The translations under genes and the position numbers were made by a program. A DNA stretch of 64,000 bases from Spirochaetia bacterium (GTDB lineage: Bacteria; Spirochaetota; Spirochaetia; DSM-2461): positions 5,088,001 to 5,152,000 of the forward strand of contig OY764216.1 in assembly GCA_963668315.1 (NCBI GenBank), written 5' to 3'. The notes beneath the pieces were generated by a model. It made no database searches. It had not been told where the DNA came from and saw nothing but the letters and a program-made list of their open reading frames with translations. This document shows, piece by piece, positions 1 to 64,000 of this stretch (position 1 is the first letter of the stretch; each line of letters opens with the position of its first letter).

Positions 1-684
1 GAGAGTCTGGAGGATATCGCGAAAAAGGGCCGTGAGACCGCCATATTCATAGATGTTTCCCGCACTTTTGGTCCGGAAAATGCCATGAATAATCTGAATC
101 TGCTCCTCGGCTACTTATCCACGGTGGAAAAAAGCCGCATCATCGGCATAGGCCTGGGCGGAGCGGAAAAATCGGGTGAGCCCAAGGAGTACGAAGAGGT
201 TTTTACGAAAGCTCGGGAAGCAGGACTCCGCTGTGTGGCCCATGGGGGGGAAGAAACTCCCTATACACAGGTTTACGATACAATCAATTACCTGAAACCC
301 GAAAGAATCGGCCACGGGATCAGTTCCTACCAGAACGAGACCCTGATGGATGAACTGGCGGAGTCACAGCTCCCCCTGGAAGTATGCCCCACAAGCAACC
401 TCCTGACGAAGACCTTCGCCACGAAGATGGAAGAGCACCCCATTACCACTCTGTTCAGGAAGGGAATCATGGTAACCCTGAATACAGACGATCCCCTTCT
501 CTTCGAAGTGGAACTGAACCGGGAGTACATCCAGGTCTACGAAAAGACAGACCTGACTTTTGCTGATATGATCACCCTTCTCCTGAACACGGTGAAGGCT
601 TCGTTCATGGATGAATCAGAGAAAAATGCACTGCTGAAAAGAATCGAAACCGATCTCGAAAAAAACTTAAGTAATCTTAAATGA
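1..684 (+). CDS. Adenosine/adenine deaminase family protein (5' truncated by window edge)
   Basis: The frame is open back to base 1 (ESLEDIAKK...). Motifs AHGGE, ERIGHG, LEVCPTSN and NTDDP match the adenosine deaminase family. Confidence 0.88.
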   Translation, partial: ESLEDIAKKGRETAIFIDVSRTFGPENAMNNLNLLLGYLSTVEKSRIIGIGLGGAEKSGEPKEYEEVFTKAREAGLRCVAHGGEETPYTQVYDTINYLKPERIGHGISSYQNETLMDELAESQLPLEVCPTSNLLTKTFATKMEEHPITTLFRKGIMVTLNTDDPLLFEVELNREYIQVYEKTDLTFADMITLLLNTVKASFMDESEKNALLKRIETDLEKNLSNLK

Positions 685-1026
685 ATCAAGCTGCTTGAGG
701 ATGTTCTTACCCGTTTCATGGGAAAAGAGCTTATCCTCGGGTGTTTCTATCGTCTCACCGTCAAAGTCGAGACCTTCCCTGATTCCCCGGGCAAAGAGAG
801 AATAGATTTCGGGAGAAAAGGCGATCTCACGTTCTTTGAGAATAATACAGTCAACCCCTTCCCTGACGGCATTCCAGCGAAGCTCTCTGGCATCGGGCAT
901 GGAGAAAAACTCATCCGCCATAATCTCAAGAAGGGCTTTCTCCTCGGGCTGCCAATAGAAAGCTTCCAGAAGGGATTTCGCTCTTGCACCGTATTTCTCA
1001 CGTTTATTATGTTCGCTTCGTCTCAT
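667..1026 (-). CDS. Hypothetical protein (119 aa)
   Basis: Start overlaps the trpS stop (TAATG coupling); composition is protein-like. Confidence 0.6.
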   Translation of the reverse strand: MRRSEHNKREKYGARAKSLLEAFYWQPEEKALLEIMADEFFSMPDARELRWNAVREGVDCIILKEREIAFSPEIYSLFARGIREGLDFDGETIETPEDKLFSHETGKNILKQLDSFKIT

Positions 1027-2027
1027 TATCTATCTACTCCCATGGCTTTTCGAAGAGTGGCAATTTTCTGTGCCGCAAGAACCCGGGCTTTTTCGGCTCC
1101 CTTTGCCAGGGCGTCGTCAATAACGGATTTATCCGCCATCAGCTCGTCGTAGCGGTCTCTCATGGGCTTAATGACCTCATTCATAACCTCAAACAGTTCG
1201 GCTTTCGCATGGCCCCATCCCATCCCGCCGGCACGGTAGCGTGCCGCCAGAGCCTCCTGCTGCTCTCCGGTGGCAAAAAGCTTGTACAATGAGAAGACAT
1301 TACAGGTCTCGGGATCCTTAGGTTCCTCAACTTCCTGAGAATTGGTCACTATCTTATTAAGAAGTTTCTTCAGCTGCTTCTCGGGAAGAAAGAGGGGGAT
1401 CGTATTGTTATAGCTCTTGCTCATCTTGCGCCCGTCCATGCCGATGACCGTTTTCGTCGATTCGGACACATAGGCTTCGGGAATGGTCAGCAGGCTGGCG
1501 TTGTAATTCCGGTTCACCGCTTCGGCGATATCGGCAGCCATCTCTATGTGCTGAACCTGATCTTTACCCACGGGCACGTAATTCGTATCAAAAAGGAGAA
1601 TATCGGCGGCCATAAGAACCGGATAGGTATAGAGTCCCATATTAATGTTATGGTCATCCGGCTTTCCCTTCTCCCTGTTGAGGTCCAGCTGAGCCTTATA
1701 GGCATGGGCCCTGTTCATCAGCCCCTTGGGGGTAAACGCCATAATCATGGTGGTTAGTTCAAATGTCTCGGGCACATCGGATTGACGGTAAAACAGAACT
1801 TTTTCAGGATCCAGACCGGCGGCAAGCCAGCATGCGGCTATTTCATAGGTATAATGCCTCAATTCCTCGGGATCTTTAATCGTATTCAGAGAATGATAAT
1901 CGGCGATGAAAAATCGTGATTCGTATTTTTCACTCAACGCAAGAGCCGGCTTGATGGCTCCCAGATAATTGCCTATGTGAGGCATTCCGGTGGGTTTGAT
2001 TCCTGTCAGTACTATCTGCTTTTCCAT
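1026..2027 (-). CDS. trpS: Tryptophan--tRNA ligase
   Basis: TGIKPTG, HIGN, VPVGKDQVQH and KMSKS motifs. Confidence 0.97.
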   Translation of the reverse strand: MEKQIVLTGIKPTGMPHIGNYLGAIKPALALSEKYESRFFIADYHSLNTIKDPEELRHYTYEIAACWLAAGLDPEKVLFYRQSDVPETFELTTMIMAFTPKGLMNRAHAYKAQLDLNREKGKPDDHNINMGLYTYPVLMAADILLFDTNYVPVGKDQVQHIEMAADIAEAVNRNYNASLLTIPEAYVSESTKTVIGMDGRKMSKSYNNTIPLFLPEKQLKKLLNKIVTNSQEVEEPKDPETCNVFSLYKLFATGEQQEALAARYRAGGMGWGHAKAELFEVMNEVIKPMRDRYDELMADKSVIDDALAKGAEKARVLAAQKIATLRKAMGVDR

Positions 2028-2048
2028 GGTGGAGCTATTTTACCACAA

Positions 2049-2558
2049 TCAATCATCTGGAGCAAGCCAGATACTGCGGAAGTACTCCTTCTCCCGGGCC
2101 AGCCTCTTCTTCAAATCGTCCGGTAGATCGTCATAGGACAGCTCCTCTCCTTCTCCATCGGGAAGTCGGCAGCCGGGACAGTCCTGATGGGGGGGAATGA
2201 AACCGTAAACTTCCGAGTCAGCCTCAAAATCAATTTCCCTGGTCAGAGGAGCCAGATGGCAGACTAAGGGTTTATAATGGGGATGAAGCCGGCACAGCCC
2301 CCTGAGGGAACCGTCATCCTCCAGCCGGTTTTCCAGAAAGGGGCAGAATTTTACTCCAGAAACACAGCGGAAAAGCAGTCGGGGCTGTCTGGTTCCGCTC
2401 TTTTCATCCCAGGTAAGAAGTTTAGCCGCGAATAGCTCATCAACCGATGACATACCGGTATACTCTTTTATCAGTTCCAGATCTTCAGGATTCAGAAATA
2501 CCTTCATCTCGCCGGAACAGCATTCGCCGCAGAGGCGGCAAGAAAACAGTTCACCCAT
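2049..2558 (-). CDS. YkgJ-family cysteine-cluster (Fe-S/Zn) protein
   Basis: CRLCGECC, CPFL, CRLH..KPLVC and CPGC motifs. Confidence 0.85.
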   Translation of the reverse strand: MGELFSCRLCGECCSGEMKVFLNPEDLELIKEYTGMSSVDELFAAKLLTWDEKSGTRQPRLLFRCVSGVKFCPFLENRLEDDGSLRGLCRLHPHYKPLVCHLAPLTREIDFEADSEVYGFIPPHQDCPGCRLPDGEGEELSYDDLPDDLKKRLAREKEYFRSIWLAPDD

Positions 2559-2679
2559 AGACCTCTAGATTATCAGATTCCCAAGCCTTTCACAATCCGT
2601 TTCCCCTGTGTATGGGCAGATGATAATTGACCGGCTTCAGAGAAACTACTATAATCTAATAAAAAGAGAGGGGTCTGCA

Positions 2680-3432
2680 GTGTACGAAGGGAAAAAAGTA
2701 TTCTTTCTTCTTCCCCATGAAATTGTGAGAGAACATATTATCAAAATTCTCTCTGAAAGCGAATACGAAGTTTATATTATCAATGATCAGAGGAAACTGG
2801 ATTCCCTTGTCAATAAATACCCCGATTCCATAATTTATGTGAATATAGACGGAACTCTTTCGGAAAATGAATGGAAAACCTACCTGAAAGACTTAATGAG
2901 CAAATACCCCGGACTCCAGATCGGAATTCTTTCCGGACGCATAACCGATAAGGACATGATCAGTTCCTATGTACTGGAAGTGGGAATTAACTGCGGAGTT
3001 ATTCAGCTGCGTCAGGGTGTCAAAGAGTGCGCCCATAATATGCTCAAAGTCCTGGAGGCTAACGAAGCCAGAGGGCGAAGAAAGTATCTGCGTTACAGCT
3101 GCGGATTCAACGAAAACATTACCTTGAATTTCGAACAGTTCAACAGTAAATACAGGGGAAATATACTGGACATCAGCTCGGTAGGCTTTTCCTGTGTTTT
3201 TGACGAGAATCCCCAATTATCAAAAAATGAAGTGGTTTCCAGCGTTCAGCTCAAATTGAGCGGAATTCTGTTAACAACAGATTGCGTTTTCGTGGGGAGC
3301 CGTGATGACCGCGGTTCTCTTATTCATGTTTTTCTTTACAGGCTTTCGCCGGAAAAACATTCCCACCGGACGAAAATCCGCAGCTTCATACACAACTCCC
3401 TGCAGAAAAAGCTGGATAAAGAGATAGCCTAG
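2680..3432 (+). CDS. PilZ-domain (c-di-GMP-binding) protein
   Basis: RRKYLR (RxxxR) and DISSVG (DxSxxG) motifs. GTG at 2680 after GAGGGG is preferred over the ORF-track start at 2608. Confidence 0.82.
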   Translation: MYEGKKVFFLLPHEIVREHIIKILSESEYEVYIINDQRKLDSLVNKYPDSIIYVNIDGTLSENEWKTYLKDLMSKYPGLQIGILSGRITDKDMISSYVLEVGINCGVIQLRQGVKECAHNMLKVLEANEARGRRKYLRYSCGFNENITLNFEQFNSKYRGNILDISSVGFSCVFDENPQLSKNEVVSSVQLKLSGILLTTDCVFVGSRDDRGSLIHVFLYRLSPEKHSHRTKIRSFIHNSLQKKLDKEIA

Positions 3433-3533
3433 TCTCGCCCGGCATTTGTATCAGGACTGGAATCCCGACTCGAATTAAGCGGTCAGCTGTCCCGGAAAAA
3501 AGGAGACAGGCTGACCGCTCACAGGAATGACTT

Positions 3534-4862
3534 TTATGCGTTCTTCATGGAAAGGGGCTGACGCGTACTCTCCTGGACATCACGCCAGAGGGAGCTCTCA
3601 GGATTGACCTTCTTGCGGCCTCCCACGACCATATGTATGGGAAGATGAACAAAGTGTGTATTCATCAAGGTGACAAGGCACTTCGTCTTTCCCGCCATCG
3701 CCGCATGGACAGCGTTGGCTCCCAGACGGACGCAATAGAGAGAATCGGAGGGTAAGGCTTCCGAAGCCCGGATAATATAGCTGGGATCGATATATTTCAA
3801 AGCAAAGTCCATTCCCTTAGCCTCGAGAGCTTTTTTTATCTCGTCTGCCAGGTATTTACCGATATCTCCATAACGCTTATTACCCGACTTGTCCTCTCCT
3901 TCGGGAATCTCAACCAGTTTCTGGCCCGCACCTTCCGCAACGATGATCACGGCGTGCTGACGGGATCTCAGCCTCTCTTCAAGGTGTTCAAGCAGTCCGT
4001 TGGGGCCGTGAAGATCAAAGTCGACTTCCGGGATCAGGACAAAGTTGGCCTCGTTTGAAGAAAGAGCCGTACTGGCGGCAATAAATCCGGAATCCCGGCC
4101 CATCAGTTTAACCAGACCGATACCGTTGTTGGCGCTCTTCGCTTCGACATGGGCGGCTTCAACCGCATCGACGGCCTTGGCTACAGCCGTTTCGAAGCCG
4201 AAGGTTTTCTCCGTGAAAAGAAGATCGTTATCAATGGTTTTGGGTATGCCCACGACAGATATTTTCAGATTCCTCTTCAGAACCTCTTCACCGATATCAT
4301 TGCTGGCCCGCTGGGTCCCGTCCCCCCCGATAATGAAAAGCATATTGATATTCATCCTCTCGAGGGCGTCTACTATCTCTTCCACTCTCTTGCCGTTGCC
4401 CCGGGATGACCCCAGCATGGTTCCTCCCATCTTGTGGATATCATCAACGATATCAGGGGTTAATTCTACGGCGGGAATATTATATTCGGGCAGAAACCCG
4501 GTAAAACCATACTTAATACCGGTAATCCTTTTCACATTGTAACGGTACCAGAGGGTTCTCACTACGGCTCGGATAACATCGTTGAGACCGGGACAAAGTC
4601 CTCCGCAGGTAACGATGGCTGCATGGCTGTGCTGGGGATTGAAATAAATCTTCTCCCGGGGTCCCGCCTTTTCCATCAGTCCGGCGCTTTCCAGATCCTT
4701 GAGGGTTTTCCCTTCTGTCAGATCAATATCGTAAAGTATCCTTTCGCTCTCCATTACATAATTGGCAATAGAGTCGCCCAAGACTTTAGAATAGGGAATG
4801 GGGGAATCTATTTTTGGTTCTCCCAACCGTTCGATAGTAAAATCATACTTAGATTTGGCCAT
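3534..4862 (-). CDS. pfkA: 6-phosphofructokinase (PPi-PFK-related clade, GGDG type, probably ATP-dependent)
   Basis: TCGGLCPG, IGGDGT, PKTIDND and MGR motifs. Confidence 0.93.
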   Translation of the reverse strand: MAKSKYDFTIERLGEPKIDSPIPYSKVLGDSIANYVMESERILYDIDLTEGKTLKDLESAGLMEKAGPREKIYFNPQHSHAAIVTCGGLCPGLNDVIRAVVRTLWYRYNVKRITGIKYGFTGFLPEYNIPAVELTPDIVDDIHKMGGTMLGSSRGNGKRVEEIVDALERMNINMLFIIGGDGTQRASNDIGEEVLKRNLKISVVGIPKTIDNDLLFTEKTFGFETAVAKAVDAVEAAHVEAKSANNGIGLVKLMGRDSGFIAASTALSSNEANFVLIPEVDFDLHGPNGLLEHLEERLRSRQHAVIIVAEGAGQKLVEIPEGEDKSGNKRYGDIGKYLADEIKKALEAKGMDFALKYIDPSYIIRASEALPSDSLYCVRLGANAVHAAMAGKTKCLVTLMNTHFVHLPIHMVVGGRKKVNPESSLWRDVQESTRQPLSMKNA

Positions 4863-4881
4863 GTATGCTCCTCATTTTATC

Positions 4882-5955
4882 CTATATTTGCCCGTAGGCT
4901 TCTTTAAATCCCGGTTTTATCACATCATAAATCAGTTTTAATCGTTCGTCATAGTGAATAAAAGCCGATTTCATCGCATTTATTGTCAGCTTCTCCAAAT
5001 CTTTCAGCTCCAGATCAAAGGCTTCTACGGCAAGCATCATTTCCTTCGCAAGGGAAGTGTTGCTCATCAGAGTATTATCGGTGCAGAGCATGACCCGGAA
5101 GCTGTTTCTGTAAAACAGACCGAAGGGATGGGTTTTTACCGATGAAGCGGCACCTGTCTGAATATTGGAAGATAGGCAGACTTCCAGAGGAATACGCCTG
5201 TCGCGGACAAATTCGGCCAGGGTCCCCATTCTTTCGATTTTCCTGCCGTGATAGGCCAAATTTTCCGTCAGCCTGGTGGCATGTCCTATCCTGTGGGCTC
5301 CGCAAATCTGTATTGCCTGCCATATGGATTCCACCCCGAAGGCTTCTCCCGCATGAACAGTTATATTAAAATTTTTGCTACGGATATACTGAAAAGCATC
5401 AATATGACGTTTGGGAGGATGGCCGAACTCATCGCCGGCAATGTCAAATCCCACGACCCCCCTATTCCTGAAGGAAACGGCCAGTTCCGCCATCTCCATG
5501 GAAAGATCACCACTCTGATGGCGCATGGCGCACAGAATGAGACCAAACTCGACACCCGTCTTTCTCCTGCCCTCTTCCAGGCCGGAAAGGACGGCGAAAA
5601 CGATCTCTTCCAGGGTCAATCCCCTCTCCTGATGGAGAATTGGAGCAAAACGTATTTCGGCATATACAACCCCGTCATCTGACAGCTGCTCTATAGCTTC
5701 CCTCGCAATCCTTGAAAGAGCGGGGGCTGTCTGCATGACACCGCAGGTCAGGGAAAATCCTTCCAGGTAGAGACTAAGGCTTTTTCTGTCAGCTCCCCGG
5801 TGAAACCATTCGGCAAGCTTTTCCGGTTCTTTCTCCGGCAGTTCCAGACCCGTCTCTCCAGCGAGTTCAATAATCGTCTCCGGGCGAACTCCTCCGTCCA
5901 GGTGATAATGAAGTTCGACTTTGGGAAGGGATTTGATTTTTTCCTGATCCAACAT
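4882..5955 (-). CDS. add: Adenosine deaminase
   Basis: PKVELHYHLDG, HAGE, RIGH, LEVCLSSN and TDN motifs. Confidence 0.92.
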   Translation of the reverse strand: MLDQEKIKSLPKVELHYHLDGGVRPETIIELAGETGLELPEKEPEKLAEWFHRGADRKSLSLYLEGFSLTCGVMQTAPALSRIAREAIEQLSDDGVVYAEIRFAPILHQERGLTLEEIVFAVLSGLEEGRRKTGVEFGLILCAMRHQSGDLSMEMAELAVSFRNRGVVGFDIAGDEFGHPPKRHIDAFQYIRSKNFNITVHAGEAFGVESIWQAIQICGAHRIGHATRLTENLAYHGRKIERMGTLAEFVRDRRIPLEVCLSSNIQTGAASSVKTHPFGLFYRNSFRVMLCTDNTLMSNTSLAKEMMLAVEAFDLELKDLEKLTINAMKSAFIHYDERLKLIYDVIKPGFKEAYGQI

Positions 5956-6097
5956 GGGATAATTCTAATCACTCTCGAGAGATTCATCAAGCCGAATGGA
6001 TAAAAATGGGTCGTTTTTTCATTTTACCCCGAAAGAATTACTCCATATTGTTTTTAGCACATTTCTGTAGTATGATAGGGGGCATCGGGGAGACCAA

Positions 6098-7270
6098 ATG
6101 ATCTTAAACGAAAATTCCGAAAAAAAAATCATTCCCATTGCCGGGGGCAAAGGGGGCGTCGGTAAAAGCGTATTGTCCACAAACCTTTCCCTCCTTCTGG
6201 CTGTAAACGGAAAGAAGACGATTGTGGTTGACCTTGACCTGGGCGGTTCCAACCTCCATACCATGCTGGGACTTAAGAATACCAATAAGGGCATCGGAAA
6301 TTTTATTTCTGACAAATCGCTTACGATGGAAGAACTGATTGTTCCCACCGAATTCGATAATCTCTATTTAATCCCCGGAGATGTTCTTGTATACAGGCTC
6401 GGTGAAATCTCCTTTGAGGAGAAAAAAAGAATAGTGAAAGGCCTGGTTGAACTTGATGCCGATTACATAATCCTTGATCTGGGGGCCGGTTCGAGCCTGA
6501 ACGTCATTGACTTTTTCCTGATTTCCAATTCGGGAATTATCGTTACGACCCCCCATATGACTTCCATAATGAACGCCTTCGGTTTTTTAAAAAACGTCGC
6601 TTTCCGCTTTCTGCAGAGAGCCTTTGCAGAAAACCAGGTGTTCACCGATTACTTTGATCGGGCGTTTCAGGAGAGGAATCCCGGAGAACAGAAGTCTCTC
6701 AAAGAGATGCTGGAAGACCTGAGAGATCAGGAACCGGAGGCCGTGAGCAAAGCGGAACTGTTCCTGGAGATACTGCAGCCGAAAATTATAATGAATATGG
6801 CCGAGGATGCCTCAGAACTTTCCATAGCTGAGAGTCTGAGAGATCTGACAGGCCGCAGCCTATCCATCCATTCAGAGTGCCTTGGCCTGCTTTTCATGGA
6901 CAAGCAGGTAAGTGATGCACTGAAAGAGAGGGTTCCCTTTATCATGCAGTACCCCGAATCGGTAACTGCCGAGGGTATGGACCGAATGGCAAAGAAGATT
7001 ATCCTCTCAAAAAGATTCCCCGAAATGCCCCTGGAACTGGATTATTATAAAGACAGCTTCGAACTGACCCAGATAGAAGCGGAAAATGATCAGGAAGCGA
7101 TAGAGCAGACAAAAAACAACGGCTATTCAGCAGAAGAGATCGATAACCTCCTCCATCTTATAGAGGAACAGCAGAAAAGGATTCATGAACTGGAAACAGC
7201 CCTGGGACGTACGGCTATGGGCGGCGGACAGGGCGGTATTCTGGAAACATTAAATAGAATGTCTCTATAA
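6098..7270 (+). CDS. MinD/FlhG-family P-loop ATPase with C-terminal coiled-coil extension
   Basis: Deviant Walker A GKGGVGKS, plus DLDLGGSNL and ILDLGAG. Confidence 0.85.
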   Translation: MILNENSEKKIIPIAGGKGGVGKSVLSTNLSLLLAVNGKKTIVVDLDLGGSNLHTMLGLKNTNKGIGNFISDKSLTMEELIVPTEFDNLYLIPGDVLVYRLGEISFEEKKRIVKGLVELDADYIILDLGAGSSLNVIDFFLISNSGIIVTTPHMTSIMNAFGFLKNVAFRFLQRAFAENQVFTDYFDRAFQERNPGEQKSLKEMLEDLRDQEPEAVSKAELFLEILQPKIIMNMAEDASELSIAESLRDLTGRSLSIHSECLGLLFMDKQVSDALKERVPFIMQYPESVTAEGMDRMAKKIILSKRFPEMPLELDYYKDSFELTQIEAENDQEAIEQTKNNGYSAEEIDNLLHLIEEQQKRIHELETALGRTAMGGGQGGILETLNRMSL

Positions 7271-7275
7271 CTTGC

Positions 7276-7300
7276 CGGGAGAAAAATCTCCCGGGGACTT
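7276..7300. terminator. Hairpin between convergent genes (possible bidirectional terminator)
   Basis: ccgggaga-aaaa-tctcccgg inverted repeat between two stop codons. Confidence 0.5.
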
Positions 7301-7312
7301 TCGAATGTTTAT

Positions 7313-7876
7313 CTATGCTTTTCCATCAAAGCCGAAAGGCTGCATCCATACGGGAATGACCTTACTGAGAATATCAACTGCGCTCTGCGCATCATTTCTC
7401 GCAATTCTCATATTTTTCCAGAGTGTCATAAGCACAAAGTTCTCCACCATTTTTCCCGCATCGTCGCTCTGGTAGACAACGTAGGATTCATTGTATCCCG
7501 TCTCATTTAAAACAGTAAAGGCTGTGAATGTTTCCACCGGTTTCTTGGCGATGTAAATACGGTCCTGCCGCTTGGTCACATAACGCTCAAGTTCTTTAAA
7601 GCGATAGGGAATTCGATGGGTATCTGCACGATAACAGGGATCAATCCCTTTCTGAATATAAGATAGCGGCTCATACAGAACATACAGTTTCCGACCGTCT
7701 GCCTGAAAAGTCATTCCCTCGTCGGTCTGATATATATCCTTCACATTCCCGTAAGAAATTGCTTCAAATCGAGTATAATTTGAAGATTTATCAAAAAAAA
7801 CAGAAACGATATATCCCCCTTCCTGGGGCAAATCGCCTTCCATATATGCTTCAAAAAGATCTTTTATCTCAGCCAT
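7313..7876 (-). CDS. Hypothetical protein (187 aa)
   Basis: Clean ORF with an AGGAG RBS; no motif recognised. Confidence 0.75.
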   Translation of the reverse strand: MAEIKDLFEAYMEGDLPQEGGYIVSVFFDKSSNYTRFEAISYGNVKDIYQTDEGMTFQADGRKLYVLYEPLSYIQKGIDPCYRADTHRIPYRFKELERYVTKRQDRIYIAKKPVETFTAFTVLNETGYNESYVVYQSDDAGKMVENFVLMTLWKNMRIARNDAQSAVDILSKVIPVWMQPFGFDGKA

Positions 7877-8031
7877 ATCTATCTCCTGTCAAGTAAAAAA
7901 TGTAAACAATCTTTCTTCTAAAGTAACTACTTAAAAGTCTAATTCAGGGTCCATTTATTGTCAATGACTAAAAATAATTTCATCACTCTTCTCTTGGTAT
8001 GAACGAAGGCTTAAATCTGGTATAATCAATT

Positions 8032-8838
8032 ATGGATTTATCTTCAGCTTTCTCTATCTACAATCTTCCCGATTCAAAGCTTTCACGCGAGGACATAGAT
8101 AGAAGCTTCAAAAAACTCGTAAAAAAATATCATCCCGACCGCAACCAAAAGTATGCGGACTGGTGTCATGAGCGAATGACAGAAATCAATGAAGCCTATG
8201 AAATTCTCATGGGGTATGTGGAAGCTGACCTGGGATCGGACCACAGAGGCAGTAATAGCAGCGGGGGTAACAGAAAAAATGAGTCCTCCCGCGAATCAGA
8301 TTATGGGAGCACGAACTTTTTCAGAAAAGCGGCGAAGCTGTTTTTCGAAGGTGTTCACACTTATTACGATTACGAACTGACAAAAAGATCCCTCCGGCAG
8401 GAAGGGGTCTGGAAATATCACTACCGCAGAGCGGTAAAGATGATGAATAAAGCTCTGGATGAATGGGAAAAAAGAATTACCGCCCATCCTGAGGACAGGG
8501 AAGAAGAAAAATTCCTCTATTTCGGCCGCCTTTTTCTCGCAGATATAGAGGCACAAGAACCTCAGATTCCCCGCTTGATGGGAGATGAAAAGACCCATAT
8601 CGCCTACAGGGAAGCTGTAAACAGCATAGATAAAGCATTTTCAGGTTTTTTCAGCGCCGAAAGGGGTGCAAGAGAAAAACATCTTGCCCCCCTGTATAGA
8701 GCTTCGCACCTGTTGATACTTCTCGTAGAAAATTATCCTCAGACCGAATGGTATAACCTGGCCCTGCAGAAACTGAACTTACTTGATTCATTTCTGGATC
8801 TGCAGGACCTTTTCAGGACGGGAAAAATTACTTTTTAA
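8032..8838 (+). CDS. J-domain (DnaJ-like) protein
   Basis: KYHPDRN ... INEAYEIL J-domain at the N-terminus; helical C-terminal part. Confidence 0.85.
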   Translation: MDLSSAFSIYNLPDSKLSREDIDRSFKKLVKKYHPDRNQKYADWCHERMTEINEAYEILMGYVEADLGSDHRGSNSSGGNRKNESSRESDYGSTNFFRKAAKLFFEGVHTYYDYELTKRSLRQEGVWKYHYRRAVKMMNKALDEWEKRITAHPEDREEEKFLYFGRLFLADIEAQEPQIPRLMGDEKTHIAYREAVNSIDKAFSGFFSAERGAREKHLAPLYRASHLLILLVENYPQTEWYNLALQKLNLLDSFLDLQDLFRTGKITF

Positions 8839-11437
8839 GGTTATGCCGGGCAATCGCCAGTTTTGCAATGGGAATCCCATAGGGTGAGCAGGAAACATAA
8901 TTCAGTCCTACTTCCTTGAAGAAATCCACATTTTCCGGTTCAGCTCCGTGTTCTCCGCAAAGTCCCATCTTCAGATCAGGTCTGACCATGCGGCCCCTTT
9001 GACCGGCAATGCTGATAAGTTCCTTAACAGCCGTATTCAGCGAAGAGAAGGGATTCTTTTCCAGAAGGTCAAACTCGTTATAATCAGGGAAGAATGTATT
9101 AAAGTCATCCCTGGATAATCCCATGGTAGTCTGGGTCAGATCGTTCGTACCGAAACTGAAAAAATCGGCATATCGGGCTATCTGACCGGCGAGAATAGCC
9201 GCTGAGGGTAACTCGATCATCGTACCGACATGGTAGGGAAGAATATCCACTCCGAGCCTTTCCCGTACCTCTTCTTCAATAGTTTCTATACCCACGATCT
9301 CCTTGCCTTCGATCTTCTTGCCGTATCTGACAGCTTTAAGCTCGCTGGGACTCATGACGATAGGAATCATAATTTGCGGACTGGAGATAATATTATCTTC
9401 CTTGCGAAGCTTATAGGCCGCCTCAAAGATAGCAGTAACCTGCATTCTATATATTTCCGGTATGGAAATGGCCAGTCTAACGCCCCTGTGTCCAAGCATG
9501 GGATTCACTTCCCCGATGATGTCACAACGGTTCCGGATCTCTTCGGCGGTAACACTCGGGTGGGATTTCTGGAAGAAGGAAACGAACTCGTCCATTTTCT
9601 CTTTCGTATGGGGAAGAAATTCATGGAGGGGAGCATCGAGCAGTCTTATGGTAACAGGCATTCCATTCATGATCTTGAAGAGTTCATAGAAATCTGTCAT
9701 CTGCATTTTCTGCAGCTGTTTCAAAATCTTATCCCGGTCCTTGCTGTCATCGGTGATGATCATAGAACGGAAGATAGGAATACGTTTATCGTCAAAGAAC
9801 ATGTGCTCAGTCCGGCAGAGTCCGATTCCTTTAGCACCGAATTTTTTTGCCAATTCCGCTTCCCGAGGCTGATCGGCATTAACATAAACGTCGAAGTCCT
9901 CAATTTTTCTCTGAACGATTTCCATAAAGTCCAGCAATCCGCTCTCTTCTATGGATGGCTCTATCAGATCAACCTTACCGAAATAGATCGTAGGTTTATC
10001 ATAGGAAGGAACATCAAGAGAGAGATAATCCCCCTCATTTACCTGTATTCCGTTTATCTTCATTCCCTTATCGTTAAACTTGATATCGGGATTGATCATG
10101 GCAATCTTACCAAGGGAACGGGCTACTACCGGAGCATGGGATGCATATCCCCCGTCTCTGGCGATAACCCCGCGACTGACTTCAATAGCCTTTACATCTT
10201 CGGCATAGGTTGAGGGCATGGCCAGGATGAAGTGATCTTCCAAACCTCTCTGATGGGCGATCCTGGCTTCCTTGACAAGTCGTTCGGTGGAAAAGAAGAC
10301 ACGTCCCACGGCGGCACCGATAGCACCGGAGATTCCCCCTTTCACGGACTTGATCTTTGCCGCTGAAGCTTTGTTCAGAACGGGGTGAAGTATCTCGGCC
10401 AGACGGGGAGGACGGATATCATTCACCGCATAGGCATCGTCAATCAGCCCCTCCTTGTGAAGGCTCAGTAAAGTCTGAATTTCCGCCATGGCGGATTTGT
10501 TCGTAGCTTCATTCTGATCAATGATCCAAAGCTTTCCGTCTTCCACAGTAAACTTTATTCTGCGAATCTCTTTATAATGAGCCTCAAGGGTCTTTGCCAC
10601 CGGTATCAGCGCATCAAGATATTTACTATTCAGCTTGAGAATGTCCGCACCCGTGGAATCCATTTCATCAAAGGAGTCCTTGAAATACAAACCGGAAAGC
10701 TCATTTTTACCGGTTTCAATATCTCTGGTATAGAAAAATCCGGAATAGCTCTCTTTGCCGTAATTACCGAAAGTCATGGACTGGATAAGAAGAGCCGAAT
10801 CGTTCAGGACCTCACTCTTTTTGAATATCTCTTTATAGCGGGTTAGAACATAAAGGAGCTGAACATCGGCATTTTCAAACAAATCAGCAGGATAGAAAGT
10901 CTTGATTTTCTTCAGAAATTCCTTCGTCTCGGGAATTCCCTTGGCTGCGGAAGCTTCATCGATGAGAGCGGATATTTTTTTCAATATCTTCTCATCCTGT
11001 TCAAGTTCCTGATCAAGAAGGAGAATTCTTTTAAGCATTCCTCTGTATTCGTGATAGGCGAACTCCTCCCCCACCTTATCGGCGAATCCGCCCAGGGTAG
11101 TGTCGCAGAGACCTATATTGTGAATACTGAAAGTAGTATCAACCATATTTAAAGTCGTGCTGACAACAACTTTCACGAGGAGAGGGTTTTCACCGCTGTT
11201 ATACTGCTTTTCAACAATCGGTTCCATCGTACCAAGCTGCTCATTCAGCATGGTCAGAGTTTTTTCCCTATTCTCCTCTAAAGTCATAACTGTATCGTTT
11301 GTCAAAACGAAACCGGGAAGAATAGGAATATCCAGAGCAGCCAGCTCCATCATTCGCTGTCCGCGGACACCGCAGAGTTCCAATTCCTGGTCATTTTCTG
11401 CATACACGGTTTTACTGAAGGGAAATACGGCATTCAT
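8828..11437 (-). CDS. ppdK: Pyruvate,phosphate dikinase homologue with degenerate nucleotide-binding domain (PEP-utilising, Enzyme-I-like)
   Basis: GGYASHAPVVAR (His434), GIGLCRTEHMF, EVNPMLGHRG, FSFGTNDLTQ and GLCGEHG are intact. N-terminal ATP-grasp motifs are altered. Confidence 0.9.
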   Translation of the reverse strand: MNAVFPFSKTVYAENDQELELCGVRGQRMMELAALDIPILPGFVLTNDTVMTLEENREKTLTMLNEQLGTMEPIVEKQYNSGENPLLVKVVVSTTLNMVDTTFSIHNIGLCDTTLGGFADKVGEEFAYHEYRGMLKRILLLDQELEQDEKILKKISALIDEASAAKGIPETKEFLKKIKTFYPADLFENADVQLLYVLTRYKEIFKKSEVLNDSALLIQSMTFGNYGKESYSGFFYTRDIETGKNELSGLYFKDSFDEMDSTGADILKLNSKYLDALIPVAKTLEAHYKEIRRIKFTVEDGKLWIIDQNEATNKSAMAEIQTLLSLHKEGLIDDAYAVNDIRPPRLAEILHPVLNKASAAKIKSVKGGISGAIGAAVGRVFFSTERLVKEARIAHQRGLEDHFILAMPSTYAEDVKAIEVSRGVIARDGGYASHAPVVARSLGKIAMINPDIKFNDKGMKINGIQVNEGDYLSLDVPSYDKPTIYFGKVDLIEPSIEESGLLDFMEIVQRKIEDFDVYVNADQPREAELAKKFGAKGIGLCRTEHMFFDDKRIPIFRSMIITDDSKDRDKILKQLQKMQMTDFYELFKIMNGMPVTIRLLDAPLHEFLPHTKEKMDEFVSFFQKSHPSVTAEEIRNRCDIIGEVNPMLGHRGVRLAISIPEIYRMQVTAIFEAAYKLRKEDNIISSPQIMIPIVMSPSELKAVRYGKKIEGKEIVGIETIEEEVRERLGVDILPYHVGTMIELPSAAILAGQIARYADFFSFGTNDLTQTTMGLSRDDFNTFFPDYNEFDLLEKNPFSSLNTAVKELISIAGQRGRMVRPDLKMGLCGEHGAEPENVDFFKEVGLNYVSCSPYGIPIAKLAIARHNLKK

Positions 11438-11454
11438 AGACTTATCCTTACAAT

Positions 11455-12426
11455 TTAAAATAGATCAAGAACCGCTCCGACCGGTCCATCGAGAAAGGCT
11501 TCGAAACGGGAACTGGCACCTTCGAAAAGATACTTTTTCAGTTTGGCAACACCTTTGATATCCGCTCCGGCCACGCTGAACATGATAGGGTTACCCCTTT
11601 TCACCTTTCCCCACTTAAAAAGGGCATTAATATCGTTTATTCGTTCACCGTCATACCATATAAGAACATCGCAACCGGGATGGGCAACTTTGTAACTTTC
11701 AATGATTTTCTTCCATGCTTCAACATTACCGTTGTGAAAAAGCTCATTGGTTACGGTAATACCGTATTTTGTAGAAATACGCCGCGGGCCTCCCGGGGCG
11801 GCAGACAGTTCTGAAGGTTCCGCCTCGGAGATTTCGGGAGCGGCAGGAGCTGCCGGCTTTGCCTCCACGGGAATAGAAGCGGGAACCGATTTTCCATCGG
11901 AATAGGCTTTTTTGCCCTTAATATTCGCCCCATAAAGAAGTTTGTAAAAATCGTCGACACAATCATCAAGACTGCTTTTATCAATTCCACTGTCACCGGA
12001 TGGTCCGGCATAAAAAACGATCATTTCACCGTCGTAAAGAGGTAGGTCATTCCACTGGTCTTTGTCCGCAGGATTAATGACGCTCACTTTCCCGTCCGTA
12101 TCCCAGACAAGAAGAACGAGGTGGCATTTATTCCAACCGGCAAGAGTTTCGGCAATTTTATCAACTTTCCCCAGCTTCCCCTTTATATTATGGGAGCGGT
12201 AGGAAAATCCAAACTTATCAACAAGAAGAATATTAATGATGGGAAGTATCTGATATTCATCAATTTCCCGGTTTCCCAGCGACTCATTAATCGCGTCAGC
12301 GAGGTTATACCCCTCGCTGACGTCGTCTGAGAAACCAAGGGCCATTTTGAAATGGCCCAAAGCAAGGTTAAACCCCGCTCTACTAGATAATAGGTTTAAT
12401 TTATTATCCTGTATGGTTTCAGTCAT
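11455..12426 (-). CDS. Uncharacterised protein with C-terminal HPr-like domain after a Pro/Ala linker
   Basis: Tightly coupled between cfpA and the ppdK-like gene. The C-terminal ~90 aa align by eye to HPr, with His231. Confidence 0.75.
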   Translation of the reverse strand: MTETIQDNKLNLLSSRAGFNLALGHFKMALGFSDDVSEGYNLADAINESLGNREIDEYQILPIINILLVDKFGFSYRSHNIKGKLGKVDKIAETLAGWNKCHLVLLVWDTDGKVSVINPADKDQWNDLPLYDGEMIVFYAGPSGDSGIDKSSLDDCVDDFYKLLYGANIKGKKAYSDGKSVPASIPVEAKPAAPAAPEISEAEPSELSAAPGGPRRISTKYGITVTNELFHNGNVEAWKKIIESYKVAHPGCDVLIWYDGERINDINALFKWGKVKRGNPIMFSVAGADIKGVAKLKKYLFEGASSRFEAFLDGPVGAVLDLF

Positions 12427-12428
12427 AT

Positions 12429-14390
12429 TTACATATCTCTCAGTTCATCAAGATTTACTTTCTTCCTTCTGGAAGGAGTTACATCGGCTTTTCCCTTGGG
12501 AGCGGCGTCTTCACTGGCAGGTGAAGCCAGTTTCTGCGCATACTCGGCTCTCGTGGGTTCTGTTTCTGCAGAAAAGCTCTGATTGATGTCGTCCCTGACA
12601 GTAGAACGTCTTCTCTTGAAGGAAGCAAATGCTGCATCCTGGAATCCTTTGGATATGCCGTTGAGGAACTCATTAAGCACATTGGCCATGGAATTCAGAG
12701 TGTACTTCTTTCTCTTGATGCTGGTGATATCAACATCAAGAAGCAAACCGGGCTGTACATGATAGGGATTGATCAGGTAATCAAAATCATTGAATTCCCT
12801 GTTCAGAAAGGCAATTCTTTCATCAATAACGACACGGGTCTTGGGATTCTGGTAACCGTAGATGAGGCTGACCTTCTCAGAGGTTTTCTTAAGCATTTTC
12901 TTAAGAAGATCTTTCTCGTAGAGATAAGTCTGGTTAAGCTTCTCTACATCCGTATCCTCTTCACGAATTCTCAGGATCTCGTTCCAGGTTTTTTCCTGCT
13001 CTTCATAGATGGGATCACCGGATACATCCTTGATGGTTTTCTTGATTCTGCTTCTGACCTTTTTAGCCAGATCATCAAAATCGTTAACAGCCATAGCCTT
13101 CTTGCTGCTCTGGTAAACAACTTCGACGACATCAAACACATGGGTGATTTCCTGCTGGAAAGCATTCATCTGTTTGTCATAGGCTTCACGCTGTTTGATC
13201 AGCTGAGAACTATCGTAATATTTGAGTCTCATGCTGTATCTTTCATCGGGGAGAAGATCTACATCGGTCTGCTCATACTCGCGAAGGACCAGTTCACGGG
13301 CTCCTTTAAGGTTCTCAACATACTGATACCCCATCTTGCTGGTATCCAGAATTGAGGTAAGGTTGTTGATGGATGTATTGAAACCGCGGTTTCTGATATT
13401 TTCCATATCAACGATCTTCTTGATGTTTTCACGGATGTTCAGAGGATCGAATTCCTCGGGATCAATCTCGGCTCTGAGACCTTCGATCTTATCGACAAGG
13501 TTCTTTGCCATGAAAGTATATCTCTTGGAATCTTCGCTTTCCGCATCATCGTCGGTGAATTCGGGAACACGCTTGATCTTCTCAAACATCATTTCCGTAT
13601 CGGAAAGTTCTTCCTTACCTTCGTCTACGAGCTCATCCTGGTAGATCTCGATTTCCTTGTCGATCATTTCTGTTACGGTTTTGGAAATCTGCTCTTTGAT
13701 GATGTACTCTACGGTTGCCTGGTACTGGAAAATCGGACTGATAAGCTCGGAATCAAGAATATTGATGGAGAGCTTTACGTCGGAAACGGTTTCCGGTTTA
13801 CTGGCGTTATCCTTAAATGAACACTTAACGATGGAGTAAGCATTTTCACCACGGATAAAAGCACCAACATCAGTTTTCTGGCGGAGAAGGGAGTTGGTCT
13901 CGTTTTCAAGATCATTCAGTCCTCTCTGTACATGTCCCTGAAGGTGACCGTACATGTTAACAATGGACTTCTCAATCTCACCGGTGTTGAACTTGTCGGC
14001 ACCGCCAATCTGATCAAGCATTTCGGCAATTTCTTTGGGAGTATAACGGGCCAGCTGTTTCTGCTCTTCCTTATCGATGAAACCTCTGATCTTTTTGACC
14101 ATTTCATCTTCGGAAGTAACCACGTAACGGTTGAACATGTTCTGATAGTTCTGGTTGACGTAGTTATAAAGCTTCTCCTTGAGACCGCCCATGACTTCCA
14201 ACTGCTGAAGCACTTCCTTGGGCAGTTTAGTCTGAACGACATTTAATACTTTATCCGCTTCTTCGTTTATTAGTCTTTCATACTCTTCTTTCTGGGATCT
14301 TCCTTCCTGGGCCAGAGAGTTTCTGGAACCTACGGCCGAAGGTTTAGTAGGATGAAATACATTCGGACTTCTGGGCAATTCACCTGCCAT
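12429..14390 (-). CDS. cfpA: Cytoplasmic filament protein A
   Basis: N-terminus [24 protein letters not shown] is typical of spirochaete CfpA; coiled-coil-rich; strong codon bias. AGAGGAG RBS lies 6 nt before the ATG at 14390. Confidence 0.93.
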
Positions 14391-14436
14391 AATCATCTCC
14401 TCTTTTACTGTTGTGGTGTAGGATTATCTAAAAACA

Positions 14437-14465
14437 ATTATAAAACAGTATACTCCTTATTTCAA
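14437..14465 (-). promoter_or_regulatory. Sigma70 promoter of cfpA operon
   Basis: TTGAAA-N17-TATAAT on the minus strand with AT-rich upstream sequence. Confidence 0.75.
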
Positions 14466-14518
14466 AAAAAACATAGAAAGTTTTTTTTTATGACCTGTAT
14501 ACAGCTTCTATAATACTT

Positions 14519-17248
14519 TTAGTGCCTATCTAGCCAGCTCTGCACTTCCTTCCTGAAGTTTTCGCAGTTACTGGTTTCAATCAACTCGTTCATCTCCTTA
14601 ATATAGGGAGAGACATCCAGCCCCTTCTCATAAGAGTCGGAGTATTCATTTTTCAACTTTTCAAATATATTTGTATGTTCAGCCAGTTCGCTCTCAAGGA
14701 GGCGAGCAGCGATATACCAGATATTGTCATCGGGCTTAACCTTATAGACGAGATCCCCCGGGATCTTCAGTACAAGCCCCGGCTCGATTATGGTGGGGTC
14801 GGCCCCGTCGACGACATGAAAACCAAGATCACGGTAACCGTTCATAACCGAAATGGCATTCGCCTTCAGATGGATATCAGCCATGGTGATTCGGATTCCC
14901 CCCACCGTGAAGTCATCAAGAAAATCATTGTCCATGACAAAGGGTTTCGTGACTATCGTGTCTGCCGTATCAATAAACTTGACTTCAGGACTATCCGTGC
15001 CGTTTTCCGCCGGAATAATCTCGGCATCTCCCCCGGAGAGAGGTGAAGAATCGGGAACATCCTCGCGACCGGTGAGAACACGTTCACCCGAAGCATTGGG
15101 ATCTCCTGCGTTACCGGACCTGCCTGCCGCGCTGTCTCCCGAACTTTCTCCCGTGGAGTATCGGTCATTACCATTTGTTACGGAATCACCGGTTCCTACG
15201 GCAGCGTTTTCACCGTCGACACGGCCTTCGGCTCCCTGTGCCGTATCTGACCCGGTTTGCATACCGGAGGCAGATGGATCAGGACTCTGATCCTGTGCAG
15301 GATGCCCCTGCGTCTGTGCTCCCGATTCCGTGACCGTTTCGTTGTCGCGGGAAGAAAAATTCCGGCGGACAAATGATCTATCGCCTCTACCGAAATAATC
15401 ATAGCCAAGAAAGCCGAGAAGAGCCAGCAAGAGAAGGAGCAGACCGATTATGGGCCATTTTCTCCCTTTGGAGGAAGAGGCTCCAGGCCTGCCTGTGGAT
15501 GGCCCTGAGAAACTCGCTGAGCCGGGTTGATTGAAAGAAGAAGCCGGTTTAGTGGTTGAGGATGAATCCGATGATGCAGCGGCGGAGGAGGCCGCTTTTT
15601 TCGCAACGCTTTTCTCCTCGGCAAGACTCTCTTCATATTTTTTCATATCCTCCCAGAGAGTGCCCTCATTCAAGGCGTTCAGTATGGCTTCCAGCCTCTT
15701 TCTCTCAGAGAAGAAAAAATCGACCTCTTTCTTATCGCACTGAAGCAATGCCTCATGCATATCGGCCGCTTTTTTGCGGTCACCCGCGGAAATATCAAGC
15801 TTATAAGGAAGATAGAAGCATCCATCCCCGTAACAGTTAGCCGAAAAGAGAAAATCGTCAGCCTGCTGACGGGGCGGGGGGAAGGTTTTACCGAGCAGTC
15901 CTGCCGCTTCTTCCGCTTTTTTAGCCAGGGGTCCTTCCTCCCGGGAGAGAAGGGAGAGAAAAACCACGCAGTTGCAGGCAAATATACCTACCCTTTCATC
16001 TCCCCCTTTCCCGGAATTCCGAAGAAGCCTTTTCATTTCGGCGAAGCTCTTTTCCTGGGGAGGGGAAAGCTGGTTCTTATTTTCTCTCAATCCATCGAAT
16101 AGTCCCGCTACAGCTGAAGCCGTCTCTTTTACAAAAAGAATATCATCGGCCTTCATCTCACTTCGCAGAAGAGCGCGGGAGGTTCTATCGATATAGAGCT
16201 TTTTCAGTTTTTCCCAATCGGGGCTGTCACTGTATATCCTGACCGGAACACCATCGGGAAGAAGACAGTCCTGTTCCACACCATTAAAATTGAGAAATAC
16301 CCCGCCTTTTTCATTAATTTTCGCTGAGATTTTATCGTCCAGATGAAATAGAAAGCTGTCTCCTTCCCATTCTCCGGCAGTTCCATTCCATTCGAATTTT
16401 CCCTTGGCGGAAATATCCTTGAATTGTATGGGGACATCTCTGGATTGCACGTATTCAAAGAGGGGCTCAATTTTCCCGGAAAAGCTCTTATCCCTGGAAA
16501 AGAAGGTCATGGGATTCTTTGCGGCTATGCCTCTTTTAATGAAGTTCATGACACCGGCAGACTTATCCCCTTCCATCTCATCAGGTTTGAGGTCAACCAG
16601 AATACCTTCCAGCCTGTCGGGATTCCATCCGGCACGGGCTAACTTTTTGAAATAGTTTTTATCCCATTTCAATCCCAAAAGTTTGCTGCCGTCAAAAAAG
16701 TAAAGATCCTCCCCGACGCGGAACAGCCCCTTCTCCCTGATACTACCCCCTTCCCAACGGAGAGGATTTTTTCTGAAGATAGTGAGGATTTCAGAGCAGT
16801 AGTAATTATAATGGCGGTCGGATTTTTCTCTCGCATAAAGATCAAAGAGCCTCTGCTCCCCGAAAGTCACGACAATATTGCCCGTATTGTAAAAGTAGAC
16901 ATGATCCTTCCCTTCCCTCTCTTCCTGCTCCCGATAGGAGATGACGTCAGGATCGGTTACATGGAAACGGTCAAAGAAACTTTTGATAACCTCAACAATC
17001 TTAGGCTCGCCCAGATAGCGCCCGCGGTATTTGTGAGTAAGACCCACTTCGCCGAAGGGATTACCTGTGAAAGATTCGGTGATCACAGTATGAGAAATTA
17101 CTTCCAAAACCTGTTCATTCAGCCAGGAACTGTTCCCGATACGAACAAAAGGTTTTATGTCAAGTTCATCTATTCCAAGAAAAAGCAGATAGCATTCACG
17201 GTCAATCCTGAACACTCTGTTCTCCCATGGAATTTGAGTAAAGCTCAT
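14519..17248 (-). CDS. Large bitopic membrane protein with C-terminal LysM-like motifs
   Basis: One TM segment (WPIIGLLLLLLALLGFLGY) flanked by Ser/Gly-rich linkers. DPTIIEPGLVLKIP and YKVKPDDNIWYIA resemble LysM motifs. Confidence 0.75.
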   Translation of the reverse strand: MSFTQIPWENRVFRIDRECYLLFLGIDELDIKPFVRIGNSSWLNEQVLEVISHTVITESFTGNPFGEVGLTHKYRGRYLGEPKIVEVIKSFFDRFHVTDPDVISYREQEEREGKDHVYFYNTGNIVVTFGEQRLFDLYAREKSDRHYNYYCSEILTIFRKNPLRWEGGSIREKGLFRVGEDLYFFDGSKLLGLKWDKNYFKKLARAGWNPDRLEGILVDLKPDEMEGDKSAGVMNFIKRGIAAKNPMTFFSRDKSFSGKIEPLFEYVQSRDVPIQFKDISAKGKFEWNGTAGEWEGDSFLFHLDDKISAKINEKGGVFLNFNGVEQDCLLPDGVPVRIYSDSPDWEKLKKLYIDRTSRALLRSEMKADDILFVKETASAVAGLFDGLRENKNQLSPPQEKSFAEMKRLLRNSGKGGDERVGIFACNCVVFLSLLSREEGPLAKKAEEAAGLLGKTFPPPRQQADDFLFSANCYGDGCFYLPYKLDISAGDRKKAADMHEALLQCDKKEVDFFFSERKRLEAILNALNEGTLWEDMKKYEESLAEEKSVAKKAASSAAASSDSSSTTKPASSFNQPGSASFSGPSTGRPGASSSKGRKWPIIGLLLLLLALLGFLGYDYFGRGDRSFVRRNFSSRDNETVTESGAQTQGHPAQDQSPDPSASGMQTGSDTAQGAEGRVDGENAAVGTGDSVTNGNDRYSTGESSGDSAAGRSGNAGDPNASGERVLTGREDVPDSSPLSGGDAEIIPAENGTDSPEVKFIDTADTIVTKPFVMDNDFLDDFTVGGIRITMADIHLKANAISVMNGYRDLGFHVVDGADPTIIEPGLVLKIPGDLVYKVKPDDNIWYIAARLLESELAEHTNIFEKLKNEYSDSYEKGLDVSPYIKEMNELIETSNCENFRKEVQSWLDRH

Positions 17249-17418
17249 AGGGGGACTCCTAAGATCAGTATATTTATTATAAAATAATATACCCTTCCCC
17301 TGTAAAAATACAACAACATTTTTTTTTATTCATGCCGGGAGATAAGTATTTTTATCCTGTTCTCATGAAGAAAATGAAGATTATGAAGATATGGAAACCG
17401 GAATAAATTGTAAAAATG

Positions 17419-19029
17419 CTATTCCTTCTTGAATATCCGATAATCAAGATCGGGAAAGATATTATTCCTTTTTTCCAACCGGGTAAGCCATTCCGTTTTT
17501 ACACAATTACAGCAGAGGGTTTCATAGATATAGTTAAAATTGTTGATATGGTTTTTAACCCTCTTAATGGCGTAGGGAACCGTTGTTCCCGTCTTCATAA
17601 TAAACGGCCAGTCCGAAGCCTGAGCCAGAAGCACTTCCCTGGCGGCCTGATCAAGAGTCCTTTTTTTAAGGCCTGTCTCATTAGGATATCTCTCCACCAG
17701 TTCGCTCATGCGCTCAATAAGCTTATGGGAATGGCGGTATATCCAATCGTTGCTTCCGTCAAGCCAGACCTGTCCGTACCCCTGTTCACCCCAGCTCGAA
17801 TAGGCGGGAGTAGTTCTCTGGTTGATAGGATAGGCGGACAGGTAATCGGAGGGAGTGACAAGATTCAACTCGCCCTTTGTCCCATGGATGCCGCGGATAA
17901 CTTCCTCGAGAAAACGGGGCCCCTCGAACCACCAGTGGCCGAACAGTTCGACATCGAAGGGAGCCAGGATAAGAGGAGCCCTGTCCATAAGGCCCTCCAG
18001 GGTTTCCGCCTGGCGCAGTCTGTTTTCCACGAAGGTCTGGGCGTCTTTCTTCACCTGTTCCTCCGCCAGATCGGGATAGTACAGATGCTTGTTTTCAAGG
18101 CTTTTCTTTCCGGAAATAGCATAGTACTTAAAACCGGTATTCACGGCAAAAGAACCGTCTCCGACAAATCTGCCGATATAGTCAAGGGGCAGGTCAAAGC
18201 CGATATCCCTGTAAAAGTCACGGTAAACAGGATTTCCCGGAAACCCTTCTTCAGCGGACCAGATGGACTGGGAGGCTGCCCGGTCCCGACCGAAAACGGC
18301 GACACCGTTCTTGCACTCTATGGGGCTATATAAACCGTACTTGGGACGCTCATCGGCATAGAGAATGCCATGGGCCGATGAAATAAAATATTTAATACCC
18401 ATAGGCTCAAGATACTCTTCAAGGCCCGGTGAATAACCGCATTCGGGGAGCCAGAAACCGCTGGGTGTTTCGGAAAAGACCGATCGGTGAAAATCAATGG
18501 CCGTATTGATCTGAGCCCTCATATTCTGGGGGTATTCCTGATAATGGGGCAGGAAGCAGTGTGTTGCGGCGGTTGTAATGATCTCCAGGTAACCCTTCTG
18601 CTGCCATTCGGCGAGGGGGGTCAGAAGATCCCGGTTATACACACCTGTATATTCTTCGTAGCAAAGAGTATAGGCTTTATGATACATCTCGGCCAGACGG
18701 AATTCGTCGTAAACCGAAGCGGTACGTTTCTTCTCTTCCTCGGCCAGCTGAATAAGTTTCTCGAGCCGTTCGATATAGCGGTCGGATAGCAGCTTATCGT
18801 TCAGCATACTGCCCAGGGTAGGAGAAACACTCAGAGTGATACGGAAGGGGATCCCGTCTCTCTCCAGATTTTTAAAAAGGCGCAGTATGGGGAGATAGGT
18901 TTCGGACAGAGCCTCGAAAAACCAGTTTTCCTCAAGAAACCAATCGTACTCGGGATGCCTTACAAAGGGCAGGTGAGCATGGAGGACCAGGGCAATCCCC
19001 GCTTTTCCGTTCAGGCTGTTCCTTTTCAT
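17419..19029 (-). CDS. GH57 family 1,4-alpha-glucan branching enzyme (DUF1957)
   Basis: HAHLPFVRH, GFWLPEC, PFDVELFGHWW and AQASDWPF motifs. Confidence 0.92.
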   Translation of the reverse strand: MKRNSLNGKAGIALVLHAHLPFVRHPEYDWFLEENWFFEALSETYLPILRLFKNLERDGIPFRITLSVSPTLGSMLNDKLLSDRYIERLEKLIQLAEEEKKRTASVYDEFRLAEMYHKAYTLCYEEYTGVYNRDLLTPLAEWQQKGYLEIITTAATHCFLPHYQEYPQNMRAQINTAIDFHRSVFSETPSGFWLPECGYSPGLEEYLEPMGIKYFISSAHGILYADERPKYGLYSPIECKNGVAVFGRDRAASQSIWSAEEGFPGNPVYRDFYRDIGFDLPLDYIGRFVGDGSFAVNTGFKYYAISGKKSLENKHLYYPDLAEEQVKKDAQTFVENRLRQAETLEGLMDRAPLILAPFDVELFGHWWFEGPRFLEEVIRGIHGTKGELNLVTPSDYLSAYPINQRTTPAYSSWGEQGYGQVWLDGSNDWIYRHSHKLIERMSELVERYPNETGLKKRTLDQAAREVLLAQASDWPFIMKTGTTVPYAIKRVKNHINNFNYIYETLCCNCVKTEWLTRLEKRNNIFPDLDYRIFKKE

Positions 19030-19766
19030 TCGCTCTCCTCCTCTTCAATGGAGAAGGGAAAGATTCTGTGGGGTATATTGATCTCCGCCTCTTTCCCGGG
19101 AAAACTGCCGAAGTCGGTGGAAAACCCTGACAACTGGATGAGAAGATCCCTGTTGTCCTGTGCTTCCCCCTTGCGGTCGACCACATGTTCTCTGGATGTC
19201 TTGATGCAGTTGGAGCGGACTATGACCGACTCCCTCTCACCGATAGTCACACGTAATTCCGCCCGGTACCAGGTATCGCAATCGGAAAGATTTATATACC
19301 TTCTCCTGTCTCCGAACTGAATGGGAATATCAAAATACTCCTGGGCTTCACCCATTTCATCCCGGGGGGATTCCAGTTGATAGATACGGATGTAAATGCT
19401 TTCGAAATCGTCTCGTTCCTCTATACTTTCACGGGTTTTTTCTTCCACGTCCCAATAGAGGAATCCCCAGGAGGGGTCACGGGGCATAAAGATCATTTTC
19501 GTCTCATTATACCTTTCGGGAAGAGTCAGATCTTCATCATAATCTATACAGAGTTCTTCCATAAGATAGGTGTTGAATTTCTGTGCTTCCATCTTCATGG
19601 CCATATTGTGGAGGGAATTTTTCTCTTCCTGATCCTCTTCCATGGCATCTAGGATCCACTCGATGAGCTGTTCCCTATCCGAATCGGGATAAAAGGATAC
19701 GTTTCCCTGTCTGGCTACTTCCTGCAGCTTATCAAGGGACAGGGTTCTGAGCCGTTCTTCTATCAT
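19026..19766 (-). CDS. DUF4912-domain protein
   Basis: LPERYNETK..MPRDP.W...YWD and RSN motifs; this family is usually found next to GH57 branching enzymes. Start chosen at MIEERL. Confidence 0.82.
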   Translation of the reverse strand: MIEERLRTLSLDKLQEVARQGNVSFYPDSDREQLIEWILDAMEEDQEEKNSLHNMAMKMEAQKFNTYLMEELCIDYDEDLTLPERYNETKMIFMPRDPSWGFLYWDVEEKTRESIEERDDFESIYIRIYQLESPRDEMGEAQEYFDIPIQFGDRRRYINLSDCDTWYRAELRVTIGERESVIVRSNCIKTSREHVVDRKGEAQDNRDLLIQLSGFSTDFGSFPGKEAEINIPHRIFPFSIEEEESE

Positions 19767-19878
19767 AAAATACGATACCCCTAAGATTCCAAAGGATCTC
19801 AATTTTTCATTAAAAATATCCTAGAGATTCCCACATCTATTGTCAAGGGGTAGCTAAAACCATCCCCTCTCCCAAAAG

Positions 19879-20748
19879 TTACAGAATTAACGGATCTCCG
19901 GACTTTATTTCCGGTTTATATACAAGAATCATCACGACATCGCCCCAGTTTCCCTTTTTGGCAGCCCGGTCCATTCCCCTTTTCAAAGGGGGGGGAAGTG
20001 AGCCGGCCGGAGCCCCTCCCCAGGTTTTCCAGGGCCCCGGGGAAAACCCTTCACTCTGAAACAGCTTTTTCAGGAGGGGAGCGGAAAAAAGGACCAGATG
20101 ATCGGCGATAGCAGACCGCCATGAGCCACCCCGGACAAGGGCCTGAAAGGAACGGGTATTGGGGGTCACACAGAGGAAAGCCCCTCCGGGAATAAGGAGA
20201 CGGTAAACCTCCCGGACAAAAGACCGGGGATCATTCAAATGCTCAATAACATGGGAAGCATGGATGAATGAGTAAGAGCCTTCAACGAGACCGGCGTCCT
20301 CCAGGGGGACCTGATGGACAATCAGTCCCCTCGAACGGGCCCTCTCCGCTGAGGCGGAACAGATTTCCAGACCTTCCGCCCGCCAGTTCCGTCCTGAAAG
20401 CCAGCCGATCAAAGCACCCGTGGCGCAGCCGATATCCAGGGCGGGGCCCTTACTCCTCAGACTGTCCTCCCACTGATCAAAACCGGCATCCTTAAGGCCC
20501 AGCTTCATCAGTTCCAGGAAGGATTCTTCATTATCCATTTCATAGCTGCAATACTCCCCGTCATACCTCAAATGAGCATGATGAGGAAGGATCTGAGGAT
20601 TTTGATAGATACATCCGCAACGGGAACAACGGACAAAACGAAAGGTACCGCAGTCCCATTTAGGACGAAATGATTTTTCACCGCAGAGAGGACAGGGAAT
20701 CAGCCTTGCCTCCTCACCTGCCCCAGGTTCAGATGAATAGGTTTTCAA
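19879..20748 (-). CDS. Class I SAM-dependent methyltransferase with N-terminal Zn-ribbon
   Basis: CPLC...CSRC, LDIGCATG and HVIEH motifs. Probable TTG start at 20748, next to the upstream stop. Confidence 0.85.
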   Translation of the reverse strand: MKTYSSEPGAGEEARLIPCPLCGEKSFRPKWDCGTFRFVRCSRCGCIYQNPQILPHHAHLRYDGEYCSYEMDNEESFLELMKLGLKDAGFDQWEDSLRSKGPALDIGCATGALIGWLSGRNWRAEGLEICSASAERARSRGLIVHQVPLEDAGLVEGSYSFIHASHVIEHLNDPRSFVREVYRLLIPGGAFLCVTPNTRSFQALVRGGSWRSAIADHLVLFSAPLLKKLFQSEGFSPGPWKTWGGAPAGSLPPPLKRGMDRAAKKGNWGDVVMILVYKPEIKSGDPLIL

Positions 20749-20749
20749 A

Positions 20750-21574
20750 TCAGTTCCTGTTGAGGGCAAAGGAGCGGAGGGTCCTGTTACTCTGATAATC
20801 GGAAAGCTCCACTTCAATGAGCCCCCGGCCCTGATTGATAACGATCTCCCCGCCGTCAAGATACCCTTCCTCCGTGAAGAAGCTATCGGCCGGACGTCTG
20901 TCATTACCAACGAAATAGATCTGCCCGTCCCGGCTGACCAGGGAATCCAGTGACAGGGAAAAGTGGACCTGTCCCAGGTAGCGGATTTTGACGCTATGGG
21001 GGAAAAAATCCACTCCGCTATTATCCATTCTGTCCGATATTTTCAAAAGCAGGTGATAGGAACCGGCCGCCAGGGACGTCGTGTCCGCAAGAGAAAAAAC
21101 CTGTCCGTTTTTTTCCAGGAGCACCTCTTCCACCACAGGTTTTATACGATCGTTTTCCACGGAAAACATAAAAAAAGGATTAACCCACTGATTAAGAGTG
21201 CTGTCTCTGACGGCGAATTCCAGTCCCTGGGGGGCGGTCCCCAGCTGATCGCCTTCCTTCAGATAAGAACGGTTCTCCAGATTATTTTCCGGAATAATTC
21301 CGCTGTAACAGGAGCGGAATCCCCCGTCATGCTGCAGTACAACCATCCCTTCCGATCCCGGAGGGCCGTAACCCTCGTCAGCCATAAAGATGAGTTCCCC
21401 GTCGTTATATGCCCCTACCCGGTCATTCTCTCCCTTCAGGCAGATACCATTCTCCACGACTTCATCTTCAATCTTGCCGAATCCATGGATTAGTTCGGGT
21501 TTACCCATGGGCCACTGAATAGAGAATAGTGAGAAGGGGCAGAGAATCAGGAGAAATAGAAACCATCTTGCCAT
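20750..21574 (-). CDS. Exported M23-peptidase-like protein (metal ligands appear degenerate)
   Basis: Signal peptide; WPM, GMVVLQH.GG.RS.Y, EGDQLG and VNP pattern of the M23 fold. No HxxxD or HxH found. Confidence 0.6.
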   Translation of the reverse strand: MARWFLFLLILCPFSLFSIQWPMGKPELIHGFGKIEDEVVENGICLKGENDRVGAYNDGELIFMADEGYGPPGSEGMVVLQHDGGFRSCYSGIIPENNLENRSYLKEGDQLGTAPQGLEFAVRDSTLNQWVNPFFMFSVENDRIKPVVEEVLLEKNGQVFSLADTTSLAAGSYHLLLKISDRMDNSGVDFFPHSVKIRYLGQVHFSLSLDSLVSRDGQIYFVGNDRRPADSFFTEEGYLDGGEIVINQGRGLIEVELSDYQSNRTLRSFALNRN

Positions 21575-22635
21575 CAGTAGAACTCCCTCCTTAGCACATA
21601 AGCACCCTCTTCCCCCGTAAGGAGGATCCTATCGCCCCGTACATCCAGTGAATAGGGCCGGTCGTTGTAACGGTTTACCAGAATCCTTTCTCCCTCCTTG
21701 GTATAAAGGGAGAGGACGCCGTGTCCGTCCGTTTCCGACTGAAACAGGAGAGTTCCGTCCCGGGGAATCGATCTCCCGTCGCGAAATTCACCCTGAAGGG
21801 AAAACTCAGTGAGCACCGGATTCCCCGGAGTGAAACAAAGCCCTTTGTCCCCCCCCTCTATTATCAGGTGTGAGGAGTCGTTAAAAATCAGCTTAAGGGG
21901 CTTACGAAAACTTCTGGCAAGATTTTCATGGTATACGGGGCGGAAACCGTTCTCTTTTCTTTCGATAAGAATGAACCTCTGGGGATCTATGCCGGAAACC
22001 ACGGCCAGGCGCTCTCCGGAAGGGGAAAGGGCAATTCCGTATATGGCATTGATCCGGCTGCCGCCGGGACTCCACCTGTAGAGCAGTTTTCCCTCCTCTC
22101 CCAGGAGAATAATCTCCCCGTTCAGTAATCCCGCGGCGGTAATCCCGCTCTGATTATCCAGACAGGTTATGACGGATGGCATGTAGTATTCCCATAACGT
22201 CCGGCCTGCCGTATCAATTTCCCGGATATACCCCAGGGAATAATCGGTGAGAAATATATGCTCCCCTGAAAAAACCGGAACAAGAGAACTGTCTATCTCT
22301 GTTGAAAAAACACCTGTTTTTGATACGAGGCGAAGTGCCTCGCCCCGGTCCTCTATGTAAAAACGTTCGGAGACCCTTGAACGACCGCCCCCCGGAAGCC
22401 GGTTAAAGGAGGCATTTTCTTCATCGTAATACCCCATCGCGCCGAAACTCCTGAACGGCCAGTTACCCGTAATCTCTTTATCGGGAACACTTTCCTCAAC
22501 CAGGGAGGCCCCTCTTTCGGGGACGAGAACATATTCCTCTTTAACGGTAAAGGGAAACAAGAAAAAGTAGAGAACAAAAAAAACTAACAGCACCGGCAAG
22601 AGATATCCGCTTTTACTCATAAAAAACTTTACCAA
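21574..22635 (-). CDS. Membrane-anchored beta-propeller-like hypothetical protein
   Basis: N-terminal TM segment; PQQ/WD-like repeats (GRTLWEY, ALSPSGERLAV). Confidence 0.65.
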   Translation of the reverse strand: MVKFFMSKSGYLLPVLLVFFVLYFFLFPFTVKEEYVLVPERGASLVEESVPDKEITGNWPFRSFGAMGYYDEENASFNRLPGGGRSRVSERFYIEDRGEALRLVSKTGVFSTEIDSSLVPVFSGEHIFLTDYSLGYIREIDTAGRTLWEYYMPSVITCLDNQSGITAAGLLNGEIILLGEEGKLLYRWSPGGSRINAIYGIALSPSGERLAVVSGIDPQRFILIERKENGFRPVYHENLARSFRKPLKLIFNDSSHLIIEGGDKGLCFTPGNPVLTEFSLQGEFRDGRSIPRDGTLLFQSETDGHGVLSLYTKEGERILVNRYNDRPYSLDVRGDRILLTGEEGAYVLRREFY

Positions 22636-22701
22636 CCCTCATCTAAAGTGTATCCTATACGAACAGCCTCAAGAGGTCAAATGTTTTTTGGGAGAAGAGA
22701 T

Positions 22702-23100
22702 TTGGAACTTACCGAATTATTGAAAGAAGCGGAAAAAATCAGTAAACGCGCCTACGCCCCCTATTCGCATTTTCCCGTGGGAGCAGCTCTTCTTGGGGAA
22801 AACGGACAAATTTATTACGGGGTGAACGTGGAAAACCGTTCTTTCGGGCTGACCAACTGCGCCGAGAGGACAGCCCTCTTTTCCGCCTTGACCGACGGCA
22901 TAACCCGCTTCAGGGGAATTGCCATTTTTGCCCCCGCCGGGGAAAACCCCACCAGTCCCTGCGGCGCCTGCCGGCAGGTACTTTCGGAATTCGTATCTTC
23001 CGACTTTCCCGTCATATTCGGCAACAGGGAAGACAATTACATTATTACCACCATGGGGGAACTCCTGCCCCATGACGGACTGTACGAGCTGAAAAAATAA
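22702..23100 (+). CDS. cdd: Cytidine deaminase
   Basis: AYAPYS.F.VGAA, NVEN, CAER and PCGACRQ motifs. Likely TTG start at 22702. Confidence 0.95.
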   Translation: MELTELLKEAEKISKRAYAPYSHFPVGAALLGENGQIYYGVNVENRSFGLTNCAERTALFSALTDGITRFRGIAIFAPAGENPTSPCGACRQVLSEFVSSDFPVIFGNREDNYIITTMGELLPHDGLYELKK

Positions 23101-23117
23101 AAGGGGACGATTGTCCC

Positions 23118-23957
23118 CTATTTTTCTGTCTTGCGGGTTCCCAGCCGGGCCGCCCTGGCATCCTGTTCCACCCTCTTCATATCCTGATTCAGCTTCACCA
23201 GCCAGACATCGCGTTTCTTCTTCATGGCTTCCGCCTGCTCCGGCTTTCCGAGAAGGCTGTAAATTCTTCTGAGCGCCCCCAGATAGTCCAGAGCTTTTTT
23301 ATAATCATCCAGCCGCCGGGTGGAAAGTTCGTATTTTTTCCTGTACTCCTCCGCCGAACGCTGAAGCAGTTCATTGGTCATGTCCATGTGGAAGATCCGC
23401 TCCTTATAGCCTTCTACCCGGGGATCAAGACCGGCAACAAAATGCTTCATGTCCAGACAGTTCTTAGAGATGGTGGCCATCCGGCCCTCAAGTTCGACAA
23501 AAGACCATTTCCATTTGGAGTTGGCACCGAATCCCTCTTCGATGGAGTCGATGGCAAAGCCGAGTTTCCTTATGAGAGCGAACCTGTCCTTTTCCTGAAA
23601 GGCGGTGACTTCCGAAAGCTGCTCTTCATAATCACTGAAAGGCACATCCAGATAGGACGAAAATACCTCTTCCAGATAGATAATGGCTTTATAGCAGGCT
23701 TTACGGGCGTCATTGAGGGCATTCTCATTCTTCACGCCCAGAAGATTCTGGGACAGCTTATTAATAATGAGAAAATAGGAGACGATATCCAGATTCTCAT
23801 TGGCGAGGCGAATTCTCTTATAGGCGGCCCCTTTTTCGTCCGCCTTCATCAGGGCCAGAACTTTCTTCTCATTTTCAAGGAGGCGCTGAGTAATGCGTCT
23901 GTACTCTTTTATCCTTTCAAAGTATTTCTGTTTCGCCCGCTCATTTACTTTGGCCAC
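23118..23957 (-). CDS. Helical hypothetical protein (279 aa)
   Basis: GTG start 2 nt after the recN stop with a GGAGG RBS; all-alpha composition. Confidence 0.75.
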   Translation of the reverse strand: MAKVNERAKQKYFERIKEYRRITQRLLENEKKVLALMKADEKGAAYKRIRLANENLDIVSYFLIINKLSQNLLGVKNENALNDARKACYKAIIYLEEVFSSYLDVPFSDYEEQLSEVTAFQEKDRFALIRKLGFAIDSIEEGFGANSKWKWSFVELEGRMATISKNCLDMKHFVAGLDPRVEGYKERIFHMDMTNELLQRSAEEYRKKYELSTRRLDDYKKALDYLGALRRIYSLLGKPEQAEAMKKKRDVWLVKLNQDMKRVEQDARAARLGTRKTEK

Positions 23958-23959
23958 GG

Positions 23960-25657
23960 CTAAAAGACTCCTCCGGGAGAATTCTGGCGGAGTAATTCTT
24001 CCGCATGGGCCAGTGAGGTTTCCCGGCGGCTGTCACCGGCCAGCATTCTCGCCACTTCTTCCTTCCTTTTCTCGCCGGAGACCTGAGTCACCAGCGTCTG
24101 GGTTCTGTCTCCGGAGGATTTTTTCTCAATCCTGATATGATTATCGGCAAAAGAAGCGATGGAGGCAAGGTGAGTTATGGTGAAAATTTGCTTATCCTGG
24201 GCTAATTTCCGGAAATGGCGGCCGATGGAAAGGGCGACTTCACCTCCGATACCCGTATCGATTTCGTCAAAAACCAGCGTTTCGATAATATCCTGGGCGG
24301 CGAAAACCGATTTTAAAGCCAGCATGACCCTGCTGATTTCTCCCCCGGAGGCAACCGATTTCAAAGGTTTCAGAGATTCACCCCTGTTGGCCGAGAGGAG
24401 GAACTCTATGGAATCGATGCCGTAGGGCCCGCAGAGTGAAACGCCCCCTTCGGTCTGTTTCCTGTTCAGTTCAATAACAAAGCGTCCCGATTCCATTCCC
24501 AGCTCTCTCAGATTGGACTCGATTTTCATCTGCAGCTTCTCGGCTGTCACCCGTCTTTTTTCTGACAGCTGCCGGGCGAGAAGAGAGAGGTTCTTCTCCA
24601 TTTCGGTCTTTTTTTTGATCAGCGTCTCTTTACCGCCGTCTCCCCCGTCAAGAAGCTCCAGCTGTTCACGGCAGCTCTTCCCGTAGGCATTAATCTCTTC
24701 GATGGTCGAACCGTATTTCTTCTTGAGCTGATGGATCAGGAGCAGCCTCTCATCGGCCTGTTCCTGCTCCTCCGGGCTGAAGTCGATCCGATCCATTCCC
24801 TGCCGGAGAGTCTCGTAAATATCTTCCAGTTCCAGGGAGGCGCTTTCGAATCTCTCGAAAAGCCCGCGGCCCCCGTCCCCCAGAACAGGGGAGAGTTTCT
24901 CCACGGAGCGGAGAGCCTCTTCCAGGGAACCGATGACTCCGGCTCCTCCCGTCATAAGCCGGGTAAGCATTTCCCAGCTACGCATCAGCTCTTCCTGATG
25001 GGAAAGGAGTTCAACCCGGGCGTTCAGCTCCTCCTCCTCCCCTTCCCGGAGGTCGGCCGCTTCAATCTCATCGGCAGCATAGCGGGCGAATTCCGCCTCC
25101 TTCTCCCGTGTTTCTTTATCTTCGTCCAGTTTTTCCAGCCGTTCACGCAGTTCGGAGAGTTCCCGGAACCGGAGGGTAAGGGTGTCCGTTTCCTTTTCCA
25201 GATTCCCGTATCTGTCCAGCAGCTTGCGGTGATTTTCCAGTACAAAGAGAGACTGATGCTCATGCTGGCTGTGCATATCAAAAAGCATGGCTCCCAGCTC
25301 CTGGAGCGCGGATAGATTGATAGGCTGGGACTGAACGTAAATAGTTCCCCTTCCCGACCGCTTAATCGTACGGCGGATAAGCAGGGTCTGCTCCTCCGGC
25401 TCGATGCCGTAGCGCTCGTACCAGTCGGCCAGCTCGGGAATATCCCTTACGGGAAGTATCCCCGAAACACGGGCTTCCTCTTCGCCCTCACGTATCAGAT
25501 TTTTATCGGCGGGGGCTCCCAGGAGGAGAGAAAGGGAGCCGACCAGGATGGATTTTCCCGCACCGGTCTCTCCGGTCAGGACATTCAGTCCCTTGCCGAA
25601 GCGTATTTCCACTTTCTCTATGAGAGCCACATTCTCTATAACCAGTTCCTCAAGCAT
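23960..25657 (-). CDS. recN: DNA repair protein RecN
   Basis: LTGETGAGKS, ASGGEISR and FDEIDTG motifs; start MLEEL at 25657. Confidence 0.96.
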   Translation of the reverse strand: MLEELVIENVALIEKVEIRFGKGLNVLTGETGAGKSILVGSLSLLLGAPADKNLIREGEEEARVSGILPVRDIPELADWYERYGIEPEEQTLLIRRTIKRSGRGTIYVQSQPINLSALQELGAMLFDMHSQHEHQSLFVLENHRKLLDRYGNLEKETDTLTLRFRELSELRERLEKLDEDKETREKEAEFARYAADEIEAADLREGEEEELNARVELLSHQEELMRSWEMLTRLMTGGAGVIGSLEEALRSVEKLSPVLGDGGRGLFERFESASLELEDIYETLRQGMDRIDFSPEEQEQADERLLLIHQLKKKYGSTIEEINAYGKSCREQLELLDGGDGGKETLIKKKTEMEKNLSLLARQLSEKRRVTAEKLQMKIESNLRELGMESGRFVIELNRKQTEGGVSLCGPYGIDSIEFLLSANRGESLKPLKSVASGGEISRVMLALKSVFAAQDIIETLVFDEIDTGIGGEVALSIGRHFRKLAQDKQIFTITHLASIASFADNHIRIEKKSSGDRTQTLVTQVSGEKRKEEVARMLAGDSRRETSLAHAEELLRQNSPGGVF

Positions 25658-26510
25658 CGGGACCTCCCGCCCAGCCCAGCTTTGTCTGGACCACATCAAG
25701 AAACGACCGTCTGCGCGACGTAATGACTGGAACAAATTTGTCCGTGGGGACGGAAACTATCCGGTCTCCCGGCTGCAGGGGAGTCACGACCTGGCCGTCT
25801 ATAGTCAAAAGCAGAGATTTCTGGCGGTTTTCCCCCACTTTTACGGCGATTTTTTCATTTTTGCCCAAAACGATGGGCCGGTAATTCAAAGAGAAAGGAC
25901 AGATGGGTGTCAGGATCATGGCTTCCATCTCAGGATGGAGGATGGGGCCCCCCGCAGCCATGGAGTAGGCTGTGGAGCCCGTCGGCGTGGCCAGGATAAG
26001 CCCGTCACCACGGAAATCGGCCAGGACACGGCCGTCCACTTCCAGAACAAGATGAATCATTCGGGAGATCATACCGCACGACACGACCGCATCATTGACA
26101 CCAATATGGCGGGCGACTTCCTCGTCATTTCTGTAAACGACGGCCTGAAGAACGGAACGGCGGCTGATTTTATAGTCCCCGTCAAGACAGCGGGGGAGAG
26201 CGGATGTCCACTCGTTTCCGGAAATTTCCGTGATATATCCGAAGGTACCCATATGTATGGGGAGGATGGGGACATTCAGTTCGAGGAGCAGCCGGGCCGT
26301 ATAAAGGAAAGTTCCGTCACCCCCCAGGGAAACGGCCAGATCCCATTTCAGGGTCCTGTCAAAATCGGCATCGCCGTAACAGAGTCTCCTGTTTTCCACC
26401 CCTCTGCTCTGCAGATAGGCTGAAACATCACGGGCCAGTTTCTCAGCCCTCTCGTCGTGGTTTTTATAGACAATAAGTACGCGGTTAACCGGATTGTGAT
26501 CGTTGGCCAT
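25650..26510 (-). CDS. nadK: NAD(+) kinase
   Basis: LGGDGT, ND and TPTGSTAYSMAAGGP motifs; start at 26510. Confidence 0.95.
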   Translation of the reverse strand: MANDHNPVNRVLIVYKNHDERAEKLARDVSAYLQSRGVENRRLCYGDADFDRTLKWDLAVSLGGDGTFLYTARLLLELNVPILPIHMGTFGYITEISGNEWTSALPRCLDGDYKISRRSVLQAVVYRNDEEVARHIGVNDAVVSCGMISRMIHLVLEVDGRVLADFRGDGLILATPTGSTAYSMAAGGPILHPEMEAMILTPICPFSLNYRPIVLGKNEKIAVKVGENRQKSLLLTIDGQVVTPLQPGDRIVSVPTDKFVPVITSRRRSFLDVVQTKLGWAGGPDA

Positions 26511-26530
26511 GCAAGAGTAGAGTACCGTTC

Positions 26531-27553
26531 TCAGGGCAATGTGGTCAAGACCCTGCTGATAAGCTCGCCGTTCTTCTGCCCCATCATGGGATAGAGGGGA
26601 AACAGGAGAGTCCCCATGGCCAGACGGGAAGCAACAGGGCATTCAGAGCGGTCTTCAAGGAAATCGATACAGGTACCGGCGAAGGCCATGGCCGTCTCCA
26701 CACCCTTCTTACGGGCGTAGGCGCGGATATCCTTCATGCTGTCCTTCAGATAAAGGGGAAAGGAGTACCAGGCGGGATTCTCCCCGTCGGCGGATTTCAG
26801 GGGATGATGACGACCCCTTGATGCGGAGCGGATAAACAGCTCGGCCAGCTGCCTTCTCTTTTCCAGGAACCCCTCCAGCTGCGACCACTGTACAAGCCCC
26901 AGAGAACCGTTCATATCGGGCAGGAAGGATTCGGCGCAGAGGGATTCCTCATTCTCCTTCAAAAGAGCCAGTTCTTCATCGGAACGTGCCAGAAGAAGAG
27001 TTCCCCCCCCCGATGTGATGATATGGTGAAACTCCATCCCCAGAAGGACATACTTCCCCGTATTTCCGGCCAGGGTCTCGTCGCTCTGCGCTCCCAGGGA
27101 CTGGCTGATATCCTCCACCATGGGAAGACCGAATTCAGCCAGTTCTTCCATGGGCTGAAGAAATCCCATGGGATGAACGGCGAAAATAGCCTTGGGTTCC
27201 CTGTCCATCAGGGCGGCGACCCTTTTCGGATCCATGGTCCCCGATGCTTCATCCACATCGGCATAAAGGGGAACGATGCCCTTTTCATCAAAGACCCGGG
27301 CATAAACCTGGGGAGCCAGGGGAGAGATGATGATCCGGTCGCCCCGTTCCAGCCCCAGAACGTCCAGGAGGCAGGAGAGCGCGCGGGGAAATTCGCGGAG
27401 GGCGCAGCCCCCGGCGGTTCCCAGGCTTTCGGAGATTTGCCGGATAAGCTCATCCGCCAGGGCGGAGGGGCCTATCTGATCGGATACGAGGCATGTGAGC
27501 ACCGAATCCATATCTTTTCGTTTAATAGTCGGTTTAAAAAGAGGAATAGACAT
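26531..27553 (-). CDS. DegT/DnrJ/EryC1/StrS-family aminotransferase-like protein (PLP lysine apparently missing)
   Basis: VEDISQSLG motif and overall fold pattern. The usual SFxxxKxxxxGEGG reads GMEFHHIITSGGG. Confidence 0.78.
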   Translation of the reverse strand: MSIPLFKPTIKRKDMDSVLTCLVSDQIGPSALADELIRQISESLGTAGGCALREFPRALSCLLDVLGLERGDRIIISPLAPQVYARVFDEKGIVPLYADVDEASGTMDPKRVAALMDREPKAIFAVHPMGFLQPMEELAEFGLPMVEDISQSLGAQSDETLAGNTGKYVLLGMEFHHIITSGGGTLLLARSDEELALLKENEESLCAESFLPDMNGSLGLVQWSQLEGFLEKRRQLAELFIRSASRGRHHPLKSADGENPAWYSFPLYLKDSMKDIRAYARKKGVETAMAFAGTCIDFLEDRSECPVASRLAMGTLLFPLYPMMGQKNGELISRVLTTLP

Positions 27554-28035
27554 TATGTGAGAGAGGAGATCTGCCTTAATTCGTCCGGGTTAAAGAGCCG
27601 GTTGATATCCAGTAAAATCAGATAGCTGCCGTCCTCTTCCTGCTGCACTACACCGGTGATATACTCCGTACCTATACCGGAAACCATCTGCGGCGGGGGC
27701 TGGATGGCATCGGCTTCGATATTCATAACCCGGAGGACTTTATCAATGATGATGCCCACATGGGTTCCCTGTAGATTCAGGATGATGAAACCGGAGAGCA
27801 GTTTTTCCTCTTCGCTCAACTCGGCCCGGCTGATATGAAACCTCTTATGAAGATTAATGATGGGGATAATGTTACCCCTGAGGTTGAAAATACCTTCCAC
27901 ATATGAGGGGGCGTTGGGTATGGGACGGACGTCTTCTATTCCGTAGATCTCTTTAACGTCCATAATATTGATACCGTAACTTTCCTTGCCAAGCTGAAAA
28001 GTTACCATTTGAAGTCTCGTATCCAATTCACCCAT
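27553..28035 (-). CDS. cheW: Chemotaxis protein CheW
   Basis: VTFQLG.E.YGI.I..VKEI and IPNAPSYVEGIFNLRG motifs. Confidence 0.95.
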   Translation of the reverse strand: MGELDTRLQMVTFQLGKESYGINIMDVKEIYGIEDVRPIPNAPSYVEGIFNLRGNIIPIINLHKRFHISRAELSEEEKLLSGFIILNLQGTHVGIIIDKVLRVMNIEADAIQPPPQMVSGIGTEYITGVVQQEEDGSYLILLDINRLFNPDELRQISSLT

Positions 28036-28155
28036 GAATTCCTCCTGTTGCCTTATCCGTAGGCCGTATTCGGCTGACTATAATTGTAGATGCATAAGAG
28101 AGTTTCTTCAACAACTCTTTCATCTTTTTCCAAAAAAAGAGCACCCTTAGCGCAC

Positions 28156-29460
28156 TCAGAACTTTCTTATCACATCCAGAGGCCTTATCCGGCCCGCCCG
28201 GGCGGCGGGAACGGCCGATGTCACCCATGAGAGCAGGGCCGCCGCAATCCCGACGGTCAGAATTCGCTCCCATTGAAGATCTACGGGGATTTCCTGAAGA
28301 TAATATCCGGCATTCAGAAGGGAGAATTCCTCTCCCCCTCCGCCAGAGAAGGGGGCCAGGATTTTCTGAACCAGCCGCCCCGCGCCGTTAATCAGCGCGA
28401 CAAGTTCATTCACATACCGGGAAATCAGTACGCCGGCCCCGCAGCCGAGGAACGCGCCGCCTATCCCCACGAAAAGGCCGGTTAAGCGGTAGATTCTCTG
28501 AATTCCCGAGGGGGAAGCCCCCAGACACTTGAGTATGCCGATGGACTGACGGTTTTCCACGATGAGCATGATGAGTGAAGATGATACATTGATGACAGCC
28601 ACCAGAACAAGCATGGCCATGATGACCACCAGCATGGATCGGGTCGTATTGTAGCTGTTCAGCTCAGACCGGTTCAGAGCCTCCCAGGTATAGGCTCTCC
28701 AGTTCGGGCCGGGAGACACCGTTCCTATGCGGTTGATCAGCTCTCTCAGATCACCGTGGGGATCATAGGTTTTTATGCCTAAAAGGGTGCGGGACGTTTC
28801 TTCGGAAAGGAGCCGCTCTCCCTGCTCATAGGGAATGAAAACCCATAGCCGGTCCAGGTCCTGATAACCGCTGGAAATGATGCCCGTAACCGTCAGAGGG
28901 GTTATCCGGGGGATATACCGTCCTCCGGGAAAAACCTTGCCGGTGAGAAGCTTGACGGAATCGCCCGGATGGACGCCCAGTTTCGAGGCGATGGCCTCTC
29001 CCAGGACGACGGAGCGGTCGCCGCTTAAATCAAAAGCTCCCTCCCGGACCTGTATATAACGCTGAAACTCTTCGTCCTTCTCCCATATATCCCGTTCCAC
29101 AGCCCGGACGGCGATACCTGTGCTGCCCTCATCGGAGTAGGCCATACCGGCTCCGGTTTTCTCCAGGAAGGCATATTTCACCTCGTCCAGGGTAAGCACG
29201 GCCTCCTTCTCTTCCCGGAACTCATCCTCGCTCTTATCGGTGTAGCTGAAGATCTGCAGGTGGTAGCTCTCGGTTTCCAGAAAACGGCTTACGATGCCCT
29301 CGATCATCCCTTCGGACACATTGATGACGACGATCAGGGGAATCAGGCTCAATGCCACCCCCGTCACGGCTCCCAGTATGGGCCGCGAGTGGTACTGTCC
29401 CTTCCTCCTGTTGCGGCGGAAGGAGCGGAAGGCGATAAAGGAGGCCGTATCCAGCTTCAT
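28156..29460 (-). CDS. lolE: Lipoprotein-releasing ABC transporter permease (LolC/E family)
   Basis: Four-TM FtsX/MacB pattern with IGILKCLGAS; adjacent to lolD. Confidence 0.82.
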   Translation of the reverse strand: MKLDTASFIAFRSFRRNRRKGQYHSRPILGAVTGVALSLIPLIVVINVSEGMIEGIVSRFLETESYHLQIFSYTDKSEDEFREEKEAVLTLDEVKYAFLEKTGAGMAYSDEGSTGIAVRAVERDIWEKDEEFQRYIQVREGAFDLSGDRSVVLGEAIASKLGVHPGDSVKLLTGKVFPGGRYIPRITPLTVTGIISSGYQDLDRLWVFIPYEQGERLLSEETSRTLLGIKTYDPHGDLRELINRIGTVSPGPNWRAYTWEALNRSELNSYNTTRSMLVVIMAMLVLVAVINVSSSLIMLIVENRQSIGILKCLGASPSGIQRIYRLTGLFVGIGGAFLGCGAGVLISRYVNELVALINGAGRLVQKILAPFSGGGGEEFSLLNAGYYLQEIPVDLQWERILTVGIAAALLSWVTSAVPAARAGRIRPLDVIRKF

Positions 29461-30149
29461 AATTCGACCACTCCCCCCTGGGTCAGATGCAGACGCCGCC
29501 TTCCCTTGGCGGCCAGGGCCGGATCGTGGGTCACGAGAAGCAGGGTTTTTTGAAAATCTTCGGTCAGCTGGAAGAGAATGTCCTCCACCACCCGGGAATT
29601 TTTCTCATCCAGATTGCCGGTGGGCTCGTCGGCCAGAATCAGCTGGGGATCATTCATCAGGGCCCGGGCCAGGGCCACTCTCTGCCGTTCACCCCCCGAT
29701 AGCTGGGAGGGGAAATGACCTTCCCTGTCGGATAGCCCCACGCGGGCGATAAGCCCGGATGCCCTTTCGGCGGCGGATGCCCTCTTCTCGCCCCCCATGA
29801 GGGCGGGCATCATGACGTTTTCCAGAGCATTGAAGTCCTTAAGGAGAAAATGGAACTGAAAGACAAATCCCAGGGATTCGTTTCGGTAGGAGGTCAGGTT
29901 CTTCTCCGTCATGCGTGAAACGGTATAACCGCAGGAGTAAACCACCCCTTCCGTAGGCTTGTCCAGTCCGCCGATCAGGTTTAGAAGGGTGCTTTTCCCG
30001 CAGCCGCTCTCCCCGGTGATAACCACCAGTTCCCCCTCCTCCACGCGAAGGGAGATATTTCTCAGGACTTCCAGCTCCCCCCTTCCGGAGGGATAGACCT
30101 TTCTAACCCCGCCCAGCTCAATCAGACTTTTTTTATCTTCATTACTCAA
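29457..30149 (-). CDS. lolD: Lipoprotein-releasing ABC transporter ATP-binding protein
   Basis: [16 protein letters not shown] and ADEPTGNLD motifs. Confidence 0.88.
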
Positions 30150-31422
30150 TATTCAAAACCTCCGCCGGTTTTATTTCGGCCACGGGCGCCGAAGCGAGCC
30201 ATGCCCCTCCCAGGGAAAAGAGCACCGCCGCGCCGCCGATGATGAGAAGATCCCAGGGCATGATGAGAACGGGAACATCCACCAGATAGTAGTTCATGCT
30301 GGAGTAGATGGAGATGCCCGAGGATCTGAAAAGCCCCATGATGCCGTTCACCACTCTTTCCACCAGAGAAAAGATCTCATTAATATTCAGAGCCGCTCCC
30401 GTTCCGAGGATCAGTCCCGAGAGAACTCCCGCCAGACTTATGTACAATCCTTCCAGAAGGAAAATACCCTGAACCTGAGCGGGGGCGGCTCCCAGGGATT
30501 TCAACAGGGCGATCTCTTCCATCCGTTCCGAGACGGAGCGCTTGAGGGAATGGAAAATATTCACCGCCACTACAAGGAAAACAAGGGAGACCACAAGAAA
30601 CATCATCACCTTCTCCATCCTCAGGGCATCAAAGAAGGCGACATTGTACTCCTTCCAGGTAGAAACGGCGACATTTTCCCTGCCGGAGAACAGCCCATTC
30701 AGTCTGCCAAGATACCTGTCTTCCCGGTTTATGCGGTCCGTCTTGATCCCGTAAACACGGTAGGTCTCCCCCATGATCCCCTCGGCTGAATCCAGGGAGA
30801 TGAACCCCAGAGAGCGGTCGTACTCCAGATAGCCGGTACGCACCGTTCCGGTCACGGAGAAGACCTCTTCCTGCAGAGAAAGGCGTGAAAGCCCCTTTCC
30901 GGCCAGGGAAAGAAGAGTGACCTGATCGCCGGGGAAAACGCCCTGATCCAGAGCCAGCTCCACCCCGAGAACAATGGAGCGGGGAGAGGCAAGGTCAAAT
31001 TCTCCTGCCTCTATGGTCAGATGTTCCGCCAGCAGGGGATCCTTATCCCGGGCATCGGGCGGAAGGCCGCGGATAAGGGCCACCGACGGTTCACTGAATT
31101 CACCCCGGACAGTTGTCTGAAAATCGACAAAGGGGATGACGGTCCTGATTCCGGACATCCCGGAAACCCGGGAAAGATCTTCCCCGGACAGAGTCCCCCC
31201 CCCGTTGTCTATACGCAGATGATAGGATATGACCTCATTTATATTGTCGATATAATTGTGCTGAAACCCGTTCATTACGGAGAGGACGATGACCAGCGTC
31301 ATGACTCCCACGGTTATTCCCAGAATGGACAGAAGTGCGGCCACATGCCCCTTCTCTTTTCTTTTGGTAAACAGGTAACGGAGGGCTGTCTGAAATATCC
31401 AGTTATGGCGCTTTTTCTTCAC
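30142..31422 (-). CDS. lolC: Lipoprotein-releasing ABC transporter permease (LolC/E family)
   Basis: LSILGITVGVMTLVIVLSVMNGF and EIALLKSLGA motifs. Confidence 0.85.
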   Translation of the reverse strand: MKKKRHNWIFQTALRYLFTKRKEKGHVAALLSILGITVGVMTLVIVLSVMNGFQHNYIDNINEVISYHLRIDNGGGTLSGEDLSRVSGMSGIRTVIPFVDFQTTVRGEFSEPSVALIRGLPPDARDKDPLLAEHLTIEAGEFDLASPRSIVLGVELALDQGVFPGDQVTLLSLAGKGLSRLSLQEEVFSVTGTVRTGYLEYDRSLGFISLDSAEGIMGETYRVYGIKTDRINREDRYLGRLNGLFSGRENVAVSTWKEYNVAFFDALRMEKVMMFLVVSLVFLVVAVNIFHSLKRSVSERMEEIALLKSLGAAPAQVQGIFLLEGLYISLAGVLSGLILGTGAALNINEIFSLVERVVNGIMGLFRSSGISIYSSMNYYLVDVPVLIMPWDLLIIGGAAVLFSLGGAWLASAPVAEIKPAEVLNIE

Positions 31423-32263
31423 TTAAAATCTCCGTTCCTCTGTAGCGGATGGTCAAGGTCAAACGGCCTTTACTATAGATTTCTTCGGTTCTTTCTTCAC
31501 CTTCGTAAAGGATTTTTCTGGTCATGAACCCGTTTTTATATATCCGTTCTTCCGAGATTTCGCCGTCCGGTCCGTACTCAAAGGTTCTCTCCGTCGATAC
31601 GCCTTTGCCACGGCTCTCCTCGCGGACAAGCCGGTTGGCCTCATCGTAAGAGCGCCTGCTCTCTTCGGCCAGAAGCCCTTTTTTGTAGGACAGGATTTCT
31701 GAGGGAAGGCCGGTGGGGGTGTAACGGGTGACAACTCTCACCCCTTCCGTGGATCTTATGAGCTCGGATGAGACAGGAAAACCTTCGTCTCCATAGGAAA
31801 AGAACTCCTCTTCCCACTTCTCATCACCGCGATACATGACCCTTTCCCGTATTTCCCCGTCTCGGCCCAACAGACGGATTTCCTGGCTGTCATCCCCTCT
31901 GGTCCACTCAGTCCGGGCCGACAGCCCGGTTAAAACAGACTTATCGCCCTCGGTTTTCTCCATCAGCCTGACAGACCCGTCCTCCCTGAGATGAAGGATT
32001 TCCCTCCAGCTCTTCTGGGATCCATCCCGTTCGTATTTTCTGACATCGATGGTAACAAGACCCTCTTCGTAGGCAAAGGAACGCACTTCATTCAGCCTTC
32101 CATCCTTATAGAAGCGGGACTGAAGAGGACGCTGAAGACCATCGGAAAGGAGTTCCTCGGCCAGTTCCCCGTCACGGTAGAAGTTTTCCCAGTCCCCTTC
32201 ATCCGTCTGGGATACCAGAGGAAAGAGTATCACGCAAAGGAAAAGAACCAGCCCCCTTCTCAT
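31403..32263 (-). CDS. Exported hypothetical protein with MORN/YD-like beta-hairpin repeats
   Basis: Signal peptide; repeated Y-x-x-G-x-L-x-x-E units. Confidence 0.65.
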   Translation of the reverse strand: MRRGLVLFLCVILFPLVSQTDEGDWENFYRDGELAEELLSDGLQRPLQSRFYKDGRLNEVRSFAYEEGLVTIDVRKYERDGSQKSWREILHLREDGSVRLMEKTEGDKSVLTGLSARTEWTRGDDSQEIRLLGRDGEIRERVMYRGDEKWEEEFFSYGDEGFPVSSELIRSTEGVRVVTRYTPTGLPSEILSYKKGLLAEESRRSYDEANRLVREESRGKGVSTERTFEYGPDGEISEERIYKNGFMTRKILYEGEERTEEIYSKGRLTLTIRYRGTEILSEEKAP

Positions 32264-33210
32264 TCTCCTTCCAGATTGATAAGCTCGGAAAGATAGACTT
32301 CCCTGTCAAAGGGGATCAGATCATCAAGGCCTTCTCCCCGTCCCAGGAAGAGAAAGGGAATCCCCAGACGGCGGCAGATGGAGACGAGGAGACCGCCCCG
32401 GGCCGTGGAATCGTACTTTGTCATAACGATGGCGTCCACCCCGATGGCCTCGTGAAATACTTCGGCCTGCTGCATGCCGTTCTGCCCCGTGGTCGCATCG
32501 ATGACCAGGATTTTCTTGTACACTCCGTCGCCGAGATTGTTCCGGATCACCTTATCAATCTTCTCCAGCTCAAGGACAAGATTCTTCTTATTGTGCATAC
32601 GCCCCGCCGTATCGACCAGGATCAGTTTCTCCCCCTGGCTTTTGGCGGAGGCGATGGTATCATAAATCACGGCTCCCGGATCGGAACCTGGCTGCTGGGC
32701 GACGACGCGGCAATCCACCCTCTCGCCCTGTATCTTGAGCTGATCGATAGCGCCGGCCCGGAAGGTATCCGCTGCGGCAAGGACAATGGGCCCGGTGCCC
32801 TTTTTCTTGTAGTACCGGGCCATCTTGGCGATAGACGTCGTTTTACCCACCCCGTTGACACCGAGAATCAGAAAAAGGTTCAGCCTATCACTATCCGGCT
32901 CGAATCTCTCTTCACGGACCGATTCGGCGATAAGACGACGCAGTTCCCCGATGATTTCCTCCTGGGTGGAGAGCTTGTTCTTCCGGACACTGGTACGGAG
33001 TTCATCGGAGATTTCCATGGTAACCGTTCCGCCCATGTCCGACTCGATGAGGAGATCTTCCAGATCTTCATAAAAAGCCTCTCCCGCACCGTCCTTCTTG
33101 AAAAGAGAGGCTATGCGCGACGCCAGATTCTTATTTTTCTTCGGTGAGGCCTGAACTTCCTCCCCGGCGGTTTGTTCCTGTTTTTTTTTCTTGCCGAATA
33201 TCATATACAA
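32260..33210 (-). CDS. ftsY: Signal recognition particle receptor FtsY
   Basis: GVNGVGKTT, DTFRAGA, DTAGR and TKYD motifs. Confidence 0.96.
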   Translation of the reverse strand: MYMIFGKKKKQEQTAGEEVQASPKKNKNLASRIASLFKKDGAGEAFYEDLEDLLIESDMGGTVTMEISDELRTSVRKNKLSTQEEIIGELRRLIAESVREERFEPDSDRLNLFLILGVNGVGKTTSIAKMARYYKKKGTGPIVLAAADTFRAGAIDQLKIQGERVDCRVVAQQPGSDPGAVIYDTIASAKSQGEKLILVDTAGRMHNKKNLVLELEKIDKVIRNNLGDGVYKKILVIDATTGQNGMQQAEVFHEAIGVDAIVMTKYDSTARGGLLVSICRRLGIPFLFLGRGEGLDDLIPFDREVYLSELINLEGE

Positions 33211-33224
33211 TCCTTTGCTGTGAA

Positions 33225-34616
33225 CTATCTCTGTTCAATACTTTTTTCCGATGCTTTAATATACTTGACCAGACGGGTTATGGAAACCCCCAGAAGAGCT
33301 CCGCTCACAGCCATACTACCCCAGAAGACACCCGTGCTGTAGTAGGCTCTGTTATAGGCCTCATCATAGGTATCCATGTCTCCCGCGGCATAGGCGCTGT
33401 TGGCCCTCTGGACCTGATTTTCCCTGATGCCGTTCAGTATGAGCGGGGCGGCGACAGAGAGGGAGAACCATCCCAGAGTATTGTAGAACTTATCTTTGGC
33501 TATGAGCCGCTCTTCTTCCCAGTCCACTCCGCCGGCGGTCAGGGCGTAATGAACCTCATCCGGCGTATCCGGCCCCAGAGAAGCCGACAGGGAGTCATAC
33601 CCTTCCAGGGAGAGAATCATTTTCTCCGCCAGGAGGGGGCGGGGAAGAACCAGGGGCGTCTGCCCCCGGTAGACAGAACCGAGGAGGACATCGGCGCCGG
33701 CCGGTTCCGACAGGATGGACACAAGTTCCTCCTCCCCCGGTTCCAGGGCCACGGTTCTCACCATCCGGCTCCCGGGGACAAGGGTAATCTCTTCCCTGTA
33801 GCTTTTATGCCGGGGATACCGGACTTCCAGCAGAGCCGGACCGGGCATGAGGGTTTCCTCGTCCACGGCCCCCACGCCCAGGGAGACGCCGTTAAGAAAT
33901 ACCTGCGCCCGGGACGGATCGGCCGATACGCTCAGAGCGCTCCAGTCGCGGCCGAGAAGTGTCTTCTTGACGGCATCGGCCATCTCCCCCACCAGCCTCT
34001 CAATCTCATCGGTTTTACCGGCTCCCGACCAGAGAGGAAGAGGCTCCTCCCGGGCGGCACTGATTCCGGTCAGCTCAATGAGGATGAAATCGCCCGCATC
34101 GTCGATGGTGCCGGTGATGATAAAATCGGGTTCCTCCTCGCGAGCTTCCCCGGCGGAGGAAAACAGAATCCCCCCCTCTCCGGGAGCGAGATAGGAGATG
34201 GCCCGGGAAGAGGGCTCTTCGTTTCCGGCTGTATCGGCAGAATCATACTTTTTACGGAGGCTGTTAATTTCCTTAGTAAGGGATTCATACTTGATGGGAT
34301 CCTCGGAGAACAGAAGAGCATCCCTCTGTTCCAGAAGACTTTCCCACTGGGCCAGGAGCTTTTCCTGACTGGCGATAAAGGCGTTCCTGCTTTTATGGGC
34401 GATTTCCTCCTCACTCATAAAATGATCCGGATAGGAGGAAATCTCATGATAGAGCTGCAGGGGTATCTGGCGGTAGAGAAAATGATTTTCCCCGGCAAGA
34501 TCCCCCTCAAAAACAGTGAGGGCACATTTCCAGTCCGAGGTTTCACCCCAGAGAAGCGCTCCGAGCAGAAAGAGAAGGGAAAAAAGCCGAATCCTATTTT
34601 GCTCCACCGAACTCAA
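33225..34616 (-). CDS. PEGA-domain protein
   Basis: Signal peptide, two PEGA-like repeats (SEPAGADV....YRGQTP) and C-terminal hydrophobic segments. Confidence 0.78.
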   Translation of the reverse strand: MSSVEQNRIRLFSLLFLLGALLWGETSDWKCALTVFEGDLAGENHFLYRQIPLQLYHEISSYPDHFMSEEEIAHKSRNAFIASQEKLLAQWESLLEQRDALLFSEDPIKYESLTKEINSLRKKYDSADTAGNEEPSSRAISYLAPGEGGILFSSAGEAREEEPDFIITGTIDDAGDFILIELTGISAAREEPLPLWSGAGKTDEIERLVGEMADAVKKTLLGRDWSALSVSADPSRAQVFLNGVSLGVGAVDEETLMPGPALLEVRYPRHKSYREEITLVPGSRMVRTVALEPGEEELVSILSEPAGADVLLGSVYRGQTPLVLPRPLLAEKMILSLEGYDSLSASLGPDTPDEVHYALTAGGVDWEEERLIAKDKFYNTLGWFSLSVAAPLILNGIRENQVQRANSAYAAGDMDTYDEAYNRAYYSTGVFWGSMAVSGALLGVSITRLVKYIKASEKSIEQR

Positions 34617-34975
34617 CCTCGGGCTAAAGCCTTCTTCACAGCCGAAAGGAGCCGGGTTTTCTGGAAGGGTTTAACCACGAAGTCACTGGCTCCCAGCTGA
34701 ATGGCTTTGATGATTCTCTCCTGGTCTCCCAGGGAGGAGCACATGACGACCAGGGAGTCGGGATGGCGCTTTTTCAGCTCCTTCAGACAGCTCAGACCGT
34801 CCATACGGGGCATGGCGATATCCAGCAGAACAAGATCGGGTCTTTTTTCCTCGTACTTAACCAGGCAGTCCTGTCCGTCCGAGGCCTCTCCGGCGATGCT
34901 GTAACCGCCGGCTACGAGAATATCTCTGATGATGGATCTCATAAATGAGAGGTCGTCGACCACTAAAATATTCAT
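34613..34975 (-). CDS. Single-domain response regulator (CheY-like)
   Basis: ILVVDD, DLVLLDIAMP and KPF motifs; ATG overlaps the prfB stop. Confidence 0.92.
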   Translation of the reverse strand: MNILVVDDLSFMRSIIRDILVAGGYSIAGEASDGQDCLVKYEEKRPDLVLLDIAMPRMDGLSCLKELKKRHPDSLVVMCSSLGDQERIIKAIQLGASDFVVKPFQKTRLLSAVKKALARG

Positions 34976-36076
34976 TCCCTGTTCTGAGAGCTGTATCTCA
35001 AATACTCCTCTATGAATTGATCGATATCCCCGTCCATAACGGCCTGAATATTGCCCGTTTCCGCACGGGTGCGCAGGTCCTTGACCATGGTATAGGGATG
35101 AAAAACGTAAGAGCGGATCTGTGACCCCCATCCTATGTCCTTTTTTTCGGCGGCGTTCTTGGCCTGTTCTTCCTGCTGTTTCTGCCGGTAGTACTCGTAC
35201 AGACGCGACCGGAGGATTTTAAAGGCGGTGTCCTTGTTTTTGGTCTGACTTCTCTCGTTCTGACACTGTACAACCAGTCCCGATTCGAGGTGGGTCAGCC
35301 GGACGGCACTGTCCGTTTTATTAACATGCTGACCGCCCGCTCCGGAAGAACGGTACGTATCGATCCTGACATCTTCCGGCTTGATATCCACTTCGATGGA
35401 ATCGTCGATAACGGGGGAAACGTAAACCGAAGCGAAGGAAGTATGCCGCCGGGCATTGGAGTCGAAGGGCGAAATCCGTACGAGACGGTGAATTCCCCCC
35501 TCTCCCTTCAAAAGACCGTGCGCATAGTCGCCATTGATCTGTACAGAGACGGACTTGATGCCTCCCTCGGCTTCCAGAATATCCAGAAGGGTCATCTTGA
35601 ATCCCTTTCTTTCCACCCAGCGGCTGTACATACGGTAAAGCATGGACGCCCAGTCGCAGGCCTCGGTGCCCCCCGCGCCGGAGTGAATCGTCACGAAGGC
35701 ATTCAGACCATCGGTCTCCTCGGAGAGGAGCTCCAGGGTATTCAGGTTCTCAAAGGTCTGTTCCAGAGAATCCATAGAACCGGAGATCTCTCCTTCCAGA
35801 GACTCATCTCCTTCCTCTTTAGCCAGATCGAGAAGTTCGATACAGTCACCCAGATCGGAGACAAGTTTCTCCCAGGGCTCATAGCGTCCCTTGATTCTCT
35901 TCAGTTCGGAAAGGATTTTCTCGGCCTGATCTCTGTCATTCCAGAAATCCGGATCGGCGGAGATATTCTCAAGTTCGGCGGCTTTGTTTTTCAGCTTATC
36001 CGAGTCAAAGACGCCTCCATGCGTCGAGGATGTCCTTTTCTATCTTCTTAATACGGGGGTTCAAGTCATTGAGCAC
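34972..36076 (-). CDS. prfB: Peptide chain release factor 2 (programmed +1 frameshift at 36010-36004)
   Basis: SPF and GGQ motifs. GTG at 36076 reads 23 codons to GG AGG CGT CTT TGA C, then continues in the +1 frame; 367 aa in total. Confidence 0.96.
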
Positions 36077-36353
36077 TGTTTTTCTCCTTAAGTATCATGC
36101 GCCGCCACCGATTCTCCGACAGGGAAGAAATGACCAGCCTGTCGTCAATGGGATACTGATAAAACCTGATGGCGTCATAAAAATCGGTAGCCCGGTCAAG
36201 ATCGAGCTTCAACCGGGCCAGCTGTTTCTCATTCATATTGTACGATTCAAAACAATTACCCTGCACCTGTTTAAAGCCATAACGCAGCAGTAAATTGGAC
36301 GTTACACGGCTGGAATCCTCTCCGCCGGCGTCAATTATCACGGAAACAAACAT
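36066..36353 (-). CDS. Stand-alone Cas2/VapD-like small protein
   Basis: MFVSVIID (Asp8), YGFKQVQGNCFE and DAIRFY follow the Cas2 pattern. No cas1 or array nearby. Confidence 0.75.
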   Translation of the reverse strand: MFVSVIIDAGGEDSSRVTSNLLLRYGFKQVQGNCFESYNMNEKQLARLKLDLDRATDFYDAIRFYQYPIDDRLVISSLSENRWRRMILKEKNSAQ

Positions 36354-36359
36354 GGAACA

Positions 36360-36388
36360 ACTCTAGGGTGGAATCCCCTTCCTGTCAA
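36360..36388 (-). promoter_or_regulatory. Sigma70 promoter of cas2-like/prfB operon (leaderless)
   Basis: TTGACA-N17-TAGAGT, 6 nt before the ATG at 36353. Confidence 0.7.
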
Positions 36389-36395
36389 GAGGCTT

Positions 36396-36737
36396 CTACT
36401 CCATAACCGAACAGACGTCGGCGTCTTCGGAAAACTCTTTAAAAGATTCACGTACAAAAAGATAGAGATCATCTACCCGAGAGAGGTCCCCTTCCTTGAT
36501 TGTCGTCTCCAGCTCAAAGGAGGCGGCGAACAGCTTCTCGGCACTCACCGCTCCGGCGGAGCCCTTGATCTTATGTGCCAGTTCGGCGGCAGCCTCAGGC
36601 TCCTCCTTAAGGGTTTCTTCCAGCCTGTCCAGCATGAGGGGAACGTCTTCCAGGGTAAAGCCGACAAGTTCCTTTAAAAGGGACATATCGTTCATCGTAT
36701 GCTTCATCGCCTTTTCTTTGTTAAAAACCTCTTCCAT
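36396..36737 (-). CDS. Hpt (histidine phosphotransfer) domain protein
   Basis: AHKIKGSAGAV motif in a 113-aa helical protein. Confidence 0.88.
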   Translation of the reverse strand: MEEVFNKEKAMKHTMNDMSLLKELVGFTLEDVPLMLDRLEETLKEEPEAAAELAHKIKGSAGAVSAEKLFAASFELETTIKEGDLSRVDDLYLFVRESFKEFSEDADVCSVME

Positions 36738-36747
36738 ACTGATCTCC

Positions 36748-38544
36748 TTAATCCTTGCTTTTCTTCAGGGCATCCTGAAACTCGGTCCAGGCATTATTCT
36801 GCTCCCGGTTGGTATAATGGGGCTCCTTGCTCTTGGGCGGGCGGCTTCGGCGGTTCACAGTCCGGCTTTGACTTCTCGAAGCGGGCGACGGGCGGTAGCT
36901 TTCCATGGGATCGTCCGACGCTTTCAGAGTCTTGCCCGTATAAACATCACCGCCCGTTCTTTTCACGGCGGAACCCTCCCCTCCCCGGGGGGCCGAGTCG
37001 GGAAGACGGCTGAAAGATTCCAGATAACTGTCATACCGGCCGAACAGACGGAGGATAACTTTCCTGAACAGGGGGAGACGGCCGTAGGACTGGAGAAAGA
37101 GGGGCTGAAGGTAAAGATCCAGCATTTTATCCAGCCTGATGAAGCGGATGGTGGAATTTTCCTCGAAGTATTTATTCAAAAGGAGGCGCACCTGCTCTGC
37201 CGTGGGGGTACTTGACCGCCTCTTAACCCAGTGAAGCATAGCCTCTGACATGATTTTAGGCTTATCAAGCATAAGATGAAGCACGGGATACATCTCTTTA
37301 ATCTGATCTCTTATGCTCTGGACAAAGGATTCCGTCGTGGCAAAGACATGGCCTCCTCCTCCCCTCCGGGAAACCAGGACGTCTTCCATGAGAGAGAGGT
37401 AATATTTTTTGAGCTCAACCGAAGCCTCTTTCAGATACATCCGGAAGGAGAGATAGATATGATCGCGGTGCATATAGCCGACCCCGAGATTCACGATAAT
37501 CGGCAGGGACGTCTTGTTTTTCATCATGACGCACTGATCGTAAAAGGTGTTCTTGAAGTCGGGCCATTTTTTTATGCCGTTCTCCAGGTATTCATTCAGC
37601 TCCTGCTGGGTCAGGTATTTTTTCGGCCTCATCTCTATGGACTGACAGACTGCCACCAGCTCGTCCTTCTGGGACTGCTTGTCCAGACGGATTCTCTCCG
37701 CCTCGTCAAGACCGTTCCGGGTGTACGAATAAATAAGGGAAACGGCGGGATAGTAGTCGTCGGGAATATGGCGTCTTTTGTCGGAGACCAGATCCCGGTT
37801 TTCCATAAGGCAGCGGCTGAGTTTATTCCAGAAATTGTGATCCCGGTTCTTCATGTCCCTCTGGATTTCACTCTCCATAAACCCCATGGTCTTGGAAAGG
37901 AAAGTGAGAAGCTGGGGACTTTTCACCACGGTCTTTATCTTATCCCGAGCCAGCCGGATGACATGGGGAATAGTGGCCGGAGTGGCATAGATCGGATCGT
38001 ATCCGTCGCACTTGATAAGAAGAATCCTGACCGCATCCTGGCTTTCAAGGGCCATGGTCTCACTTATGTCGGTCAGCCCCAGGGTTTCCACATATTTCCC
38101 GGGCAGGACCATATCCTGCCTTTCCAGAAATTTGGGAGTAACGAAGAGCCGGTCCTCCGAATGGAGGGAATAGACATACTCATTCTCTATATAATAATAG
38201 AAAAAGCGGATGGAGTCCCTTTCGCATAAAACGATCTGCTTATTAACGATATTTCCCTGGGAAGACGCCACTCCCAGAATTCCGCAGCGGGCATTGAAAA
38301 GCTTCTGCATGAGCTGACTCAGATGGCTCTGGATAAAGGAAAACTGATTCTTCCCCAGTTCTATGAAGCGGTTATAGTCTATCTCCGGTTCCCAGATTTC
38401 GCAGAGCTTATGAAAAATAGCTCTCTGCTCCTGATTAAAATTGCCCAGCTGGGATAGAAATTCCTCTTTCTGAATCTGATCGAATTTAAAAAATTCAGGC
38501 ATGGGGGGCTGCGATCGAAGCTGATATTCCTGAACCTCTGCCAT
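36748..38544 (-). CDS. Hypothetical protein (598 aa)
   Basis: Long ORF. The true start is probably MAEVQEY at 38544, 2 nt after the stop of the small upstream gene. Confidence 0.75.
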   Translation of the reverse strand: MAEVQEYQLRSQPPMPEFFKFDQIQKEEFLSQLGNFNQEQRAIFHKLCEIWEPEIDYNRFIELGKNQFSFIQSHLSQLMQKLFNARCGILGVASSQGNIVNKQIVLCERDSIRFFYYYIENEYVYSLHSEDRLFVTPKFLERQDMVLPGKYVETLGLTDISETMALESQDAVRILLIKCDGYDPIYATPATIPHVIRLARDKIKTVVKSPQLLTFLSKTMGFMESEIQRDMKNRDHNFWNKLSRCLMENRDLVSDKRRHIPDDYYPAVSLIYSYTRNGLDEAERIRLDKQSQKDELVAVCQSIEMRPKKYLTQQELNEYLENGIKKWPDFKNTFYDQCVMMKNKTSLPIIVNLGVGYMHRDHIYLSFRMYLKEASVELKKYYLSLMEDVLVSRRGGGGHVFATTESFVQSIRDQIKEMYPVLHLMLDKPKIMSEAMLHWVKRRSSTPTAEQVRLLLNKYFEENSTIRFIRLDKMLDLYLQPLFLQSYGRLPLFRKVILRLFGRYDSYLESFSRLPDSAPRGGEGSAVKRTGGDVYTGKTLKASDDPMESYRPSPASRSQSRTVNRRSRPPKSKEPHYTNREQNNAWTEFQDALKKSKD

Positions 38545-38546
38545 AA

Positions 38547-38702
38547 TCAGTCCTGCTCCTTCTTCTCTTGGCGGTTCTCTCCGGGGGAGTTCTGCTTTTC
38601 CTGTTTCTTCTTCTGCCAGTAGGGGATGATGCCGAACAGGACTGCCCTTAGAAGAAGCATGATTCCCACAAAAAGCATGAGTGATATGATGGCGCTGCCC
38701 AT
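38547..38702 (-). CDS. Small membrane protein (51 aa), not in ORF track
   Basis: MGSAIISLMLFVGIMLLLRAVLFGIIPYWQKKKQEKQNSPGENRQEKKEQD; AGGAG RBS; TTGATC-N17-TATACT promoter at 38779-38751. Confidence 0.72.
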   Translation of the reverse strand: MGSAIISLMLFVGIMLLLRAVLFGIIPYWQKKKQEKQNSPGENRQEKKEQD

Positions 38703-38820
38703 TTAAGACTCCTGTCAAGAATCGGTATGAATAAACACACCTCTGCTTACAGTATATTTCTAATTAGTCCTGTGATCAATATATTTTCTCCAATCCCCGG
38801 GAGATGGAAGAAAAAAGGAC

Positions 38821-38918
38821 AAAAAAAAAAGAGCCTCTGCCCATCGGCCCGCCGTTGCTCCTTATTTCACATTCTGGAATAAACGTATGGCGCAGACCGA
38901 TGCTGTTGCTCTTTTCAC
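38821..38918 (-). ncRNA. Candidate ~100-nt structured small RNA
   Basis: Own promoter TTGTAT-N17-TACATT (38952-38924), a 10-bp stem and a T10 end. The next gene has a separate promoter. Confidence 0.5.
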
Positions 38919-39009
38919 TAAGTAATGTAGTCCAACTATTAAGATAATACAAGTTTTTTTTATTTTTTTCCCGCCGATTTAATCGTAAATTAACAGGCAC
39001 GTCCGGATT

Positions 39010-39723
39010 TTACCGATTCTTTACAGAATATGTGATGTCAGAAACAGCCCCGTCCTCCCGAATCATGATTTCCCGGATCCGCGAAAGGACCGGATCATAA
39101 AACCTGTGCCGTCCCGCAGGCAGCCGCGGAGGAATCCCCATTCCCAGAAACGTGTCATCTGAAATCCACTCATCCTCCCCTTCTGCCACCAGGGCAAAAA
39201 GAGGAGAAACCCTGATACGGTAGAGAGCCATCTCGCCCTGCCCAATGTACCGGACCAATCCGTCCAGGTCCAAAAACCAGGGGGATTCTGTCTCTTCCCG
39301 GGTGAACTCCCGGAAAAAACGGGAGACATTAAACAGTCTCAGATCGCCCCCTTCCAGATAGACCCTCCGCAGAACAGCCCCCGCCGGCCCGGACTCAAAG
39401 GACAGATAACCGCTGTCCCCGGATAATCCGTCCAGATAGAGAGCGGCCGGCTTGAGGGAGAATCCGGCCGGTCCCCGGGGCGTTGCCAAGACAATTAGCT
39501 CCTCTTCCCGTCCGGATTTCAGAGTGAATTCACGGCGGTCCTCCTGAACGGAGAAATCGGTGAGACCGTTCTGGAAAGAAAGAACTTCCACATCCCAGCT
39601 TTCGATAAAATCATACTCCCCGGAAAGAGCGGGAAGAACAACCGTATACTCCCTTTCGGCCGGGAAAAAAGTGCACCCCATAAAGAGCACGGACAGAATC
39701 CCCGGAATAAATCCTTTATGCAT
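39010..39723 (-). CDS. Putative lipoprotein
   Basis: Signal peptide ending in an LFMG-C lipobox. Confidence 0.7.
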   Translation of the reverse strand: MHKGFIPGILSVLFMGCTFFPAEREYTVVLPALSGEYDFIESWDVEVLSFQNGLTDFSVQEDRREFTLKSGREEELIVLATPRGPAGFSLKPAALYLDGLSGDSGYLSFESGPAGAVLRRVYLEGGDLRLFNVSRFFREFTREETESPWFLDLDGLVRYIGQGEMALYRIRVSPLFALVAEGEDEWISDDTFLGMGIPPRLPAGRHRFYDPVLSRIREIMIREDGAVSDITYSVKNR

Positions 39724-39750
39724 ACCCCCTGGGGGGGGGCAAATTATTCC

Positions 39751-40284
39751 CTATAACCCGTTTTTCAGGTTTTCCTTGTAAATATTGCGAATTTCCTTAA
39801 GAATATCCCTGTTCTCCCGGCTGCGGAAATCGGGATAGGTCCATTCCAGAGGTTCGAAGTCCTTCTTTCTGAAAAGGAGGGTGGTCTCCCCGTAGATACC
39901 GTCGGACAGAGGAATCCGGTGGGCATTGTCCTTGGTTGTGGCCAGGACAAAACGGCTCAGGGCCATGACGCCCGGATCCAGGTTCACCATACGGCGCCCC
40001 TCATCCAGGGCGTATTTTTTCTCCATCCGGTTGGTCTCTCTCTTTATCGCGGACAGGGCGGAAGGATCGACCAGCCTCTCGAAGGAGTAGAACCAGCGGA
40101 ATATGGGCGTTCCCATTTCCCCGTCGTAATAGTTCGTATAATCAAAGGCGAGAGGGCCTGCTTTATAATCAAAAGGGCCCCATTTTTCCTTCAGTTCCGA
40201 TTCGAGAGACTCCCGCAGATCTTCCCGGGAGATTAATAAGCCTATGACGAGCTTCTCTTCTGTAAAAAGTGATTCTTTCCCCAC
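39751..40284 (-). CDS. DUF4416-family protein
   Basis: F.YT.YY..EMG, NLDPG, LATTK...HRI.L..GIY.E and WTYPD motifs; GTG start at 40284. Confidence 0.85.
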   Translation of the reverse strand: MGKESLFTEEKLVIGLLISREDLRESLESELKEKWGPFDYKAGPLAFDYTNYYDGEMGTPIFRWFYSFERLVDPSALSAIKRETNRMEKKYALDEGRRMVNLDPGVMALSRFVLATTKDNAHRIPLSDGIYGETTLLFRKKDFEPLEWTYPDFRSRENRDILKEIRNIYKENLKNGL

Positions 40285-40352
40285 AATTCCTCTCCATAAA
40301 GACGGCAAAACTATTGCATAAACCGGTCCATTCGTTCGATACTAATACTATT

Positions 40353-41768
40353 ATGGAAGAAAATAGGGATTTTGTACAAGAACTGGAAGAGGGATTAAAG
40401 GCAAAGAGAGTGGAACTGGAAAGCTCCATTTTACCGAGCCTGAAAGAAGATCTCCGTAGCTTTGGAAACACCTTCCATATGATGTATACCTACCTCGTCC
40501 AGAAGGGTTTTCTGAAAGAGGATCATTACAACTACGAGCAAACCTCGTCCCTGGAGCCCCCTTCCTCCGATCCTATAGCCGATGCAGAAATGGTTTCGGA
40601 ACTGAGCTACCGTCTCTCAAGTTACGACAGCACAATGGATTATCTGAACAACGTCTATGATGTGGATATAGATAAACTGAATCTGGGCGGCATAAAAAAA
40701 GTCCTTTCCGTCGTGGATTATATCAAATGGAACAGCCTCGGCAGCAACACGACCCATTCCATAACACGGGCACTTTCTCTGATAATGGACAAGATTATCA
40801 CCAATTCCAATGACCCGGTCAGTTCCGAAGTACGCTTCAACGCCATCTCCACGCAGATAACCAATTACAAGAACATCAAGGAAAAGCTGAAGGAGATAAG
40901 CCTCTACCAGAGGGAAGCCTATAAATTCCGGATCCGGTCGGTGATCCTGCCCAGCGTCAATCCGACCTCGGAGATGGTGGCAAAGGATCTGAAGGGCCTT
41001 TTGATGTCCATAAAGCTTGAAATCGGCTCACAGCTTCCCGGCTCTCCCTTCTACCGGGAGCTTATTGAAGAGATACTGGATGAGGACTTCGGCTTCGACG
41101 GGGAAAGGAAAAGAGCCGACCTTCTGAAAAGACTGAATGTACAGGGCAAGAAGGACAGCCAGAAGAAAAAGAAGAAAGAGCCCGAAAGGAAAGTGGACAA
41201 GCAGACCCTTCTCAAGATTATTCCCGATCTGTCCAAATCGGCCGATCAGCTGGGATCGGCTCTGGCCAAACTGGAAAACAACAGGGAAATCACCTCATCA
41301 AAAAAGAAAGGTCTGGCGGAAATTCTGCGCCGTTTCTTCAATAGAAGGGAAGAGGATGTCTACTACGATGTGAAGACCACCGACCCTGTCAGCGGACAGT
41401 CCCGCAAGGTAAGAATCAACTTCACCACCCTTTCCGATAAAATCCGCAAGAAAACCCAGCTGCTCAGAAATATCGGAAATATCAACTCCCAGCAGTACGA
41501 AAAGCTGGCCCAGTATTCCGAAGAGATGCTCAAGGAATTCATCGATAACAATCTTATGGAAATACGCTCGTTCCACCGGCAGATGGTCGGGCTGGACGAA
41601 ATGTTCAAAAAAGAGGATGAACCCACTGTCAAGGCACGCATCAGGGGTATCCGCGTCGAGACGGACACTCTCAAAAGGCTCTATATGGAGTGCAACAAGA
41701 GCCTTAAGGAGTACATGTCCATCAAGGAAGAGATGGCCCAGCTGAAAGCACTGGGCATCAACAATTAA
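40353..41768 (+). CDS. Coiled-coil-rich hypothetical protein
   Basis: Long ORF with native codon usage; likely start MEENRDF at 40353. Confidence 0.75.
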   Translation: MEENRDFVQELEEGLKAKRVELESSILPSLKEDLRSFGNTFHMMYTYLVQKGFLKEDHYNYEQTSSLEPPSSDPIADAEMVSELSYRLSSYDSTMDYLNNVYDVDIDKLNLGGIKKVLSVVDYIKWNSLGSNTTHSITRALSLIMDKIITNSNDPVSSEVRFNAISTQITNYKNIKEKLKEISLYQREAYKFRIRSVILPSVNPTSEMVAKDLKGLLMSIKLEIGSQLPGSPFYRELIEEILDEDFGFDGERKRADLLKRLNVQGKKDSQKKKKKEPERKVDKQTLLKIIPDLSKSADQLGSALAKLENNREITSSKKKGLAEILRRFFNRREEDVYYDVKTTDPVSGQSRKVRINFTTLSDKIRKKTQLLRNIGNINSQQYEKLAQYSEEMLKEFIDNNLMEIRSFHRQMVGLDEMFKKEDEPTVKARIRGIRVETDTLKRLYMECNKSLKEYMSIKEEMAQLKALGINN

Positions 41769-43660
41769 ACCCGGTAGAGCCCTAGAATCCGGAATCCCTT
41801 TACCGCGTCCCTTACATCTTCGGCTGCCTTGATAAAAGCCTCCTTGTCCTGGGGAACGTCAAAATCCACATAGAAGGAGTAACTCCAGGGTTTGCCGTGT
41901 ATCGGCCGGGATTCGATCCGCGTCATGTTCAGATGATGGCGGGCGAACAGAGCCAGACATTTGGAGAGGGACCCGGTTTCATCGGAGACCTCGAACATGA
42001 CGGTAGCCTTGTTCGGTTTGGTAACCTTAACGTTCTCGGCCCTTCCGATCACGGCGAACCGTGTATAGTTGTTCGGATTGGTTTCAATCCCGTCCCTGAT
42101 AATTTCCATATCCCAGACCCGCGCCGCTTCGTCGCTGGCTATGGCAGCCCTGTGGAGAGCGTCCTTTTCTGCGGCCAGATCGGCCACGGCTCCGGAGGTA
42201 TCGTAGGCGGGAATCGGCGCCAGCTTATGCTCCCTGATAAAACGCTCGCACTGGGCCAGGGCCTGCGGATGGGAACGGACTTCTGTGATATCCTCCAGCT
42301 TCACGCCCTTATGGGCAATGAGATTGTGTCTTATGCGGATTTTAATCTCGCCCACAATGCTGATATCGGGATTCAGATTCAAAAGATCATAGTTTTCCAG
42401 AATAGAACCGGCCAGAGAGTTCTCCACGGGGATCATACCCCAGTCGGCTTTGCCCTTGAGAACCGAGTCGAAGACCTCTTCGAAGGAGCCGCAGGGAAGG
42501 GATTCCGCTTTATCCTCGGGAAAATAGTGCTTCAAAGCCTTCTCGCTGTAGGCACCGGGGGCTCCCTGAAAAGCGACCCGGCAGCTGTCTCCCGAGAAAC
42601 TGACCTTTTCATCCACCGCGGCGGAAAGATTATGATTTTCGGGCAGACGGGCCACTTCCTTCCCCACCACGGGGGCGAGGGCTTCCACATCGTGTACAAG
42701 CTTGGCGAACTGTTCGGGATAGAGAGACTGGGCCCCGTCGGAAACGGCCTGGTCCGGATCGGGATGCACCTCGACTATCAGACCGTTCGCTCCGGCGGCG
42801 ACGCCTGCCAGGGCCATGGGAAGAACTTTATTCCTGATACCCGTTCCGTGGGAAGGATCCACGATGACCGGCAGATGGCTGAGTTTGCGGACAATGGGGA
42901 TGGCGGAGATATCCAGGGTATTCCTGGTATAGGTCTCGAAGGTGCGTATGCCCCTTTCACAGAGAATGACCTTGTCCGTACCGGAGGAGAGCAGATATTC
43001 CGCCGCCATGAGCCACTCGTTTATCGTGGCGGACAGTCCCCGCTTGAGTATGACGGGCATACCCATGGAGCCGACGGTCTTCAGAAGCTCGAAATTCTGC
43101 ATATTCCGTGCGCCTATCTGATAAACGTCGATATAATCGGCCATGCCTTCCACATCCCCGGTAGCCACGACTTCGGTGACGACGGGCATGCCTGTTGCTT
43201 CGCCCGCTTCCTTGAGGAGCTTCAATCCTTCAAAGCCCAGTCCCTGGAAGGAGTAAGGCGATGTACGCGGTTTGAAGGCACCGCCCCTGAGCATGACGCC
43301 TCCCGCGTCCTTGACCGCCCGGGCCGCGGTCATGATCTGTTCCCGCGATTCCACGGCGCAGGGACCGCCGATAATGACGATGCGCGATCCCCCCACGGTA
43401 ACAGGCCCTACGGAAAAGACCGTATCCTCCCTGTGAAGTTCCCGGGAAGCCAGCTTATATGGCTTGGAAATGGGAATAACACGGGCAACACCCGGCAGAA
43501 GTTCAATGTGTCTCTGATCGATAGAGACCTGTCCCACAGCACCCAGAATAGTCTCCTTCTCGCCCACGATTTCGCGGACCTGAAGACCTCTTCCACTGAG
43601 GAAATCCTTTATATAGGTTTTTTCCTTTTCCGATACACCTGTTTCCAATACGATAATCAT
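41765..43660 (-). CDS. aroF-pheA: Fused DAHP synthase (type I-beta) / prephenate dehydratase
   Basis: [19 protein letters not shown] and QIGARNMQN (DAHPS); [28 protein letters not shown] and IESRP (PDT plus ACT). Confidence 0.93.
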
Positions 43661-43796
43661 GGCAGATATGATAAGCCAAAAAGAGGGATTGGGGAACCAT
43701 TTCCCTCTCGGGGACAGGAACTTTTATCTCTTTTTTTTTACGGGATTTTCTATTTCGGAACATGTGAAATTGCAAATAATTCAACTATATTTGCAA

Positions 43797-43844
43797 ACTA
43801 CATTCTTGTAGTCTATTGACCATAAAACTACAAAAATGTACAGT
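43797..43844 (+). promoter_or_regulatory. Sigma70 promoter of the activator gene overlapped by two TACA-N4-TGTA sites
   Basis: TTGACC-N17-TACAGT; ACTACAttctTGTAGT at 43797 and ACTACAaaaaTGTACA at 43827. Confidence 0.65.
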
Positions 43845-43852
43845 AAACCACT

Positions 43853-45439
43853 ATGGATATCAGCTCCCAGCACTATAGAAGAAAAATTCAGGAATTGACT
43901 CTTCTTTTTGAAATAAGCCAACTTCTCGATGGTAATCCCGACATAAAAACGGTCATAAAACCCCTTCTGGAGTCCATGGCCGAAAATATGGGGATGCACA
44001 GGGGAACAATAACCCTGATGAACAGGGCTACCCAGGAAATAAGCATCCAGGCCGCCTACGGACTGACCGATGCGGAGATGAGCAAGGGAACTTACCATAT
44101 CGGAGAGGGCATAACGGGACGGGTCGTAGCGACGGGAGAACCGGTCGTCGTCCCCAATGTATCAAAGGATCCCTCCTTTCTCAACAGGACGGGGACCAGG
44201 GAAATGGGCAGTCAGAAGGACATCTCATTCATCTGCGTTCCCATCAAAATCGGGAAGGAGACGGCGGGAACCCTGAGCGTGGACCGTCTGTTTGCCGATA
44301 ACATCAGCCTGGATGAGGATGTGAGACTTTTAAGCATTGTCGCGTCGATGATCTCCCAGGCCCTGAAACTCCGGCAGCAGCTGGAAGAGGAGAAGGCGGC
44401 ACTTGTCGCAGAGAAGGAGCAGCTTCAGAAACAGCTTCAGGAACGGTTCCAGCCCTCCAATATCATCGGCAATTCCCAGGCCATGCAGGAAGTCTACGAT
44501 CTGATCGGACAGGTTTCCCGCAGCGAGGCCACCGTACTTATCCGCGGACAGAGCGGTACGGGAAAAGAGCTGGTGGCCCACGCCATCCATTACAACAGCT
44601 TTCGCGCGGACAAGCCCTTCATCAAAGTAAACTGCGCCGCCCTTCCCGAAAGTATTATAGAGAGTGAACTCTTCGGCCATGAGAAAGGAGCCTTTACCGG
44701 AGCTCTCGCCTCCCGGAAGGGACGTTTTGAACTGGCCGACGGCGGTACGATCTTTCTGGACGAGATCGGGGAACTGACCCCCATGACCCAGGTAAAGCTT
44801 CTCAGAGTTCTTCAGGAGAGGGAAATCGAGCGGGTCGGCGGAGTGGAGACCATCAAAGTCAACGTACGGGTCGTAGCGGCGACCAACCGCTCGCTGGAAG
44901 AGGAAATTCAGAAGGGCACTTTTCGGGAGGACCTATTCTACCGGCTCAATGTTTTCCCCATCCATATCCCCGCGCTGAAAGACAGAAAAAGCGATATCAT
45001 GCAGCTGGCAGATCACTTCGTGGAGAAGTATTCCGAAAAAAACCACAAAAATGTAAAGAGAATATCCAGCCCGGCCATAGACCTTCTCATGAGCTACCAT
45101 TGGCCCGGCAACGTAAGAGAACTGGAAAACTGCATCGAACGAGCCGTTCTCGTTACAAGCGATCAGGTCATTCACAGCTACCATCTCCCCCCCAGTCTCC
45201 AGTCGGCCGAATCGACGGGAACCCGGAGCGCTTCGACCCTGCAGGAAGCTCTGGACCAGCTGGAGGAAGAGATGATAAGAGAAGCCCTCAAATCGGCCAG
45301 AGGCAACAGAGCCAAAGCCGCCAGGGAGCTGGGACTGACAGAGAGAATCATGGGGCTGCGTGTGGATAAGTTCCAGATTGATTGTAACCTGTATAAGACA
45401 AAAATGTCGGGAACTAACGACGACAATACAGAAATGTAG
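43853..45439 (+). CDS. GAF-domain sigma54-dependent activator (NifA/AnfA/VnfA-like)
   Basis: N-terminal GAF domain, [31 protein letters not shown] and a C-terminal Fis-type HTH. Confidence 0.93.
45397..45438 (+). promoter_or_regulatory. Putative upstream activator sequence pair for amtB
   Basis: GACAaaaaTGTC (45397) and TACAgaaaTGTA (45427), 30 bp apart. Confidence 0.55.
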
Positions 45440-45462
45440 CTTTTCCAGCATTCATTTTATAC

Positions 45463-45501
45463 AAGGCGGGCTTTCCGGAATGAGGAAAGCCCGCCTTTTT
45501 T
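45463..45501 (+). terminator. Rho-independent terminator
   Basis: aaggcgggctttcc / ggaaagcccgcctt stem followed by a T-run. Confidence 0.85.
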
Positions 45502-45673
45502 ATCCCCTTTCGTTCTTTTTACGAAAAAGAAGATTCTACCTGATTGAACAATTAACTATTTTGTTACAATAAAAAGAATAAATCCCGATAAAAAAGTTCA
45601 CTCTCCCCTCTTCCCCTCTCCCTTCCCCTTCTATTAATGGCAGAGGACTTTGGAATACGGGGAATGGTAATAG

Positions 45674-45690
45674 TTGGCACACCCTTTGCT
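45674..45690 (+). promoter_or_regulatory. Sigma54 -24/-12 promoter of amtB-glnK
   Basis: TTGGCAC-accct-TTGCT with exact GG-N10-GC spacing. Confidence 0.85.
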
Positions 45691-45814
45691 ATATATTTGG
45701 CATAGCTCCCGGAAGCTTGTGTTCGGTTCCACTGAACAGACAGAAGGGGGATAGGAGAGTTGCCCGAAAGGGTCGTTTTTAAAAAAAGAGAAACATTTTA
45801 TAGGAGAATGCAAA

Positions 45815-47140
45815 ATGAAAAAGCGTTTACTTCTGATTGCCGTACTCGCCGTACTGCTTTCACCTGCGATGATCTTCGCAGAGGACGTGGTGGATCCCTC
45901 AGCGGCTTCAGCACTTGATGCTATCTGGCTGATTATCTGTGGTGGTCTGGTCTTCTTTATGCAGGCTGGATTTGCCATGGTGGAAACCGGTCTTACCAGA
46001 GCCAAGAATGCGGGAAACATCATCATGAAGAACCTGATGGACTTTTCCGTAGGCGCCCTTCTTTACTGGGCCATCGGCTGGTCCCTCATGTACGGTCCCG
46101 ACGGAAATGGATTTATTGCTTCGGGAGATTTTTTCCTGGCCAGCGGCGATTATCTCAGCTGGTTTTTCCAGGTAGTTTTTGCCGCCACCGCTGCGACCAT
46201 CGTTTCCGGCGCCATGGCAGAAAGAACCAAGTTCACCTCCTATCTGATATACAGTGTTTTCATTTCCGCCCTGATCTATCCCATTTCCGGTCACTGGATA
46301 TGGGGCGGCGGCTGGCTCGGTTCCAAAGGTTTCCATGACTTTGCCGGTTCTACCGTCGTTCATTCCGTTGGTGGATGGGCCGCTATGATGGGTGCCATTA
46401 TCCTCGGACCCCGTATGGGTAAATATGTCAAGAAGGACGGCAAAGTAACCGTTAAGGCTATCCTGGGCCACAACCTGCCCCTGGCTGCCCTTGGTGTATT
46501 CATCCTCTGGTTCGGCTGGTATGGATTCAATGCCGGTTCTACCCTGGGCGCTTCCTACGACGGCGCTGCTCTGGATATGGCCAAAGTAGCCGTAACCACG
46601 ACGCTTGCCGCTTCCCTCGGTGCCGTATTCGCCATGTTCACCAGCTGGGTTCTGGGCAAAAAGCCCGATGTATCCATGTCCCTTAACGGCGCCCTGGCCG
46701 GTCTTGTCGGTATCACCGCTCCCTGTTGGGTTGTTTCACCCGGTGCCGCCATTATCATCGGTGCCGTTGCCGGTATCCTGGTTGTACTGAGCGTTGAGTT
46801 TTTTGATAAGGTCCTTCATATCGACGATCCGGTCGGTGCTATTTCCGTACACGGCGTCTGCGGTGTCTGGGGAACCCTGTCCGTCGGTCTCTTCGGCGAC
46901 CTTGACATGATTTCTTCCCTGACCGGCGTAACATTGACGAGAGGCGGCCAGATCGGCGTACAGCTCCTCGGTATCGTATCCGTTTTCTTCTGGGTTGCCA
47001 TCACGGCCGGTATCCTCTTCCTCGTTGTAAAGAAGACCGTCGGTCTGAGAGTCGGTGAAGTTGAAGAGCTCCGCGGTCTTGATATTGATGAGCATGGAAC
47101 TGAGTCCTACTCCGGATTCCAGATCTTCCAGAACATGTAA
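45815..47140 (+). CDS. amtB: Ammonium transporter
   Basis: FFMQAGFAMVE.G, DFAGSTVVH, WFGWYGFN and DDPVGAISVHG motifs. Confidence 0.97.
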   Translation: MKKRLLLIAVLAVLLSPAMIFAEDVVDPSAASALDAIWLIICGGLVFFMQAGFAMVETGLTRAKNAGNIIMKNLMDFSVGALLYWAIGWSLMYGPDGNGFIASGDFFLASGDYLSWFFQVVFAATAATIVSGAMAERTKFTSYLIYSVFISALIYPISGHWIWGGGWLGSKGFHDFAGSTVVHSVGGWAAMMGAIILGPRMGKYVKKDGKVTVKAILGHNLPLAALGVFILWFGWYGFNAGSTLGASYDGAALDMAKVAVTTTLAASLGAVFAMFTSWVLGKKPDVSMSLNGALAGLVGITAPCWVVSPGAAIIIGAVAGILVVLSVEFFDKVLHIDDPVGAISVHGVCGVWGTLSVGLFGDLDMISSLTGVTLTRGGQIGVQLLGIVSVFFWVAITAGILFLVVKKTVGLRVGEVEELRGLDIDEHGTESYSGFQIFQNM

Positions 47141-47154
47141 GGAGAGAGAACAAG

Positions 47155-47496
47155 ATGAAATTGATAGTAGCATACATTCAGCCTGATAAGCTCAATGCCG
47201 TTAAGCAGGAGCTTTACAAGGAAGAAGTTTACAAGATGTCCGTAACCAACGCTATGGGATGCGGCCAGCAGATGGGTTACACCGAAACCTACCGTGGTGT
47301 AGAAGTGGAAGTTAACCTTCTGAAGAAGATCCGCATGGAGATCGCCGTTAATGCCGCTTTCGTGGACAAAACTGTTGATGCCATCATTCGGGGCGCCCGC
47401 TCCGGTGAAATCGGAGATGGAAAGATTTTTATTCTTCCCATTGAAGAGTGCATCAGAATCAGAAGCGGAGAGAAAGGCGAAGGCGCCATCGGTTAA
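47155..47496 (+). CDS. glnK: P-II nitrogen regulatory protein
   Basis: G.G.Q.G, YRG and GEIGDGKIF motifs; directly downstream of amtB. Confidence 0.93.
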   Translation: MKLIVAYIQPDKLNAVKQELYKEEVYKMSVTNAMGCGQQMGYTETYRGVEVEVNLLKKIRMEIAVNAAFVDKTVDAIIRGARSGEIGDGKIFILPIEECIRIRSGEKGEGAIG

Positions 47497-47565
47497 TCCG
47501 ATTCTTTCCCAATTATACGGGGCGGCCCGGCCGCCCCGGCTTTCCCAAAACCAAAACCAAACCAG

Positions 47566-47590
47566 AAGACTCCGCGAGGGGTCTTTTTTT
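47566..47590 (+). terminator. Rho-independent terminator of amtB-glnK
   Basis: aagactcc-gcga-ggggtctt followed by a T-run. Confidence 0.8.
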
Positions 47591-47651
47591 ATAAAGGAAT
47601 AGAGTTTTTCATAAGAAAGCACTAGAATAGTAAACAGAAGGAGCTCATTTC

Positions 47652-49772
47652 ATGAAAAGAATCTCCCTTTTCCTGCTAATTATGTTAAATTCCATTATAC
47701 TCGTCGGACAGACTATATCCAGCGGATTGACTGTGTCACCGCAGTTTGTTATTCCTCTCGGAGCGGAAAGGAAAAATTACCTGATAGGTTCCGGATTGAA
47801 GATGGAATATCTTACTTCCTTGCCTTCAGTAGAAATGCTTGCCGCCGGATTAGAGGCTGATTACCTTCTCAATCCGCTTAATCTCGATCAACCCTATTTT
47901 TCTACTGATACGAACCTGAGCCTTATCAATTTCGCTTTGAATCTAAAGGGCGCGCTCCCCCTGGGAGATCAGCTTATCCTATGGACTGGAATCGGAGGGG
48001 GGGGCACCTACGCTATGCTCAGGGGCGATAAAGAGGGAAACGCCCTAGGGTACAACTGGAAAGCGGGGATGGGTATGACCTTCCAATTCAGTAACAGAAC
48101 CAGCTTTCTCCTTGATGCATCCTACCTTTCCCAGGTAGATCTTTACAACGGCCTCTCACTGAGCCTGGGTTTCTCAAGCCGATTAGGAGGCAGCGGTTCA
48201 TCTGTCATTCCCCGGGAAAGTTATTACCCGACCCATCCAGGAAATATTCAGGATGGAGGGCTCATAGAGTTTCTCGATGTACAGATGGAGAAAATTTTCC
48301 CCGTTCTGTATAAGCATTACCTTACCCACCCGATTGGCAAGGCAATAATCAGAAATAAAGGTAAAATACCCCTTGATGATATAGATATTTTCTTCTCCAC
48401 CGAGCGCTATATGGATAATCCCATCTTAAGCGCCCATATTGAAAGCTTGTTACCGGGGGAAACGCGTGATGTGAATATTACAGCCCTGTTCAACGAAGAG
48501 ATTCTAAGCATCACCGAAGGAGCCAAGCTTGCGGCAAACCTGAAAGCCGAATACACAGCAAGCGGCTCAAAGACTTTTGATGAAGACAGACTGACCGTTG
48601 AAACATGGCACAGGAACGCCATGACCTGGGATGATGACCGGAAGATAGCTGCATTTGTCACCCCCCGGGACGAAGAGATTCAAAAGCTTGCCAGAAATAC
48701 TGCCTCCGATATACGGAATACGGGCCTCATGACCTTCAGCCATGATTTCCAGCTGGCCATAGCCCTGCTTGAACTGATGGATGCCATAGGATGCACCTAT
48801 GTCATCGATCCTCAGTCGTCCTATGAGGATTTTTCAGAAAACGCATTTGAAGTGGATTCTATACAATTTCCCAGGCAGACACTTCAATTCCGGGCGGGGG
48901 ATTGTGATGATCTCTCCTCGGCGTATAACGCCCTTCTGGAAGCTGTGTCCATTCCAACCGCCTTTATAACCGTGCCGGGTCACATATTCTCCGCCTTCAA
49001 ACTCAATCAAACCATGGAAGAAGCGCGGCATATGTTCAGCAGTACGGATAACTTTATAATGATACAGGATGATGAGAACCCCGATGATCCGAGGAACGGG
49101 ATCTGGGTACCCGTGGAAACGACAGCCCTATCGCGGGGATTTGTTAATGCCTGGGAACTGGGAGCGCGCCAGTGGAAAAGCGGCCAAGGAGAACTGATTG
49201 CCGTTGCCGATGCCTGGAAGACCTACGAACCTGTAGCCTTCGGAGTTTCCCACACCGAACTGCCCCTACCCGAAAACGACGATGTGGACTACCTCTTTAC
49301 AAGGGAGCTCGATAAGTTTGTCGGGCGGGAGCTTTCCTACCGCGAGCGCCCCTTCCTAGCCCGTCTGCAGAAGTCTCCCGGAGACGTGAGAATACTCAAT
49401 TCACTGGGTGTTCTTTATGCTCGTTACGATAGATGGGACAGGGCGGAAGAACTTTTTCTGCAGGCCATGCCGGAAGAGATGGCCATGATAAATATGGGGA
49501 ACCTGAAATACCTCTCAGGCCGATACGCAGAGGCGGAAGAGTACTACCGCCGTGTGTTAGAAGCAGAGCCGGAGCAGCCTCGGGCTCTCCTGGGGATAAT
49601 ACAGACAGCCCAGGCGCTGGAAAAGGACGAAATGGCCGACGAGTACGAAAGAAAGCTGAGGGAAATCGCCCCCGAACTGGCCGAACGGTATACTTCATCA
49701 ACAGAAAAAGAGGGAGCAAACAAAGCTTCGTCTGTCCTGACGAATAATAATCTGATCATTTGGGAGGAATAA
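47652..49772 (+). CDS. Exported multidomain protein: OM beta-barrel-like N-terminus, transglutaminase-like core, TPR C-terminus
   Basis: Signal peptide, amphipathic beta-strands, GDCDD / GHIF / VPVETT motifs and TPR helices. Confidence 0.7.
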   Translation: MKRISLFLLIMLNSIILVGQTISSGLTVSPQFVIPLGAERKNYLIGSGLKMEYLTSLPSVEMLAAGLEADYLLNPLNLDQPYFSTDTNLSLINFALNLKGALPLGDQLILWTGIGGGGTYAMLRGDKEGNALGYNWKAGMGMTFQFSNRTSFLLDASYLSQVDLYNGLSLSLGFSSRLGGSGSSVIPRESYYPTHPGNIQDGGLIEFLDVQMEKIFPVLYKHYLTHPIGKAIIRNKGKIPLDDIDIFFSTERYMDNPILSAHIESLLPGETRDVNITALFNEEILSITEGAKLAANLKAEYTASGSKTFDEDRLTVETWHRNAMTWDDDRKIAAFVTPRDEEIQKLARNTASDIRNTGLMTFSHDFQLAIALLELMDAIGCTYVIDPQSSYEDFSENAFEVDSIQFPRQTLQFRAGDCDDLSSAYNALLEAVSIPTAFITVPGHIFSAFKLNQTMEEARHMFSSTDNFIMIQDDENPDDPRNGIWVPVETTALSRGFVNAWELGARQWKSGQGELIAVADAWKTYEPVAFGVSHTELPLPENDDVDYLFTRELDKFVGRELSYRERPFLARLQKSPGDVRILNSLGVLYARYDRWDRAEELFLQAMPEEMAMINMGNLKYLSGRYAEAEEYYRRVLEAEPEQPRALLGIIQTAQALEKDEMADEYERKLREIAPELAERYTSSTEKEGANKASSVLTNNNLIIWEE

Positions 49773-49774
49773 CA

Positions 49775-52330
49775 ATGAATGCAAAAAAATACCTTACGAT
49801 GTTTCTGCTTCCTTTATTGTTCTTATTTTCCTGCGACAATATGAGTCTGGAAGATCTCAAGGACAAGATCGAAGATACTGTCGAAGAAAGCCAGGAACCG
49901 GAAACAGCTGAAACATTGTATGGGGAGATTTCTCTGAGCTACCATGACGGAACGGAAGATGTTACGATTTATCAGGGCTCTTCGAAGAGTCCCTTTGCCA
50001 ATACGCCTCTTAACCAGACCGAACAGGTAATCTTTACCATAACCAATATCGGCAAGGGAATTCTTAATTTAGGCTCGGTACCGATTGAGCTCTCTGAGAA
50101 TGATGATGACTGCTATGAAATCAGCGCCGACCCGGTTACGACCATACTGGCAGAAGGAGAAAGTACCAATTTCACCCTCAGTTTTACGAACAAGAGCAAC
50201 GAAGGGCAGTCTGTCACGGTGACCCTTTACAGTAACGATCCCGACGAGGAGGCTCTCCAGTTTCAAATAAGCGATAATGCTCTCCCCGCTTTAAGCCTCT
50301 CCATAGAGGGGACAGCAATACAGAACGGCGCCTCCACAGAGGCCTTCGAAGGGCTGCTGAGTTCTAAGGAAAGAACCATAACCATAACTCTTCGAAACTC
50401 GGGCAGTGCCGATTTGAACTTCCCTACCGATCCAGTAACATTTACCGGTACTGACAGTGACCTCTTTGCGTTAAGCTCCGCCCCCCCTTCTCAAGTACTG
50501 GCCCCTGAAGAGGAAACCACCCTTGAGATTATGCTCTCCCCTATGGGAAAAACAGGAGATTTGACAGCAGAGGCGAACTTTTACACCGAGGGTGTTTCCC
50601 TACCGCTTTTTACCCTTTTGTGTCCCTGCTATTCCACGGAGTTTACTCTAAGCCCCTTTTCCGGCGAGATTACCGACACGGAGACCGTCCTGGATTGGAA
50701 CGATATCGAAAGAGCCGATCGCTACCAGTTGCAAATTGCCACTGATACCTCTTTCGTAAGCGGATATATCGTCCTTGACGACACCCTGGAACAATCAGAC
50801 ACAATCATACCCGAACTTCCTAATAACAGCTCATTATTCTGGCGCGTCCGCTGGAGCGGAAATGATTACGGCTGGAGCGACTGGACGACGGCCGCAGAAA
50901 TCACGACGAATTTCGATTATTACGTGACCTACCACAACACCGACGCTGCCAGCGGCACAGTCCCCGTGGACAGCTCGGCCTACAAAGCAGGAACTTCCGC
51001 AACAATTCTGGGGAATCCCGGAAATCTGACAAGAGAAGGATTCGCACTGCGGGGCTGGATGGATGCCGAAGGGCGCGAGTTTTCGGAAGGGACGGCCGTC
51101 ACCATTGATAGCCATTTGGATCTCTATCCCATATGGAAACAGCAAATTACCATCAGTTTCTATGGAAACGGAGCGACTTCGGGTGATACGGCGGATATTA
51201 CCGGATATGAAGGAGACAAGATCAGCCTGCCCGCTTGCGGTTATTCAAAGATAGATACGAATCCCTATTATACGACGGTTTATATTTGCATCGGATGGAC
51301 ATTGGACCTTTCCCAGGTGGCCTATCAGGAAGGAGAAGAGTTTGTTCTGGGATCTTCCGATATTGCACTGTTTCCCCTCTGGATGAGCCTGATTCAGGAA
51401 ACGAGTGACGGCCAGTACATGATAGCCGAAGATGAAAAAAACACCTTAAAGATCACTGCATACAACCCCTATCTCTCTAGTCCAGAAACATTGAATATTC
51501 CTTCCGAATTCAGCGGGCATCCCGTTACTTCCCTGGAAGGTGATTTTAGCTTATCCAACAGCACGACCACCATCATAATCCCGGATAGTGTAAAAAGAGT
51601 AGGAGAAATGAACCTACAGACATCGGAACTTATAACTATCGACTTTGGAGATACGGAAGATCTGGCTGATGAAGCTTTTAAAAACAGCACCCAGCTCGAA
51701 TACATAACGGGAAATATCGATCATATCGGAACATCCGCCTTTGAAGGATGTACGTCCCTTAACGGTTCCGGCGGAATCTATCTCAATGTGGAAACAGTGG
51801 GGGACCGTGCTTTTTACGGATGCACATCTCTGGAAGATATGGAATTAACCGGACATACCGATTCAATCGGCACACGGGCCTTTGAGGGATGCACTTCGCT
51901 GAGCGGGATTTTCTTCTGGAATGGCGTGGGAACCATCGGAGACTATGCATTTTTCAGTACAGAGAATCTGAGTTATGTCTGTTTTCACAACTCCATGGAT
52001 TATGATTTCAGTACCCACAATTTCTGGGGGACCTGGCCTGCGGAGAACTGCACGTCTATTGGAACAGGTGCCTTTGGGGATAACTTCTCCCTCGCGTACA
52101 TTACCCTACCCGAGTCCATAGAGTATATAGGGGATAGCGCCTTTGCAAACTATGACTTGAGAGCCAGATTCCTGGGTTCCACCCTGCCGGAAATTGAAGG
52201 TTCCCCTTTTACCTACCTCCCCGATTATCCCTATGAACAGCTACGGATAGAGGTTCCTTCGATGGAAAGCTATTTATATGCCGAAGATAGCGACTGGATG
52301 CAGTATAGCCGATTTATCTATACCTACTGA
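49775..52330 (+). CDS. Surface lipoprotein with Ig-like domains, InlB B-repeat-like units and BspA-type leucine-rich repeats
   Basis: LFS-C lipobox; FTITNIG / LRNSGSADL Ig-like domains; GF.L.GW...LYPIW repeats; IG..AF.GCTSL LRRs. Confidence 0.82.
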   Translation: MNAKKYLTMFLLPLLFLFSCDNMSLEDLKDKIEDTVEESQEPETAETLYGEISLSYHDGTEDVTIYQGSSKSPFANTPLNQTEQVIFTITNIGKGILNLGSVPIELSENDDDCYEISADPVTTILAEGESTNFTLSFTNKSNEGQSVTVTLYSNDPDEEALQFQISDNALPALSLSIEGTAIQNGASTEAFEGLLSSKERTITITLRNSGSADLNFPTDPVTFTGTDSDLFALSSAPPSQVLAPEEETTLEIMLSPMGKTGDLTAEANFYTEGVSLPLFTLLCPCYSTEFTLSPFSGEITDTETVLDWNDIERADRYQLQIATDTSFVSGYIVLDDTLEQSDTIIPELPNNSSLFWRVRWSGNDYGWSDWTTAAEITTNFDYYVTYHNTDAASGTVPVDSSAYKAGTSATILGNPGNLTREGFALRGWMDAEGREFSEGTAVTIDSHLDLYPIWKQQITISFYGNGATSGDTADITGYEGDKISLPACGYSKIDTNPYYTTVYICIGWTLDLSQVAYQEGEEFVLGSSDIALFPLWMSLIQETSDGQYMIAEDEKNTLKITAYNPYLSSPETLNIPSEFSGHPVTSLEGDFSLSNSTTTIIIPDSVKRVGEMNLQTSELITIDFGDTEDLADEAFKNSTQLEYITGNIDHIGTSAFEGCTSLNGSGGIYLNVETVGDRAFYGCTSLEDMELTGHTDSIGTRAFEGCTSLSGIFFWNGVGTIGDYAFFSTENLSYVCFHNSMDYDFSTHNFWGTWPAENCTSIGTGAFGDNFSLAYITLPESIEYIGDSAFANYDLRARFLGSTLPEIEGSPFTYLPDYPYEQLRIEVPSMESYLYAEDSDWMQYSRFIYTY

Positions 52331-52424
52331 AAAAAATCCATTTGCATTCCCCCCTCCCCTCTCTTACAGTTATAGAAGGGAGAGGAAAGGGAGAATCGGC
52401 CTGACAGCCGAGATTCAAGAAAGG

Positions 52425-53507
52425 ATGACAAAAAAAGAAGGTAAAAAAACAGACCGGGATTCTCCGGGGAAAGATATACGCCATACTCTGTTCCGTATGT
52501 CCCTGCTGGGGATTTGTCTCCTGAGCCTTGTGATTCTGGTCTCCTACATCATCACCCTGCGGCCTCTGATCAATACTCTCACCATGATTACGATCATATT
52601 CATCTGTCTCTTTTTTTACCGTTTCTCCCGAAACCAGAACAGGTACGGATTTGCCCGTATAGGGCTTTTCGTTCTGTTTACCTTCCTCTATGTTCCTTTC
52701 GGCTTTTTTACTTCCCCCGGCTCAATCAGCTCCATGCCCTATTACATACTGTTCATCATTTTCATGGAGACCCTTCTGGCGGTGAACCGTTGGGAATACG
52801 CGTTCCCCCTTTCGGTCATGGGCCTTCATATTTTACTGCTCCATATGGAACTGCGTATGCCCGACCGGTTTATTCCCTTTGATTCGGAAAGCCACCGCAT
52901 TCTGGATCTTTCCATAAATTATACGATTGTGGCGATTTTCATGATGGGAATAACCGTCTTTGTCATGGACAGATATAACCGCCACAGCAAGATGCTCCGC
53001 AGCCTGAGCATAACGGACAAGCTCACCGGACTTTACAACCGGCTCTATCTTGAAGAGGAGGGAGTCAAGGAGCTGCACCGCTGCGAGCGTACCGGGGAAA
53101 ACCTCTCTCTTATGTTTCTGGATTTGAATAACTTTAAAAGGATCAACGATCATCTGGGCCATCAGGAGGGCGACCGGGTTCTTCAGGAAGTTTCCCGGAT
53201 TATTAAAGAGAATACCCGGGACTACGACCTTGCCGCCCGTATCGGCGGGGATGAGTTCGTCATACTTCTCCCCTCCACCACGGGAGAGATGGCGGACAAG
53301 CAGATCCGGAGGCTGGATGATGCTTTCCGAGATTATTCCCGCCGCTATGAGGATATGGAGTTCTCCGTCAGTTTCGGTATAGCCGAAAGCCGGGACAGCA
53401 TGACCTTTTATGAACTCATGAACCTGGCGGACAAACGTCTCTACCGGCATAAGGCCAGGGTGAAGAAAGAAGGGGAAGGGACGCTTTTCGGAACGGGAGA
53501 GGAGTAA
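52425..53507 (+). CDS. Membrane-bound diguanylate cyclase
   Basis: Multiple TM segments, DLNNFKRIND..GH..GD, RxxD I-site (RDYD) and GGDEF; start MTKKEG. Confidence 0.92.
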   Translation: MTKKEGKKTDRDSPGKDIRHTLFRMSLLGICLLSLVILVSYIITLRPLINTLTMITIIFICLFFYRFSRNQNRYGFARIGLFVLFTFLYVPFGFFTSPGSISSMPYYILFIIFMETLLAVNRWEYAFPLSVMGLHILLLHMELRMPDRFIPFDSESHRILDLSINYTIVAIFMMGITVFVMDRYNRHSKMLRSLSITDKLTGLYNRLYLEEEGVKELHRCERTGENLSLMFLDLNNFKRINDHLGHQEGDRVLQEVSRIIKENTRDYDLAARIGGDEFVILLPSTTGEMADKQIRRLDDAFRDYSRRYEDMEFSVSFGIAESRDSMTFYELMNLADKRLYRHKARVKKEGEGTLFGTGEE

Positions 53508-53582
53508 GGGATATACACAACCGGGGATTAGGAGTAGTATTAAATAAAGGGTTTTTACCTTTTTTACCTTTCAGTATTTTAT

Positions 53583-53625
53583 TACATTTTTGTACTTCGC
53601 CTTGCTTTATTTCTACAATAGCGTA
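53583..53625 (+). promoter_or_regulatory. Putative upstream activator sequence pair for glutamine synthetase
   Basis: TACAttttTGTA (53583) and TACAatagCGTA (53614), 31 bp apart. Confidence 0.6.
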
Positions 53626-53755
53626 GGTTTTTTTCAGATAAGCCGGAGAGGGGGAAGGGGGAAATGAGCCCTGCCGGCCCGGTGAAGGGGACGAAACCGG
53701 ACCAGACGGCAGGAAGAGCGAATTGGAACCGGGGGGGAGGCTTCCCCCGCTTTAT

Positions 53756-53772
53756 TTGGCACATTTTTTGCA
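53756..53772 (+). promoter_or_regulatory. Sigma54 -24/-12 promoter of glutamine synthetase
   Basis: TTGGCAC-atttt-TTGCA. Confidence 0.85.
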
Positions 53773-53834
53773 TCTTTTTTTCCATGTCCCTCCGGGGATC
53801 TAATGGAAAATAATACAATATTAGGAGAACGTAT

Positions 53835-55952
53835 ATGTCGATTGATTTCGCTGTCACTCCCGTTGAAGAGATCTACGGAGAGAATTGTTTTAATGACGCC
53901 ACGATGAAGGCCAGACTTCCCAAGAATATTTACAAGGGACTCAAGACCGTTCAGGCAGGTGAGGCCGAACTGACTCTGGAAATTGCCGAAGTCGTAGCCA
54001 GCGCCATGAAAGACTGGGCCATTGAAAAGGGTGCCACCCACTATACCCACTGGTTCCACCCCCTTACCGGTCTGACCGCCGAAAAACACGATTCCTTCAT
54101 CGCTCCCTCCGCCGACGGCACGGTTATCATGGAATTCAGCGGCAAGGAACTGACCCAGGGCGAGCCCGATGCGTCCTCCTTCCCCAACGGCGGCCTGAGA
54201 GCCACCTTCGAAGCCAGAGGTTATACGGCGTGGGACGTTAACAGCCCCGCTTTCCTGAAACAGGATGCCTCCGGTCTGACTCTGTGTATCCCCACCGGTT
54301 TCGTTTCCTACACCGGCGAAGCTCTTGATAAAAAGGTTCCCCTCCTGAGATCCATGGACGCCCTCAACAAGCAGGCCATGAGAATCCTCAAGGTTCTGGG
54401 CAACACCACCAGTTCCAAGGTAACTTCCTCCGTAGGTCCCGAGCAGGAGTACTTCCTGGTAGACAAGGATCTGTACGAGCAGAGATCGGACCTCAAGCTC
54501 ACCGGACGCTGTCTCTTCGGAACCATGTCCGCCAAGGGCCAGGAAATGGATGACCACTACTTCGGCGCCATCAAGGAAAGAGTAGCCGATTACATGAGAG
54601 AGCTGAACTACGAACTGTGGAGACTGGGCATTTCCGCCAAGACTCAGCACAACGAAGTAGCTCCCAACCAGTTCGAGCTGGCTCCTATTTACTCCAGCTC
54701 CAACGTGGCTTCCGACTCCAACCAGCTGGTTATGGAGATGATGAAGAAAGTGGCCGACAGACACGACCTGGTCTGCCTGCTCCACGAAAAACCCTTTGCC
54801 GGCGTTAACGGCAACGGTAAGCACAACAACTGGTCCATGGCCACCGATGACGGCATCAACCTGCTGAATCCCGGTGATACCCCCCAGGACAACGCCCAGT
54901 TCATGGTATTCCTGAGCGCCATCATCAAGGCTGTAGACGTTTACGCCCCCATCCTCAAGATGTCCGCTTCCAGCGCTTCCAACGACCACCGCCTGGGTGC
55001 CAATGAAGCTCCCCCGGCCATCATCTCCATCTTCCTCGGCAGCCAGCTGAAGGAGATCATGGACTGCATCGCCGCCGGTAAGCCCGTTCCCGCCCTCGAC
55101 GGCGCCAAGATCGAGCTCGGCGCTTCCCACCTGCCCAAGCTGCCCAAGGACAACACGGACAGAAACAGAACGTCTCCCTTTGCCTTTACCGGTAACCGGT
55201 TCGAGTTCAGAATGGTAGGTTCCAGCCAGTCCCTGGCCGGTCCCAACGTGGTAATCAACACTTCCGTTGCCGAAGTTCTCTGCGAGTTCGCCGACAGACT
55301 GGAAAAGGCTTCCGATGTGAACGCCGAAATCCAGAAGATTGTCAAGGAAACCTATAAGGCCCATGACAGAATCGTCTTCAACGGCAACGGCTACTCCGAA
55401 GACTGGGTTGTCGAAGCTGAGAAGAGAGGCCTTCCCAACCTGAAGAACACCGTTGAGTCCGTTCCCCAGATCATCAGCGATCTGAGCATCAACCTTTTCG
55501 AGAAGCACAAGGTATTCACCAAGGCAGAGCTCGAATCCCGCTACGAAGTCTACCTGGAAGACTACTGCATGAGACTGAACATCGAAGCAGGCGTCGCCAC
55601 CGAGATGGCCGAAAGACTGATCTACCCCGCCGTTAGCTCCTACACCAGCGAGCTGGCCACCAGCGTGGCAGACCAGAAGGCTCTTGGACTTAAGGTTCCC
55701 GCACAGGAAGCCCAGGTCAAGGCTCTGAGCGAAGGTATGGAGTGCCTCCTGGGCGCCGTAGCCGAGCTTAAGGCAGCCAACGCCGCCGCTCTGGCCGTTG
55801 AAGGCGACAGCCTGAAAGCCGCTACCAGCTTCCTCGAAGGGGTTATCCCCGCCATGAACAAGGTTCGCGAGTGCGCCGACGGTCTGGAAAAGATCACCGA
55901 CAAGATGAGCTGGCCCTTCCCCTCTTACGAGGATCTGCTCTTCACCATGTAG
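53835..55952 (+). CDS. glnN: Glutamine synthetase type III
   Basis: GATHYTHWF.PLTG.TAEKHD, EPDASSFP, HNEVAP.Q.E and DRNRTSPFAFTGN.FEFR motifs; 705 aa. Confidence 0.96.
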   Translation: MSIDFAVTPVEEIYGENCFNDATMKARLPKNIYKGLKTVQAGEAELTLEIAEVVASAMKDWAIEKGATHYTHWFHPLTGLTAEKHDSFIAPSADGTVIMEFSGKELTQGEPDASSFPNGGLRATFEARGYTAWDVNSPAFLKQDASGLTLCIPTGFVSYTGEALDKKVPLLRSMDALNKQAMRILKVLGNTTSSKVTSSVGPEQEYFLVDKDLYEQRSDLKLTGRCLFGTMSAKGQEMDDHYFGAIKERVADYMRELNYELWRLGISAKTQHNEVAPNQFELAPIYSSSNVASDSNQLVMEMMKKVADRHDLVCLLHEKPFAGVNGNGKHNNWSMATDDGINLLNPGDTPQDNAQFMVFLSAIIKAVDVYAPILKMSASSASNDHRLGANEAPPAIISIFLGSQLKEIMDCIAAGKPVPALDGAKIELGASHLPKLPKDNTDRNRTSPFAFTGNRFEFRMVGSSQSLAGPNVVINTSVAEVLCEFADRLEKASDVNAEIQKIVKETYKAHDRIVFNGNGYSEDWVVEAEKRGLPNLKNTVESVPQIISDLSINLFEKHKVFTKAELESRYEVYLEDYCMRLNIEAGVATEMAERLIYPAVSSYTSELATSVADQKALGLKVPAQEAQVKALSEGMECLLGAVAELKAANAAALAVEGDSLKAATSFLEGVIPAMNKVRECADGLEKITDKMSWPFPSYEDLLFTM

Positions 55953-56076
55953 TTTTAAAACGGCATCTCGTATCGGATGCGTCGTTGGGGGAAGAACCTG
56001 AGTCCTCATGTACTATTGTACACTCCGGGCTCAGAACCTTTCCCCGCCTAGCCTGCGACACGATCTGCTCGTTTAC

Positions 56077-56110
56077 AAAGCCGCGTCCCTTCGGGTTCGC
56101 GGTTTTTTTT
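56077..56110 (+). terminator. Rho-independent terminator
   Basis: gccgcg...cgcggt stem with a TTCG loop, followed by T8. Confidence 0.75.
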
Positions 56111-56150
56111 ATCTGCGCCCATCTGTTTTCATCGGCGCTATCCGCGTACT

Positions 56151-58238
56151 TTAGACGATGAATTTGCCGATCTGTTCGTCCATGGCCTTGATATTGTCGT
56201 TGGTTGAGCCCGCAAGGGAGGAAACGCTGGCCGCCGCCTGGTTTATCTGCTCGGCTCCGGCGGCCATCTCGTCCATGCTTCCCTGAATAACCAGGGAGGA
56301 TTCGGTAAGGTTGTCCATGGCCTGGGCGGCTTTCTCCGTCACCGACCTCATGCCGGTGGCTTTATCGTTAACCTGATGTCCTATACTGTTCATCCTCTCC
56401 AGGGCGCTGAGAACCTGCCGGGAGCCTTCGCTCTGCTCCTGCATGGCCTGATCCACCTGCCGGACGATTCCCTCCATCTCCTCTATTCCGGTGGAGACCC
56501 GGACAAAGGCGGCCTGGGAGGTTCTTGAAACATCCACCACTTCCTGAATCGTCTCTTTGATTCGGGCCAGTTCGCTGCCGATCTTATGGGACTGTTCCGA
56601 TGCATTCTCGGCCAGTTTGCGTATCTCATCGGCAACAACGGAGAATCCCCTTCCCGCCTCTCCCGCATGGGCCGCTTCGATCGCGGCGTTCATGGCCAGC
56701 AGGTTCGTCTGGGAGGCGATTCCCGATATCACTTCGTTGGCTTCCAGAAGAAGTTCCGACTGGGAAGCGATTTCCTGGATCCGATGATCCATCACAGCCT
56801 GTTTTTCCCGGCTCTCCACCATGGAACCGCTCAATTCACGGGAACTGGCGGCCATTCGGGAGACGGAGTGACCCACTTCCTGAATATTGGCTATCATCTC
56901 CTCTATGACGGAGGAAGCCTCGCTGCTGCTGTCGACCTGTTCGTCTATAAGGCGGCTGAGGCCGTTTATTTCACCGGTAACGGTCAGGGTGGAACGGGCC
57001 GCTTCTCCTGTGCTTTTCGCCAGGTTTTCGGCCTGATGCTTGACTCCCTCTATATTGGACATGATCTGATTCACCGCGCTGGCCGTTTCCTGCGCCGTGG
57101 CGGAAAGTTCGTTGCCCATATCCTCCAGCGATGTCTGGGAACCGCGCAAAGCGGTAATGATGGAGGCGAGTTTGATAAGGAACTGGTTGAACGCCTGGGA
57201 AAGCTGTTCCATCTCGTCCTTCCGGTTCAGTTCGAGCCGTTTGGTCAGGTCCGCCTCTCCCAGGGCGATATCCTCCATGGCGCTGTTTAGCTGTATGATC
57301 GGTTTCGTCAGGGCGTTTCCGAGGATGAAGGCCAAAAGAAGGCCGAAGATCTCAACGATGACCGTTATGAGGGTAAAGCTCGCCCCGAGCTCATTCACCG
57401 AAGCGAAGACGTCCGCCCTGTCTGCTGTGATGGCGGCGCTCCAGGTCGTTCCCTTGATAGGAGCAAAGGCTACGATTTTGTAAATCCTATTATACACATA
57501 GTCACCGGTACCCTTCTCGCCCCTGATCATCCGTGCTCCAATCTCGCCCAGAGCCGCCAAATCGGGGCTTTCCTTGCCCATGTCAATGACGTTGAGTTTG
57601 TCCACGACATTCTGGTAGGTTGTATGGGCAATGACCGTTCCCTCCCGGTTCAGAACATACTTCGCTTCGGCCTTACCGTAGCTCAATGTATCGAGGGTTT
57701 CTCCGAGAAATCCGGCGTTTTTCTGACCGACAAGAGCCCCGCTCAGACGGCCGTCCTGAAAAACCGGAACAGCCACCAGTATCGTAAAGAGATTCTCCTC
57801 TCCCTCCACATTGCTGAAAACAGGATCGGAAATCACCGGTTTTTCCGTGCGGAAAAGCTCCTGCAGATACTCTCTTTCCGAAAGATCGGCGGTTCTTCCC
57901 CCCGCCAGGTGCAGAATTCCCTGTCTGTCCACCGGGCTGATGGAGTTAAAACCCGATCTCTGCGCTTCCCTTTCCAGGATTTCGTAATATCCGGAGCCTT
58001 CATAATCAATGGTCAGATATTCCGCAATGGAGGCCATCAGGGACAACTCCTTGTCCACCCAGGCAGAATAGCTGTGGGCCAGTTGATCGGCATAGGCCGT
58101 TAAGGTCTCCCTTGTCCCCTCTTCAATTTTTCCACCGGCCTGCATCCGTCCGACAATGCTTATGATAGAACTCGTTACCAGTACAGTCAGAGCAATAACA
58201 AGCATCTGTTTAAATTTTAAAGATTGTATCTTCCTCAT
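56151..58238 (-). CDS. Methyl-accepting chemotaxis protein (dCache-HAMP-MA)
   Basis: Two TM segments, Cache and HAMP regions, and the [35 protein letters not shown] signature. Confidence 0.96.
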
Positions 58239-58391
58239 TTCGTTTTCAGACTCCTTGGTGATAGCTGCTCACTTTAAGTCTACGTTCCCGAAATTATATT
58301 GCAAGATTTATCCCTCTTTTCTTGACTTTTCCCGGAATAATTGGCATGTTTTATATACTAGTATTTTAGTAGTATTTAAAGGACAGGCGAT

Positions 58392-58694
58392 ATGATAGAG
58401 GAAAAACAGGTTATCGAAGCTCTGCGCCAGGTACTGGACCCGGAATTGATGATCAATATTATCGATCTGGGACTGGTCTATGACATACGGATTGGAAAAG
58501 ATATCATTGAAGTGGACTATACCCTGACCTATCCGGGCTGTCCCCTGGCGCCGGAGATAGAGAGAAATATAATAAAAACCCTCAAAGGGGAATTCGGGGT
58601 GGAGAAGATAAGAACTTTTACCGTGTGGTCCCCTCCCTGGAATCCGGTGAGGATGACGGAGGAAGCCCGCTTTGCCATGGGTTATCCGGTCTGA
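58392..58694 (+). CDS. sufT: DUF59 / SufT Fe-S assembly protein
   Basis: DPEL..NIIDLGLVY, TLTYPGCP and PPW motifs. Confidence 0.88.
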   Translation: MIEEKQVIEALRQVLDPELMINIIDLGLVYDIRIGKDIIEVDYTLTYPGCPLAPEIERNIIKTLKGEFGVEKIRTFTVWSPPWNPVRMTEEARFAMGYPV

Positions 58695-58725
58695 TATTTT
58701 TTATATTTATTATTAGGAGTTACTA

Positions 58726-59508
58726 ATGTTTTTAGAAATACATAATTTAAAGGCTTCCGTAGAGGGAAAGCCCATTCTGAAAGGGGTTAATCTTACCATC
58801 TCCCCGGGGGAAGTTCATGCCGTAATGGGTCCGAACGGTTCGGGAAAATCCACCCTGGCCAATGTACTGATGGGAAATCCGGAATATGAAGTTACAGGAG
58901 GTTCGGTAAAATGGGGCTCCGAGGATCTTCTCTCTCTCAAGCCCCATGAAAGGGCCCTGGCCGGTCTGTTCCTCTCCTACCAGTATCCCGTGGAGATCCC
59001 CGGGCTCACGGTGGGAAAGTTTCTCAAGAGGGCGGCGGAAATCCGCTTGAAGGAAAAGGATTCGCTGAATGTCAGCCATTATCTCAAGGAGATACGGGAA
59101 AATATGGATTTTCTGGAGATGGACAGGCAGTTTATCAACCGCTATCTGAACGAGGGGTTCTCGGGGGGCGAAAAAAAGAGAATGGAGATACTCCAGATGC
59201 TTCTTCTGAAGCCGGAGCTGGCCATCCTGGATGAAACCGACTCGGGATTGGATATAGATGCCCTCAGGGTCGTGGCCAAAGGGGTGAACCACCTGAAGAG
59301 TCCCGAACGGAGCAGTATCATCATCACCCACTACCAGAGAATACTGGATTACGTCAAACCCGACCGGGTCCATGTACTTTACGACGGCCGGATCGTCGAA
59401 TCGGGCGGCCCGGAACTGGTCAGTGAACTGGAGAAGAAGGGCTATCAGTGGATCAAGGATCAGAACCCCAAGGAGGCGAACCGTGAGCAGTCTGTCACCG
59501 CCAATTAA
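58726..59508 (+). CDS. sufC: Fe-S cluster assembly ATPase
   Basis: [19 protein letters not shown] and [12 protein letters not shown] motifs. Confidence 0.96.
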
Positions 59509-60886
59509 AAAAGAAGAGTACCGCCACGGGTACCATTTTCCCGACAACTCCCTTTTCAAAACGAGAAAGGGGCTTGACGAGGAGATAATCAGAGCTATCT
59601 CATCCCAGAAGGGCGAACCGGAATGGATGCTGGATTTCAGGCTGAAAGCTTTCTCCGTCTTCAAGAAGAAGGCCATGCCCAACTGGGGCGCCGATCTGAG
59701 CCGTATCAATTTTGATGAAATTTACTACTACGCCAAACCCACGGAAGAGCAGAAACGCACCTGGGAGGAAGTCCCGGATGATATCAAGGAGACTTTCGAC
59801 CGGATAGGCATACCCGAGGCGGAGAAGAAGTTCCTGGCCGGAGTGGGGGCCCAGTACGACTCGGAAGTCGTCTATCACAACCTTAAGGAAGAATTGGAAA
59901 AGCAGGGCGTGGTGTTCTGCTCCCCCGAAGAAGCTGTCAGGGATTACCCCGATCTGGTGAAGAAATACTTCGGGACGGTGATTCCCTACCGGGACAACAA
60001 GTTCGCCGCCCTGAACTCGGCGGTCTGGTCGGGGGGCAGTTTCGTCTATGTTCCTCCCGGAGTGCATGTGGATATTCCCCTGCAGGCGTACTTTCGGATC
60101 AACTCGGAAAATTTCGGTCAGTTTGAAAGGACTCTGATCATCGCGGACAAGGACAGTTTCGTTCACTATGTGGAGGGCTGTACCGCCCCGGTTTACACTA
60201 CCGACTCCCTTCACTCGGCGGTGGTGGAGATAATCGCCCTGGAAAATGCCCGGGTCAGGTACTCCACCATACAGAACTGGTCCGGCGACGTCTACAATCT
60301 GGTGACCAAGAGAGGAATAGCCTACCGGAATGCCACGATTGAGTGGGTGGACGGGAACCTGGGCTCCAAAAGGACCATGAAATATCCCTCCGTCTTTCTG
60401 AAAGAGGAGGGAGCCCACGGAGAAATTCTTTCCATAGCCTTCGCCGGAGAGGGGCAGGAGCAGGACACGGGGGGAAAGGTCTTTCATTTGGCCGATAACA
60501 CCAGCTCTGTCATTACCAGCAAATCGATAAGCAAAGACGGGGGAATCAGCAGTTACCGGGGAATGATCAAAGTTCATCCGGGGAGAAAAAATATCCGCTC
60601 CCGTGTGGTCTGCGACGCCCTTCTTCTGGATGAAAAATCGACGAGCAACACTTACCCCTATATGGAAATAGCCAGCGAGGACGTCACCATGGAGCATGAA
60701 GCCTCCGTTTCCAAGATAAGCGATGACCAGCTCTTTTATCTGCAGAGCCGGGGTTTCAGCGAAGAAGAGGCGGCGGCCATGATCGTTAACGGCTTTCTTG
60801 ACCCCCTTGTCAAGGAACTGCCCATGGAGTACGCCGTGGAATTGAACCGTCTGATAGAACTTCAGATGGAAGGGAGTGTGGGATGA
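59483..60886 (+). CDS. sufB: Fe-S cluster assembly protein SufB
   Basis: [16 protein letters not shown] and ELPMEYAVE motifs; GTG start at 59483 after AGGAGG. Confidence 0.96.
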
Positions 60887-62085
60887 TGAACGATAAATAC
60901 GAAGGATTTCCTCTCTGGTACAGAGAGCTGCAGCATAGGGCGGAAGAAAAACAGAAAGAGATGGACTGGCCCGACGGGCGGGAGGAAGCCTGGAGAAGAA
61001 CGGAGCTGAAGAGGCTGGAACTGGAAGAACTTTATCTGACCCCGCCGGCTTCCCCTTCTCTTGAAAGGAAAAGCCCCATGAATCTGCAGAGCCCCTCTCC
61101 GGAGAGCCGTCATCTGAGCCTATCCTATCTGATGGATGCGGTCAGGGGTGATTACCCCGGGGTGCGGGAGCTTTACGAAGCCCAGTTCGCCGCTGGGGAC
61201 AACCGGTTTATATTCAGGCTCCTGTCCGAACCGCCCCGGGGATTTTACCTCTATCTTCCCCGGAACTATGCGGCGGAGAACCTGATCTTCCTGGAAGATA
61301 ACCTGATGGGAACGGAGAATGAGAGTTTCACCATGAATCTGATAGTTCTGGAAGAGGGGGCCCGCACGGATGTCTGGGAAAGGATAGGCACATCGGAAAT
61401 TTCGCCCCTTCATAACCGGGCGACTCTTATTCTTCTTAACAAGGGGTCCAAACTGAACTACTACCGGACGCAGACCCTTATGAGCGAAAGCTCTCTGGTG
61501 GACTTTTCCCGGGCTCTGCTCAAGGGGGGATCGGAACTGAAGTTCAGCCAGGCCGAAAAGGATATCTACTTTAACAAAAGTCATATAACGGCCGATCTGC
61601 AGGAGCCCCGTTCCCGCGCTGAACTGAGGGGCATCTACCATGTGGGCGGCAGGCGGTTCAACGAGATTTTCACCGAACAGATCCACCGGGCGCCCTATTG
61701 TGAAAGCCGCTCCTTCTACCGGGGCGTTCTGGAAGACCAGGCCCGGACCGTTTATAACGGTATGATACGGGTTCTTCCCGAAGCGGTTAAAACAGACGCC
61801 TATCTGACGAACAATAACCTCCTTCTGAACGACGGCTGCCGGGCCGACTCCATCCCGGGTCTGAAAATCGCCACCAACGATGTGAAGTGCAGCCATGGTT
61901 CCACCACGGGAAAGGTAGATCCCCGACAGCTTTTCTACCTTGAGTCGAGAGGTTTCAGCAGCGAAGAAGCCCGGACGATTCTTACCAGGGCGTTCCTGGA
62001 AGAGGTCCTGGGCGAAATGCCCGTTCTGGTGAGGGAGGAGCTGGAGAACCGCTGGGACTGGGCAAAGGAGGATGTCTATGTATAA
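60883..62085 (+). CDS. sufD: Fe-S cluster assembly protein SufD
   Basis: [17 protein letters not shown] and FYLESRG motifs. Confidence 0.92.
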
Positions 62086-63283
62086 GGACAGTTTCCCCCT
62101 CCTGGCGGACAGCCCTCTTGTTTACCTCGATTCGGCGGCTACGACTCAGAAGCCGGCACAGGTGATAGAGAGGCTGGACCGGTTCTACCGGGAGGAGAAC
62201 GCCAATGTCCACCGGGCCCTTTATCCCCTGGGGGACAGGGCCACCCGCGTCTACGAAGAGAGCCGCGGAAGGGTGCGTGATTTCCTGAACGCCTCGTCGT
62301 CCAGGGAGATCATCTTCACGTCGGGCACGACCGGAGCTCTGAATCTTCTTGCCTTTTCCTTTACGGAAAACCTAAAAGCCGGCGATCATATACTGCTGAC
62401 GGAGATGGAACATCACAGCAACCTCGTTCCCTGGCAGATGGCGGCTAAACGGCGCTCCCTGGTTCTGGATTTCATTCCCCTCGGCGGGGATGGCCGGCTG
62501 GATCTGTCGGAGATGAAAAAGAACTGGCATGGGAATACGAAACTGGTGAGCCTGACCCATCTCTCCAACCTTCTCGGCACGGTGAATCCTCTGGAAGAGA
62601 TCATTGAGTTTGCCCATGGCAGAGGTGTCCCCGTGGCGGTGGATGCCGCCCAGAGCGCCGCCAGGATCCCCCTGGATGTCAGGGAGCTGGACTGCGACTT
62701 CCTGGCCTTTTCCGGACACAAGACCTACGGGCCTACGGGAGTGGGTGTCCTGTACGGCAAGGAGCATCAGCTGGAAAGACTGGTTCCCTGGCAGGGAGGG
62801 GGCAGCATGATCTCCTCGGTAAGCCTGGAGGAAACGACCTGGGCCGAACTTCCCGCCCGCCTGGAAGCGGGTACGCCCCCCATCGCCGGTGCGGCGGGCC
62901 TGGCGGCCGCGGTGGACTGGATGGAATCCATAGGAAGGGACCGCACCCTGGCCCATGAAAAGGAACTGACCCGTTATGCTCTGGAAAGGCTTTCGTCTTT
63001 GGAAGGAATTGAGCTGTACGGGTCGGGAGGGGAGGATCAGCTGGGCGTGATCTCCTTTAACATCAAGGGGCTCCATGCCCATGATACGGTTCAGTTTCTC
63101 TCGGCGGAGAATCTGGCGTTGAGAGCCGGCCATCACTGCGCCCAGCCGCTGATCAAAAAACTATCCGTTCCCTCCACGGTGAGGGCAAGTTTCGCCGTAT
63201 ATAACGAGAAGGAAGATGCTGACCGGCTGGTTTCGGTACTAAGGGAGACAAGACGGTTTTTTAACGCGAGAGGGGTACTCTGA
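62072..63283 (+). CDS. sufS: Cysteine desulfurase
   Basis: YLDSAATTQKP, SGHK and RAGHHCAQP motifs. Confidence 0.96.
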   Translation: MSMYKDSFPLLADSPLVYLDSAATTQKPAQVIERLDRFYREENANVHRALYPLGDRATRVYEESRGRVRDFLNASSSREIIFTSGTTGALNLLAFSFTENLKAGDHILLTEMEHHSNLVPWQMAAKRRSLVLDFIPLGGDGRLDLSEMKKNWHGNTKLVSLTHLSNLLGTVNPLEEIIEFAHGRGVPVAVDAAQSAARIPLDVRELDCDFLAFSGHKTYGPTGVGVLYGKEHQLERLVPWQGGGSMISSVSLEETTWAELPARLEAGTPPIAGAAGLAAAVDWMESIGRDRTLAHEKELTRYALERLSSLEGIELYGSGGEDQLGVISFNIKGLHAHDTVQFLSAENLALRAGHHCAQPLIKKLSVPSTVRASFAVYNEKEDADRLVSVLRETRRFFNARGVL

Positions 63284-63708
63284 TGTTTGACGATTTATAC
63301 CAGGAAATAATATTGGATCACTACAAAAATCCCCGGAATACAAAGAACCTTGAAGACAGGCATATCCCATTTCTGGAAAATCCCGTCTGCGGCGATTCGG
63401 TGAGGGTGGCCGTGGACTGGAGGGAGAACGACAGGATTGAAAGGGTCTGGTTCGAAGGACATGGCTGCGCCATAAGCACGGCATCGGCCTCTATGATGAC
63501 GGAACTCCTCAGGGACAGGACGAGGGAGGAAGCGGGGGAGATATGCCGGAGCTTCACGGCCATCATGCGCGGACAGGACGGAACGGACCTCGCCGACTGG
63601 GGCGATATAGAAGCCCTTCAGGGAGTGAAGGATTACCCGGCCAGAATCAAGTGCGCCACCCTTCCCTGGCACAGTCTGGAAAGGGCTCTCGAAAGGGAAA
63701 CTCCCTAA
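63283..63708 (+). CDS. sufU: SufU sulfur-transfer/scaffold protein
   Basis: LYQEIILDHYKNPRN, NPVCGD, GCAIS and RIKCA motifs. Confidence 0.93.
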   Translation: MFDDLYQEIILDHYKNPRNTKNLEDRHIPFLENPVCGDSVRVAVDWRENDRIERVWFEGHGCAISTASASMMTELLRDRTREEAGEICRSFTAIMRGQDGTDLADWGDIEALQGVKDYPARIKCATLPWHSLERALERETP

Positions 63709-64000
63709 AGGCTCGCTTTCTGCTCCTCCACCCAGAGCCTGATTTCCCCGTAGGATCTCTCCCTTATGCGGTCAAGGATTCTCAAAGAAAGGGACATGCC
63801 GCATTTGCCGAAGACTTTGCCATCCCAGAGCTCACGGAGCCAGGATTCGTTCAGGACTCCGTCGGCGGTGACGAATACAACGGCTTCTTTTTCCCCGAGC
63901 AGGGGCACCCACTCTTTTTCCAGAAAGTCCTCCCCTTCCCAGCGGTAAGCCGTCTCAGTGGCCAGTGTCCGGTCAATCCAGCCTTTAAGGACAGCGGGAG
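63705..64000 (-). CDS. NAD(P)H:quinone oxidoreductase, flavodoxin-like fold (5' truncated by window edge)
   Basis: The frame is open to the window end and reads PAVLKGWIDR, a Flavodoxin_2 family motif. Confidence 0.78.
   Translation of the reverse strand, partial: PAVLKGWIDRTLATETAYRWEGEDFLEKEWVPLLGEKEAVVFVTADGVLNESWLRELWDGKVFGKCGMSLSLRILDRIRERSYGEIRLWVEEQKASL

Follow-up and report, generated by a model that had tools for sequence, protein, structure and literature searches.

The third gene of a cfpA operon in the 64,000-nucleotide stretch of Spirochaetia DNA analysed here (the window) encodes a PPDK paralog, referred to below as the TP0746-type protein, in which residue comparison supports loss of the canonical ATP/AMP/PPi site throughout the family while the PEP half is intact. 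With about even confidence, it is proposed that this protein acts with its operon neighbour, a TP0747-like protein, as a PEP relay of the Enzyme I/HPr kind tied to the CfpA filament. The genes concerned are as follows.

8828..11437, minus strand: gene of the TP0746-type protein, 869 aa, a PPDK paralog with a rebuilt N-domain and intact His and PEP domains
11455..12426, minus strand: TP0747-like gene, 323 aa (Pfam PF27497, TP_0747_N)
12429..14396, minus strand: cfpA, cytoplasmic filament protein A, 655 aa (NF040882)
14437..14465, minus strand: Sigma-70-like promoter candidate, 11/12 matches, ∼40 nt 5' of cfpA

The operon runs in the order cfpA, TP0747-like gene, TP0746-type gene; the first two were absent from the original prediction, which dealt with the third. 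CfpA scores 1096.1 bits against NF040882 (cut-off 500). The promoter candidate is the top site in 10.6 kb, in which the total of ten sites is no excess over the 15.9 found in shuffles. For the operon as a whole, the RNA listing gave no holder. The TP0746-type gene starts with ATG, with an AAGGA element 7 nt 5' of the start, and its product aligns end to end with Clostridium symbiosum PPDK (phmmer, E 7e-146). A frameshift or sequencing artefact was ruled out, as the gene is one uninterrupted ORF and its pattern extends across the whole family.

The changes are concentrated in the former nucleotide-binding domain.

10418..11437, minus strand: residues 1-340 of the TP0746-type protein, former ATP-grasp domain, with K22, R92, D321, E323 and R337 replaced

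Residues were counted in 86 orthologs and 18 canonical PPDK controls (the split locus L069 was left out), and C. symbiosum numbering was transferred via alignment with the genome's own canonical PPDK. The nucleotide-site list, K22, R92, D321, E323 and R337, is that of PMC13147460, citing Herzberg (1996). None of the five is present in the protein of the window or in 83 of the 86 orthologs, the other three having one, and each residue occurs in just 0-2 of the 86, whereas all five occur in 18/18 controls. The predicted replacement of K22, R92, D321 and E323 was borne out, the equivalents being R25, V91, R293 and K295; the first is a conservative change (Arg in 86/86), while acidic metal ligands have become Arg/Lys (R/K at the E323 position in 83/86). 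Q335 and R337 had both been described as lost. R337 is indeed replaced, by E310 (N309 in pairwise alignment with C. symbiosum PPDK), but Q335 is probably kept: given a one-residue insertion, MAFFT pairs it with Q308 in 86/86 orthologs, whereas phmmer pairs it with D307. Q240 is likewise kept, and T253 and D280 have become S232 and M259.

Identity with the canonical PPDK of the same genome is 23% in the N-domain versus 47% in the PEP domain. The family keeps only 17 of the 121 N-domain columns that are invariant in the controls, losing 104, versus 85 of 103 kept in the PEP domain, so that the losses are not attributable to chance or sequencing error. The N-domain has family-specific invariants (R25, K89, S93, H106, E130, F256, R292, E299 and S315), and Q219 and Q308 are also invariant; because it holds invariant residues of its own, such as R25, K89, H106, R292 and Q308, it seems to have been rebuilt and not to have decayed.

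The remainder of the protein retains its catalytic groups.

10136..10138, minus strand: codon of His434 (= H455), the swivel-domain phospho-His, within GGYASHAP; 86/86
8831..9937, minus strand: residues 501-869, barrel for PEP/pyruvate binding, containing R542, R598, E742, N765, D766 and C827

The equivalents of H455, R561, R617, E745, N768/D769 and C831 (H434, R542, R598, E742, N765/D766 and C827) had been predicted to be kept, and the phospho-His, the catalytic Cys and every PEP-site residue are present in 86/86 orthologs. By analogy with PPDK and Enzyme I chemistry, the protein would be able to autophosphorylate from PEP. The swivel domain has its own family-specific invariants, A412, K416, E419 and K444, as would be expected of a new docking face. 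The PEP barrel and phospho-His swivel domain match PF02896 and PF00391 above their cut-offs. Against TIGR01828 (cut-off 843.45 bits), however, the protein scores 669.8 bits and Treponema pallidum TP0746 609.1 bits, versus 1206.4 bits over 805 aa for the canonical PPDK of the genome. The score against TIGR01417 (Enzyme I), 109.9 bits, is also below the cut-off (341.7), and no Pfam domain corresponding to the helical HPr-binding domain of Enzyme I was found in the protein, which has a PPDK-type N-domain instead. In a quick tree with 33 rows of the family, in which the Enzyme I rows are long branches, the family forms one clade (SH-aLRT 98) and groups with PPDKs.

A search of the host genome for a second, canonical ppdK, as the original prediction had suggested, located one at C1:3574948-3577608; pyruvate kinase and distinct EI-type genes are also present, as is a true HPr adjoining an HprK-like gene. 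Owing to the family-wide loss of the ATP site, the intact PEP half and this second gene, the label 'ppdK' is very probably wrong, in agreement with the earlier view. The regulatory Thr is replaced as had been noted (T453 is A432), but the argument built on it, that the PPDK regulatory protein could not act, carries little weight, since no PF03618 gene was found in the host genome (97% complete) and two of five divergent homologs keep the Thr. Control by that regulatory protein was therefore rejected as relevant here.

The partner genes suggest a destination for the phosphate. The TP0746-type gene and the TP0747-like gene occur in an identical set of 109 of 301 Spirochaetota genomes, and cfpA occurs in 108 of these. 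The two are adjacent in 102/109 genomes, and in 79 of 80 loci the TP0746-type gene comes immediately after its partner, the remaining locus being cut. Adjacency of cfpA is looser (90/108), with some of the misses being contig ends. In six genomes (f44) the partner gene is unlinked from the other two, with all three genes still present. In T. denticola, TDE0842-0844 are repressed jointly, as described in PMC3914990. Seven divergent metagenome loci retain the trio and, in 7/7, the partner His. H455, the catalytic Cys and all PEP residues are present in all five complete TP0746-type proteins from these loci, in which the N-domain has drifted further and R25 and H106 are lost as well; in one (L184) ∼70 aligned N-domain columns are missing while the PEP half is intact.

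Two HPr-like folds, joined by a low-confidence linker, are predicted in the partner, for which the searches yielded more than 2,600 homologs.

11926..12207, minus strand: partner residues 74-167, HPr-like fold by prediction, in which the first helix is preceded by no conserved His (structure match and column tallies)
11497..11778, minus strand: partner residues 217-310, HPr-like fold with His231 in the predicted model

His231 (codon 11734-11736) directly precedes helix A (232-248), within one residue of HPr His15 as judged by the range starts of matches, without residue-level superposition. It is kept in 80/80 loci, 20/20 regions and 120/120 homologs among the matches listed, as well as in 83 of 86 strong remote matches, three lacking it. 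The C-domain model has a pLDDT of 85.9, and its top 24 Foldseek rows are all HPr or Crh (probability 0.93-1.00), with E values all above 0.001 (best 0.009). HPr also fills the top four places in VIA (Z 6.7-7.0, rmsd 2.2-2.8 Å), Z 7 lying in the range that VIA calls common. At the sequence level, hhalign gave a weak match to HPr (probability 1.2-1.8%, all <3%; E 0.03-0.04), none of 51 C-domains matched PF00381 (HPr) at E 10, and the motif is F-H-N-G-N, the HPr motif G-x-H-x-R-P with its Arg17 being absent beyond the His. Partner searches of the PDB and Pfam/NCBIfam gave no useful match, and hhalign detected no homology between the two domains of the partner. The best scores of an Atlas search, in which PF27497 was named as TP_0747_N, were below 0.9 and are leads only. 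The long partner matches P0290 and P0294 were discarded as spurious.

In the proposed relay the TP0746-type protein, like PTS Enzyme I, would accept phosphate from PEP at His434 and pass it on to His231 of the partner. The helical domain of Enzyme I holds HPr; here, the rebuilt N-domain would dock the partner at the former ATP-binding place, with its invariant Arg/Lys residues replacing the absent HPr Arg17. The relay would probably be linked to the CfpA filament, with filament assembly, anchoring or segregation work as the output, set by the PEP/pyruvate ratio. Counting against the relay, we know of no PPDK that phosphorylates a protein; in addition, the hhalign match of the C-domain to HPr is weak, the Foldseek E values all exceed 0.001, the VIA Z scores lie in a common range, the motif is lost beyond the His, three strong remote matches are without the His and cfpA is less tightly linked. 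A bolder version, which as a whole is a tentative suggestion, is that a dedicated phosphorelay, coupling glycolytic state directly to the cytoskeleton, is made up of CfpA, the double-HPr-fold protein and a PEP:protein phosphotransferase derived from PPDK; this relay perhaps ends on CfpA H151, H155 or H546 (each invariant, 83/83), arose from PPDK independently of the PTS and extends beyond spirochaetes, with T. pallidum pyruvate made via PEPCK and oxaloacetate decarboxylase and not by the annotated PPDK.

It is also conceivable, but unlikely, that the TP0746-type protein is a PEP/pyruvate sensor, which phosphorylates its own His434 without onward transfer and switches partner binding through the swivel position, the partner being an adaptor to the CfpA filament and His231 a binding or structural residue. 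The HPr folds can be plain adaptors, since the better HPr match is the N-terminal domain, which lacks the His (Z 9.9 and rmsd 2.1 Å over 80 residues, to Escherichia coli HPr). Conservation of the C-domain goes beyond His231 (82% mean column identity), and HPr itself regulates by binding alone, as with Rsd, glycogen phosphorylase and CcpA, complexes of which are among the fold matches. However, His231 lies at the phosphate-carrying place of HPr and is kept throughout the divergent clade despite the drift of the N-domain. Furthermore, although the His is missing from most stand-alone relatives of the C-domain, they lose it along with linkage to the TP0746-type gene; 22 of their loci, mostly short, showed neither this gene nor cfpA nearby.

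The same low probability is given to a role as a metabolic phosphotransferase, in which the rebuilt N-domain hands phosphate to a small molecule (AMP/PPi, ADP or another) and the protein's tie to the filament is no more than co-expression or carriage on it. The retained N-domain length and invariants favour this role, with R25 standing in for K22, as does the continued activity of the Mg-ligand mutant E297A of rifampin phosphotransferase, reported in PMC4844700, if that residue is equivalent to E323. TP0746 of T. pallidum (PPDK_TREPA) has the same substitutions as the protein of the window. In G094, which encodes a protein identical to PPDK_TREPA, pyruvate kinase, canonical PPDK and other PPDK/PEP synthase were not found; in G196 (89% complete), pyruvate kinase and other PPDK/PEP synthase were not found. 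According to PMC8525777, ppdK ranks with those T. pallidum genes whose expression is highest, and PMC10013896 assumes TP0746 to be a source of pyruvate and ATP; the main text of the iTP251 model paper (PMC12097511) is without dikinase, pyruvate kinase or TP0746, although its supplements may list the reaction. The missing G094 enzymes and the high expression suit a metabolic role and count against the relay. On the other hand, the control-invariant columns and acidic metal ligands are largely gone, the divergent clade dispenses with R25 and H106 and, in L184, with much of the N-domain, and the host genome already holds canonical PPDK and pyruvate kinase. Of the other genomes lacking a canonical PPDK above the cut-off, 6/7 have pyruvate kinase. 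G094 contains GTP-PEPCK and oxaloacetate decarboxylase beta, making a bypass possible in T. pallidum, and the invariable pairing with the partner is left unexplained by a metabolic role. That the protein is a catalytically inert structural part of the filament system, as its tight genetic tie to a cytoskeletal protein and high expression might suggest, is very improbable given the invariance of its PEP-site residues, catalytic Cys and phospho-His in 86/86 orthologs and 5/5 divergent homologs.

If the relay reading is true, a PEP-driven protein phosphorelay exists on a PPDK scaffold, and the annotated 'PPDK' of the syphilis bacterium is not a normal glycolytic enzyme. The end of glycolysis in T. 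pallidum is reopened, because the canonical ATP-site residues are missing from TP0746 and the genome searched yielded no pyruvate kinase. About one third of the Spirochaetota genomes sampled carry an affected annotation. The treponemal cytoplasmic filament, loss of which leads to chromosome condensation and filamentous cells as described in PMC3398590, also gains concrete candidate partners. A literature search found no description of the system, although the original cfpA literature may comment on downstream genes.

Among known systems, PPDK (EC 2.7.9.1; C. symbiosum 1DIK/1KBL; TIGR01828) shares with the TP0746-type protein its three-domain order, full length, phospho-His and PEP-site residues; the latter differs in its fixed partner genes, separate clade, replaced nucleotide-site residues and score below the TIGR01828 cut-off. 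The pair resembles PTS Enzyme I and HPr, or EI-Ntr and NPr, in combining a PEP barrel and swivel His without an ATP site with an adjoining predicted HPr-fold protein that has a His before helix A. Unlike Enzyme I, however, the donor is of PPDK descent with a rebuilt ATP-grasp in place of the EI helical domain, and unlike HPr, the acceptor has two HPr-like folds without a Pfam HPr match. The treponemal genes TP0748 (cfpA), TP0747 and TP0746 (ppdK), TDE0842-0844 in T. denticola, are the same genes in the same order as here, but the published accounts consulted treat TP0746/TDE0844 as a glycolytic PPDK and TP0747 as hypothetical; the RefSeq label for TP0746 is 'putative PEP-binding protein'. Rifampin phosphotransferase, as described in PMC4844700, is likewise a repurposed and often misannotated PPDK/PEPS-family scaffold, but it is the mirror image of the TP0746-type protein, having kept the ATP-grasp and His, dropped the PEP domain and taken a small molecule as its acceptor.

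The protein under study, a TP0746-type paralog of PPDK, fails PPDK membership, and the loss of its nucleotide site is a trait of the whole paralog family. It is encoded in a trio of genes:

8828–11437, minus strand: the paralog, a single intact ORF of 869 aa
11455–12426, minus strand: the partner, a TP0747-like protein of 323 aa (PF27497 TP_0747_N), upstream of the paralog gene across a 17-nt gap
12429–14396, minus strand: cfpA, cytoplasmic filament protein A (NF040882, 1096 bits), upstream of the partner gene across a 2-nt gap

The paralog aligns with C. symbiosum PPDK over its full length (E 7e-146), and Pfam finds the PEP-binding and swivel domains but only a 58-residue trace of PPDK_N; the TIGR01828 score is 669.8, under the cut-off of 843.45. 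The diagnostic residues named in a survey paper are K22, R92, D321, E323, R337, H455, R561, R617, D769 and E745 (PMC13147460). In the window protein H455 (its His434), R561, R617, D769 and E745 are retained, whereas K22, R92, D321, E323 and R337 are lost. The further labels Q240, T253, D280, Q335, T453, N768 and C831, taken in part from the original prediction, were placed via the canonical PPDK of the source genome.

The same pattern was found in 86 orthologs (complete copies from 67 of 80 loci and 18 of 20 regions, plus the window, with 13 cut or split loci left out). K22 is replaced by Arg in all 86, R92 by Val, Ala or Leu in all 86 and E323 by Arg or Lys in 83, with Glu in none; D321 is retained in two and R337 in one. 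All five residues are present in 18/18 canonical controls (the genome's own PPDK and 17 of 20 lower-scoring matches; the other three yielded no ORF with the search motif). The originally noted loss of nucleotide-site residues was thus borne out in the window and family-wide, as was the retention of H455, R561, R617, E745, N768, D769 and C831 (86/86). Q240 is likewise conserved in all 86, and so is Q335, which had been thought lost along with R337, although its register is ambiguous between aligners. The regulatory Thr is indeed replaced (T453 in 0/86; Ala in 62, Ser in 24), but the proposed escape from the PPDK regulatory protein lost its object, as a search of the source genome found no gene for it. 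Where all controls share one residue, the family agrees with them in 17/121 columns of the N-domain, 18/40 of the His domain and 85/103 of the PEP domain. The N-domain looks rebuilt rather than decaying, because it has invariant residues of its own (R25, K89, S93, H106, E130, F256, R292, E299 and S315). A quick tree built from the His and PEP domains joined 33 paralogs on one branch (SH-aLRT 98), separate from five canonical sequences. Paralogs of ∼965 aa, in which the N-domain match is split (L100, L108 and genome families f12, f26 and f34), suggest a ∼95-residue insertion.

The second, canonical ppdK sought in the source genome was found at C1:3574948–3577608. With this gene and a pyruvate kinase gene both present, the genome does not need the paralog as a PPDK. 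It also has five further PEP-utiliser genes and one true HPr gene adjoining an ORF that by eye is HprK-like. Two near-identical, divergent Enzyme I-like genes (C1:4491607–4492434 and C1:1667904–1668731) form a long branch in the quick tree.

Among 80 loci found via the partner, the paralog lies directly downstream in 79, with one cut, and cfpA lies ahead in 74; where it is missing, the contig ends in five of the six cases. Across 301 Spirochaetota genomes the partner, CfpA and the paralog-type N-domain (E 1.2e-34 or better, with a gap down to 2.6e-30) each occur in 109; the paralog and partner sets are identical (109/109) and 108 genomes have all three genes, counts that are descriptive and not a test because related genomes are not independent. 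The partner adjoins the paralog in 102/109 and cfpA in 90/108; six f44 genomes keep the trio complete even with the partner gene away from both. A near-consensus promoter candidate precedes cfpA, and T. denticola TDE0842–0844 are jointly repressed (PMC3914990). Genome G005 has three CfpA copies above the cut-off (contigs C97, C69 and C102). In CfpA, H15, H151, H155, C192 and H546 are near- or fully invariant (81–83 of 83), and are possible acceptors or metal ligands. In the window, the gene upstream of cfpA (14519–17248, minus) encodes a protein of 909 aa that has a middle part of low complexity, one likely membrane segment and a weak match to LysM; a homolog lies ahead of cfpA in most of the 80 loci, and the protein may anchor the filament to the membrane. 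A J-domain protein gene (8032–8838, plus) converges on the paralog gene with an 11-nt overlap and is similarly placed in many loci, often followed by the counterpart of a 187-aa gene (7313–7876); a MinD/ParA-family ATPase gene (6098–7270, plus) lies ∼1.5 kb from the paralog gene's end.

The partner's last 100 residues resembled HPr by eye, and sequence-level support for this is weak. Its full-length predicted model (pLDDT 75) gave Foldseek matches to HPr chains, and in a wide structural search the top five matches were HPr/NPr on residues 74–167 (Z 9.9, r.m.s.d. 2.1 Å), where alignment columns revealed no conserved His ahead of the first helix. Modelled alone, the C-domain (residues 217–310; pLDDT 85.9) has the strand–helix order of HPr; HPr/Crh filled the top 24 Foldseek rows (best E 0.009) and HPr the top four VIA rows (Z 6.7–7.0 over 78–81 residues; next unrelated row 5.9). 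Its His231 precedes helix A in the model and, judged from range starts, would lie within one residue of HPr His15; unlike HPr, the partner lacks Arg17. His231 is conserved in 80/80 loci, 20/20 regions and 120/120 of the homologs listed, in 83/86 remote matches of at least 100 bits and in 13/40 below 100 bits, the alignment missing the site in 19 of those 40.

A full-text search of openly available literature found no description of the nucleotide-site loss or of an HPr-like TP0747. The reading we favour, at about even balance, is a phosphorelay. The intact chemistry suggests that PEP would phosphorylate His434; the swivel domain may then carry the phosphate to His231 of the partner, docked on the rebuilt N-domain, and the double-HPr partner might read out on CfpA filaments, a step suggested by gene linkage only. 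It is rather unlikely that the paralog is instead a sensor without onward transfer.

Equally doubtful is a rebuilt small-molecule phosphotransferase, residual PPDK activity included. The trio proteins of the T. pallidum locus are identical to PPDK_TREPA, Y747_TREPA and CFPA_TREPA, and PPDK_TREPA (TIGR01828 609 bits) carries the same substitutions. According to one paper, TP0746 most likely turns PEP, AMP and PPi into pyruvate and ATP (PMC10013896), and another lists its gene among the highest-expressed (PMC8525777). The best argument that some metabolic activity persists is that a search of this genome (G094) found no pyruvate kinase, its only PEP-utilisers being the paralog and Enzyme I. However, it encodes GTP-PEPCK and oxaloacetate decarboxylase beta, and such a pair can convert PEP to pyruvate with a gain of GTP. 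Six of seven other paralog-bearing genomes without a PPDK above the cut-off have pyruvate kinase; in the seventh (G196, 89% complete) it was not found.

Ten stand-alone relatives of the partner C-domain, most of them lacking the His, were used to scan metagenomes and gave 29 loci. In 22 (L160–L181; ∼118 aa, mostly without the His and mostly on high-GC contigs) the domain stood alone, with no cfpA or paralog seen in the DNA of these loci, only three of which span 12 kb. Seven (L182–L188) held the complete trio with the partner His retained; NCBI sources name their CfpA 'cytochrome C oxidase subunit II', and for one the source gives a Deltaproteobacteria label. Five complete divergent paralogs conserve H455 and all PEP residues, with Gln at K22 and H106 lost; T453 is retained in two, and ∼70 aligned N-domain columns are missing in L184 (761 aa). 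What selection preserves is therefore the PEP site together with the two histidines; the nucleotide site is not preserved. An inert scaffold is very improbable.

In the related rifampin phosphotransferase, K22A abolished activity and a Mg-ligand mutant did not (PMC4844700), which urges caution over single residues and favours the phosphotransferase alternative. Those were single-residue mutants, whereas in the paralog almost the entire nucleotide site is changed. In the phosphorelay that we favour, the paralog and its partner would work like Enzyme I and HPr, while being members of neither family.
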